NCBI GenBank assembly: GCA_010015805.1
Contig: ML978123.1
Span: 2,976,001 to 3,040,000 of the forward strand
Length of the DNA stretch: 64,000 nucleotides
Source of the DNA: Rhizodiscina lignyota
Taxonomy: Eukaryota
Direction: 5' to 3'
Made by a program: the position numbers and the translations under genes. This document shows positions 1 through 64,000 of this stretch, piece by piece (the stretch's first letter is position 1; each line of letters opens with the position of its first letter). The notes beneath the pieces are model-generated. The model saw nothing but the letters and a program-made list of their open reading frames with translations. It was not told the DNA's origin and searched no databases.

Positions 1-3000
1 TTCCGTCATGTTCTTCTTCTTCTTCGCATTCGTTGCGTCGTCGTCATCATCTGATTCTCTTTCATTCTCTCGTGCCTCAGCTTCTCTTTCGGCCTCTGAA
101 TCAAGTTCGACACTCGCTTGCCTTTCACTCCTGCCCACGCTCTTTCCAATCTCCGGCAACGCATCATCCTTCGCCGCAGTCTTCAGGAACTTGATGCTGC
201 CCTTCTTCTTTAACTCGTCTCTTGCCATCTTATGCAACATGGGGATAAACTTCGTCTCGAGCGTCTTGAGGACGTCTCGCACAGTGATGACATACTCTTT
301 CGCATACTCGTCACTAGGGAAGAGGTCCAAGCGCACATCGAACGTCTTCGCAGCTGCGTAAGCGACGCCTTTGCCAATCCGTTCCGTCACTTCGACCTTG
401 TCGACAATCTCAGCTATGCTCAGTCGACTGACACCCTTCGCCCAACTAACCGCCTGCTCTTTTGGCAGTGCAGAAAGTGTTCTCAATGCCATAGTCGGCG
501 TCGAAATATGCGCACTAGCGGTCATGACAATTTCCCGCAACCGTGGAATACCCAAGGTGACGTTCTTCGCCGCGTGGCCTGCCAAATGGAACGTGTTCAA
601 CGTCATCTGCGTCGATGGCTCACCGACACTTTGCGCAGCGACGACGCCAACTGCTTCTCCCGGCTCGACAATTGCCTTGAGGTACTTGTGATTCATCAGC
701 ACCTCGAAATTTTTCCTGGGGTGTTTGCCGCTGATGCCTTTCTTCTTGCTATTCAGTTCCTTGTCTGGGTTCTCGTCGCAGTACTTCCTCATGTCGCCAT
801 AGAACTTCTCGCTCGTGCTACCACCATACCTCCCCGGTTGCCACTTGGAGAGAGCAGGATCAGGAACGTCGCCTCCACCGACAGGCTCGCCCTTGGCTTC
901 TGCCTTCCTCACGGCCTTTCGCGCATTCTTCGTATACTCTTCAATCTCTTCGCTTTCATCCGAGACCTTTTTCCATTGGTCCCGCACTCCAGACCCTTCA
1001 AAGTGACTCCAGAAGTTGTTCGCCACGAAGCTGAAGTTGTTCAGATATGTTGCCTTGGCCACATCCAGTCCGTCCTCTCCATAGAGGAACTGGATCATCG
1101 ACCCATCGGCATCTCTGACAGAGGTGTCATACTCAACCCTCAGCCCCTCCATGCCCTTGACCAGACACCGCTGCAAGTATCCTGAGCGCGATGTCTTCAC
1201 AGCGGTATCAATCAAGCCCTCTCGTCCCGCCATAGCATGGAAGTAGTACTCCTGCGGTCTGACTCCCGTCAAGAATCGATCCGATATGTACCCCCCCGCC
1301 CTAAGACTGCTCTCAAAGGGCTTGAAGCAAGGCAGCGTCTTGCCCGAAACCATAGTCGGTACCCTGCGGCCTTCGAGAACTTGTTGTCCGAGATTGCAGC
1401 TGATGAGGTTGGCGTTGACCTGCGAGCCCTTCGCGCCGGAAGAGGTCATGGCTTGCATTTGGTTCTTGGGGAAGGGCTTGTCAAGACCGGCTGGGAGACA
1501 GGCACGCGTGATGTCTGAGGAGAGCTGTGCGGCGCCCGCTTTCATCAGGTCATCGAGGGTGGCTTGCTTTGAGTCGTCGCGCATGACGTCTTCCAGCCGC
1601 CGCAGGAGCTCGGGGTCGGTGGATTGCGGCTTCGTTGGCGCTTGGTCAAGCGAGACGTACTTGGATGCGACTTCGAGACCTAGTGTTTCTGCACCTTTGA
1701 GCTTCTCGAGTCTGTCACGGTTGCCTTTGGGTGTTAGGATCAAGTCTTCGACACCGCAACTAAAAGCGCGGATGTGCAGGACTTTGGTGAGGAGACGCGA
1801 CAAAACGCTTAATAGCCGACCGGCAACGACATGCCCGTAAGTTTCGTAGACTGCATGCACGAGCCCACCCTTTGACGGACCAACTTGCGCTTTGTCGAGG
1901 ATACCGTGAAGCAGATATCCTTCTCGGAAGTGGATGTCTTGTTCCTCTGAACCGTCACCCCATTGCGCTTTCGAGGTTGATGATTTCGAAGTAAGATTAA
2001 GAGGCTGGTGGCCGACGGGGATGAGGTTTTTGAGGACGGTAGTGATCACTTGTTTGCCCGTCCATAGTGGTTTGGGCTTCCATATTGTCGGTGGAATAAC
2101 CTCGAGTCTGCCGGATGCGGTGTGGTTATGCTCTGGTCGAAGAGCAGCATACAGAAGTTGATGGTACTCTTCTTCGTTGAAAAAAGTATCGCGCTTGGTT
2201 AACTGAACGCCCATTGAGATGTGATCCTGAATAAGACCGCGCAGTGGCTTTCCAGCCGTCGCAGAGAGATACTGGTGGTCCGTGTCCGCAATGCTGACAG
2301 CCTCTGCTCTTGCAACCTCATTCTGGGGGAAGTGCATGTTCATTTCGTCGCCGTCAAAATCTGCATTGTAAGTGTTGCAATTCGCGTAATGCATTCGAAT
2401 CGTTCGTTCGGCGGGCAACACTCTTGCACGGTGGGCCATCATAGACGGCTTGTGCAGCGTTGGTTGGCGGTTCATGATGACAATGTCACCATTGTTCAGA
2501 TGCCTATGGACTTTCTTGCCTCTTGTGCCGTTCACATGCGTATTCGATGGTGCCATCAGCTGATTCGCGATCCCAAGTCGCTCATCGGCAGTCTTGTGCT
2601 GCAGATTGATAACCTGGCCATTTTCATTCTCCACCGCTGATGCTCCAGGCCAGACATCCGGCCCATTGACCACGGCCTGATGAAGCTCGTAGTAATTATG
2701 GCTCCCAACAGGCTCCGGATATGTCAATTTCTTTGCGAATACGGGCGGCACTCCAATCTCATTGGTCTCGATGTTTGGGTCGGGAGAAATGACACTACGA
2801 GCAGCAAAGTTGACACGCTTGCCCATCATGTGTTTTCTAAACAGGCCTTCTTTCTTCTCAAGCTTCTGCTTGATCCCATCTTCTACACGCTTCGCTGCAG
2901 CTCCAGTAACTGGACTCTTGGATTTGTCGATGAGAGCGTTGACGTCATCTTGTAGCTTTATCCAATCTCTTTGCAAGTGATCTATAGTTCGTCGTTGTCG

Positions 3001-4427
3001 GCCACTTTCGAGTACATCTGGCCCGTCAGCCAAGATTTCTTCTTGAATCTGTCGAATCGTGTCTGCGTCGTTTATGATGTTCTTGTAGAGTGTATTTTGA
3101 GGCGCCTCGGCGATCTCGTCGTTTCCAGTCTTTGCTTCTGGTCGAAACCTGTTTGGTGGAACTAACAGGGTCTTGATGAAGAACATATTTGCGCTAGGTC
3201 GCTGAAGACGCCCATTTTTTGACCTTGAGCCGTATACTAGGCCGAGTACTTCCGCTTCCTGCTCAAATAACAGACTCAATGAAGCGTGAACTTCGTCTGC
3301 GTGGATAAACTCTTGCTTTGTGTCTGCAGCGGTCTTTGATTTCCGTGCTTTCGCGGTAGTCGTGGCTGTGATTACATCTGATGCATTGATGACCGCAGAG
3401 TCACCGTCACTTTCGGAGTCCTCACCGTTGATATCCTCGCCATCGTCCTCAGAACTCGGTTCTGGACTCTCCATATCTGCAATGCCTTCATCAACATGCC
3501 CATTGGGCATTTTGTCGTGCTTCTTTTTGGCCATCTGCGCAGCCCTCTCTCGCTTCGCCAGGATTGCCGTCGCACTCTCCACTCTCTTGCCAGCCTGAGC
3601 CATTGCAGCTTTCTCCTTATCCGTAAGAGACTTGCGAAAGATTTTTGCAAATCTATCCTTCCTGTACTTCGGCGAGATACCCTGGCAGCTTTTGCAGTTT
3701 CTCACCTGGCTGATCTTCCACAGAAACTCTTTGATAACAGTGCGTCGCGCCTGGCCGATAGCTTCGACTTTTTCGCTTGATAAGTCTGCTCTTCTGCCTT
3801 CACGTCCTGCGAGCTTGATTGCCCTCTGGACGAATGTATGTCTCTTCTCGATTACAGTATCTCGATCATTGTCCGAGTCGCTCGATGACTCTTCAGCCAG
3901 CGCCAGCGTTGGGGCACCAGCAGCCTTGTATCTCTTCTCAAACGTTCCCAGCAAATGCAAATCGTCGACTTGTTCTGCTTCGTTGAGGAGGCCGTGTCGG
4001 AGGAGTCGTAGCTTGCAGGCGAATCGGTTGGCCTCGACTCTCGAGAGCCGAAACCGATGGCAATATATGCACTGCGCATTGAGTAGTCGCAGGGTCTGGT
4101 CCATATAATTGGGATGGTATACGTGAACGGGCAGCTCGATATGGCCGCAGTGGCCAGGGCATGAGAAGCGATTCAGTTTGCATGTTGTACAACTATTTGA
4201 TATTAGATCATACCTCCATATCATGGGAATATAATTTAAGCTTACGCTGCATCTCCAAAGGCGCCTAATGCAGTATCATACATGCCCCCGGGCACAGGAT
4301 GGAGCAACGAGTCGAAAGTGGTGCCATTTACGATGCGCTTTACTGATATGGATTTGATCTCTTCCTCGGTGAGAAAACCAAAGTCAACCCCCGAAATCGA
4401 GGAGAAGACCGGTTTGGAGATATTCAT
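1..4427 (-). CDS. RPA190: DNA-directed RNA polymerase I largest subunit (3' end runs off the window)
   Basis: ATG at 4427 (MNISKPVFSSISGVDFGFL). Removing a GT-AG intron at 4245-4193 restores the Zn motif CTTCKLNRFSCPGHCGHIEL. The frame continues through KKEGLFRKHMMGKRVNFAARSVISPDP, NRQPTLHKPSMM and the catalytic YNADFDGDEMNMH. Confidence 0.97.
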
Positions 4428-4630
4428 TGCGATTCGGGCCTGCTACCGAGCTCTTAACATGGTGTTCGTGGATAATTCACACGGTGATGCGTGAAAGTGG
4501 CATGTGCTGAACTTTTTCAGAGCTTGAAAAGTTCTGCCGCTTCTCGCCGCCTTTTCTTTGAAGGCTTCCATCTAGCCCTCTCCTCACGACACGTCAAACG
4601 ACCTCGCATCAACCACCAAAACACCACAAA
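4428..4630. promoter_or_regulatory. ~200 bp bidirectional promoter between RPA190 and PRP3
   Basis: Head-to-head ATGs at 4427(-) and 4631(+). Confidence 0.75.
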
Positions 4631-6403
4631 ATGCCCGAAAAACGCGCACACGAGGGCAACGGCCCAGATAGCGCAAGCAAACGCGCTCGCCCCGAAGGTG
4701 CCTCTCCTGCCACGAATGGCGCCAACGGAGCTCCATCCAAAGGAGACCTGGCGAAGGCCATCGCCGAAGCTCGCGCAAAAGTCGCAGCAAGGAAAGCTGG
4801 TCTTACAGCAACTCACAGCGGCGCGCACTCTCCAGCACCAGCTGTAGGCTCTCCGGCGGGTGCAGCATCTCCGGCCGCAGCCTCGCCTGCAGACGCCGGA
4901 CGCGCGAGACTGGAAGCTATCAAAGCGAAGATTGCTGCCGCAACTGCTGCCAAATCCCAACCCGTCGCCGCTCAATACTCTCCTGCGCCTGCCTTCGAAC
5001 CACCTCCTGAACATGATGATGGATTTGACAAGGCTCATGGAGGATTGGGTATCGGCTTACACCCAGCACTCTTGGACAACAGTGTTCAGGATGCGCGTTC
5101 CAAGTCACGACAGGCCATGGCACCCAAGTTTGCTACGACAATGGCAAACCGCCGGACTGAGTCTCCTGTCCAAGGAGCAGACAAGAAGGGCAAGAAGAAG
5201 CAGCTCGACCTGTCTGGCCCGAACATGGAGGAGGTGAAAGCGAATCCGTACTTCGACTCATCAATCGGTGGAGTGTCTGCTGCCTCGGCGCGACCAAGGC
5301 AGTCGAGACAGCTCATATTCAATCAAAAGGGAAAGTACATCGCGCAAGCAAATGCGTTACGCAGGCAGGCAGCGCTGGAGGCGATGAAGAAGCGCATTGC
5401 CGATCAGGCGCGGAAGGTCGGATTGGAAGAGGATAATGAGAAGGGATTCTTGGTTCCTGCGCCGCCTGACGTCGAATGGTGGGACGAGGGACTGCTCGAC
5501 AGCAAGGATTATGAGGACTTGGACAAGCCGGGCAAGATGAAGCTCGACACGGAGGATAGCATCATCACGATATACGTGCAGCACCCCGTGCAACTCCAGC
5601 CGCCGCAGGATAAGAACGCGCCGGCTCCGAAGCCTATGTTTCTCACGAAAACGGAACAGGCGAAGCTTCGACGACAGAGGAGAATGGCAGAGCACAAGGA
5701 GCAGCAGGCGAAGATTCGGTTGGGTCTGGAGCCCCCACCACCACCAAAGGTCAAGAAGAGCAATCTGATGCGCGTGTTGGGCGAGCAAGCCGTCAAAGAT
5801 CCCACAGCTGTCGAAGCTCGCGTCAACCGAGAGATTGCCGAGCGAGCCGCGAAGCACCACGAGACCAACGAGGAGCGCAAATTGACGAAAGAGCAACGAC
5901 ACGAGAAGCTCGAGGCCCAGAAAGCCGCCGATGCGGCGAAAGGAATTCTTGTATCTGTGTACAGGGTCGATAATCTGAGCTTCGGTAAGCACAGATACCA
6001 GATTGACATCAACGCAAAGCAAAATGACCTCACGGGGATCTGCATTGTGCACCCCAAGCAGAACCTCATCATTGTGGAAGGCGGAACACACAGTATCAAT
6101 GGCTACAGGAAGCTCATGCTGAACCGCGTCAAGTGGACTGAGAACTCGCAGCCGATGAGCGTGCGGGAGGGGAATCGCGAGGTGGAGCAGGCGTGGCTAC
6201 AGAGTGTGGATGAGAAGGGTGAGCTGAGGGATCTGAGCATGAACAAGTGCCTTATGGTTTGGGAGGGGCAGGAGCGGGCGAGGCAGTTCAAGAGGTGGTT
6301 TGGTGTTAAGGTGTGTGAGACCGATGGCGAAGCGAGGGATGTGTTGAAGAAGAGTGGCATGGAGAACATGTGGACCTTGGCGAAGAGTATGGGTTCAAAT
6401 TGA
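4631..6403 (+). CDS. PRP3: U4/U6 snRNP protein Prp3
   Basis: 590-aa intronless ORF with Prp3 hallmarks: VEWWD, IYVQHP, PMFLTKTEQAKLRRQRR, KIRLGLEPPPPPKVKKSNLMRVLGEQAVKDPT, and the C-terminal LIIVEGG...YRKLMLNRVKW domain. Confidence 0.96.
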   Translation: MPEKRAHEGNGPDSASKRARPEGASPATNGANGAPSKGDLAKAIAEARAKVAARKAGLTATHSGAHSPAPAVGSPAGAASPAAASPADAGRARLEAIKAKIAAATAAKSQPVAAQYSPAPAFEPPPEHDDGFDKAHGGLGIGLHPALLDNSVQDARSKSRQAMAPKFATTMANRRTESPVQGADKKGKKKQLDLSGPNMEEVKANPYFDSSIGGVSAASARPRQSRQLIFNQKGKYIAQANALRRQAALEAMKKRIADQARKVGLEEDNEKGFLVPAPPDVEWWDEGLLDSKDYEDLDKPGKMKLDTEDSIITIYVQHPVQLQPPQDKNAPAPKPMFLTKTEQAKLRRQRRMAEHKEQQAKIRLGLEPPPPPKVKKSNLMRVLGEQAVKDPTAVEARVNREIAERAAKHHETNEERKLTKEQRHEKLEAQKAADAAKGILVSVYRVDNLSFGKHRYQIDINAKQNDLTGICIVHPKQNLIIVEGGTHSINGYRKLMLNRVKWTENSQPMSVREGNREVEQAWLQSVDEKGELRDLSMNKCLMVWEGQERARQFKRWFGVKVCETDGEARDVLKKSGMENMWTLAKSMGSN

Positions 6404-6806
6404 AGGGCTCCACACTGCACTGCTCCACAACTGGACTTTGTTTCCTCTTTTTCTTTTTTCATGAGCACGAGGCGGATACATAACAATTCATGCTTGATAG
6501 CTTCGTGTGTCTGTTTTAAGTACCCAAATTTGTTTTTCCCATCAGTCTGAAAGACAGGAGCTGAACCGAAAGAATGTAGTCGAAGGGGTGGCTTATTAAG
6601 TGAACTCTTTTGGAAGAAGAATTGAAAATTGATTTTCTGGCTTATATTGCGACCCTAGAGCCGCACGAAATAAACAAACACAATTAAAAGAAGACATTAA
6701 CAACCCTATGGAATCAAAACACCATTGCCATGCTCGGTGAAATGCTTGACCTCAGCTGCTACCGCATTTCTACTACGCTGAGCAGAAGAACCCGATGACA
6801 CGCTCT

Positions 6807-7601
6807 TTACCACTTGTTCTTTGGAATCTTGCACTTCCTCAAGCACTGCTCAATCCCCAGCGCCACGTTTGCCGGGATCTGCGCCCTGAACTTCTCAATG
6901 TCCTTCCCATCAATATGCCTCGGGAATCCGAGTGTCGCCTCCACAACATCCGCATCAAGTCCAAAGAAGCCCTGCGCAATCTGGTTGGTGCCCGGGTCTT
7001 CGGCGTTCAGGTTCGCAACAAACACCGCCGGGTGGCATTCCGTGTTGACTTGGTAGTGGATGCTGCCCTGCGGGAACACGGTGCCCTGGAACTTCTTCAA
7101 GTGTGTTGTCACCTCGCCGGTCCCCTTGCCTGGTGCGAGGATCTTGTTCTCGAGGATCATGCCTGTGTCGATCTCGCCCTCGACGACCGTGAGCATCTCC
7201 GTGGCTCTAGGATGGACATGAGCTGTGTTCATGCCGCATGCGTCGAGGAAGCCAAGGGTAGTTGAGATGCCGAGATCCTTGAGGATCGGGAATGAAGAGA
7301 CGTCTGCTCCAGCAGTGGCGCCTCCCTTTGCGCCTGGGTTAGGCTTCGCGGCCTTCTTGAAGTCGAAGACGGTGCGGGCACGGAGGGCTTCGCCCTCGAG
7401 GAGTTCGCCGTCGTCGCCGACGAGGAGGGTCTGGAAGCGCTCGACAGCGGTGGAGGTGAGCGCGAGCTCTTTGAGCAAGTCCGCATTGGCGTTTGGAGCG
7501 GGAGCAGCGGCTGCTGGCCCAGCAGGCTTCATCTGAGGAGCAGCCTGAACGGCAGTAGCTGCAAGGGCAGCAAGGAGGATCTTAGCGATAGTGGGAGACA
7601 T
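6807..7601 (-). CDS. Secreted spherulin-1/germin-like cupin protein
   Basis: 264 aa, signal peptide-like N-terminus, germin boxes CGMNTAHVHPRATE and FPQGSIHYQVN, C-terminal CxxxC. Confidence 0.9.
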   Translation of the reverse strand: MSPTIAKILLAALAATAVQAAPQMKPAGPAAAAPAPNANADLLKELALTSTAVERFQTLLVGDDGELLEGEALRARTVFDFKKAAKPNPGAKGGATAGADVSSFPILKDLGISTTLGFLDACGMNTAHVHPRATEMLTVVEGEIDTGMILENKILAPGKGTGEVTTHLKKFQGTVFPQGSIHYQVNTECHPAVFVANLNAEDPGTNQIAQGFFGLDADVVEATLGFPRHIDGKDIEKFRAQIPANVALGIEQCLRKCKIPKNKW

Positions 7602-8401
7602 TATGATTATTGGGTTTTTGATGTTCCAAAAGAAGGTGTAGTAATGAAAGAAAGAAACAAGGAGAGAGAATAAATGAAGGGAACGAAAGCTTTGATGTTT
7701 GGATTTCTGCTGGATTTCTGATGGGGAGAAAAGTCATAGAGATCCAACTCCAGGTATGTACTTATACTCTCACTCCGAATCGTTACCCCCCTTTGCTTGC
7801 CATGTCTTCATATCATCTCCAAGAGTTTTTGGCCTCTATTGACCGCATTTGACCTAATTCGACCGTCTTGATGTCGTTCTGGAGTGATGGCCAAGGTCAG
7901 CAAATTCTAAAGATGGCTAAAGGACCGGAAATGAGTGTTAGCAAACAAAGACCGCACAAATTTGGAGGCTGAGCAAGCAGTTCGGTTGTTGAAGTCGGTG
8001 CGTTCGCGATACGAATATGTAAGCGGCCAAGTACTGTCCAGAGGAGCTGGAGTGCCACTCCTCTGGGCGGAATATCTTGACCGCTCCGACGGTCTTGGCC
8101 CTACGAAAATAGCGACAGAAAGTCTTGGCGGGAACGGAAATCTAAAAAAGCTCCTTGTAAAGGGTGCTCAGAGGAGAAGGTTAATTGGGGGGCAGTCAAA
8201 GGTGAGCACGGAAAAGAGATCTAATGAAGACTACGGAAATCCTCCGCTCCGCTATGCAAGGTACCCGATTGAAATGCACAAACGCTTGAACGCAAAATCA
8301 TATCATGAACAAGCTTGCAGGCGCTCATGCCTCCCAATGCACGTAACTTCGTCCAGTTGGTCATAAATCGTTGCGCGTCCATGTTATCTTTGTTCCAATA
8401 T

Positions 8402-9358
8402 TCAATCTTCTTCCGCTGCCTCTGTATCTGAGTCTGAGTCTGAGTCCGACTCCGAGTCTGAATCTATTTTCATCGGATCAGGGCCTGGGACGCTATAGAA
8501 TGGCATCATGCTCCAGTCGATTGGAGAATATGATGGTGGCGGATCGACCCAGTCCGTTTCGTCGTCAGGCTCGTCAACTTCGGTGATACGCTCAGGGGGC
8601 GGGTCGTCAAAAATGAGCGAAGTGCGATCGTTCGGCCTGCTGAGCCTACGCTTCACTCTGCGTGCACTTGCGCCGACTTCATTGAAATCAAGATATTTTG
8701 TGTCTTCGTCGTCCATGTCGCTTCCAACGCTCTCACTGAAGGTTCTTTTCGATCTGATGCTGCGTCGCTTCTTCTTCTTTTCATTGTAACGCCGCACTTC
8801 CTTCTCTTCCTGCTCCTCATCGTCACAATGGAGGTCTCGAAGTTGTTTGACCACGTCTGTCTCCTCGTCGTGATACGAGCTGGGCGCTCTTACGCTATCA
8901 GCATCTTCGCAATCGTCCGGCCGCAAGATCCCGCTGCGGTTCATGTATCTAGGGTCATCCTCGGGAATCTCTTCAATGACGAGCTCAAAGTCATCCCGTT
9001 GTCTCTGTCTTAAAGAAGGCGGGATGGAAGAAGCGTCGCTGAGAGAATCGATCTCAGGTGTTGCACGGTGGCGGCCCGGCGAATCGTCGAGCCCAGACGC
9101 TGTTGATGGGCGAGATAGATTTCTAGGAACGAACAGGTTTTCAGGAGTTGCTGGTCGTGATCGTGAGTGTTGGCTGCTTCCGTTGTCTGATGGGGGCGAG
9201 AAATTTCCTCCGTACAACGCCATGCGTTTCCAATTGGGATTGGGCGGAGGCACTCCGCGGATCCGGTGGCCCGATTCATGCGAATTCGGGGTTATCGGGG
9301 GCGATGAAGGGTGATGGATAGGTGTTGCCATCACCTCAGCCGCTATAGGTCCTTCCAT
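8402..9358 (-). CDS. Hypothetical low-complexity, probably nuclear protein
   Basis: Long open frame (ATG 9358 or 9331), Ser/Pro/Asp-rich, basic cluster KKKKRRSIRSKR, acidic DS-repeat tail. No family recognised. Confidence 0.75.
   Translation of the reverse strand: MEGPIAAEVMATPIHHPSSPPITPNSHESGHRIRGVPPPNPNWKRMALYGGNFSPPSDNGSSQHSRSRPATPENLFVPRNLSRPSTASGLDDSPGRHRATPEIDSLSDASSIPPSLRQRQRDDFELVIEEIPEDDPRYMNRSGILRPDDCEDADSVRAPSSYHDEETDVVKQLRDLHCDDEEQEEKEVRRYNEKKKKRRSIRSKRTFSESVGSDMDDEDTKYLDFNEVGASARRVKRRLSRPNDRTSLIFDDPPPERITEVDEPDDETDWVDPPPSYSPIDWSMMPFYSVPGPDPMKIDSDSESDSDSDSDTEAAEED
8421..8464. repeat. Degenerate hexamer microsatellite (TCTGAG)n encoding DSDSESDSDSDSD
   Basis: tctgtatctgagtctgagtctgagtccgactccgagtctgaatc. 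Confidence 0.8.
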
Positions 9359-10442
9359 GATTGTGTAATAAGACAGCATAAGAATTGATTGATACAGCCT
9401 TCCAAATGACTTCGTTGTGGCCTTTGGCACGTGGGCCGGATGTTGCTAAGGCGTAGCGCGATAACGCGTGAATGAGATGAAAAGTCGGTTTAAAAATCTG
9501 CTGTGTGTGACAAGTAACATCGTGATGCCTTCGGACTAAACGTCTTCTACTTTATGGTGCGCCTGGAGACAGACAGGCCGCAACAATGGAGGAGAAGGAC
9601 TCGCCAAGAACTTAGCCTATTAGACCGGTGGACTCCAGGCCGATGGCAGGTGGACGATCAGAGTGTCGAATGAGGATAGGACACAAGTTTTCAGGGCGTA
9701 TTTAGACTCGAGAGGGACAGTCAGACTCGCAGGGCAGGTGGTTGAATGGAAAGTCAGGCATAAATGGTGGAAATTTGATACCAAAAGTAACGTCCGCGAG
9801 GCGGCGGGTGCGAGCATGAAAAATGATGTATTCTGGATCCCTTGCTTGACGTGATGACTCGTATCTGGGTGCGAAAAGCGCTGCTCGAGTGCTATGCATA
9901 AGATATTCGCCGGGTTTCCCTGCACGACGTCGTCGCCTTGTGCGTTGGCCCCTCTAGCCAGCCGCGCTTTTGTCGATTTCTGTCCTTTTGCAGGGCAACT
10001 GGCCAATTGGATAGGCCACGCCGCGGAACTTGGGCAGCATTATGCAGCAGCTCGCCGCTCAATCGACCCAACTACTGATGCAGCGGAGGATGGGGGAAAA
10101 GGAAGTACGGCAAAGGCGGCCGGCGGTATTCGACGCCTCAGATCCTACAATCACGTGCGCAGAAGCGAATGTGTGATGCGCGGGGACACGTTGTTCCAAT
10201 CCGTGGAGTCGCCAAGACATGTTTGTCCCAAACGCAAACATGCACTGATGTCTTGGCAATCGTTTGCGAATTGTGGCAGCTTGAGCTGGTGAAGGCGGAG
10301 CGCCGCAGCTCAATTCTATACCTTGCTTAAACAATAACACTTGTCTCATAATTGCGAAGAAAGCACTTCTCCGCCTTCTCTCGCCATATTGAAGTTCTCC
10401 GCATTTTCCTGAAGCTGCGGCTTCACCTCCACTCTCGACACC

Positions 10443-13400
10443 ATGCAGAACGGTAACATGCTGACGAAGGTTGGAACTTCTGTCCAGCGATTACTACTGG
10501 GAGCTGATCGCCATGCTATGTAGTTCGAATCCAAATCCTCTCGAGCGAAAGGCATAGCGTTCCATCCAAAGCGGTAAGACCCTGCAATGTATTATCCCAC
10601 CCCTTGACTCCAGCTGCTAATTGCAAGCAGACCATGGATACTTGTCTCCCTCCACTCTTCCACGATTCAGCTGTGGGACTACCGCATGGGAACGTTGATA
10701 GACAGATTTGAGGAGCATGATGGACCAGTTCGCGGGATCGACTTCCATAAGACCCAGCCGCTCTTCGTGTCCGGCGGTGACGACTACAAGATCAAGGTGT
10801 GGTCATACCAAACTCGAAGATGCCTCTTCACTCTGAATGGACATTTGGATTATGTTCGCACCGTGTTTTTCCACCATGAACTTCCTTGGATCCTCTCTTC
10901 TTCAGATGACCAGACAATAAGGATATGGAATTGGCAGAACAGGTCACTCAGTAAGGACTCGACCTTGTGTCTTTGGCCGCTTTCTAATTGACCTTCTAGT
11001 CTGCACCATGACCGGCCACAACCACTACACCATGTGCGCACAGTTCCACCCGAAAGAAGACCTGATCGTCTCCGCTTCCCTCGATCAGTCAGTACGCGTC
11101 TGGGATATCTCAGGTCTACGCAAGAAACACTCCGCTCCAACTTCCATGACCTTCGAAGACCAGATGGCTCGAGCCAACGCGAACCAGGCAGATATGTTTG
11201 GCAATACAGATGCGGTGGTTAAATTTGTCTTGGAAGGGCATGACCGAGGCGTCAATTGGGTGGCTTTTCACCCCACACTTCCATTGATCGTGTCTGCCGG
11301 TGACGATAGGCTGGTCAAGCTTTGGCGTATGAGTGAGACGAAAGCCTGGGAAGTGGATACCTGTCGCGGTCACTTCCAGAACGTTTCTGCCTGCCTCTTC
11401 CATCCGCACCAGGACCTAATCCTTTCTGTTGGCGAAGACAAGACCGTTCGCGTATGGGATCTGAACAAGCGCACTTCTGTGCAGTCTTTTAAGCGCGAGA
11501 ATGATCGCTTTTGGGTGATTGCTGCTCACCCGGAAATCAACCTCTTTGCTGCTGGCCACGATAATGGCGTCATGGTCTTTAAGCTCGAGCGAGAACGCCC
11601 AGCATCAGCTGTTTATCAGAACCAGCTCTTCTATATCACCAAGGAGAAACACGTCCGGATGTATGACTTCGCCAAGAATGTCGAGTCGCCGTCTATGCTG
11701 TCGCTGAAGAAGCTCGGTGCTCCATGGACCCCCCCTCGGACATTATCATACAACCCAGCGGAGCGCGCTATTCTCGTGACGTCTCCAGCTGACAGTGGAT
11801 GCTACGAGCTTGTTAGCTTACCTCGCGATGCGAGCGGTGCTGTTGAGCCCACAGACACGAAGCGTGGACAAGGTAACTCCGCTGTCTTCGTCGCTCGTAA
11901 TCGCTTTGCAGTGTTCAACCAGGCAAATCAGCAGATCGACATCAAGGATCTTACCAACTCCACGACGAAAACCATCAAACCACCACATGGAACAACAGAC
12001 ATCTATTTTGGCGGCACAGGCTGTCTTCTCCTTATTACTGCAACGTCTGTTGTGCTTTACGATATTCAGCAGAAGAAGCAGCTTGCGGAGCTGGCTGTCA
12101 ATGGTGTAAAGTACGTTGTGTGGTCGTCGGATGGATTGCATGCAGCTCTCCTCAGCAAGCACAACGTTACTATCGTCACCAAGTCCCTTCAGCAAGTCAG
12201 TACGCTTCATGAGACTATCCGAATTAAGAGCGCGACTTGGGACGACGCTGGTGTTCTACTCTACTCCACCCTCAATCATATCAAGTACACTCTCATGAAT
12301 GGAGACAATGGGATCGTGCGTACGCTCGAGCACACCGTATACCTTGTTAGGGTTAAGGGAAGGAATGTCTATTGCCTCGATCGCGCAGCTAAGCCTAAGA
12401 TCCTCCAAATCGACCCAACCGAGTATCGTTTCAAGCTCGCCTTGGTGAAACGGAACTACGAGGAGATGCTCAATATCATCCGTACTTCGAGTCTCGTCGG
12501 CCAAAGCATCATTTCCTACTTGCAGAAGAAGGGCTATCCAGAAATTGCGCTTCAGTTCGTGCAGGACCCCCAAACAAGGTTTGAGCTCGCAATTGAGTGC
12601 GGAAATCTGGATGTGGCCGTCGAGATGGCGAAGCAGCTTGACCGACCGCTGCTCTGGCAGCGCCTGAGCACCGAAGCACTTGCCCATGGCAACCATCAGG
12701 TTGTCGAGATGACCTACCAGAAGTTGCGGAATTTCGACAAGCTCTCCTTCCTTTACCTCGCAACTGGCGAGCAGGACAAACTCCGCAGGATGGCAAAGAT
12801 TGCAGAACACCGTGGTGATATGACGTCTCGCTTCCAGAATGCACTATACCTCAACGACGTCGAGAACAGAATAGAAATGTTCAAGGAGATTGACCTTTAC
12901 CCGCTGGCATACATAACAGCCAAGTCGCATGGTCTTGAAGACCAATGCAAGGATATACTGGAAGCCAGTGGCTTTACGGAAGATCAAATATCTCTGCCAT
13001 CTGTTGGACAACCACTTGCACCGCCAAAACCTGTCGTGCCGACTTTCAAAGCGAACTGGCCTACAAAGAGCACTTCCAGCTCAACATTCGAGAAGGCGCT
13101 GCTTGGTGAGGTCGAAGGCCTTGACGAGGCCCCGACTGCAAATGGCTATGACGAGAGCGATCTACTTGAACCAGATGTCCCGAAGGCCGCAAACGGTGAA
13201 CTTGACATTGGCGAGGAGGACGAAGACGCTGAGGGTTGGGATATGGGAGACGATGTAGATGCTGAAGTAGAAGGCGACTTCGTCAATGTCGAGACCGCCG
13301 AGGCTGGTGCTGGCAGCAGTGAGGCGGATCTGTGGGCACGAAATTCGCCTATTGCGGCAGATCACATTGCTGCTGGATCTTTCGAAACAGCAATGCAGCT

Positions 13401-14315
13401 GCTCAATCGTCAAATCGGTGCCGTAAATTTCAAACCACTCCAACCACGGTTCGAAGAGATCTACCAAGCTTCGAAGACATACCTACCGGCAAGTGCTGGA
13501 TTACCACCATTGGTCAATTATGTCCGACGGAACCCGAGCGAGACCGACTCAAGGAAGGTGCTACCATTTATTCCAAGAGATATCGAGAGTATCACTGTTG
13601 GCGAGCTGCAAGCTGGTAAGACAGCCATGCAGAAGAACAAGCTCGAGGATGGCGTACAGTTGTTCAAGAAGATGCTTCACATCCTTATGGTCAACGCTGT
13701 TGCGTCCGCAGGCGAGATCTCTCAGGCGAAGGCGCTAATCCACACCGCCGCTCAATATGTTTTGGGAATGGCGATAGAGCTGGAGCGACGACGCCTAACG
13801 AAGAACGCACAAGATATCTCCTCCTTGTCTGACGACGATAAGAAGCGCAGCTTAGAGTTGTCTGCCTACTTCACAGTGCCAGAAATGGAACCCTCCCACG
13901 TCACTCTGGCTCTCTTCTCCGCAATGAATTTCGCACACAAGAACAAGCAGCTATCGTCGGCGTTGAGCTTTGCAAATTCACTCATTGAGAAGGGCACAAA
14001 CGCCAAATTCAAGGAGAGCGTGAGTGTCTCCGCTCTTGTTTATATTGGACAGTTTACTAATAGATGTTACAGGCCCGAAAGATCAAAGCTGTCTGTGAAC
14101 GAAACCCGAATGATACAGTTGATATCGAGTTCGACCAATTCGCAGAATTCGACATTTGCGCAGCATCGTACACGCCAATCTACAGCGGCTCGCCGAGCTC
14201 GGCATGTCCGTTCGATGGCGTCAAGTATCACTCGAAGTATAAGGGTACGGTGTGCAAGGTTTGTGAGGTGGCGCAAATTGGAGCACCAGCTAGTGGCATC
14301 AGGTTGTTCGTTTAA
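10443..14315 (+). CDS. COP1: Coatomer subunit alpha (alpha-COP)
   Basis: Spliced N-terminus [35 protein letters not shown]40 repeats ([15 protein letters not shown]), coatomer WDAD region, and a C-terminal exon [12 protein letters not shown]...[10 protein letters not shown]. Four introns (~10470, ~10573, ~10952, ~14020); stop TAA at 14313-14315. Confidence 0.97.
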
Positions 14316-14559
14316 TGCAGCGATTGTATGTGTTACGTAGGCTTCCCTTGAGTCTTTAGTGACGTTGAATGTAGAAAAGGTGCTGAGGCGCTTTTTGAAA
14401 TGGCTGGGCATGCAAAAAAGCATTAGGTTGGAGGATGGATCACCTTGATAAAGCAATGAATGAATAAGATAATCTATAAAATGCCGCGTCTAAATTTGTT
14501 CACTTACTAGAATAGGCGAGTATCAATCTGCTAAAACTTTACTTTTAGTTTTCTTACTT

Positions 14560-14830
14560 TTTCCGATTGCCGCTTTACCCCTAATAATATTTCGTCCGAT
14601 CATAAATTATATAAATAGTATAGATATTTTATTACTCCGTATATAAATGTTTATCTTTAGTAGTTACTATATATCTTATTAAGAATTTATATTATGACTA
14701 TATTGTAGTAAAGTATACTATTAGGCTTTTTATTAAGCGTATAGCGTTTTATTATTTAGACTTATTCTTTGTCAGAGAGTAGTAGTATAGTATTGAAGAA
14801 CTAGCCTAACGCTTATTCGGCTAGGATAAC
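14560..14830. other. AT-rich, TpA-rich patch; probable RIP-degraded repeat or transposon relic
   Basis: Abrupt drop in GC, with dense TA dinucleotides and few CA/TG (e.g. tataaatagtatagatattttattact, tagtagttactatatatcttattaag). Original element not identifiable. Confidence 0.6.
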
Positions 14831-15177
14831 TCGATTCGGTGAAATCTTGTTTCCTCTTATTAGATGAACTTCTGATATGCCGGGCGAGCTGATTGCGTCT
14901 ACTACGCTTGTACTTGAAGACTCTAATGTTACGAATTAATAGAGACACCAGAGCCGCCACTTCGAAAGCCACTGGTATTGGTGCAAACTGTTCTTCCCCG
15001 CGACGGATTAGAACATCCCGCAGTTGACAGCCAGCGCATCTCTGATCGCCTTTCCCGACAACCGCCAAAGCTGATATCTTTTGGTTGGCTATTAAAAGGC
15101 TCGCTTTTGTGCTACAGTCCCCTTTCCTACGTTGTGACCATCTCAAACGGAGAGAGTTTATTACTCATTTCACTAAC

Positions 15178-16249
15178 ATGGCTCTAGTGACTTTACCTAC
15201 TGATATTGGCTTCGTCGGTTTAGGCAATATGGGTCTTCCCATGTTCTCAAACCTAACGAGAAAGCTGCCATCTTCATCAACGGTCCACTTCTACGACGTC
15301 TCCTCAGAAACCATGGAGAAGAGTTTGAAGGAGTCGGGCGCCGCATGTCGTTTAAACCCATGCAGCAATGCCAGAGAAGTGGCAGAAAAGAGCGTAGGTT
15401 GTCGTCTATGTTGAAGCGCTTCTCTGAACGGCTTCGTAGGATTTCCTTATATCCATCGTTCCAGAGGGCCAGCATGTCCGGGCTGTCTACCTGACGCCGG
15501 AGACGGGCGTGCTCGCGGCCTCGGATTTGAGCGGCAAGATTTTGGTAGATAGCAGCACGATCGATACGGCCACATCGTTACAGGTAGGGGAAGAGACACA
15601 GAAGCGTCACCCAAAAGCCTTCTTTTACGATGGACCAGTCTCCGGCGGCGTGTCCGGGGCCGCACAAGGCACCCTTACAATCATGCTCGGCTGCCCTACC
15701 ACAGACACTCATTTACCTTTGCTATCGGCGGTGTTCTTGTTAATGGCCTCGAATGTGGTCCCATGCGGAGGACCTTCTCTAGGCTTAACGGCTAAATTAT
15801 GCAACAATTATTTGTCTTTGACGATCTCGTACGCAATCCAAGATATAAGCGTCTCAGTAATATACTTACAAGCGGGATGCAGATTAGCAAATGCCGAGAT
15901 GTATAATATGGCCATTAAGTCTGGCATGGATCCGAGGCTGTTGCAGTCAATCCTCAAAATTTCAACTGGTTCTAGTCGAAACAACGAACAACAGAATCCC
16001 GTGCCAGGCCTCAGTCCGGGAACACCAGCGTCGAAAGGATATAAAGGAGGTTTCAAGATAGAGTATGTCAAAAAAGACATGGGACTAGCCATCGAGGCCG
16101 CTAAGAGAGTTGGCGCCAAGATATGTATAGGCCCAAGTGTACGTGAGTCCTATATGGAGGCAGCCGAAGATCCCAGATGCGCTGGACTGGACGCCAAAGT
16201 GGTCTATCGATGGCTCGGCGGCGACGAGGAATGGGCAGAGAAATTGTAA
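15178..16249 (+). CDS. 3-hydroxyisobutyrate dehydrogenase-like (beta-hydroxyacid dehydrogenase family)
   Basis: IGFVGLGNMG Rossmann motif, VDSSTID, DGPVSGGVSGA, catalytic Lys in AKLCNNY, GF...KDMGLA. Introns 15394-15439 and 15829-15882. Confidence 0.9.
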
Positions 16250-16783
16250 CAGTCACATAAATAGAAAAATGCAGAATGCGCGATTCCGTTCTTTCGCTGA
16301 GAAGCTTCTTAGCTGTTCGTGTCAGAGCACGAATGATCAATGTGAGTTCATTGATTGAAGGAAAGAGGCTCTCAAGGAGGAGTGCTCGCTTATACAGGTG
16401 GAGCGCTAAGGCTAAGGGGGGCACTGATCACCTTCTGATAATTCGAGCGATAGCTGATATTGTTATATAATTATAGAGTCTTGGCACGTTGTTAAGGCTT
16501 TGGAAAATTGCTTAAATGGTTGCTTCAATTTCAAGTCTATCAATGCTTCCTCCTCGCTGAAACCTTACATGTAAGTTAGAGTTTCTCACGTGACTCAGCC
16601 CTACGGAGCTCCCCACCAAGCGCGTCATTGTTGAAACTTTGCCATTTTGATTGCTAACCCGATCACGTTCAGAGGTGAACACTCTAGAACACCGCTCACG
16701 AAAATGCTTCAGACTCACAAATGATCGCGCCGACCTTCACAACGTCCTCTCTCCAACATTGAACATTTCACTCCTACAACAAT

Positions 16784-19700
16784 ATGGCGAAACGACCGGG
16801 CAAAACACAAGCGAGCAGTGCACGCGCTGCTTCTGGGGCCTTTGGAGGAGCTTTCGGTCCCTCGTCCGCTGTTGCTGCATTTAGCGCGCCCTCCTCACCT
16901 TTGACATATGTCTCCGAACCTCCAGACCTTTCCGCGATATCTGATCCGAATATCGTCGTCCTATTCAAGAACTTGTCGAAGAAGGATGGCACGACAAAGG
17001 CGAAGGCTTTGGAAGAGCTGCAAACATACATATCTGCTTCGCCTGGACAAATAGAGGATTCGTTCTTGGACACATGGGTGCGTAGATACCCAGTCAATAT
17101 ATATTGAATCTGATAGTTTACAGAATCATTCAGATTGCGTTTTATCCGCGTACGTCGATAGACAATGCAAGGCGTGTCCGCCAACTTGCGCATACGCTTC
17201 ACGGTCAAATCTGCGCATCATGTGGCAAACGAGTCGCGAGGCACATGCCAGAAGTGGTTGGACCGTGGTTGGCAGGCGTGTACGATAGTGACAAGGGGGT
17301 TTCTAAAGCCGCCAAAGATGCCCTCAACTCAGTCTTCTCATCGCCGGACAAGCTTGCGAGTCTAAGGAAGCGATACCAGGAACCCATATTGGACTTCTGC
17401 CGGAATGTCATCGACAACGAGACACCCCAGACACTCAGTGACGAGCGGACAGCAAGTCCAGACGAAATCGAAGCCAAGTACTGCCGCATTCTTGCTGCGG
17501 TGATCTCTCTCATCGCAAGTCTTCTGGGCGAGCTTCCTCGAGAGCACATCGACAAGCATCAAGTCACCTACACTGAGGTGATCCAAGATGGAAAGCTTTG
17601 GAAATTAGCATATTACCAAGATCCTGCGGTCCGAAGAGCTACGCACAGACTTCTTAGGACGTGTCTCGCCAAACTCCCAGAAATCACTCGATCTGCTTTG
17701 TCACTAATTGGGTCCGCATATATGCACCAAGCGTTGCGTTCTGATCAGACGGGCACCTCTCTGGACTACTCTGAGTGTCTGGTGAGCTTGGTCAGGTTCG
17801 ATGTGGCTGTTTGGACAGACAACGCCAAGGGTTCAAAGGGGATCAGTCGACTATGCAGCTTCCTCAAGCGTGGCTCCCAGCTAGGCCCTCCAGAATTCTG
17901 GTCAAACGTGCTGCACTTTTTCGAAAGCCTCCCGCTGGAGTCGTATGCCAGCACTGAGCAGGATTGTTGGGAAATCCTTAAGGCAATGCGCGCCGGCATA
18001 AACAAAAAAGATGAGCCACGACCAAATCTCACACCTGCTTACCGTGAATACATCCACGTTGCGGCACTAATGGCGGACTCATTGACCAAAGATGAGAGCA
18101 AGCGCTTACTTGAATCAAGCCTAATGCCTATCGTGCGGCATCACCTTCACCCATCTTCGGACTCGTCCCAATGGAGTTTGCCAGAAACTGGCTCCTTGTC
18201 ACTGATTGCTCAGTTATTGACCATCCCGATAATGCGCTCTGTTGTCACCGATTCCTGGCTTGGACTTACGGAGCAGCTGATCGAGGATATGCAAGTCTCC
18301 CTACCGGAGCAGGCAAAAGAGTTTGATGCATCGCAACAGGCAGTAGCTAGGCAGGGTAGTCGGTGGGCCTCCATACAAGCCGCACTGGCTCAAGATCACA
18401 ACCAAGATGAAGCTCTATCAATTGACCTGGTCATGGAAGTTGTAGATTCCGCTCTGAAACTCCTTCAAGAGAGGAATGGCAAGCCATACGGGGCTGCTTC
18501 TGTTGTGGAGAGCATACTGTATGAAATGACTCTCCGCCCGGAAACAGAAAAGCATATACATGCCTTCATAAAAGATCGACTGCCAGAACTGTTCTCGTCT
18601 CCCTCTGCCCAGTATCTTGCGGGTATTCTTTACCACGAGAGCAGTATCTCAGGCTTTCCACAAGTATGGGAGACTACGTTACAAAACATACTCAACGAAA
18701 AAGACACATCCATCCGAGAACGTGGTCTAAAGGCCCTCCTGGCATCCTCACGTCTTCCAAAGGACTTATCCTTAGTGGGCAAAAGTCCGGCACTGAAATC
18801 GTTTCTATTGCAACAAACGAAAGAGGCCTTAGAAGGCCAGCACGACTGGTCTTTCATCACAACTCTGCCGAAGCAGTCTTCTGAGTCGATTACAAGCAAT
18901 AACGCCACAGACGAAATGCTTACTAGTATGATCAATTCTCTATCTCTTGACGAGACAGCTCCATATGCTCTTGAAGGATTGCAAGTCCTTACGAAGAGTA
19001 ATCGGAGGGTGGTTGAGCAGTTTATGCGTAAACCAGAAGCATCACTACTTCTTCCAAGACTACTCTACCTGAGTGAGTCTGCTGATGATGATACCGCACA
19101 GACAGCCACTGCTCTCAACAACCTGATCCAATCGAACCTCTCGCTGTCCCAAACGGATGATAGTGGCGCTTCACAAGAGGCACTATTTCGCACCATTCAG
19201 AATGGCCTGCTTGATGCTTCTGAAATGTCTGTTTCTGTTGAAACTCTGCTCAAGATCGCTACGGACTTCCACAAACGAAACGAGAAAAGTGAGGCAATCG
19301 CAGGACTACTTCCGTCGATGTCCGCTTGGGAAGAGGCGTTGATTCCATTCATGCGCATCCTACCTGTCCCGGGCCTTTCGGTCACAAGCGTAATGAAAGG
19401 CGCTGTACATCTCGTACAGTCGGACGACGCCGCTTCTGCTCGGTCTGCACTCAGCAAGCTCCCACGTGATGCCGAGGGCTGCTCTGTTGCAATAAGAATC
19501 GCAAAATATGCCACAGGCTTATTGCGTGAAGTGAGCCCCGCACTCTCCCAGGAACAAATGAAAGAAGTCTTTCGATTACTCGCTCTTACAAGGACTCTTG
19601 CAAATCATAATGTCAGCATTTCTGGAGCAAACCACATGTGGTCAGATTACTCGCCTGAATCAGAGAGAGAGATGGCAGATCTTGTATCGAACATGCAAGC

Positions 19701-21792
19701 ACTGTTGACTGATTGGTTGCGAGAATATCCGGAATGGTGGTTGGAAAGTGGCCATTCTGCAGCAACACCTCTGGCCATTACGACAATGATGAATACGCTG
19801 CTCGGTGCTTCAGGTGAAACTTCACCATCATCGTTTTACAACGCCGAATCATACAGTATCATGGGATCTGAGCTCCTTGAAACCCATGGTGTACCGCATG
19901 GCTTCACAGAACAGTGCGAGCAGCGTATCATGTCCTTTCGCAAGGACAAACTTTTTCTCCCTCTCGTAGCTACATGTGTCACATACCCGTTAGCCTTATC
20001 TACTTCCAAAGTCGTCACGCGATATTTCAACGAGCTCGTTTCGGAGCTGACTACCGCCGAAATAAATACCAAATCAGAAGAGGTATTACGGAAGGCTATT
20101 TTGATGAATGCAACTCATCAAGCGCTGGAAGATATTGAAGGCGTTGCGAAACAGCGTATCATTTTCCTAGTCAAACACTTCCTACCCTGGCTGGCTACAG
20201 ATATTGAGCCTGCCACGAAAGCGGAGCTCTTCACCGTTTTATCGTATCTCCTTCCAGCTATGAAGGATATCTACGGCGATTATTGGGAGCAAGCTCTCAC
20301 GGCCATCACAATGACATGGTCTACGGCACCGGAGCTGAACCCAACTAGTCCAGAGCTGCAATACTACCTACCACTCTTGCATAGTTCTCTCAGACTTTTT
20401 GACGGGCTTAGCCGCCTCGCCGCCGAAGAAGATGCAAACGATGATCTCGTTGATGCTGTCAAAGACTCTCAAAAATCGGCCTCAGTAGGGCTTTTCCATA
20501 TTCTACAATGCTCAAAGGATTGCCCTGACGAGTATAATCAACCACTGCGTGTTGTGAACGACATTGCAAGTCGTCACATCACACGAATATCTTTCGATGA
20601 CTTGGGCGAGCTGGAAGATGCCTACCCTCTACTTTTCGCTCCGTCGCAGTCGGTACAACAAGCGGCCTACGGTCTGGTCCACAGGAAGATCCCCTCACTG
20701 TTGGAACACATATCTCTTGATGCTGCTCTAAGCAAGACGGATGCAAAACTGCCAGAGGAGCTCATCTCACTCGTCCTTGAAGCGCCGACGACGAAGGACT
20801 TGGAGGACGCCGTTTGGGAACGGGGCATGCCGCTGCCTTTGAGAGGTTACTTGCTCAGCTGGTTGCTTATCTTCGACCATTTTGAGCATGCCGTAAGTGC
20901 TCACCGTGTGTGATTGCGTCAGAGTTCCTGCTAATACGATGTGTAGTCCTATAAGGTGAAGATCGACTATCTGAATTCCCTTAAGGATATCGCAGCGCTC
21001 CTGCCATTGCTGAGCTTCACCTTCGACTTCCTTGGCCATTCCCGCGGCAAACCTTTTGATATATCCAAGCTCGATATCACGAATTATGACGCATCCACGC
21101 CATCTTATGATCCTTTGGAATACGACACACAACACTTCTTGAGCCATCTTTACTACTTGTCCCTCATGTACGCCCCCAGCCTTGTCAAGACATGGTGGCT
21201 CGAGCTCCGCTCTCGCGCGCTCGTCTCCTCTGTCGAGGCGTGGACCGAGAAGTTTGTGTCGCCACATATTATCTCCAGCTCACTTGCATCTGTGTCCCAA
21301 TGGTCAGCTGAGCAGTCCGATCCAAGCAACCCGAACGTCAGCACAGGCGAGGATAATCTTAAGATTAGCGTCAACCAAAAAGCCAAGGAGATCCGTGCGA
21401 GCTACGACATCGACGAGCAGACCATGAGCATTCTCATCCGCCTCCCGGATGCCTGGCCGCTGCGCCAAGCTGAGGTGCAAGGCATCAGCCGCGTCGGCGT
21501 CGACGAGAAGAAGTGGCAGAGCTGGGTGCGCGGATGCCAGGGTGTGATCACATTCTCGAACAACAACCTTACAGATGGGTTGATTGCATTCCGCCGCAAC
21601 GTCATCGGCGCAATGAAGGGACAGACGGAGTGCGCGATCTGCTACTCGATCATCAGCGCTGATAAGCAGCTGCCGAGCAAGCGCTGCAGTACGTGCAAGA
21701 ACCTGTTCCACAGCGGGTGCTTGTATCGCTGGTTCAAGACCAGCAATGCAAGCACCTGCCCCCTGTGCAGAAATCCATTCAACTATGGATAG
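16784..21792 (+). CDS. RKR1: E3 ubiquitin ligase listerin (ribosome quality control)
   Basis: N-terminal FKNLSKKDGTTKAKAL and YPRTSIDNARRVRQLAH, long helical body, RWD-like domain, C-terminal RING ECAICYSII...CSTCKNLFHSGCLYRWFKTSNASTCPLCR. Introns ~17078-17133 and 20893-20946. Confidence 0.96.
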
Positions 21793-23079
21793 AGGCGGCG
21801 AGATTCTAGTTAATTAGCTTGGGGAAGAGCCTCGATGATTAGTAGAAACACAATTGCCATCCAAATGTAAGCTTGTAGAAATCTCAAGGTATACCTGAAT
21901 GACTGTCCACGTATTGCCTCTAATGCCCCAGAATAGTGCGTGAATGAGTTCAGGGGCGACAAGGAGAGGCTGGCAGTAGTTTTCGAGCCACTGTACAGCT
22001 CTGAAGTATAGCCTCTACGACTAATTGCGCGTACTCTGTTTTCAGTAGTAAGTTTTTCTTCTATACACTCTAGAGCATGTAGAGCTAAGCTTTAGAGACA
22101 GCCTCGATTACTTTGAAGAGCTAGAGATGGTTCCCCTCAAGACACTACAGTTTCCCTAGCAGCCATCCCATTTCTTTAAAGAGATAATGTATACCTACTA
22201 GGATCGTCTCGGAGTTGTTCATATCACTCGCAGCTAAAACCTTACCTCTTCTAAGGTGATCTCTCTGCACGCATCATCCGGGAAAGCTCGCTATGCTTTG
22301 CTCGGCACTTGAAGATATTCACGACTCTTCCCTTGACAACCCAAGCACGATATGGCATGTCCACATTCGTCGAGGATCCCGTAAGGGGTACGACTTCATG
22401 CAATACTGTGACTAACGCCTCTTGGCTCAGTTGATGTTAATGGTACGTAAGATGCATATTGTCTTTGATTAAGACAGATGATGTTCACTATAGCTATATG
22501 ATTTAGCCAAGTGCTTGCTAAGATACGTCGGAACGAGCTTTCAGAGATGCTCTCATGTCGAGCGAGGAGCAAAATTCGCTTCCGCTTTATCCTTTCTCCC
22601 TTTAGTAAGGTCAAGTGTTCTCGGCGTTTATTCTAACTTGGGTGTGAATGTTGTAGAACAGTTTAGTAAAACTGATGTCACTTTTCAAGGCAAGCGAAAG
22701 CACCCCCGGAGCTTTGATGCAACACAACCGTGGCGGTGTCTGTTAAGGACTACATTGATGTTCAACTTCTAACATGGTTTTAAGAAGAAGGTTACGCACT
22801 CTAGCAGCCCAATACTTTGTAACGTAATGCAGTAAGTCAAAAATACTCTTCAATCGAAGTGAGAGCATCTCTAAAAGCTTCATTCAGCGCGTTTCAGCAA
22901 GTATTTGTAGAGATTGTCTAACCTTGCTGAACTTGGCTTATACTAAACAAAAAGACGCGAACTTCCACGAACCCCTTGAACCCAAATCAAATTGGTTCGT
23001 GCACCTCCAGTTCCTCGTATCTTCTACCTCTGCCCCTGTTCCACCTTCCACTCAACTCCGTGCCCGTCAGTAGTGGCAC

Positions 23080-23487
23080 TTAGCAGTCATAATAGCATAT
23101 GACACTCTGCGCCTTGGGCGTACTGAAACACTCCTCATTGAAGATGTTTTGACTATCCTTAATCTCGTTCTGGCAGTCCGTGTCGCTGAAGATGTGGCAG
23201 TCGGTGCCCAAAAAGAGGATGCCGCCGACGGAGATAGAATTGAATGGGGTGCCCGGTTTGTAGCACTTGCCAGAGCAATCAGGCACCATGGAGGTAATCG
23301 GGTCGTCCGCGCTGCAATAATTGTCGGAGTAGAAGGCTGCGCATGGAGGCTGATTCCAGTGGCACTCGCGAAATTGTGGGGGGATATAAGGACCGGGAGG
23401 CGCAGGGGGAGCGGGGAACCAAGAGGCAAAGGCGAAAGGGACAAGAGAGAGGAGAAGGAGGACGAGGGACATGCTGGTAACTTTCAT
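23080..23487 (-). CDS. Small secreted cysteine-rich protein (effector candidate)
   Basis: 135 aa, hydrophobic signal peptide ending ...PFAFA, Pro-rich linker, 10 Cys, ends in CYYDC. Confidence 0.85.
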   Translation of the reverse strand: MKVTSMSLVLLLLSLVPFAFASWFPAPPAPPGPYIPPQFRECHWNQPPCAAFYSDNYCSADDPITSMVPDCSGKCYKPGTPFNSISVGGILFLGTDCHIFSDTDCQNEIKDSQNIFNEECFSTPKAQSVICYYDC

Positions 23488-24444
23488 GATGGGATAGATT
23501 GAGCCCTTGATGTGTGAAGAGAATTGGAAGATGCAAGTGGACGATGTGTAACAGAATAATACTCTAGTCTGAGAATTTATAGTCTGGGGAACTTCTAAAG
23601 AGGGGTAAAATTGTTGAGTATTTTCTCAGCCTCTCAGTTTAGTGTACCAAACTAGTCAGAGGGGGTGCGTGTGGATTGTCCAAATAGATCCAGTCTATTT
23701 TGAATGTGCGCAATAAAAATAGGTACTACATGTATAATGCATGGTCGACTGACGCTCTCCAGCAGTTTCCCAACCTTACAACAAATCAAATATTAGTATA
23801 TACTAGTTACTAGCAGTCTAATTAATCTAGGCAAACTCTACATTAGATTCAAGAGAAAGCCAGTAATCTTAGATGAAGATAGACGTGATGCTGTGGGCCA
23901 GATCCTCGCCTCCGAGCAGCACCCTGATGCGCGTAAAATGAGATGTTGAATATAATCAGCAACAACTGCAAATACTACTATTTACTGTTACCATGCTAGA
24001 CAGCTTGATATTATACTTCTACCGAGCGGCTACGTCCGTAAATCTGAGCGAAGCCTTTGCAGATTTGAGAAATACACGATGCCGCGTGCGGGTCATGCTG
24101 TGACAGGGAGATGGTATATCCACTCGTTTGGTTGTTCTGCGCTACAATCGGAGTCTGTCGACTTGGCTTTCTGGTCGCAATACCTCAGCTGTATATCTTT
24201 TCAGACACTTACGGGTGTAGCTGAGACGCTGACTTAATGGAGGCAGCGCAGGTGGAAACTTCTGTACATTGAATCGTGCAAAGTCGATAAGCCGTGCTTT
24301 GGAGCTCCTTGTAATCTCTATTTGATCCAGACCGTTCCCTAACGCCAAACTTGCCCGCCGTTGCAAACTCCTTTAAGTACATCATGCTGGTCTTCGGGTG
24401 GCTTTCACTATTGAATCGCATCGAGCCGTCCCATTGAAGAACTT

Positions 24445-24906
24445 TCAATTCTTCTCCCTCTTCTCATCCATGTTCCATGCGGACTGGCCGCTCGAGTTGC
24501 CTCTATCGCCCACGTTGTAGCTCATGTCCCGAGTATCGATCTGGTTTGTTTGTGCACTGTTGCATCGTTCTCCGCAATTTCCACTACAGTAAGCTGCATG
24601 CATGTAGCTTATGTTCCGATTATCGATCTGGTTTGTCTGTGTCCCGTTGCACCGTCTTCCGCAATTCCCGTTGCAGTAATCTGCGTGCACATATCCATCG
24701 GCAGTAACAAATGAGCCGCGAGTCGCTTGAGAAGGTTGCTGAGAATAGGGTGGTGGTGATGTCGTCGACGATTCGACCAAGTCCTTGTTGTTGTTCGCAC
24801 CGGTATGACTATGTTTATTCTCCTCGTACTTGTTGAATTCCTTGAGACCCGTTCGGACGATGGCATAGGCACCGCCCAATTTAACGGCTTCTTTGAGAAG
24901 ACCCAT
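24445..24906 (-). CDS. Small hypothetical protein with a PPPY motif and two tandem HxxYCxGNCGxRC repeats
   Basis: 153-aa ATG ORF; TATA-like TATAAAAG on the minus strand near 25160; codon-phase internal duplication. Confidence 0.75.
   Translation of the reverse strand: MGLLKEAVKLGGAYAIVRTGLKEFNKYEENKHSHTGANNNKDLVESSTTSPPPYSQQPSQATRGSFVTADGYVHADYCNGNCGRRCNGTQTNQIDNRNISYMHAAYCSGNCGERCNSAQTNQIDTRDMSYNVGDRGNSSGQSAWNMDEKREKN
24520..24693 (-). repeat. 2 x 87-bp tandem duplication (29-aa unit)
   Basis: atcgatctggtttgt recurs at 24535 and 24622. Units: YVHADYCNGNCGRRCNGTQTNQIDNRNIS and YMHAAYCSGNCGERCNSAQTNQIDTRDMS. Confidence 0.9.
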
Positions 24907-25868
24907 GATGAAAGAGGAAGCGGAAGCCGACTTGTTGAGCTGCTATTCTGGAATTGTATGTGCTCTTAGACAGGTTCCTGGCGTTGATGTCTTTGGATGT
25001 TGGTAGCGATTCGTGAAGAGAGAAAGGGTCAAGTTCGTTCGCTGAGTGGATGGAGGGTTCGGCGGTTAGTGGTTGATTCCGTGAGGAAGCAGGTGAATGA
25101 TGAGTGCATGCAATGTCTGGAAGGAAATATATCTTCGTAGAGCGAAATATCAACCTCTTTTATAGACATTTCTGAGCTTTGAACTTTGGTTGGGGCATTG
25201 CCCTCTTGAGTCGCAATCGTCGTTGGCTTTGAGCAGGCTGAGCATGCCCACAGCAAATTGCGGCCAATCAACAAGGGATCCGAGTCCGAGACGCGTCTTG
25301 CGCCCAATGAACGAGGCTTCCGAGCCCGAGTACGAGCATGCTTGCAAGGGAACACTGCCGCCAACGAGCTGAAACCCGCTTCAAGGCGTCCTTCGCGAGG
25401 TCGGCGCGACCGCATCACCAGAGTTTATCTGCGGCATTATGTACAGTGCTTTGTAAGGAATGACCTCACGGCAATTGAATGGCTAAGTCTAACACGTAGC
25501 AGGTAGCAGTTGCCGTCGGACCTATTGTACGATAAGCTCACCACAAGAGGCTAATAAGGAGACATGGAAGCACTCTCAGTCGCTGGAATACCTACTCTTC
25601 GGAGCAAACATCTCCGAATACTTCGTGACTAACTCTTGGAGACCGCGGTACGGAAAATTGATAGTATCTTACAAAATGACATAGTCTTGCCGTTTGCGCA
25701 ATTGCGCCTCAGTGCAGCCGTGTTAAACGTGTTAAACCTTGTTGCGATTGTTAGGAGATCTAAGAGTCTAAGTTGGCTCATGTTCTAGCGCTTGCAATTT
25801 GTTCAGTAAATAGAGGAATAGCTATTAAGAAAAAGAGAAGGAAAAAAAGGTAAAATAAAAATGCAAAA

Positions 25869-26001
25869 GAATAGGTCTGATCCCCGCGGGATTCGAACCT
25901 ATTCCCCAGACCTGACAGCCCCAGCCGGTTGGTTGGAGGTGTGCAGGAGGAGCAAGTACAGCTCAGGTGAAGTCGGGGCTAACCCCTTGAGCCATACTGC
26001 C
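25869..26001 (-). ncRNA. tRNA-like RNA polymerase III unit (pseudo-tRNA, SINE head or unknown ncRNA); not a canonical tRNA
   Basis: Minus strand starts GGCAGTATGGCTCAAGGGGTTAG (T8, G10, A14, G18G19 = A box at tRNA positions). Perfect B box GGTTCGAATCC, T-runs immediately 3', TATTTATA ~35 nt upstream. Acceptor and T stems do not pair. Confidence 0.65.
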
Positions 26002-26137
26002 TTTTCGATCCGTTAGCTAGAAAATTGAATTTAGTATAAATATGCATAATGCGAAAATACCACGCGCTGGTTTAACCCCACAATAGCTTTATTCTTTCAA
26101 ATACGACTAGCTTCCCACCTTCTCAGTCGCCTTCTTC

Positions 26138-27143
26138 TCAAGATAAGTAGCCTTCCATCTCCATTTTCTTCGCTGTCCACTCCTCCAATTTGGCAGCGAG
26201 ATCCATATCCTTGGCTTTGCTGCTCTGCCAACCTGGTTCGGCTATGCGCTGGAAATAACTACCACTTTGTTCGCTTTTCATTTCTGGACTTGCTGCACAA
26301 AACACGCTGGTCCACGATCCCTTGTCCGAATCCATTCTTCCACCAAGAGAGCCGTACACGTTGACCAAAGCCTTCACGACACGAGGGATCTCCGCATGCT
26401 CGCCGATGTGGCTATCTACCAAGCCTGGATGGACGATTGCAGTCCAGATCTCACCATTTTCCGCTTTCGCGCTGGGCGAGCTAGGGCCATAAAGCTTGTT
26501 GAGGCTTTTGGCATGGAGGATATTCGCGAGTTTGGACTGGCCGTAGCGAGCCATGCCGCCGCCGTTTGCAAGAGACGTGTCGGCAAAGTTGATCCCTTCT
26601 TTTGGAGCGGAGTAGTGGCCCGACGAAGACAAGTTCACAATGCGCACACTTCCAGGAGACAGTGTCTTGGATGTAGCCAGCATGAGTGGGAGTAGATGGT
26701 ATGTGAAAACCCAGTGTGCGAGGTAATTTGTTTGCCACTGAGCTTCGTACCCATCCTTGGTCATCTCGAATGGAGTGGCCATAATGCCGGCATTATTGAT
26801 CAATCCATGGAGGACAGATTCTCTTGACACAACAAGTTTCGCGGCGGAAACGACGCTCGAGAGATTCAAGTGGTCCAACTTCAAGAGGGTTATCCGGGCA
26901 TTCGGGTACGAGGTCTTGATGTTCGAGATGGCAGTATTTCCTTTGGAAGGCGAGCGAGCACATAGGTAGACATGAGCACCATGCTGTGCGAGACGGGCAA
27001 CAGTGGAATAACCTCTGATGAAACGTAAATCACTCTGCTCATTAGATGTGGAAGGGTTCTGGTACTGACATGCCCGAGTTTCCGCCAGTGACAACGAATA
27101 CTCTACCACTGAGATCTGGGAGAGAATCAGGATGAAATGCCAT
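26138..27143 (-). CDS. Short-chain dehydrogenase/reductase (retinol dehydrogenase-like)
   Basis: MAFHPDSLPDLSGRVFVVTGGNSGI/GY across intron 27069-27015, INNAGIM, RIVNLSS, catalytic YGQSK, VHPGLV. Confidence 0.92.
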
Positions 27144-27620
27144 CTTTGAAATGAACAATTACAGTCGTAATATCGTCTTAGAAGAAGGTTATACGATATC
27201 TCAAGGCAAGAGGATGATGGGGAGAGTATCGGCTGGAACGCAAAGGGGTATTATCAGACCGTGCGTCGGATACCACTGCGACTACGCCGGCCACCATGTT
27301 TGCCTAGAGATTCCGTGAATAGAGGAAGAATGCGAGCTAAGCCTTGAGGTTCACGTTGCGTGGTCCACCTTCATGATGCGAAGCCAATAGAGTTCAGGGG
27401 TCTCGTCCCAATTCAGCCAAACGTGGAGGTAAGCCAGGTGCATGGAGCTAGGCACCGAATTGGTTAATGCGCATCTCCACCGAAATCGCATCCATACCAA
27501 ACCCGATTATCATTAGTGTAATCCAGTCATCGGCCGCGTCAATTGCGCAGCCGCCACCTTGATTCTCCAAGCCTCAATCAAGACTTCTTTTGAAACTGCT
27601 TGAGCACGTCACCGAGCATA

Positions 27621-28747
27621 ATGAGTCGTCTATCAGTGCCACGCCTAGCAGAAGTGAGTTACGACAACCGAAGCCGCCTGGACAGTCTCCACTAACCTAA
27701 TACGGGCTGTGGACGAGGAAGACGACTGGACCGGACTCACAGATGGAGCAGCTAGAAGAAAACGACAGAACAGGCTCAATGTAAGAGCATATCGTAAGTG
27801 CTAGGTAGTTTCATTTTGTACTTCGGGTTTTAATTCGGTCATCAATTTTTTCGTTTCAGATCATCCCGTACTGTCAGTCAGCGGTATACTCTATGGATAC
27901 TGTATGAAGTGTCATTATCGTATCTGTCGTCCTCTCTTTCGCACCACTTTCGTTCATCTAGCACCCTGTCGGCGCGGAGGTTAATCTTTCAACAGGACGA
28001 CGCAAGGCTCAAGGGCTGCATACTCGTAGAGCCACCGCTCTCGCACCTCCGACTATTCCAGACTCTAGAATACCTGTTTGGGTTGAGGATGAACAGGAGA
28101 TAATTTTTCTACCGGCCCCGATGTTCCATGAATTAAATGTCAAACGACCGCCCTTACTGCATCATGTGTCTATAGCTCAGATCCCGGCTATGCTAGACAG
28201 ATCAACTGCAGCCAGGGTCATGTTTCCACTATCGTCAGACCATCTGATTACCCTCCTCCAATACAACGTCCTCCGCGCTTCCATAGCCAATCGCATGCTC
28301 TTTTCATCATGTTACTCGACTTCACCCGTGGCCGAATGCTCCACAGCCGCGCTACATGTGCTTCCGAGCCTGCCGATACCCGATAATCTCCCTCCGTCGC
28401 TATATCCTACTGCTCTCCAGTGCAAAATACCGCACGAAGAATGGTTAGATATCGTGCCGCATCCTATATGGCGAGATAATGTTCTTCTCGCGCTTGGGAC
28501 GTTCGACGAAGATGAGGTTTGGGCTGATACTATTGGGGGCCTGTTTGAAGGCTTTCCGCACTCGGATGTAGAGCGTCGCGGTATTATTGCTTGGTCACCG
28601 CCGTGGCACGTCACTGGATGGGAAATCTCCGAAGGCTTTCTGCGGAAGTGGGGATGGATGTTTAAAGGGTGTGAGGACATACTGGAGGCAACTAACAAAT
28701 GGAGGGAGAAAAGAGGAGAGCATCCATTGAAACTCGACTGTGTCTAG
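27621..28747 (+). CDS. bZIP-like basic region plus DUF3425 domain regulator
   Basis: EDDWTGLTDGAARRKRQNRLNVRAY/RRRK, then SDHLITLLQYNVLRA, LPPSLYPTALQCKIPHEEWLDIVPHP, PWHVTGWEISEGFLRKWGW, ATNKWREKRGE. Introns start at 27654 and 27793; the first acceptor is atypical. Confidence 0.85.
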
Positions 28748-29651
28748 ATGTTGAACACGCCTACTTAATAGGCTGGAGCTATCCTAGATTCATATTATCG
28801 ATAACTGCTCTGCTTTTGTCTCACGGGCTGCTGCTATTGTACCATTTGGAGATGCTGCAGATCAAATCTGTACTATTTTCTCAAATGCAGGCTTAAAAAG
28901 GGGAGGGAGATCCTTTATAGCAGGAAAATAGAACTTTGCCGCGCCTGGCTCTTACCTGCGGCTATCAAGATTAGGATAAAAGAAACTGAATATTGGTTCT
29001 ATGAACGCTCGGTGCTGAGGTACCGGAGCGGGAGGTGGCGGACGTTGGAGGGGAGGTTCAATTGGGTGCTGATTATGTAAACAGTACCTCACCAATTTGA
29101 GTTTTAGGAGGCAGTCCCAACTTTCTGACCAGCAACCTCCTGCTTGCGTTCCTAGAGCCATAAAGAGCTCCAAGTGCATAACATCTCGATTTCCCTCCTG
29201 CTTATGAACCTATGACGAGTATGCTGCTTGCACGTCATCCTTGGCCATTGGAGAAACCGGCGGCTTTCCCTCCGCAATTTCGAGAACTGGCTAAGTAGTT
29301 CTGCATATCCTCTCGTCGTTCCTGCAGATGCCCAGCCCGTGGGAATCCTTCCCCGCTCATCTAACTTTCACGGTTCATTAAATTTGCCAGTCAATTCTCA
29401 CTATGGCACGGCGTGGAAATGTCCGGAAATCGTGGACGGAGGATAACATGCGAAAGAGGGGATTCGGGGAGAAGAACCACCCATATTCTTGGCCTTGAAT
29501 ATTTAATTCCCACCTCGCCAAATAATTGGTGTCTCCGCCCCAGGATTGCCATACGGCGAATATCATTGCTCCACCTTTATGACCCTAGTCCTCGTTGTCA
29601 TTTAGTTCATACCCGGGACTTTGGTACTACTCGAACAATCGAGAAGCGGAC

Positions 29652-30990
29652 ATGCGAGCCATTCTCCACCTCGCAGGCCTACCTCTGGCCTTGGGCCGCT
29701 TCTTGAAGCCTCTCCCTTCTGGATTTGAACATACCCCAGGGAGTTGGGCATGGATGTCGTACGATGAACCAGATTTTCGTGTTCTGCCCGGACATTTCAA
29801 TCGTTCCGTACTGTACGCACCATGGAATGCTACAGTGTCTGATCCCACCTTGAATAAAGTGTAAGCTTCTTGTGTATCACGATGCCTGTCATAGACATGC
29901 GTCAATTCTTGCAGCCGTCCTAACAGTCAACTTTGAAAGAAACGACCACCTCAACTACACGGACTTTGTTGCATACGATCCACAGTTCTTCGATATCATT
30001 GGCCCTGAGGCGACCATCGAGCATCTTCATCTGTTGCCCTATCAAACTCATGAGGCATCATGCTGGAATCCAGAATCGAAGGAGCTCTTCTTTGCCGAAT
30101 GGGGCCCCCCAGGCGGCAACAATGGAACCCATACCTGGCAGTATCTTATGAACACGGAGACCAATGAGCTTCGCAACATCACGACAGATCCACCGACAGT
30201 CAATGCACATGGCTGCACGTTTTACAAAGGTAAAATGTACGTCGTGACAGACGGCGACCATCATGAATCGGGACAAATTGTCGAGATCGATCCGAAGACT
30301 TTGAAGAAGACTGTCCTTCTCAATAATGTCTTCGAGCAGCCTTTCATTGGATTCAATGATATTGATATCGACGAGGATGGTAACTTTTGGGTAACCGACT
30401 CGAGATCAGGCATTGTGAGTAATATACGCATGAGGTACACTGAAAGAACGGACTAACAAATGAATAAGAACCGTGCAATCATTCCGTGGTGGCCTCGGAC
30501 CAGACCAGGATTGTACGTGGTCAATGCAACGACGTGGCGTCCGAAGCCAGTGTGGTACACGAACGATTTTGCAGTCTCAAGCGCCAATGGTATTGCAGTA
30601 ACGGCAACGGTGAATGGTCGTCGCACAGCATACATACCCCAAACAGCTGCAGTAGATCCTACCTATATTTACAGCAACTTTGCGCTTATGGCGTATGATA
30701 TCGACCTCGAAGGCACGATACTCACGAACCCCCGGCTCCTCAACAACCCGATTGCTTATTACTACGACGGACTCCGCGTTTCCAGGAACGGCTGGATCTT
30801 CGGAGGTGCTGGGCAAAGTGTTGATATCATCCATCCAGTGACCGGTCTAACGCTGGGATCTATTCGTGTTGGAGGTGGATTGAATGTTGCCGTGAACGTC
30901 GCTTTCGGGAAACATGAGATGTGGATTGTGGGGAAGGGAGGCGTGTGGCACGTCAAAGGAATCAAGGAGAGACTTGACCGCACCTGGTAA
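29652..30990 (+). CDS. SMP-30/gluconolactonase-family (six-bladed, Ca-dependent) lactonohydrolase, probably secreted
   Basis: FVAYDPQFFDIIG, HEA, FNDIDID...FWVTDS, ANGIAV, YYDGLRVSRNGWIF, VNVAFG...WIVG. Introns ~29861-29939 and ~30415-30468. Confidence 0.85.
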
Positions 30991-31114
30991 GATCTCGAGC
31001 TGGCACTTGCAAGTCGGTATCATTGCTATGCTCAAGTGGCAGAGAAGCGCAGAGCAAGTCGCATTCAGTCTCCATTACTGCCGAATTATATAACTCAATA
31101 AAGTCTAGAGATCT

Positions 31115-32407
31115 TTACGCGACATCCTCCAAGCCACACCATTCTGCAATGAACAAGGCAATGACTGCTGTCACCCGCTCGATGCTCTTTATGTTAACTC
31201 GTTCATCAAACCCATGAACGCTTTCGCTAAGAGGGCCATAGACAAGAGCTGGTATCTTATCGTACAATGTAAAGATTCGAGCATCGAGATATGCTGGCGA
31301 AGTGGTGTCTGGTAGGGTTCCTTCGTTCACGTTGTGATAAGCCGTCTGCAATATGTTCTCAGCTTCGCTGGGCGGTAGCACAAAACCTTCGGCGAAAAAC
31401 CCGTTCCATATGACTTTCGCTGGTGAGCTGGATAGGAACGGATCGTCCTCTGAAGTTTTCTGTACTATGCTCTCGATCTTATCTGCAAGTTCTTTTGCAG
31501 TTGTGCCGGGATAAAGAGAAACGCGATAGTCAATCGTGCACCAAGCTGGCACCGAGCTTGCCCAGTCGCCGCCTTTGATCTTCGCAACATTGAGATTTAT
31601 AGGGTGCTTCATGTGCTCGAAATGAGGAATTTTCCCTTTCTGCTCGTTTATCTCCTTCTCTAGTTCCTGTAGCGCACCAACAATTTTCCATGCGGCACTA
31701 ATTGCGCTCGACCCCTCGGTCATCCTGGACACATGGACGGGATACCCCCTCACCTCTACCTGGAACCAGAGTACACCGACATTGGCTCTGACCAGCGCCT
31801 CTCCTGTTGGCTCTGGGATGAGAGCAGCATCTGCAGTGAATCCAGCTAAATGTGTGGCCATGGTGCCGTTTCCGGTCGACTCTTCTTCAGGCACGGATTC
31901 CAAAATCAATTTAGAGGCCGGTTGCTTCCCAATCTTTCGAAGAGCATCTAAAGCAAACATGTTCGCAACGAGACCTGAACGCATGTCGCCGCCTCCACGT
32001 CCATACAGCCAATCACCGTCGATGACAGCAGAATAAGGGTTGCCGTCCTCCCACATATCCTCTGGTCCAGTAGGCACGATGTCGATGTGGCCATTGAGTA
32101 TCAAGCTCTTTCCTGCAGATCCAGCGGACTTTGGCTCATGAAAACCGACTACAACTGGCGCTCTCGAATGTTGCGGACTGAACTTCCCGGCGCCGCCATG
32201 CTTGGAGAGAACCTCCTCGTCCATCTCGAATTTCTTAGGCGCGTAACCCCGCGAGGTGTACTGATTGAACATCTCTTCTTGAACAGCGGCTTCTTCGCCT
32301 CGCTGGCCGCCATATTGAATTATCTTTTGCGTGAATTGGATTTGATTATTGAAATTTTCATGGACGGCTTCTTTTATCGAAGCGACCAGCTCCGGGCTGA
32401 GAGGCAT
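31115..32407 (-). CDS. M20 family ArgE/DapE-type deacylase (acetylornithine deacetylase-like)
   Basis: 430 aa, intronless. Metal-binding motifs SLILNGHIDIVP, LYGRGGGDM, EEESTGNG, LIPEPT and C-terminal VHGFDE. Confidence 0.92.
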   Translation of the reverse strand: MPLSPELVASIKEAVHENFNNQIQFTQKIIQYGGQRGEEAAVQEEMFNQYTSRGYAPKKFEMDEEVLSKHGGAGKFSPQHSRAPVVVGFHEPKSAGSAGKSLILNGHIDIVPTGPEDMWEDGNPYSAVIDGDWLYGRGGGDMRSGLVANMFALDALRKIGKQPASKLILESVPEEESTGNGTMATHLAGFTADAALIPEPTGEALVRANVGVLWFQVEVRGYPVHVSRMTEGSSAISAAWKIVGALQELEKEINEQKGKIPHFEHMKHPINLNVAKIKGGDWASSVPAWCTIDYRVSLYPGTTAKELADKIESIVQKTSEDDPFLSSSPAKVIWNGFFAEGFVLPPSEAENILQTAYHNVNEGTLPDTTSPAYLDARIFTLYDKIPALVYGPLSESVHGFDERVNIKSIERVTAVIALFIAEWCGLEDVA

Positions 32408-33193
32408 CTTGAAGGATGCGCGGAGATCAGCAGATTAAAAAGGGGTATTGTAGGCTGGAGGATCGAGACACCCTCTGACACCCTTATATCTCGCATATCT
32501 AACTCCTAGGCTATCAACCAAGTAGGACTAAATGAGGCCATAACGGTCGGCAGTCGGCTACCGATATGGGCAGGTATTCGGAGTTGCGCGAATGATGTCC
32601 TAGAGTAGTCCTAATTTGGAAATAATATCCAGCGGCCAGGTATTAATGTATACTCAAAGACAGAGGACTGGCAGGCCGACAGGAAAACAACAATAGATAG
32701 GTTAGTGTCACAGAGGAACTTTACAAAAGCTACCGACAAGCCTTTAGCTTTGATAACTTTCCTAGATAGCTTCAAATATTCATTTCCGTCCTACATGTAG
32801 GGAACAGCCTGGTTAGGTAACCAGGGTCACTGACTCGGGAATTTTGAACACTGCACTGCCTCTTTCAAAACGCAAACTTCCGTTCCAATTTTCATCTTTC
32901 TCTTCATGTAAATAATGTTATCTCGCCCCTCATGGATCATGCTCCAGCTCCACAGCATTACTGGACAATGGCCGGAATGGCTGCTGTTAGTATTCACGCA
33001 AATGCGAACAGCGCGCATCGTAACCATTGAAGCAAATCCAAAGCTGCAGTCTAGCGTAGTGAATCGCTCTGCTCGAGCCACTTCTCGAAGGCGCCAAAAT
33101 ACTTATCCTTGACTGTCAGTGATGCTTGGCGAGTTGTACTTATGTTCTGACTGTTGACTTTCTCCAGCTACTCCAGGATATCCTGCAGTCACC

Positions 33194-35899
33194 ATGGAAG
33201 ACGATCATCCCACCGGCCTTCGCGCGCAAATATTGCTTGCGTCTTTCCGGCTTCTGTTGCGCTCGATCATGTTGCAAGCTCTTCGCCATCTAGCTTGGTG
33301 CCTCTACCTTCACATTTTCAACTTTCCAATTCTGACGTTCTCCGCCAATAACCCGATTGTCTTTATCCCATTGATATTTAGTCCAAATCACTGGAAGTTC
33401 AGAACTCGATGGTCATCTACCACCGGTGTCCGACTCGGCTTGAAAAACGCGCTCATCACGTTCGCATTATGGGTCCTTATAGTTCGAGCTCTCCATAATG
33501 ATTCGTCACCTCTGGCTACCACGCGACTAAACAGTATCATATGGCAAGCTTGTAAGTCAAGAGTCTGCTTCTGGGGCCATTCCATCATATGCAGATGCTT
33601 TTTCGGTACAGACTATGGTACTCGACTCGCTCTTCTGTGGTTCAGAACTCTCTTATGGTACCGTGAAAAGATCACCCACACCTTTTTGCCACTTGGCAAG
33701 ACTTGTCTGCTGTTATTTGTGTTACTGACTCACTGGATTCAGCTGATATGGCGAGTCATTTGTCAGTGCCTTGAAAATATCATTGTGGAGATCATTGAAC
33801 TCCATCTTGAAGACTTTTTGGCTGTGTTTATCGTGGATGGTATTACCATGGGCATCCAAGACGATTCATCTTTTGGGTACAGCCATTGGATTACTTGGAC
33901 AGGCATTTCAATCTTGCTTTTCACTGTCGTCTTGCAGGTGCAGAGACGACCACAGACTTAGGCTCACCTCTGTAAAAATTCTTTAGAGCCGCTGGAATCC
34001 TTCAATTACAGCCCTCTGAAAGGTGACAAGCATATTCGCCTCCTTCTGATCCATCCAAAGCAATCTGACAGTAAATTGAGATGCGCGTTGTTTCAGACAC
34101 CCCTATATTCAGCACCACGCTATGAGGCTATACCATATTGCTGGGGAGATCCCAAGAAATGTGCCAATATCTCTGTCAACGGTCGGTCGGTCGAAATTAC
34201 TTCAAACGCACTAGAGGTATTGAATTGGCGAAGCTCTAATTTATTACCAAAACTGATCTGGATCGATTCCATCTGCATTAACCAAGGAAACGAGGACGAG
34301 AAACTTCATCAAATTGAGCTCATGGAGGACATCTACAGCAAAGCGTCTCTTGTGACTGCAGTTCTTTTACCAACTGCTGAGAAATTGAACGTACGCAAGG
34401 AATACGACGAACTTTTTGGACCGCACCTGACAGAGTATATTCTCGGTACAGATCACGCTCAAGAGAAAGGTCAGATCCAAAATATTCTCTACAAGGACGC
34501 TGTAGCATGGCAGGCTATGCATGTCTTAGAAGATGTCAGCCTATCTTACTTCCAAACCGAGTCCGATCCGATCGCGATGTACTGGAAATTTGCTCCTCAG
34601 CGATACTCATTTCGCCTCAAAGCTCTTCGCGAATTTCTGTCGAATCCTTGGTTTGAGCGTATGTGGGTTTTGCAAGAGATAGCGCTGGCACATTCTTTCC
34701 GATTCATGTACGGAGATATTACGATCCCATGGCAACGTGTGTTGGAAGTCACGCAGGTTACAACAAGAAATTCAGGGCTAGCTGGACCGCTGTTTCTATC
34801 AACTGATAAAATTGGCCATCGAAAAGCACTATCAGCTGCTTGCGAAACATTTCCAACAATTTGTAGGATTCGAAATGCAATCAGAGACGATGAAAACCGC
34901 TCTCTCGCAACAATACTTCTGCAGTGCCGAAACTTCAAGTCGACCAACCCAGAAGACAAGCTCTTTGCAATACCAGAGAAACTGCTGAAGCCGACGGAGA
35001 GCAAAAACATGACTATGGAAACGTTGTTGACTAATGCAGCTGAATGCATAGTAGCTGAAGGCGATACAGCTCGGATGCTGGCAGTTGCAGGTATTGACTC
35101 CAATGGAAGCTCCACCTTGTCTCGTGTTTTACCATCCTGGGTTCCAAACTGGCCCGTAACGCAAACTAAGACCTGTTTATCATTCCGCAACGAAGGAATC
35201 GACTACCACGCGGGAGGCCTGGAGCCGATGCAGGCGCGAATCCAAGATCAGAACCTCTTCGTGTTTGGTTACTCTTTTGACAAAGTCTAACAGCTCGGTC
35301 CCGTTTGTGACTACTTTCCATTGCCGACCGGTGATGCTACTGGAAATATCATTGAGGTCTGCGACAAATTCCGGAAATCCATCAAAGTAGTAACAGACTC
35401 GAACCGGGCAAATAATCTAAACTCTGAAGCCAAGAGGAAGGACCTGCAAGATGCGCTCTGGAGGACCATGATAGGAAATCGGACATTCACAGAATACCCT
35501 GCTCCGGCGCAAGTGGCTGAATCCTTCAAGCAATCCTGCACTTTCCTAGACAAGGCTGCCAACGATCCTTCAATACTGTCCAGTACCGAAGGCATCGGGA
35601 CAGCGGAGCTGAAAAAACTACACTCGATGAGAGAATTCGTGCACCCCATGTGGCAATGTCTAGTAGGGAGAAGAATATGCATCACTGTAAAAGGATTTCT
35701 TGCAGTTGTCGCTTCTATGACAGAGAGGGGAGATGAGATCATTGTGTTGGTGGGAATGCAAACTCCTTCTGTCATTCGAAGTTTGGAAATCGACGGTTCC
35801 ATACAGCGACAGTACATAGGAGAGTGCTATGTACACGACATCATGAACGGCGAAATTTGTCAACAAGGCATTCCCAGAGAACAGTTTATATTAAGATAG
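33194..35899 (+). pseudogene. Membrane-anchored HET-domain (Het-6-like) gene interrupted by two in-frame stops
   Basis: ORFs 33194, 34076 and 35321 share one frame, broken only by TAG 33959-33961 and TAA 35288-35290. HET motifs YSPL...IRLL, YEAIPYCWG, IWIDSICINQ, MEDIYSKA, WFERMWVLQE, LPSWVPNW, YIGECYVHDIMNGE. Confidence 0.8.
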
Positions 35900-36185
35900 A
35901 CACCAACATCTTTCAAGGCCTCCTATGCGTACAGAAATCATCATTTGTTCATCAGCCGATACTCTCCCCAACGACCTGCGAATCCAACTATATTCGACAA
36001 TCCGAATTCGTTGACCGTTACTGATGGTGCCTTTGAACATACCTCCCTCCTGACTTCGCTTCTGCAATAAAGATTTCGTTGTTTCGACTCCTGCAAGATT
36101 CGGATTCTCGTGGCTCGCCGTCACTCCATTGCCATTTGCAGATTTACCGTCACGGAATTCTCGGCTCTGTCATTCACGAATTCTC

Positions 36186-37314
36186 TTAATCCTGCACTTT
36201 GATAAGGTTTTTAACGCCTTCTCCGCGCGCTGTCTTCTCCCAAGCATCGACAACGTGCTCAAACGTTGATATAGAGCTGATAAGCGATTTGAAATCGAGC
36301 TGTCGCTTTACCAGCATACTCGCGGCCAGTTCAAAGTCCCCAGAGCCATATCGAAAGCAGCCCCGAACCAGCAGCTCTTTTTCAGATAAAGTCAAGATAG
36401 GTACTTCAACGTTCGGCTTTCCCAAACCGGTCTGTACGTACTTGCCACCCGATTTCAAGACATGAATCCCTGTCTGGATCGATGTCGCCGCTCCAGATGC
36501 TTCGATGACCACATCGACTCCGTCATCGATCCCGAAGGCTTTGTTCAGGGCCGCTGCGTTCTCTTCTGGCGATGCATTGCTGAGTGGTTTGAAAGTTTGA
36601 CATGGCAAGAACTGCTCCGCGAACTCCAGCTTCCGATCGATGATGTCGACGAGAATGATTTGGCTCGCTCCGAAGGCCTTTGCTACTGCTCCGCACAGCA
36701 GCCCGATCGTTCCAGACCCCATTACAACCACAGTCTCTCCGGGTCGAATGTCCACCAAACGTACGGCATGTACAGCAACCGATAGTGGCTCCACAATGAC
36801 GATTTCTTCAAGAGGAATGTCGGGTGGAATGCGGTAAACAAAGTCTTCAGGTATTCGAAAGAATTTCGTAAGAGTGCCATGCGAATCGGGAGGCGCAGCA
36901 GCGAATTTGACAGCCTTGCAGAGATTGTACTGTCCGTCTTTGCAATTTTTGCATCTCCGGCATGGGATGCCCGGTTCAATGGCGACATGATCGCCGAGTT
37001 CGACTGATTTCACAGCTTTCCCTTTCGAATGGACAATGCCGCACGCCTCGTGGCCCATGATGATGCCTTTTTGAGGATCGACCATTGTCCTGATACCTCC
37101 GTGCTTCCAGAAATGTACCTGGGTACTGATTAGTGGGAGATGGACGTGGGGAACGTGGATTTACATCGCTACCACAGACTCCGACGTATGCAATTCGGAC
37201 AATTATATCATGCTCGTCGCATAATTGTGGGATCTCACGATCCTCGAACTGGATTGAACCGGGTCCGTACAAAACGCAAGATGCGTTATGCATCTCCGCA
37301 GTTGCTTTCGCCAT
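36186..37314 (-). CDS. Zn-dependent polyol (xylitol/sorbitol) dehydrogenase
   Basis: GVCGSD/VHFWKHG across one intron (~37163-37119), MGHEACG, structural Zn CRRCKNCKDGQYNLC, GSGTIG, GCFRYG. Confidence 0.92.
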
Positions 37315-37900
37315 GTCTGAAAGGGCCGAACGTCAATAATCTCCGATTCCCAGGTTTCGATGCGTTGGTGAGATATGTTGAACCTTCTGTTTAAAATCTT
37401 CAATAATCCTATGTATTGGAATATGTATCCGGCCTCGCAATAGTTCCAGTAAATAAGTTTGAATGTCCAACCTGTGGCTCAAGCTAGGTGACGTCGTTGA
37501 CAGTTGACATGCAGTCGTTAGGAACAGGCTTTTCCACTTAGTCCTTAGACGAGTGAGATCAGTTCTCCAAATAGCGTTGCGGGTCGTTTTGGTCTTTATA
37601 AAAATGTTGGGCAGCCAAAGCAGCATGAACCATGATCAATTTGCAGCATGGTCACGTTATCGGGCCATGTGCCGCCGATCGGCCTGATCCGAACCACCCT
37701 GCATTGGTGGGGGTGGCAATTCTCATATTCTCAAGATCTAAACCCAAGATGTGGCATTCATTCCCGTGGACGGTCCAAATTCAAAAGGTTTCGTTCCATC
37801 AACGAGAAGCATGTGGAGTTTGGCGGGGCAGTGCAAGATTCTGATTACATGACCAAGCGAGTCCACCTGATGCAGCGAGTCGTACAAGATGGACAATTTG

Positions 37901-40012
37901 CTAGCTTTCTGAATTCATGTACCATGCTTTAAGTGCCTCGTCGATATCGATTGTTGAATATTCAAGGTTGTAGAACTGAAGCGGAATCGTATACGTCGAG
38001 GCGGTCGCTTTGTACTCGAGAGCAGCCGCCCTCAGCACTTTTGCAAGTCGTTTCGCCAGTGGCCACCGTTGACTTAGAAGACGCATAGAATATATCAATA
38101 AATCCACGCTGGGCGGAGCCTCATTCCCGGTAAATGCGGCATATGCTGATGTGATTCAATTAGCCACAGAGCTGAGTACGGGTCGGGTCAGATAATTTCA
38201 GTAAGGAAATAGCCTACCCAACAAGAACCGTGCTGCGGTAAAGACGGAACAGATGATAAATGGACAGAACCATGAAAGCTCCTTATCAGCAATACACCTT
38301 ACAGTTTCACAAGTATCTCCTACTGCATCAAGACATCGTTGGGCGGCGTGGGGCCAGATGTGGTTCGTGTGTTGACTATTGTGGATAGACACCCTCTGGT
38401 ACATTGAGATGACGGCACTAAAGTCTCATCAGCACGGATGGACCGAAATCAACAAGAGCTGCACTCACAAATTCGCCAAACACCTTACTAACGTCATATT
38501 CGTGCCGAATCCGGCTCTGGCCACATCTCCAGGTCTGCTTTGAGATGCCTTGCAAAGCGAATCCGTGAGATTGGCACGCCAAGTGGACAATATTTCATCA
38601 AGTTCTTGACATTTGTTCTGCCAAAGCGATCGCTCCGGAAGAGAGTTGAGATCAAACTTCTGCTGCATGAATTTTTGCACCTGGTAGAGCGGACCGGAGA
38701 CAAATTCGACGTAATTTGTGAATGAAATGGACGGATTCGGAGGCTGGACATCAGAATAGCCATTCATCGTCCAAACTTCATCGCTACAAGGCAGAATATC
38801 AGACTCGGTCACGCTGACCAACGAGAGATTCCAACTGGCGCCAACAGTTGATACGTTGTCCAGGATTTCCGCCATCCAGTAGGCCCGCACTCGTTCCTCT
38901 TGCTCGATCAGGTTTGGGGGAAGAGAGAGCATTCGCGGTGGTCTCGAAGAAGGCGAATTGAAGTTTTCTCCATGGTGCACGATGAGATCCTGAAGACCGA
39001 GCTGCGTTCCCATTCTGATCTCGGTCAGCGAAGACGCGACAGTTCAGACTTGCTGAGTGACAGACCTCTTGGAAACGGCAATCAGATTCCAAAAATCTGA
39101 CATATTCCCCGAGCTGTAATCTACAACAGCCAAAATGAGCAGGGCCTGAAGAGAATGTAGGCATACGCTACTTAATGCCTTAGCTACCACCTCTGCTCGA
39201 AGAGTGCGAGGGAGCTCTTTTCGTGTCTCCTCGCTACAGTTCAACTCCACGTCGAGCATTGTATATGGTAACACTGTGGCGACCAATGCTTCGAACACTA
39301 TTCGCTGTGGGATTTGGCTCACATGTATCGAAGTTTCTATGAGCCCTTCAATGGTTATCCGATGCAGGACCGGGAACCAATCATGGAAGTGATGGAACCA
39401 AGTTGTGCACACTGGGCGCAGAATATGTAGCGCCAGAGGGTCAAAAGCATTGCTGCATGAAGAACTGAGCGACTCAGTTGCATTGACATGGGTCGATGAA
39501 GAGATTGCATCTATCGGAGGGTTTTCGGTGGGTTCGCGATCTTCGGGGATAGCTGTGCTGTGCGTCAGAATGTGAATCCATGCAAAAATTCCACACGGGA
39601 CGAATAGACTCACTTGAGCGTTGTTGTTTGAGAAGGCGAACCTCCTCCTCCAGGACAGCTACTTCCGAGCTAAGCAGAAGTCGCCACAAAATATCAAATA
39701 GCATTACTCAGTCTATTTTCCAGCTCTGCAACATAGCCCGCTCGGAGGCCAGGTCTCCTTTTACCGACCGCATACGAGCATGGACGCTTGCTCCTTCGGC
39801 AGTAACCACAAGATGGAAGTACGCGATCGCATTTCACTTTCCTTTGCCTACAAAGCAAGCATCTAGATGCGTCCCGTTAGTTGGTGGGGCACACATGATG
39901 CCGAGAGATCGAGAACATACACTGTCTTGCTGTGGCTTGATCCCTCATTTTCATCAGTAGGAGATCTTGTGTCCCTATGTGGCGATTCTGGACTCTCATT
40001 CACCGTAGACAT
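37901..40012 (-). CDS. Zn(II)2Cys6 fungal transcription factor (multi-exon)
   Basis: After intron 1: CLLCRQRKVKCDRVLPSCGYCRRSKRPC...PGLRAGYVAELENRL. Middle homology region (WFPVLHR, LQALLIL, EQEERVRAYW) and C-terminal RWPLAKRL. Internal exon edges approximate. Confidence 0.88.
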
Positions 40013-41010
40013 GGCGCTTCTCTTCTCTCAAAGACACGAGGAAGAGCGCTGCGAGAGATGGCCCGAACGCCGCAAGGGAAAAGAGTATGGAACGCGACAT
40101 GGAGGCCCATTGGAAGGTCGAGTGCGGGGAAGTCGAAGCGGAGAGTAGCATGATATGTAGGGTCTGCCCCACATTAGCATAGGATTTGCATAACCACTCA
40201 TTGAGTTGCGAGAGATTAGCGTGTGGTGGTTTGTGGTTAGCTAAGGAGACGCCCCTATTTTCTTACAATGGAGATGGCCGTTTCGGGCCATGTCTTGCCG
40301 ACACGCGTCGCGCGTAGAGCATCTCCCGTCGCGATTTGTTCACCATCCGTCCTCTGTGCGTCTCCATGTCACATATGCAAAGCAGCATAGAGTGTGTAGG
40401 TTAGGTTTTAATGCGAGGTTTGGCCTCCTTCGCGTGAGTGATGTACGATCTGTACTTCAAATGTCTCGGAAGCTGCGGTCAACATTTTGGCTGAGGGACG
40501 CTTAAGCAGGTTTACCTTCTGTTCACCAATAATAATTAGGCCTTTAGTACTGACCTACGCGCTGGCAGAAAGCTACCCAACTTGTGGTGACAGGTAAATC
40601 TCACTGCTTCGACGGCGCTCGGGCTAATGTGCAGAGTGCGGACTAAACGTTGCTAATCGCGGCCGCATTGTCCGCCTTTTTATCTCGCACAGCCTCTTCT
40701 TGGAGCAGCACATCTAGCTCTTCATCACAACTATCGCACCTTCTGCGTCTCCGTTGCGCAGACCCACGCCATCTGCGGAAGCTAGACTGACAACGGGAGC
40801 GAAATCCAACCTTGGTTCGCATGGGTAGTGACCTCGTTGCGCGTTTTGTCGGAGCAGCTGAGCTGTTCGGCATTTCAGTGGCGCAGGCAGAAATATATCT
40901 TTTCTGCACTGCCTTCCCAGTTTCCAAGTCTTTTATCGCATTTTTCCCCCTCTACCGAATGCATCAAGAACTTCATTGTTCGTCAAAGCAGAGATTTGGT
41001 TTGCTGCGCA

Positions 41011-43272
41011 ATGACTACTGTCTGCTCTTGCCTTTCTGAGGATCACCCGACCGGCCTGTGTGTTACCTGTCGGCGGGTTAATTTTTTCACCTCCCCAGAG
41101 AGCGAAGAAAAAGATCTGGGAATAGGCTCTTTGGAGCACATTTCGAAGAAGCGGTCCTGTCCCGGCTGTCGACTCATCCTCTCACTTGCTCTCCCATTCT
41201 GCCCCGAGAGCGATCGATTTAACGATACCTCAATTATTCTTCAGCGCCGCCACACTCATGTTTTTAGAAGAAGGCCGACTGTGTCATTCGAAGGAGATGG
41301 ACAGTCGTCTACGGGAATGATTTGCGCCGATGATGATCATATTGGGGTTGTGGTCGACCCTCACCGTGACCTTCACCATCGCAAAGTTGTTGGAACAATA
41401 GCCAGGAAGTTCAAACCAGATGCAACATCAATAGCTCCAACAAGCACAGCGTTTACTTCCGAAGATAAATTTAACTGTGGAGGCCGTGAAGTCCAACCAG
41501 AGGCCGATATCAACTTGATCAAAGATTGGCTGCGATTCTGCAACACTTGGCACCACGAATGTCGACAACCAATCTATGAGGTAGCTGGGAAGCCCAAATT
41601 TCGTTTGATTGATGTTCAAGAGCAAAGAGTTGTCTGGGCTGCCTCGGGACAAGACTATGTTACGCTGTCATACGTATGGGGCCAGTCCACCATGCCACTG
41701 CTCACTCGAGACGTTGTATCCAAATATTCTTCTATCAATGGATTGAAAGCCTGTAATATGCCACGAACCATCTCCGACGCGATACATCTTGTGAAGCTTC
41801 TTGGCGAGCGGTATCTTTGGGTCGATACCCTTTGTATTGTGCAGGACGATGACGAAGATAAGGAGGACCAGCTTCCTCTGATGGGATATATTTACAGTCA
41901 TGCAATATTTCTTATAGTAGCCGCTGCTGGCAGTGATGCTCATGCAGGGCTTCCTGGTTTACAAGGTACCAAACGAAACATATCACAGCGGATCGAAACC
42001 ATTGATGGAGCGCAATTTATCACAGCTCAGCCCGAACTCAAGCACATGCTAGAAAATAGTGTATGGAATATACGGGGTTGGACCTTTCAAGAGATGGTAC
42101 TCTCTCGGCGTTCCATCATATTCACCGAGGCACAAATCAGCTGGATCTGCCAGGCTGAGTCATGGAGGGAAGGCATCAAAACCGAATCTTCTGTCTTTAT
42201 GAGGGTACGAGATCGTGATAATTCCCCATTGACTCCTTTTGTCCGCACATCAGAGTCTGAAAACTGGTCCTCGGTGTCACCTTGCCGCACGAGCGTATAC
42301 TGTCAACAAGCTCAGTTGTTCTCTGGAAGAAATTTCAAAGTGGAAAGTGATGTTATTTGGGCATTTATGGGAATACTCCACTTCTTAACCTCTCTTTTTC
42401 CAGGAGGATTCATCTGGGGCATTCCGTATGAATCAATCGATGCAGCACTGCTCTGGTCAGAGGACACCTTCTGTCACAATGTCCACTCACGTTATGCACA
42501 ACATACAATGCTGAGGAAAGGTAGCCTCTATGGACTTCCATATCCATCATGGTCGTGGCTCTCAAGCAAGATAAGCGTCAAGTTCATGGACCTTTGCGGG
42601 GACACCATTCATTCCGAAGTCACTTGGCATGAACCTTTCAAACTGGGAGATGAAGCATCAGAGGAATTTCTTAAGTCGGTCTACCCTCTGGCGGACTCTA
42701 CCAACGACAAGCATTGGCAGGAGCTGGTGGTACGGCCTATTGAGACCTCCGAAACACAAGCCATTGACTACGGGCTACTACACTTCACAGCACTGACTGC
42801 AAAGCTTACTTTGCGGCCGAGTCAGCCAACTACTCACGTCCTAGGGTCCAATGATAGCCTACCATTGGGAGCCGACACACCATGGTATCTCAAGACTGAG
42901 AGGACTGACATAGCGGAAATCAGAGAGGACATTGGATGTATCAGGGCGACGATATATGCTTCTAATGGAGATTCAATTGGCGAGACGATGGCCCCGCTCA
43001 TATTGTTCAACGAGGATTCAGAGCGCGTTGGCGAATTTGTTCTTCTTTCGTCTACCGTTGTGGACGAAGCTGATGAAGCTTGCAGAGAGACGGCGGCCGG
43101 GCTTGATCATGGAAAGATCATACACGTGCACGGATGCAGCCATATTGAAAGTCGGAATGTCATGTTGATAGAGTGGTCTGGGCAGATTGCGTATCGGAGA
43201 GGATTAAGCAGCGTGCGAAAGGAGGACTGGGCTAAAGTCGAGACTCAGCAGAAGACAATAATCCTTGGCTGA
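41011..43272 (+). CDS. HET-domain protein (TOL-like), intact
   Basis: About 753 aa, intronless. WLRFCNTWHHEC, FRLIDV, YVTLSYVWG, PRTISDAI...YLWVDTLCIVQDD, MGYIYSHA, WNIRGWTFQE, YPSWSW. Confidence 0.9.
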   Translation: MTTVCSCLSEDHPTGLCVTCRRVNFFTSPESEEKDLGIGSLEHISKKRSCPGCRLILSLALPFCPESDRFNDTSIILQRRHTHVFRRRPTVSFEGDGQSSTGMICADDDHIGVVVDPHRDLHHRKVVGTIARKFKPDATSIAPTSTAFTSEDKFNCGGREVQPEADINLIKDWLRFCNTWHHECRQPIYEVAGKPKFRLIDVQEQRVVWAASGQDYVTLSYVWGQSTMPLLTRDVVSKYSSINGLKACNMPRTISDAIHLVKLLGERYLWVDTLCIVQDDDEDKEDQLPLMGYIYSHAIFLIVAAAGSDAHAGLPGLQGTKRNISQRIETIDGAQFITAQPELKHMLENSVWNIRGWTFQEMVLSRRSIIFTEAQISWICQAESWREGIKTESSVFMRVRDRDNSPLTPFVRTSESENWSSVSPCRTSVYCQQAQLFSGRNFKVESDVIWAFMGILHFLTSLFPGGFIWGIPYESIDAALLWSEDTFCHNVHSRYAQHTMLRKGSLYGLPYPSWSWLSSKISVKFMDLCGDTIHSEVTWHEPFKLGDEASEEFLKSVYPLADSTNDKHWQELVVRPIETSETQAIDYGLLHFTALTAKLTLRPSQPTTHVLGSNDSLPLGADTPWYLKTERTDIAEIREDIGCIRATIYASNGDSIGETMAPLILFNEDSERVGEFVLLSSTVVDEADEACRETAAGLDHGKIIHVHGCSHIESRNVMLIEWSGQIAYRRGLSSVRKEDWAKVETQQKTIILG

Positions 43273-43556
43273 GTTTCGCCCGAAGTCCAATGCAATGGTA
43301 AATATTCCGAAAAGGGTAGAAGTAGGCTTTCATCAAGAAAGTAGAAACTATTCGGGTCCGACCGCCGACCACAAATAGCTGCATACTTCAATTCAGACAC
43401 CATCTCCAAGATCAGATAGAGATAAGGAGCTTGCGGAACAAGATATCCCAGTTAGTCAGATTAACAGCTTAAGCTTGTGATGGATGTGCTCGACGCCCTC
43501 CTATGAACCCGTTGCATTGAGATCAGAACTTTCAAAATAATCGGCCCTGAAGCAGC

Positions 43557-44833
43557 TTACTTCAGGAGCACCATGCCCTCGCAATTTTCATCAACTCCCA
43601 TGTCACCCAACTGGATATGCTGTATCTGCTTCGTAGATCCTTGGCCACCAGAGACGTCCAACACTGTAACTGCAGCCTGATGTGTGGTGTTCCCGGCACT
43701 CAAGGTATAGAGAAAATCACCAGCCGCTGCTACTTCAAGCAATCCCGGATCATTGTTGCGCAACTCAGTGTCGGAGATGACAGATGCATCTGTGAGACTC
43801 ATTTCGACGACACGGTCAAGGCTCCCGTCGGTGGTAAATGCGCTGTGCGTTGCTGGCGAGACAATAGACCAGCATGTCGCGAGCTGACCTGGTATCACGC
43901 CCTTCGCAATGGTCGTAGCGATATCTGTTTGTGGATCAATGGATAGTATCACCGCTCCGAAACTTCTGTCCGTTGCGAAGACCTTATTCGGAGAACCAGG
44001 AATCAGAGTGGAACCAAACAAGATTTGCGTCCCATCTGGTGAGCTCCGGACGTCATTTCTTCCCAGCTTTCCCCCTCCATCGACGCGGAAAACAGAAAAG
44101 AAACCGGGTTGAGTCGCGTTCTGGCCACCTTTAACCGTCGTGAAGAGTTTGGTCTCGTCGGCATTGAAGAATGTCTGGGACACAGTGTTGAACTTACCCA
44201 CAGGCGGTGTGGTCTGGTTAAGATCGAAGGGCCGCAGATCATCCATTGGGCCCAGCCCCTTCGAGGAATATGGTGCGCATGATATACCGGCTTTCGCTCC
44301 AGTTAATCCGACGCATGCGAGCTTGTGCTTTTCGCTGACAGCAACTGTATTTGGGAAGTCACCCGGTAGTGCCGCAGGTTTACCAACTATCGTCAGCTTG
44401 AGCGAATCGTGAGCTGAGATCTCTAGCATCGAGAGGGAGTTACTGCCTGGGTTGACAGCAAAGATGTTCTAAACAACACAGATCTCATTAGCTAGTCTAT
44501 TCAACATTCTGCCAATCCGCGTACATTTCCAACAAGCACCAGAGACGCTTGTGCAACCAGCGCATCCGGCGCCTGCTTCGCTGTTCCACCTGGGATAAGG
44601 ACATTGGAACCTTTGCCTCCGGTTGCTGTCACTATGCCTTTCGAGAGTGTGCCGTCAGAATTGATAGGAAGTGCAACGATCGCATTTTCTGCGTCGTTCG
44701 TGATCAAGTAAGCAGCTCTTGCGGGAGCGGACCGTCTTACTGCATGTCGCTCATTGTACTTATAGCTTGGGGATGCGGAATTTACAGATGAGATGATTAG
44801 AGTGACTAAAAGGAAGGGATCTTTAAAAATCAT
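43557..44833 (-). CDS. Secreted beta-propeller, 3-carboxymuconate cyclase/lactonase-like
   Basis: Signal peptide MIFKDPFLLVTLIISSVNSA, AAYLITND...DGTL...TGGKG, intron ~44522-44469, IFAVNPGSNSLSM, PGQLATCWS. Confidence 0.8.
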
Positions 44834-46104
44834 TGCGGCTAGAGCGACAGAATCTTGGTTGCACAAGAAAACAGTCTATCAGTAAATGAGGGAACGATAA
44901 ACGCGGAGACGTGAAATTGGAGAATATAAATTCTCCTCCATCTGAAAGGCTCGTCTTCCGGTACCTTTGACGCAGTTGGGTATTGGCCAATGGTTATTGG
45001 GATTTTGAAGCTCCTTCAAGCGGTATATACCAATTTCGGCCATTCCATCACATAAATCCCTTGCTCCATTCTCGTACCAGCCAAAGGGAGTTTGGGTTAC
45101 ATAAAGAGAACGTGGGAATCCTAATCTTTGACGAGCGCATGCACTGTGATATACTGAAACACGAATTCTTGAGGAGCCCTGGGCGCTTAAAGAAAGACAT
45201 TATAGGACACTCCGGAGTCATGAGTGGATGAGCCTATATATAAAAAATAGACTGTGGTTGTAGATATGGGTCTGTAGCGATGAAAAATCTTGAAGGCCAA
45301 AAAGAAAAGCCCCTGGGTATCGGCATTGTTTGTCCCCGAGCCATCGCTAGGACTAAACCCTAAATGGATAGTCACGAAGGTGGAGACGACTATGGATCCA
45401 ATACATATGCCTCCTCACTCTTTTTCACTTGAACCAAAAGAAGGACATAATTGCAAAATTCAATCAGATGAAATCCTGGTATTGATAAGTCTGCAGCGGA
45501 ACGGCCTGAACAGAATGTCAATGAACATATTGCTTGAAGGGAGATACAAACGTGACAGACATTGTATGAAAGTGTACTGGTAAAGGTTAGTATTCTCCAC
45601 GAACGCTGAACGGAGGTGCTAACCTCGCATTATATGATGTTAAGGATGTGACTTGTGCTTTCCAACTTTGATAGAATGTCGTCTCTCGCATAATTCTAGC
45701 TTCCGCACGCACAGCTGCTCAGTTACTACTGTCGAGCAACTCGAGAGCGACTATCTTCACAGTTAATTCTACGGCCTCTGGTATTTCTAGTCTATTTTCC
45801 ACTTGCTGGTGAGATTCCAAATATATATGTCTCTTCCACGTTTTTCTCTCTCCCTCTTCTCTAAAATCTCTCACCCATAGCAGTTCAGAATGCCACACCT
45901 GTGATAAGCGGTGATAAGCGCCTTGTCACAACACGTTGCCCCCCTTCACATCTTTCATTCGAGTCATCATTCAGACCGTCCTACCACATTGTGTGCCCCG
46001 CTAGAGGGTGTTAACTAGCGCCTTTGCCGGGTATATAAACCACCCTTCCACCGAAATTTTCCCTTCCTCAACCAACACTACAATCGTGATCTTACACGGT
46101 CGAA

Positions 46105-47164
46105 ATGGCGAACAATTCGCAGCAAGCCGGAAGTGCCTCCATCCATCAAGTACCCAGAGAGTGGCAGAGGGAATTATACTTGGAGACCCTCAAAAAGTGA
46201 GTGAAACACTACCGGATAACGGGTCAACAGATGCTGACAAAGTTTAGAATGCGCAGGGCATCTGAATACACCGACTTCACAATCACCTTGGGCGCAGAGG
46301 AGTTCAAAGTTCATCGCGTTGTCATATCCTCCCATTCTCGATATTTCGACAACGCATGTAGCGGCAAGTTCAAGGTATAGCTCATCATATGGCTTCCCAG
46401 CAATATTAGAAGAATCTGCCTAATGAGATTTTTAGGAGGCCAATGACGCACGAATCGAGTTGAAAGGCGACACTCTTGATGCGGTCAAGGCTATGGTCCA
46501 GTACTTCTATACGCTTGATGTCTCACCTCTCCCAGAAGGTTGCCAGACCACGGATAACGATCATCCCGGCGCTGTCCACTCTTTGCTGAGTGAAACCGAT
46601 GTCCTCATCCGCCTGGCAGACATTCACACTATCGCGGACAAATACGAGGTGGCTAGCCTAGCAGAGCTCGCTACTATGCGCCTCGACCAGCTCCTTAAGG
46701 ACAATCCGTTCCGTAAGATATGGTCGCTTGAGAGCATCGTGGATCTGCTTGCCAACATATACACCAACACTGTGGATGGCGCAAAGATTCGCGAGGTCTT
46801 GCGTGAGCATATCCTAACCCGAAACCTGCAAAAGTTCGTCAACAACCCGAAGGCCAAAGTGGCAATGATGCACCATCCCGAATTTCTGATGGACATGCTC
46901 ACTGGATTTGCCCGGGAGGTTAGTGGCGCTACGCTGGGATGCGGGGCTGACGAGCATTACGGTGCCGTCCTCGTTCGACAGAATTGCCATGGACACTCAT
47001 GTGATAGAATGGGTCATGTTCTTGAAAACGAAGTGATTCGGGCCTTCTTTCCAGGAGCTGCAAGTCACCCTCGCGACCGGGACAATAGCCTACTATCGAA
47101 TCGCATCGACCATCGGACTATACCTACTGACTATGACGACTGGGCCCGTCATCATTTCAGATGA
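46105..47164 (+). CDS. BTB/POZ domain protein
   Basis: Spliced YTDFTITLGAEEFKVHRVVISSHSRYFDNACSGKFK/EA...AVKAMVQYFYT, IADKYEVASL, HPEFLMD. Two introns. Confidence 0.88.
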
Positions 47165-47529
47165 TCACCGCAGTGTTCTCCCGAGGAGCCTCCATCACAT
47201 TCATATATTGGTCTGCATGCGCGCAAAGCACGAGCTGAGCAGAACGTCCACTACAATTGAATGGCGAGAGAAGAATACGAGAGGTGCAATCCTACACAAT
47301 TGCAACGGTCTGTGCATTTGATGAAAAATTTGGGCGGAAGAGTGCTTTGCTTCGACTTTTGAATTTCAAGAACCTGTCTTGCATGGAAGGAAAAGTTCCG
47401 CACTCGCGGATATACACCCCACATTTCCGTGCCTTTAGCCCGCATTGGAGTTCAAACCACAAAAGCATGTATATTAGATCCAATTGATTCACTCGTGATT
47501 CATCATAGAAATTTCCAGCTCCTCCAAAG

Positions 47530-48557
47530 ATGTCGGCGCACAAAGTGGTCCTAATAACAGCGGGCTCCGCCGGGCTCGGCGCGCAAATCGCACGCGCCTT
47601 TGCGCCAGACTTCCGCGTCGTATGACTCCAATTGATACCAGAATCTCTTCTCCGAGAAGCTACCATTGTATGCAAATTACAACTGACAACCTATTCACAG
47701 GTAATAAACTACGCCAACAACGCCGCCCGCGCAGACTCCCTCCTCAAAGAGCTCTCCTCCATCCCCTCCACCACGCCCAACGCCCTTCCCTCCCCGCGCT
47801 TCCACGCCGTCAAAGCAGACGTCGGCGTCAAGTCCTCCGTGCAGTCCCTCGTCTCCGAGACGCTCAGCACCATGGGCCGCCTCGACGTCGTCATCAGCAA
47901 CGCGGGCTGGACGCGCCTGACCAACTTCATGGACTTTGCCGACGGCACGGTCGAGGAGGACTGGGACAAGTGCTTCGTGTACAACGTCAAGACGCACCTG
48001 TGGCTGATGGAGGCCGCGCGCGACTCGCTCACGCAGAATGAAGGGAGCTTCATATCTACGTCAAGCGTGGCGGGAGTGAAGCCCGGAGGGAGCAGTCTGC
48101 CGTATAGCGTGACAAAGGCGGCACAGATTCACCTTGCGAAGGGGCTGAGTGTGATATGTAGCCCGAAAGTTAGGGTGAACAGTGTGAGTCCGGGGCTCAT
48201 GCTGACGGAGTGGGGCTTGAAGTTCCCGGAGAAGAAGAGGGAGGCTGCGACGAATAATACGAAGCTAAAGAGGTTGCCTACCGTTGAGGTGAGTTTGACG
48301 CTCTAAGCGACACTACCTTTTTTTGCATTGCGGTGGTGCTGTTTATGGACATTGCTGCGTTGCATCGTCGCTCGTGTGAGACTCGCGCATGGGTCGCGTA
48401 TTTGTTGGAAGCCTCCAAATTTCGCTTCACGTTGGGGATAGATGGCTCTTGCTGACTGCTAAATTTACAGGACGTGGCAGATCAGGTCAGGACGCTGGCG
48501 CTAAGTAAGAGCATGACAGGTCAGAATGTAGTAATCGACTGCGGAACGACGGTATAA
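47530..48557 (+). CDS. Classical short-chain dehydrogenase/reductase
   Basis: VVLITAGSAGLG, SNAGWT, YSVTK, RVNSVSPG, last exon DVADQV...MTGQNVVIDCG. Introns 47620-47700 and 48289-48470. Confidence 0.9.
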
Positions 48558-49305
48558 ACAAGACGCGCACGGCCATTGAGGAGCGCGAGAAACGAAGGTG
48601 AGTGAATTCTGTGTATAGAGAACAGTGCTTGAATCGCAAGCTTGCCGAAAACTCAACCGCGAAGACGCAAGAACAACGCGTGCAAGCTCAGTGTAGCGCG
48701 TCGAAGGGCAATTGGGCTATCACCAGGCATCTCAGAACGTCCAACTTCATAGAAAAGATTCTGGGCCAAAACTCGGCAGCCAGACAATGCATATTTGCAA
48801 CTTGAGTACATTAAGGTTGTTTGTTGTCTATGGTCATATGCATTGTGTCGCCGTTGACGGCATGCCAATAAAACACCCAATTGAAGACGCCTTTCCACAT
48901 GCAGGTCGCAATCCTCGAAAAAGGGGCATTAGAATTACAAGTATAATAAGTTGAGAAAGAGGAAACTCATGTCATTATCGGGGGAACTCCAGGATATCAA
49001 CATGGGTATCAACCTTCCCAGAGAAAAGAAAGATCTCGCACCAGACACGCTTCATTATTGGCTCTCGCGCCCTCCCGTGTTCTGATACAAGTCAAGCTGA
49101 AGAAGCTTTAAGAGAACGCTGCGTGTCGAATGCAAGGTCGGATTTGCTTTCGGTTGCGCGCTGAGGCACCCTGCCGTTCATTGCCCAAACACCTCCCATT
49201 CGTGAAACTAAGCCCCATCATCCCCACGCCTGCAACGAAACACGTCCATTTACTCCCTTCACGCCGCCGAAGCCAACGTGAACGAGTGTCTGAAGGACGA
49301 GACGT

Positions 49306-50090
49306 TTACAGAGCGTACGCAGCGAAGCCGAAGATGGCAGCGAGACCAGCACCGGAGGCGGCGAAGGCCTTGTTGGCAGCACCAGTGAAGGTTGCGATCG
49401 GGCTGGTGAGAGCGCTGGTCTTGGTGGGAGCGACCGATGGGGCGGCAGTGCCAGCCGGAGCGGTGCCGTTGGACGGGATGCTGTAGGTAGGGGCCCAGGT
49501 GCTGGCCGGCGCAGACGGGATGACCGGGGAAGCAGGGGTCGACACTGCGGCAGCAGAGCTGTAGACTGGGGGAGCCGAAGAGGTGGTGGCCAGGACAGCA
49601 GCAGCGGAGGTAGACTCAGTCTCGGAGCTACAACATGAAGTGTTAGCTGATTGTACGATGTAAATTACGGAGTGGCATTACCAGGTGACGCACGAGCTGA
49701 CAGTGGAGGTAGTGGCCGGGTAGCTGACAGTGCACGGGCAGTTGGTGATGGTAATGGTGGTGGCCTTTCATTGTTGTTAGCACGAATTCCATTCCCTAAG
49801 TGATGCGCATTCCATGCGTTCTCATAACGTACCTCAGTGGCAGTGTAGGTAGCACCGCCGTGGGTGAAGCTGGTGGCACCAGTGCAGTAGGTCTCGAAGT
49901 AGTCGGTGTGGACCGTGGTGACCCAGGAAGTGGAGTTGGAAGGGGAGGAACCCTCGCCCCATCCAGAGGAACCACTCTCAGGCTTGCTCCAGCCCGAGGA
50001 CTCGCCCTCGGAGGAGCCTGGGGCCCATCCTGGGGAGTAGGAGGCGGCAGCGCCAGCAGCGAAGGCAGCAATAGCAACAGCGTACTTCAT
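49306..50090 (-). CDS. Clock-controlled protein 6 (CCG-6)/Mmc-like GPI-anchored cell-wall protein
   Basis: Signal peptide, ETYCTGATSFTHGGATYTATE/ATTITITNCPCTV, Ser/Thr/Ala-rich stalk, GPI-type tail FTGAANKAFAASGAGLAAIFGFAAYAL. Two introns. Confidence 0.88.
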
Positions 50091-52025
50091 TTTGACGGTA
50101 TTAGATTAAGACGTAAAGTCGTAAAGGTCGAGGACTGATTTTGATTGCTTGAAGCTGTTGGAAACGACTGGAATCGGCGAAGAGACCGTGGTGTTTGAAC
50201 GAGCGTGATGTTGATGGATGGAAGAGGAAACAAACAGCGGGCACGCGAGAAGAGTTTATATGGGAGCGGGATGTTTTGGTGGCTGGCCGGCCGAGCAAAC
50301 GGGTGGCTTGCCAACATGAGCAGAACCAGGGGCTACTATTGGTCAGTGCTTTGCTCGCTCGACGGCGCTCAGCGAAAGCTGGGCCCGGCTGGCTCCCTTC
50401 ACGAAAAGGGGCCGAGCATTGAGCTTGTGCAGGGATCACAGTGCGCTCGCACTCCCACCAATGATCCTTTTGCGAGTCAATTGACAGCAGTCCGGCACGC
50501 GACGAGAGGTTTCTGGAAGGCTTCGATGAAATTGCAATGTGGGAGGAGAAGCTCCGTCAGCGTCCAGCTGCTCGCCAGCTTGAGCATGTGCTCGTATCGA
50601 CCTGCTCGCTGATCCGCGCTCTCGTGAGGCCTCCCAGGAAGGCATGTCACTCCACCCGTTCTCTTTCAATTGAGAATACGACGTGCCAATAGTATTGGGG
50701 ATAGGCTCGCAATGCAACGCAGCATAATGCGTAATAATGAGGGCCGCCAGCGTGCAAGCAAGGCAGCATCTCCCATGGCAATGTCTCGCCGATTCTCCAC
50801 ACGAAGTCAAAGAACGAAGCCACGGCTCTCGTTCTCGTCGCTGCCGCGCATCGGCGTGCAATTCCGGTGCAACATCGGGGGCAGCGGTAACAGGCCAAAG
50901 ATAGAATTGGGGTGAAATTGAGGTGCTGGCGGTGGGTGGCGATGGAGTGAAGTGGCACCGACGTTGCTCGCCCTGGTCCCACGTGCGGCCCATGCGCTGC
51001 TCACTTGCGACTGCCGGCCAATGGGCGGGCAAGCGCAAGCCAGCGCAGGGAAGAGTCTGCAGCGGGTTCCTGCAGCGCGAAATGAGCGCGGCAGGGGTGC
51101 GAGCGACAACTCAACCGGGCATCATCACGCTCAAGGCACCGTCCAGCGCCCACAGTCCAGCTCAGGTCAATACGATCCTTCTCCTAACACTTGGTCTGTA
51201 AGCAGCGCTGACTCCGAGCCCTTTTCCGATGCTGGCAATCCTCGCTATTTCCCGAATTCCCTAGAGGATCGAAGACCTCCATCAAGCTCCTTCTCCCTTC
51301 GACGCTATCACCTCATCATCGATCGATGCCAACCCGAGCTCGGAACGGCCTAAACTAATTCGTCGATCGTTTCCTGTCGCAACCAATTTCCACATTATCT
51401 GTTAGCTTCCCACCGACACGGCGTCTTGGCGCAGGCGGCGGCAGCGCCTAGAAGTGCTTGTTTCTCGCGGCCTGGTCTCTCGACTGCCTTCTCCTTTGGG
51501 CATCGCGCATTGCCACATCGGCGCTTCGGAGATTGGCCTCATGCTGCTCGTGGCTTGACTCTCCACAACGCGAAAACAACGCGACTATTAAGGCCATCAC
51601 ACTCCCACGCGTCGAAACGACGGTACTGCTCCTGACGAGGGAGCTCCCTTGGGACCTCGTTTCGCACGGAGACGTGCAAGAGTCATTACTATCAAACTTA
51701 ATATCCGTTGGCTGTACATGAAGACGCCCGTTTCGACTGTCTAGAACTCGAATAGCCTTCATTTTATTGAAGCATATGTTTTATGCTAGAGTGTTTTGGA
51801 CTGCATTCGCGTAGAAATCCGACTGAATCTGTCGTAGAAACGTTGATTCCTTGTGGTTTTCGACTCTCTAAGCTACTCTCTCCGTTTTCATCATTTTCAT
51901 TAGACCGTTTACTGTTCTAGCCTGGAGATCTCTTCAATGGCGTGCCAGTCCCTATGAGACACGGCTGTAACTCGGGCAGCACTGTTCGGAATAACCGTTC
52001 TCATTCCATTGCGTGTAATCTTACC

Positions 52026-52631
52026 ATGGGTCGTATGAACACAGCGAAACCATCGCAGTGGCCAGAGAACGTCGAATATATCTTCTCGATCAAGTACTCG
52101 AAGAATGTGCGACCTGAAACTCTCCAGGCGCTCATAACAAAACCGAACACTGCCACGACAGTCAAACACACTCCAGGACCTTGTCCCCGCGTTCGAATAA
52201 AATCCATCACAGACCCCTCACATCCGGCACACGACCAGCATGGCCTCTTCGCTTCCCAGCATCTCGCTCCATCCACCTACATTATCTCTTACGTTGGTTA
52301 CCTCCACACTAAGGACGAAGCGGACTCCGAGTCAAATTACGACCTCTCCTTAGATCGCGAGTTGGGTATTGGCGTGGATGCAACGAAGCATGGCAACGAG
52401 GCGCGCTTCATAAACGATTACCGGGGCATCTCGGACTCGCCGAACGCTGAGTTCAGAGATATCTGGGTTGACATGGGTGGAGGCAAGTGTGAGAAGAGGA
52501 TGGGAGTTTACGTCCTCGGGGCGGGAAGGAGCGGAAAGAAGGCAAAGGGGATTGCTAAGGGTGAAGAGATTCTGGTTAGCTATGGGAAGGGCTTCTGGAA
52601 GGAGAGGAATAAAGAGGCATGGGACGAGTAG
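52026..52631 (+). CDS. Small SET-domain protein (putative lysine methyltransferase)
   Basis: HGLFA, VDATKHGNEARFINDYRG, GEEILVSYGKGFW. Start at 52026 or 52035. Confidence 0.85.
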   Translation: MGRMNTAKPSQWPENVEYIFSIKYSKNVRPETLQALITKPNTATTVKHTPGPCPRVRIKSITDPSHPAHDQHGLFASQHLAPSTYIISYVGYLHTKDEADSESNYDLSLDRELGIGVDATKHGNEARFINDYRGISDSPNAEFRDIWVDMGGGKCEKRMGVYVLGAGRSGKKAKGIAKGEEILVSYGKGFWKERNKEAWDE

Positions 52632-55196
52632 CAGCGGACTACCCTGTATCAACGTTTCGCGACGACCTTGGGTTACATTTACGTACTGCCCCGAGACCCG
52701 CCCCGAAACATGTCCTGGACTTTTCAAATCAAGGGACTAGATGACATCGCGATGCGTCATCTATTCTGTTGAGGGTATCACAACTCCCACACTAACAATG
52801 CGCTGTACATCTGGGCAGCGTTCGTGTCATCCCAAAGGAAGCTTCTAGACGTTGATAATCTTCGTTATGAGCGATCGACAACTGGAAGCACCAAGATTTT
52901 CAACTTCCAGTATGAATAGCAGCAAAAATAACCGTAATAGTCGAACTCTCAGTGGAGATAAATGTCCATGGGTAGGCTCGCACTTGCATCTATGAGAGAA
53001 CTAGAGCGATAGTTGCGAGGTTCAAGGCATCGAATGGCTGTCTGCCGATGGAGGACTTAACTCCTTTAGCGATATTTGTGTTCGATAAGCACATTCACCG
53101 GCATATTAGTGGCCGGAATACTCAGAGGTGCTTAACGCTATTTGCCTTCAATTGGACGGGCATGACCTGAGTGTCACCATGTCCCCGCGAAGACAAAGGT
53201 GCGTTTATGAATATGGCACATGAGCAAGAGATGACGTTGGTCATGTCACGAAGTCTGATTTCAGGGGTGGAGTTACTTTTCGGTGGCAGAGATGAGTTGG
53301 CAAGACGTTGCTCTCGTGACTGACATTCTCAACGATTAAGAGAGATACGGTCGCGGCATTGGAGAAGCTACGGAGTGGAGCCTAAAGCTCCCGAATTGTG
53401 TTTCTCACTTTAAGCAGGTGCTTCAGCGAAGAAGATCGGGCTCTTAAGATATCGCTCTAGGCGTTCACGAAGAAGCTACCTTTACCGGTTTGCCTCTCCT
53501 TGAATTCGGGCTTTCAGACGGGCAAAGGCTGTCGATGCTCGGGGTGCGTTGAATGATAGGGCTGCCGAATGCAGGGACGAGTTCACGCGGCTACGGGTGT
53601 CGCCTCTTCTTCCCTCGAGAGCAGCCTTGCAGTGCAAGCCGCGAGGTCACTCGGGCCCTTGAGATCGTAACTTTTATCTCTGCCCAATCCAAAATACCTC
53701 AATTAAAATAGCTTGTTGATTACTCCGGCTCTGAGGTACGGAGCAACGTCCGTCCAGCACTAGCTGAAACTTGGCGTCTGCGTCCAAATCGACGGGATGG
53801 AGCCGGCAAAACTTCCCCCACAAGCCACCCACGTGATCTGACTTGATTGTGGCTGGCGCTGACGTCACGGCCAGATTTTCGGCAACGTCACTTCATGTCT
53901 CAAGAAACTGGAAATTTCGTCGCCGAGGCTGGCCTCATCAGCCTGTTTCGGAGAGTAGGTTCAACCCTGAACAGAATTCGCATTCGCAATTGCCATCACC
54001 ATTGATCTCGATCGTGAAACGGAGCTGTCGACTGTGAATGCAACGTGGAATCAAAGCAGGTCCGATAACATGGTCTGTACTACCCGGCGCTGCGGTTGAG
54101 AGGCTGTCAAGGACGACAAAGAGGCGGGTCAGGCATGAGCCGCACGATGGATGGCTATTGATGTTGTCCGGCGCTCGATTGGTGCGGTAAATATGGGAGA
54201 CAATCCTTCCACGCTGAAGATCGCGGCCGGAGAGTCGCGCGGGAGAGAGTGGGAGACGACCGGCAGCCGTGACGTCCTCGCAGCCCTTGCCTGTGATAGA
54301 CATTCGTGTATTATTTTGGGGGTGGCCAAGGTGTGCCAGGATCCTTCGGGTGTGCAGAAAGGATCGGTGATCTTTGGGGCTCTGCTTTCGTTACACGTGA
54401 ACAAAGGGATCGAAAGTTAAACGAGTTGTCATTGACAGGTATTACGCAGACTAGCTGAAAGCGTTCAAGATCAACAAGAAATATAGAAAACAAATGTGTT
54501 CTAGAGGCAGGGGAGTAAAGGATGAGCGATGCCTTACGTTTGATTTTCCTTGACTGCAGAAGCCTGGTTTTTGGAAGACGTCGAATTGAATGCTCCCTTT
54601 TTGTCACCCACGACCCTGCATTTATTCGGGAACAGTAAAACCTGCCGCGAGCGAATGTGCTTGCTCCATCTGCCGCGTGTTTCTGTAGGTCCACCTTTCT
54701 CGAAGGAAGGCCATGGACACTGACTCCTGAACGCACTTGCCATATCTGACGTAAAAATCAAGCTTGCTTTAAACAAAGGCCCCTTCCGCGGAGTGCTCCC
54801 AGTCCTATCTTTCCACAGTCTACCTATACACTCCTACGTACTCTTGACACGTACATATCATCTGATTCTTGTGTATATACTTGATTACGCCGTCAATCAC
54901 CCAAAGCTCGAGTGTCTAAATCACAACACTCTTTGAAAGCTCGCAATCAGCCTCACGGTTGCCCTTCTGACTGGATTGCGACATCATTAGGTGTCATACT
55001 TCCTCCACGAATGAACTCGTCAGAAGTAAATTTCAGAAGCATACTCCTCCGCGGACGAATACATCGCCAGTTATTTATTTCTGGTTGAGCAAACGAGCAT
55101 TTAAAATCAATCGGCTCGCTGCACATCCGTACCTTTTCGAACTTCAAACTCGACTCAGAATCCTTCACTTCTTACGAAAAGCAATCCATCGACGAT

Positions 55197-55926
55197 ATGG
55201 CCATGCCCTCGCGTCGTTCCCGTCCAAGCATGGGTAATGGCTTACGCCAAAGCCCTTCAAGGGTAAGAAACTAATGCTCCTCCGTCCCCAACGATCGCCC
55301 TCGTGCATGGCAGTCTAAAGCACAAGCTAACATTATTTCCCCCACTACAGGACCTGACGCTGCAGAAATACATCCAGCTCTGCACACAGCAAGACAACCT
55401 CCGCCATCGTCTGTCCCTCACAATCCCCTCGACCTCACCACTATCACCCGGCTCCCCTTCTGACGAAGGTTCCTTCCCTTCCTCGCCCATCCGCTCGCTG
55501 AACTACACCGCGAGCCTCCCCAGCTACGACTATAACTACCACAACACCATCTCGACCTATCTCTCGACCTCGCACCCGACGCAGCCTCTTCCTTGCCCTC
55601 CCCCATCCACCACTGCCATCATGTCGCTCCCTACGGGCTCCGACCCGCACGGCGTCGACGAGGACCGCCTCTGCGAGGTCAACCACCAGATCAAGGCGAC
55701 GCTGACGGAGCTGCTGAACCATGAGAGCGTGCGGCACGACGACAAGTTCCGGCACTGGGTGCAGGAGCGACTCATCGAAGCGGAGAGCGAGCTACGGAAT
55801 CAGCGCCGACGCAGTCGTCGCCGGAGCGAGGTTGACAAGGACGGCGTGGTCAGCGCGATTGCGGAGAGCTTCAAGTGTGGCGGCATGGGCATGGAGGGAC
55901 CTTGGAGGTTTAGCACCACCGTGTAA
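55197..55926 (+). CDS. Hypothetical protein with a C-terminal helical domain
   Basis: Exon 1 55197-55262, intron 55263-55350 (GTAAG...GCTAAC...CAG), GC3-rich exon 2 with QIKATLTELLNHESVRHDDKFRHWVQERLIEAE. Confidence 0.8.
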
Positions 55927-57442
55927 CGTCGGGGTCTGGCTCAATTGGTCTGGTCACCTAACTGTTGAGAGAGGATTCAACGGAGTCTGGGGATTGTACG
56001 AATACGACACGCAAGGCATTCGTTTGGCGTCTGGGGTCCCTTTTTCGCATAGATGCGTTGTTACGGTTTACGAGCTCAGATGGCTTGGTTGATGACCTCC
56101 ACGATGATATCCCAACAGCGTAGCATCGCTGCAGCTTGTTTTGCTTGTACACTATTGTAAACTTTGGCCGGCGACGGCTATCAAGAGAATGGGAGTCGCT
56201 CCTTTGAGTTTTACTCTCAGTAATTCTAATTGAACTTGTCCTGTTTAATTGCAAGAAGTTGGATTCTGTTCTTCGATGCCGGCAAAGGTAAATACACTTT
56301 TCTCTTCATGGTTGGTCCTTTCACATGCAATTCCTTGTGGAGTTTCTTCCAGGTTGCTCCAGCTGCTTCAAGGGAGACACGGAAAGATATCAAGATCATC
56401 CATCGAACGGCAGATCTCTGAACCCTCCAGCCCGCATCCCAACAATGCGGGAGATACGCGAGTGCTAGCTACGTAAGGATTTCTGGTTTAAAATTCCTTC
56501 CCCCCACTAATCCCCCCAATACATCGTGCATATGCGGGGTTCTGTGGTGTGTACCAAAGTACTCACCCCACCGGATCAGCTGTGCTGATAGCGGAAGTTT
56601 CGGAGAGACTAGTTGAGACGGCTTGAGAAAGGGTCCTCGAGATGTAGGGCTGATCGATCGATATCTTTGGGATTGAGGATGAGCAGCTTGACACATCGAT
56701 TGAGTGACGACGGGATGAATCAGAAGGTAGGGTTAGGGTATTAGGAACTGGACGTTACATAACAAAGTGATAACTCTTTGCTTACGAGATTTTTATACCA
56801 TGAAGTGGATCGACCACTCTGAGAATGGGGTGGTCATTATGCCAGTTCTACCGCGTTTCTCTTGATCGAAAGTCTTTGCTTAAAGGCCTACTTTCACAAA
56901 GGGCCGTCTAAGCAAAAGAGAAATGACCGATGCCCTGCCACTAACGCTTCTGAAAATGATTTCATACTCATACGGACCTCCAGATTTCCGTATACAGGTT
57001 CTCTAAGCTCTTCCACAACCAATTGATACCCACACGATACAGTTCTTCGCCTACAGAGTTCTTCAGGAATTCGTCGCGTTCTTTCCAATTTTGGCTAGAG
57101 TGCGACTTAGCGATTCACCGCGGGCACCTTTTTTCTGCGTTGTGGACGCCGTCTCCACCAGAATCTGCTGAACCGACGAATCCATCGACCTGTAGTTAGG
57201 AACAAGATACCATAACCGTCGTTGAATCCGACAAGGCTTCGCACACTGGCGTTCGCTTCTTGCTCTCGGTCTTCTAAGGGTGTGCCGTGACTCGTCCGCA
57301 CATTCGCACGAATCCAGTCGGTGCAACCTGCGTGGCCATTGCCGCCTGCCACCACACGCGATCAATGCGTATTTATGTTTGCGCGCAGTCTTCATGATCT
57401 TTCCAATGTTTAATCAATTCCTTTATTACAGTTCATGGCGCA

Positions 57443-58547
57443 ATGGCATCGGCCTCAGAAGTCCGCGCCTATCTCTCCACACTCTCCAACCTTGGCCCTA
57501 ACCTCGTGGGAGTCTTCGGTATATACATTCCACAAGCTATTTGCCAATTGCATATCTAACGCATTGTAGTGGGAGGCACATCCGGTATAGGCGAGTCCAC
57601 GGCACGCGAATTCACCCGCCACACTCGTGCGCCGCACGTGTATCTCGTCGGGCGCTCCCGCGAGCAAGCTGATCGCCTGATTACTGAATTCAAGGAGCTC
57701 AACAAAGAAGCGCAGACGCATTTTATCCAGAGCGACGTGTCGCTCCTGCGGAATGTCGATGAGGTGTGCAAGGAGATCAGCGCCAAGGAGGAGAAGGTGA
57801 ACCTATTGATGCTGAGCGCTGGTATCATGACCATGAAAGGGAGGGACGGTACGTCCATCTTGCAGCCTCCAACTCGATTAATGACCCTGTTGGAAATCCA
57901 AGCGTACAATATGGATAAAAACTCACGTATTCATGGCAGAGACGACAGAAGGCCTCGACAAGAAGCTCTCTCTCCATTACTACTCCCGCTTGCGCTTCAC
58001 CACGAACCTCCTCCCGCTCCTCCGCGCCGCCTCCAGCTCCCAGCCACCTCTGGCGCGCGTCATCGCGGTCCTGGGCGCCGGTCGCGAAGGCCCCATCAAC
58101 ACCTCCGACTTCTCCCTACGCAACACAGGATCCTACTCTCTCCGCGCGGCCGCAAGCCACACGATTAGCATGACGAGCCTGTCATTCGACCATCTCGCGT
58201 CCGATCCGGCGAACAAGGGGATTGCTTTCATCCACTCGAGCCCCGGGGGCGTGGACACGAATCTTTCGAGGGGCCTGGGGAGCGTGATGCAGAAGGTGCT
58301 ATCCGCTTCGATGGTGTTGCTCAAGCCGTCTGGGTTGGTGGTGAGCGCGAAGGAGAGTGGGGAGAGACATGTTTGGACGGGGACGAATGAGAAGTTTGGA
58401 AGTGGGCTGTTTTTAGTTGGCCCGCGTGGGCAGGAGGAGAAAGACGAAGCATTTGGCAGGCTGAAGAGTGAAGGAGCAGGCGAGAAGGTATGGGGACATA
58501 CGGAGGAGGTGTATAAGAAAGTTTGTGACGAGGGACAGAGATACTAA
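57443..58547 (+). CDS. Short-chain dehydrogenase/oxidoreductase
   Basis: VGVFV/GGTSGIG, VYLVGRS, ETTEGLDKKLSLHYYSRLRF, FIHSSPGGVDT, ESGER. Two introns. Confidence 0.88.
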
Positions 58548-59173
58548 GGGTAGAGATGTCCCTTAAAAAATAACAAAGATATAAGATACAGTGTAGAAGC
58601 TCAAGATCATGAGGGAGTCAATGACAGAAAGTTTGCGTTATTTGACAAATGGTAGTGCCCGACTTTGTGCAGATGTGGCCCAGAGACGCATGTTACTTAG
58701 GATGAACGAGGGAAAGGCTTAGCACAAAGATAAACGATAAGTCTCATGTAATTGAGACTAGAGCTGAGTTTCTGCGGAAAGGTGAGTTCGAGGATGAGCG
58801 AGTTGGGTGTTGTCTTGCTTATAAGCGGAGGATATGGCGCTAAACAGATGAAGAAGTGAATCAGTTGGTCGCGATTCTGTCTCTTCGGAGGGGGCTGAAA
58901 TTGCAGTGTAGATGTGGCTAAATCGACTGCTTACCTCGATTGCTTGGCCACATGCAGAGTCCTTGAAAACTGCTGTCCAATTGAGAGGCTTTGGAGAGGC
59001 TTTGGAGAATTGGGCGCTCTAAATCTCATCCTCGTCTAAAATTACTACCTTTCCAAAAAGGGAAATCGTCTATGCGACCCTGGGAAGTCCGAGCCGACGT
59101 CAACTCTCCGCGATCTTTGAAATCAGCATCGCAAGTCGTGCACGACAGCTTCATTCGATTCCGATGAGGCGCG

Positions 59174-59905
59174 ATGGTGCTCTCTTTCATTCTCATACAG
59201 AACAGGCAGTCAGTTTAGCTTCCAGGTAGTCCACCGCAAGCCTTGCTAACTCATGGGAAGAGGTAAAACTCGCCTTGCCAAGTGGTATGCGCCATACACC
59301 GTAAGTGGGATCTGAAAAGAAAACATGTGGCGCACATAGACTGATAGCGTTCGCAGGATGAAGAGAAGGTCAAGTTGAAAGGCGAGGTACGCTCTGTCTT
59401 CCGCGCATTCTGAACCCCTATCCCCTCCTCCGCCCACGATACCACGACTTCAAACCTCCGCGTCGACAGACAGTGTCGTTGACAGACCGAATAGGTGCAC
59501 CGCCTTATCGCACCCCGCGACCAAAAGCACCAGTCCAACTTCGTCGAGTTCCGCCAGACAAGCAAGATCGTGTACCGGCGCTATGCGGGCCTGTTCTTCT
59601 GCGCGTGCGTCGACACGAACGATAACGAGCTAGCCTATCTAGAGGCGATACACTTCTTTGTCGAGGTGCTAGATGCGTTCTTCGGGAATGTGTGCGAGCT
59701 GGACTTGGTGTTCAACTTCTATAAAGTGAGTCATACCCGGTGGGAGATGTGGGTTTGGGTGAGGGGAGAGGCTGGTTGGACTAAAGCTGACAAGTGAATG
59801 CAGGTCTATGCGATATTGGACGAGGTCTTCCTGGCGGGCGAGATAGAAGAGACAAGTAAGCAGGTTGTTTTGACGAGGCTGGAGCATCTGGACAAGCTGG
59901 AATAA
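59174..59905 (+). CDS. APS2: AP-2 adaptor complex sigma subunit
   Basis: Five exons: [46 protein letters not shown]...[46 protein letters not shown]. Confidence 0.96.
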
Positions 59906-60529
59906 TGGCAAGGGTTATATGACATTTGCATGGCGGCGTTCGGGGAATACGGCAGTCAAGTGGCATCAGCATATGGTAGCGTGAGCGGCTTCTTCGGGTA
60001 CAATTCAATCCAATTATGTGCGGGTGGCCAATCTACGGCTTGCACGTATAGACCGAACTTTACCTCGATTCGATCTCCTTCCTCAGCTGCCGCCCTGCAT
60101 GTGGAGTTGAACTTCAATTCGATTATACGCAGGAGCTCAACTTACAACTTGCTGGTAAGGATCGAGCTTTATTTTGACTAAGTATTGGACGTGTATTCTA
60201 TTACGAGACTGGAGTCCTGGATTGTGGTCATGGCGAGGCACAAAAAGAGAAGTCTCATGCGAGCACAGCGTATCGCTGACAGGAACACGAATGTCGCATG
60301 CATGACTTGCCACCGTGCACATCGAAACAAGTAGAGGACTTAGGATTTTGTGAGATGAAGGAAAGAAGTTCATTTGAGAGTATGGTTCAAGATGCAGCCG
60401 CATGTGAACTCTTTCCGAATCGTTATCATCAAAGAGCAAAAGGAGAAGAATCATCCATCATCAACCGCCGAACCCAAATCCCAGAGAGTGAAAGCGCCAT
60501 CGCTTCGTGTAGTGCAAGTCAACCGTTGC

Positions 60530-60948
60530 TCAGAAGATGACGTCCTCCACCTTGACCTTTTTCGCCGCAGTTTGCTCGTCCTCGTCCGCATCCTCAGTCT
60601 CCTTGCCAGAGTCAGCATTCTTCGACGCCTTCTTTGGACGGCCACGGCCACGCTTCTTGGGAGTCGCGGGCTCAGTCGCAGCGGTGCTGGCATCCTTGTC
60701 GTCTGAGTCCGGGTGTTTCTCCCTGTATGCCTTGAGCATGGCGAGGACAGTGTCGCGGGTGCTGCGCGGGGTGCGGCCAGCGGGGCGGTCGACCTTGTCC
60801 CAGTCGACCTTGCCGACATGAGTGGCAACGATGCTTGTCATGATCTCGAGCTGCAAAAATGTTGAGCTGCGGAAGCGAAAAATGTGCATGGGAGAGTGTT
60901 GTGGCCTACCTTCTCCTCAGCGGTCCACGCCTTCGTAGCTTCTTTCAT
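60530..60948 (-). CDS. Small AT-hook protein with a Myb-like N-terminus
   Basis: MKEATKAWTAEEK/LEIM...VDWDKVDRPAGRT, AT-hook KKRGRGRPKK, acidic tail. Intron ~60909-60851. Confidence 0.8.
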
Positions 60949-62830
60949 CTTGAAGATTGGTGTGTGCTGTTTGTAATGTAAGAATTGAGTCGAGGTAAGA
61001 AACACGGAAGTGTTTTCGCTCGGCGGGAGTGAGAATGAGGGTGAAGCTGATGGAATTTGAGAGGTTTAAAGAAAACGATAAGTGAAGTCACAAGGCAAAG
61101 AAGCATCAACAAACAAGGACATCTACCTTTGCGTGGGGTCCTTCCTGATGAAAGAACTCCATCGTTAGCACACTTTTGTAATTATTAAGTGCTGCCATCC
61201 TGATGAGGAAGTAAGACTGTTTGAGGAATTAGGGATGTGTGTTACTTGCCTTGCTTGAGAATGATGTTTGTTGTTGGTGTTCTCGAATGGGAGGAAGTCT
61301 AAGTTGGCCGACAGAGAGAAAAAGGTCTGGTGTTCAGTGTTTTGGAGTGGGATGAAAGAAGTCAGGCTGAAGGAGGAAGATGGAGAAGCTTATATAGACT
61401 GAAATCTTGGCATCGATGATGGAATTGTGGCGAAATGAGGAGCAAGTTTTCTACATAATTGACTCAATGTTCGTTCTCAGGAGGTCCGTAGGGCGAGCTT
61501 CCCGGTGGGTGAAAATACAGCCAATTTGGGCAAGGGAGGGCTCCGTAGGTAAGCTTGAAAAGAATGAAAGGGCCAGTACTTAAGTGTTTTGGCACTGAAG
61601 TGCTTGGAAAGCTGGTCAGTTTCTTAGTGACCAGAAAATTGAAGGCCTACTCGCATGTTGGCGTGCAGGTACTTGTCCGTTCCAGGATGTATTTGAAGAT
61701 ATGAAGGGGTCCAGGCATGAAGCGTGGGCTCGTTAACGCTTGAGGAGGATGTCGCATGGAGCCATGCGCTTGGATGACCTTTACTTTATGCTGGTGTCGG
61801 ATCGGACAATGCTCAGAAGCAAAGAAGTACATACAACCTCTATAGACATCGCCGCGGGTCCTCCGTATATAGTATCAGAAAGACGAAACGAAGTTGAATC
61901 ATGACTACGAATGGCGAAAGCAACTTCTGTGTGCCGCCCCGAGACTACGAAGCGCATATAGCAAGAGTAAATGATCGATCAGCGGTAACATTTCCACACG
62001 TGTGTCCTCTACAGGGTCAACTTGCTCGGCTGTCATTTATGTTCAATACATAAGTAGCTTACCATGCGAGGCACAGAAGGAACTCAATGAATCGGAAGGA
62101 CTCTAGAATAAAAGGCATCTGCCCTCGGCAGACAAGAGGCTCTACTAAAATCTTGTAGAGTTTAATGCTGTATTACGAGTGTGACATGAAATATGAGAAG
62201 GCAATTGGTATATCACTCAGCTTCCGTAAGGAGGCCCACGATGTCCTCAGCTATATTTAATTTGTATTATCGTGCTGGGACGCAAATATGCTTTACATAA
62301 TGAAGGTAAAGGTTTTTCTAAATGATACAAGACCGCAGGCACAATTAGAGTGGGAGCCAGCTCTATTAGAACTCTGTCTTGGTCAAGTTCACTTGTAGGT
62401 ACAACTTTTGCGGAGAAGGGGAAGGGTCGGTGCGGACCCTTGTCTCGTTCTGGAAAAGTTCGACTGGCGTAGAACATCAGGGCGCATCGCTAGCACAGGA
62501 ACAGCACCACACCGTGTCCTGCGTTGTACAACACATTCTCCCCTTCACCTTTCTTTGTTCACGCTGATTGCCCGGTCAGCTGTGGTCGTGGCTGACTGGA
62601 TGAATGGTTGCCTTCTCAGTGGCATTCGGGGCTCCTTCAATTTGCCGCTGAGTCTGAGGCTGAGTCTGAAAATTCATTGCCCTCGCACTCACTCGCGCTT
62701 TCACTCTCTTCTGCCTTCCATTACCTTCACTGCACTTCGGACAAACAGCCAAAGTACTGTGACAGCACAAAGACACCTCACACCAGCACATTCACCACGT
62801 CATTCCTCTTCACGCCCTCTCCTAGCCGCC

Positions 62831-64000
62831 ATGGATCAAAAGAACGGTGACGCCCGCAGCAAGCGGAAACAACCACCTACATCTCCTTCCTCCGACCGAC
62901 CTATGAAGCAGATCCGTGCTTTGGAGCAAGACTCCGACTACACCAACGGCAACTCGCCTGTACATACCAAATATCACGACGGGAACGGGAATGGGGAGCT
63001 TGACATAGAGATGGAGGAGGACCCAAGACTCTCACGTGTCACTACTGCTACGGCAGATACGGCAGAATGGCAGGCGACAATAGAGAAGGTGGTCAAGAAT
63101 GTGGTGTCGATCCACTTCTGCCAGACCTGCTCGTTCGACACTGACTCTGCGCTGTCTTCTGAGGCTACTGGCTTTGTTGTCGACGCGGAGAAGGGCTACA
63201 TTCTCACCAACCGCCACGTGGTAGGTGCAGGACCATTCTGGGGCTACTGTATCTTCGACAACCATGAAGAGTGTGATGTCTGGCCTGTCTACCGCGACCC
63301 TGTCCACGACTTTGGCATTCTCAAGTTCGACCCTAAGGCAATCAAGTACATGCCCCTTGCGGCGCTGGAATTGAGGCCAGACCTCGCACGTGTGGGTGCA
63401 GAAATCAGAGTGGTTGGAAACGACGCAGGCGAGAAGCTGAGCATCTTGTCTGGCGTGATCAGCCGCTTGGACCGCAATGCGCCAGAGTATGGAGAGGGCT
63501 ACAGTGACTTCAATACGAACTACATCCAGGCTGCTGCTGCGGCGAGTGGTGGTAGCTCCGGCAGTCCTGTCATCAACATTGATGGCTACGCTGTCGCTCT
63601 TCAGGCAGGTGGCAGAGCAGATGGAGCTGCAACTGATTTCTTCCTTCCTCTCGATCGACCCCTTCGCGCCCTGCAGTGCGTCCAACGCGACGAGCCAGTA
63701 CCTCGAGGAACGATACAAACACAGTGGATACTGAAGCCTTTCGACGAGTGCCGACGATTGGGCTTGACAAGCGATTCAGAGGCGGCTTTGCGTGAGGCTT
63801 TTCCGAAAGAGACAGGGATGCTCGTGGCAGAGGTGGTATTGCCCAATGGCCCCGGAGACAAGAAGCTTGAAGAAGGAGATCTGCTCATAAAGGTCAACGG
63901 CGAGCTGCTTACGCAGTTCATTCGTCTTGATGAGATCTTGGATTCAAGTGTTGGCAAGAAGGTGCAATTGCTGATCCAGCGCGGTGGTGAGAATATGGAC
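62831..64000 (+). CDS. NMA111: Pro-apoptotic HtrA/Omi-family serine protease Nma111 (runs off the window)
   Basis: [17 protein letters not shown], catalytic triad TNRHVV / HDFGIL / GGSSGSPV, followed by the start of a PDZ domain. Confidence 0.96.

Follow-up and report, generated by a model that had tools for sequence, protein, structure and literature searches.

On the minus strand of the analysed window, by which we mean the whole 64-kb stretch of DNA from the Dothideomycete Rhizodiscina lignyota, lies a multi-copy element of ~180 nt (about 26013 to 25834) which is best read as a SINE-like element. The family to which it belongs is probably a low-copy, tRNA-related, SINE-like retroposon family, of which the window holds a copy with an intact promoter. 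The initial annotation had presented the locus as a complete gene for one structured RNA and had named a functional non-coding RNA (ncRNA), a SINE-like RNA and a TFIIIC boundary element as options. As a description of a single locus the complete gene does not hold, as the element is one copy of a small dispersed repeat family. Of these options the SINE-like RNA agrees with the number of copies, their dispersal over several loci and the occurrence of truncated and variant forms, whereas a unique unannotated structured ncRNA gene is disfavoured.

A TATA-like box, an A box, a B box and T-runs had been read on the minus strand, and all of them are present there (Table 1). The T8, G10, A14 and G18G19 of the tRNA-like head are all at tRNA positions. 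A spacer of 33 nt separates the TATA-like box from G1 of the tRNA-like 5' end, a C-rich/G-rich middle lies between the head and the B box, and the distance from the end of the A box to the start of the B box is 83 nt. The B box is followed by ...CCCGCGGGGATCAGACCTATTC, which ends at 25869, and then by the tail letters TTTT-GCA-TTTTT-A-TTTT-ACC-TTTTTTT. From G1 to the last C ahead of the T-run the minus strand measures 133 nt, which agrees with the ~133-nt RNA proposed before. On its own the B box is unremarkable, since its pattern occurs twice in the window when up to one mismatch is allowed and 1.15 occurrences are expected. The arrangement of an A box, 20-100 nt, a B box and a T4 run within 60 nt was found once in the window and in none of 300 dinucleotide-preserving shuffles.

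Table 1. Features of the element and of the neighbouring gene, in positions of the 64-kb window.
Feature	Position	Strand	Basis or remark
TATA-like box TATTTATA	26042-26035	-	Read from sequence; about -30 from the putative Pol III start
Candidate upstream target-site duplication TTTTCTAGCTA	26024-26014	-	Not significant
Putative 5' leader	26002..26013	-	Putative start and family-level 5' boundary near 26013-26015
tRNA-like 5' end GGCAGTATGGCTCAAGGGGTTAGCC...	G1 = 26001	-	Read from sequence
A box (T8 to G19, tRNA-like numbering)	25983..25994	-	Read from sequence
B box GGTTCGAATCC	25899-25889	-	Sole exact match in the window
T-rich tail and terminator runs T4, T5, T4, T7, then TTCTCT	25834..25868	-	Read from sequence
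Candidate downstream target-site duplication TTTTCT-TAAT-AGCTA	25833-25819	-	Not significant
Predicted hairpin H1, tRNA-like head GGCAGTA-TG-GCTCAAGGGGTTAGCC, closed by TGAGC..TACTTGC	25951..26001	-	MFE; mean pair probability 0.78
Predicted hairpin H2, C-rich/G-rich middle, no resemblance to tRNA	25906..25950	-	Mean pair probability 0.92
Predicted hairpin H3, GAATAGGT...ACCTATTC around ATCCC-GCG-GGGAT	25868..25905	-	Mean pair probability 0.89
Short-chain dehydrogenase, last exon(s), outside the element	26138..27250	-	Stop codon 26140-26138; AATAAA 26093-26088

The number of copies in the genome was gauged from the contigs of one public run (15,746 contigs, 34 Mb, 90% of the sampled words), which we aligned to 25750-26150 at a likeness of at least 80%, and the summed depth was compared with that of the flanks. 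The flanks have a depth of 150-156, and across 25834-26057 the summed depth is 425-3162, so that the element is multi-copy. The summed depth is 2585-2839 at the 5' end of the element (25988-26015), 950-1800 in the middle and 3162 at the B box. With 6 to 21 times the single-copy level we estimate ~6-20 dispersed copies in the genome. The 6-12 copies based on the middle are the safer figure, and the upper estimate of ~20 should be taken with caution, since part of the depth in the A-box and B-box bins may come from true tRNA genes.

In total 29 contig pieces match the element, 13 of them at ≥99%, seven at 95-99%, three at 90-95% and six below 90%. A 72-nt unitig identical to the window (25893-25964) has a depth of 501, corresponding to ~3 copies, and the unitig 25935-26009 with one difference from the window has a depth of 662, corresponding to 3-4 copies. 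The window's own locus breaks into unitigs inside the element, and two other long contigs (37,144 nt and 52,719 nt) terminate within it with 88-89% matches (25851-25916, 25987-26048). Other loci match the H3 region (25851-25916) at 88%. By blastn (word 7), nhmmer or repeat search, no second copy was found in the window itself. Among the pieces listed (8 of 29), one contig has only the 3' part from 25921 on, with unrelated sequence before it, and is a 5'-truncated copy; other copies, again among these eight, diverge at 25915 or 25945. A further loose end is at 25851, where other copies run on in longer T-runs, and the tail length is variable. The copies are heterogeneous, being truncated and diverging at different points, as in transposon families.

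The summed depth also marks the ends of the element. Its main 5' step, a rise from 819 (26016-29) to 2585 (26002-15), is at 26015/26016; the TATA-like box starts 30 nt upstream of this step, and G1 follows 12 nt downstream. A start near 26015 would put the A box at about +20, and a Pol III start with a short leader is the geometry expected from tRNA genes. As the TATA-like box, the position of the A box and the depth step coincide, we infer a Pol III start near 26013-26015. On the 3' side the depth falls from 1717 over 1201 and 425 to 150 across 25868..25834 and is at baseline by 25833. Within about 225 nt the depth is back at the single-copy level, and the element is therefore not part of a larger repeat at this locus.

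About three other copies, those closest to the window copy, match on upstream to 26038-26048, TATA-like box included. The summed depth there is 565-819, compared with 156 in the flank, and loose ends occur at 26038 and 26048. The ~35 nt from 26048 to 26016 on the minus strand are ~89% alike in these copies, which is unexpected for retroposed copies, as a retroposed RNA is expected to lack the region upstream of its transcription start. The 25-35 upstream nt shared by these copies suggest that DNA was duplicated, that the element is longer or that the copies have a target in common. The candidate target-site duplication is no evidence for retroposition either. It is a gapped 11-nt direct repeat exactly at the depth-defined ends of the element, and it is no better than chance: 459 of 3000 shuffles and 54 of 640 real-sequence controls score at least as high as its 15.

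The 134-nt RNA has a predicted folding energy of -58.8 kcal/mol (z = -3.57), and none of 200 shuffles was as stable. Its best fold (MFE) consists of the three consecutive hairpins H1, H2 and H3, so that the predicted RNA would form three hairpins instead of a cloverleaf. The 3' hairpin with GAATAGGT/ACCTATTC enclosing ATCCC-GCG-GGGAT, already recognised in the initial annotation, is H3; it is present in every fold and is the only strong inverted repeat at the element. In H3 one can recognise a T arm, ATAGG-TTCGAAT-CCTAT with GA/TC as an extension, which is interrupted by 15 nt that make a small hairpin of their own. Two further pairings suggested there, AGCCCC/GGGGCT and CCTGA/TCAGG, are absent from the best fold. 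They cross each other and would together form a pseudoknot, and when each is forced alone the energy is -39.6 or -44.3 kcal/mol in comparison with -59.3 kcal/mol for the best fold, a cost of 15-20 kcal/mol.

Away from the contig ends, the pieces listed (8 of 29) differ from the window copy by six substitutions and two indels; mismatches near contig ends fall outside this list, and broken pairs may hide among them. The substitutions 25934 A>G and 25923 U>C (RNA sense) occur in the same contig and affect the two partners of one H2 pair, changing A-U to G-C. The substitution 25933 A>G, found in two contigs, closes an A.C mismatch in H2. Two others, at 25885 and 25967, are at unpaired positions, and the sixth, at 26017, lies outside the RNA on its upstream side. 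Of the two insertions, one is located in the apical loop of H3 and the other, of 3 nt, in the H2 stem. Thus none of the five listed substitutions inside the RNA breaks a predicted pair. All three H2 differences are G:C in the variant and A:T in the window copy, and plain decay of the window copy explains them equally well. We also considered RIP-like decay, as the T-stem and H2 differences are all G:C to A:T. The 88% copies have 7-8 mismatches over H3.

The window is ordinary gene-rich fungal DNA, with Prp3, coatomer alpha, listerin, an M20 peptidase and HET-domain proteins. The ORF of the neighbouring short-chain dehydrogenase has 100% identity over 240 aa to 'putative carbonyl reductase [Rhizodiscina lignyota]' (NCBI). 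The element begins ~125 nt past its stop codon and is probably located just beyond the end of the dehydrogenase mRNA. Elsewhere in the window, two ORFs with HET (heterokaryon incompatibility) domains are found within 9 kb on the plus strand (33962-35290 and 40786-43272). Furthermore, two tandem 87-nt units with 82% identity (24516-24689) are located inside an ORF of 165 aa on the minus strand (24445-24942), which has no Pfam match and contains a repeated Cys/Asn/Gly-rich motif.

The element is not a tRNA, in line with the initial annotation. With default settings ARAGORN found no tRNA in the 64-kb window; with introns allowed it found nothing at the element and one spurious model elsewhere (38444-39193, with a 654-nt 'intron'), and with lowered thresholds on the element it gave one poor model, with an acceptor stem made mostly of G.U pairs. 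There were no Rfam 15 matches at gathering scores over the 64 kb, neither to the covariance models for tRNA and tRNA-Sec nor to those of any other family. At E ≤ 10, the region 25600-26300 had three weak hits to unrelated families, none of them on the element, and the tRNA models were silent. Both pairs of arms described as unpaired are indeed so: GGCAGTA of the acceptor arm has no 7-mer partner with six or more pairs at a distance of 55 nt or more downstream, and the T-stem arms ATAGG/CCCGC form only two Watson-Crick pairs and one G.U pair. A tRNA with one intron at any position is rejected, as ARAGORN called a tRNA in none of the 10,574 single-deletion versions, in which every 5-94-nt segment of 26030-25850 had been removed. 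A tRNA with two introns is excluded because GGCAGTA has no downstream acceptor partner. Random decay of a tRNA had earlier been judged a poorer fit, and this view is likewise upheld for a lone decayed tRNA, as other copies in the genome have the same non-tRNA middle and 3' hairpin, in some cases at ≥99%. As a separate observation, the ends GCTCCTC and GGGGATC of a 76-nt stretch on the minus strand (25953-25878) pair at six of seven positions and are followed by an A. This stretch is tRNA-sized and includes the B box, without an A box or a D arm; we take the pairing as chance, and the stretch may otherwise be a remnant of the tRNA from which the 3' half was derived.

Given these results, the reading as a genuine but unusual tRNA gene, with long or non-canonical introns missed by the detectors, is largely refuted and we consider it highly improbable. 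Such a gene would account for the A box at exact tRNA positions and the perfect B box, for a 5' end like the D arm of a class II tRNA, for the perfect T arm ATAGG-TTCGAAT-CCTAT that results when 15 nt (25890-25876) are taken out, and for copies that are deeper at the 5' and 3' ends than in the middle, like exons compared with an intron. It would still need a partner for GGCAGTA, for which no downstream 7-mer qualifies, and it conflicts with the outcome of ARAGORN at default and lowered thresholds, with the 10,574 deletion versions and with tRNA models of Rfam that stay silent even at E ≤ 10. Moreover, the similarity within the family reaches 14 nt upstream of the supposed +1.

The intact TATA-like box, A box, B box and terminator would also be explained if the copies were a small family of structured ncRNA genes transcribed by Pol III, with three hairpins in the RNA and the B box hidden in the last of them. 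Such genes would have multiplied through DNA duplication and been retained because they serve the cell, for example as regulatory RNA or as TFIIIC/boundary sites. The upstream promoter region found in ~3 copies speaks for such genes, as do the stable predicted fold (z = -3.57, pair probabilities 0.78-0.92) and the listed substitutions, of which two are compensatory, one closes a mismatch and two are in loops. We nevertheless regard this family as unlikely: there are truncated and chimeric copies, identity drops below 90%, the three H2 differences are equally explained by decay of the window copy, and neither the metagenome and prokaryote scans nor Rfam gave a relative outside this genome. Somewhat more doubtful still are tRNA-derived Pol III genes for a three-hairpin RNA of ~150-170 nt that form a lineage-specific functional ncRNA or chromatin-boundary family, in which the B box is built into the terminal hairpin and a TATA-bearing promoter is kept in several copies. 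If true, this family would belong to a poorly studied order of Dothideomycetes; the few variants listed, with one compensatory pair, one closed mismatch and the others in loops, are compatible with it. Finally, the element could be a fragment of some other repeat (a MITE, a solo LTR or a piece of a larger element) with incidental tRNA-like motifs, which would agree with multiple copies that share sequence upstream of the putative start and with the lack of a significant SINE-type target-site duplication. We give this little credence, since terminal inverted repeats are absent at the element (beyond the internal 3' hairpin, the only strong inverted repeat, there are just two weak pairs of 8-10 nt), its ends are not TG...CA, the depth is that of a single copy again so close by, and the full set of Pol III motifs is unlikely to have arisen by chance (0 of 300 shuffles).

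The SINE-like family is the reading that we prefer, and some features of the element count against it as well. The tail is T-rich and not A-rich on the sense strand, the flanking repeat is no better than chance and none of the 25 ORFs in the window is a reverse-transcriptase or LINE ORF. According to the available part of one source, SINE tails consist of poly A, poly T or low-complexity sequence and the A and B boxes are typically 25-50 nt apart (PMC8825457), and the spacing of 83 nt in the element is outside this range for typical SINE heads. Given the T-rich tail, duplications that do not reach significance and ~3 copies with the same 35 nt upstream, retroposition is a step that we infer only.

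For a SINE-like element of this kind, TFIIIC would recognise both internal promoter boxes (A, 25994-25983; B, 25899-25889), with TFIIIB at the TATA-like box (-30). Transcription by Pol III would then start near 26013 and stop in the T-runs after 25868. The resulting RNA, with three hairpins and no cloverleaf, would escape tRNA end-processing and might occasionally serve as template for the reverse transcriptase of an autonomous element, by which new copies would enter the genome. As judged from its sequence, the window copy, in which all promoter signals are kept, could be an active (source-type) copy.

Few SINE-like elements have been described in fungi, and in the literature searched we found none described for Rhizodiscina lignyota or its order. 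In the available part of the Rhizodiscina lignyota genome paper, the words 'SINE' and 'transposable' are both absent (PMC7082219). We searched for relatives in metagenomes with the A-box 18-mer, a gap and the B box, and with the 3' hairpin with a free loop, and found none; there were also none in prokaryote genome contigs. A copy with all Pol III signals ~125 nt behind a stop codon offers a handy case for the study of how SINE-like elements of a repeat-poor genome are transcribed and multiply, and annotators would otherwise be likely to miss or mis-call such an element. Only if the family turned out to be a conserved and expressed RNA would it open up a new kind of biology.

Among the known fungal SINEs, AfuSINE2 of Aspergillus fumigatus is, in the part of the source available, 140-493 bp long and of low copy number, with degenerate A and B boxes, partly degraded duplications, heads that do not fold as cloverleaves and insertions in gene-rich regions (PMC5063351). 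The same part of that source names Foxy, MgSINE and SINE2-1_BG as other tRNA-related SINEs of filamentous fungi (PMC5063351). By description only, and within the limits of that partial source, the element is like AfuSINE2 in being short and of low copy number with internal A and B boxes, and also in its tRNA-related head without a cloverleaf, its degraded or absent flanking duplications and its gene-rich setting. The element departs from these SINEs in its A-B spacing of 83 nt, in a B box close to the 3' end within a hairpin by the terminator, in its T-rich tail and in a TATA-like box at -30 that a few copies have in common.

With nuclear tRNA genes (type 2 Pol III; RF00005) the element shares the A box at tRNA positions, the consensus B box and the oligo-T terminator, but it has no acceptor stem or anticodon arm and its T stem is reduced to two Watson-Crick pairs and one G.U pair. 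Its upstream TATA-like box is also a likeness to some fungal tRNA genes. Such boxes are known, for example, from fission yeast. The ETC/B-box boundary elements of yeasts are B boxes bound by TFIIIC only, without the layout of A box, TATA box and terminator. The element resembles these sites in its perfect B box and its intergenic position between Pol II genes, and differs from them as a 180-nt repeat family with a full Pol III layout.
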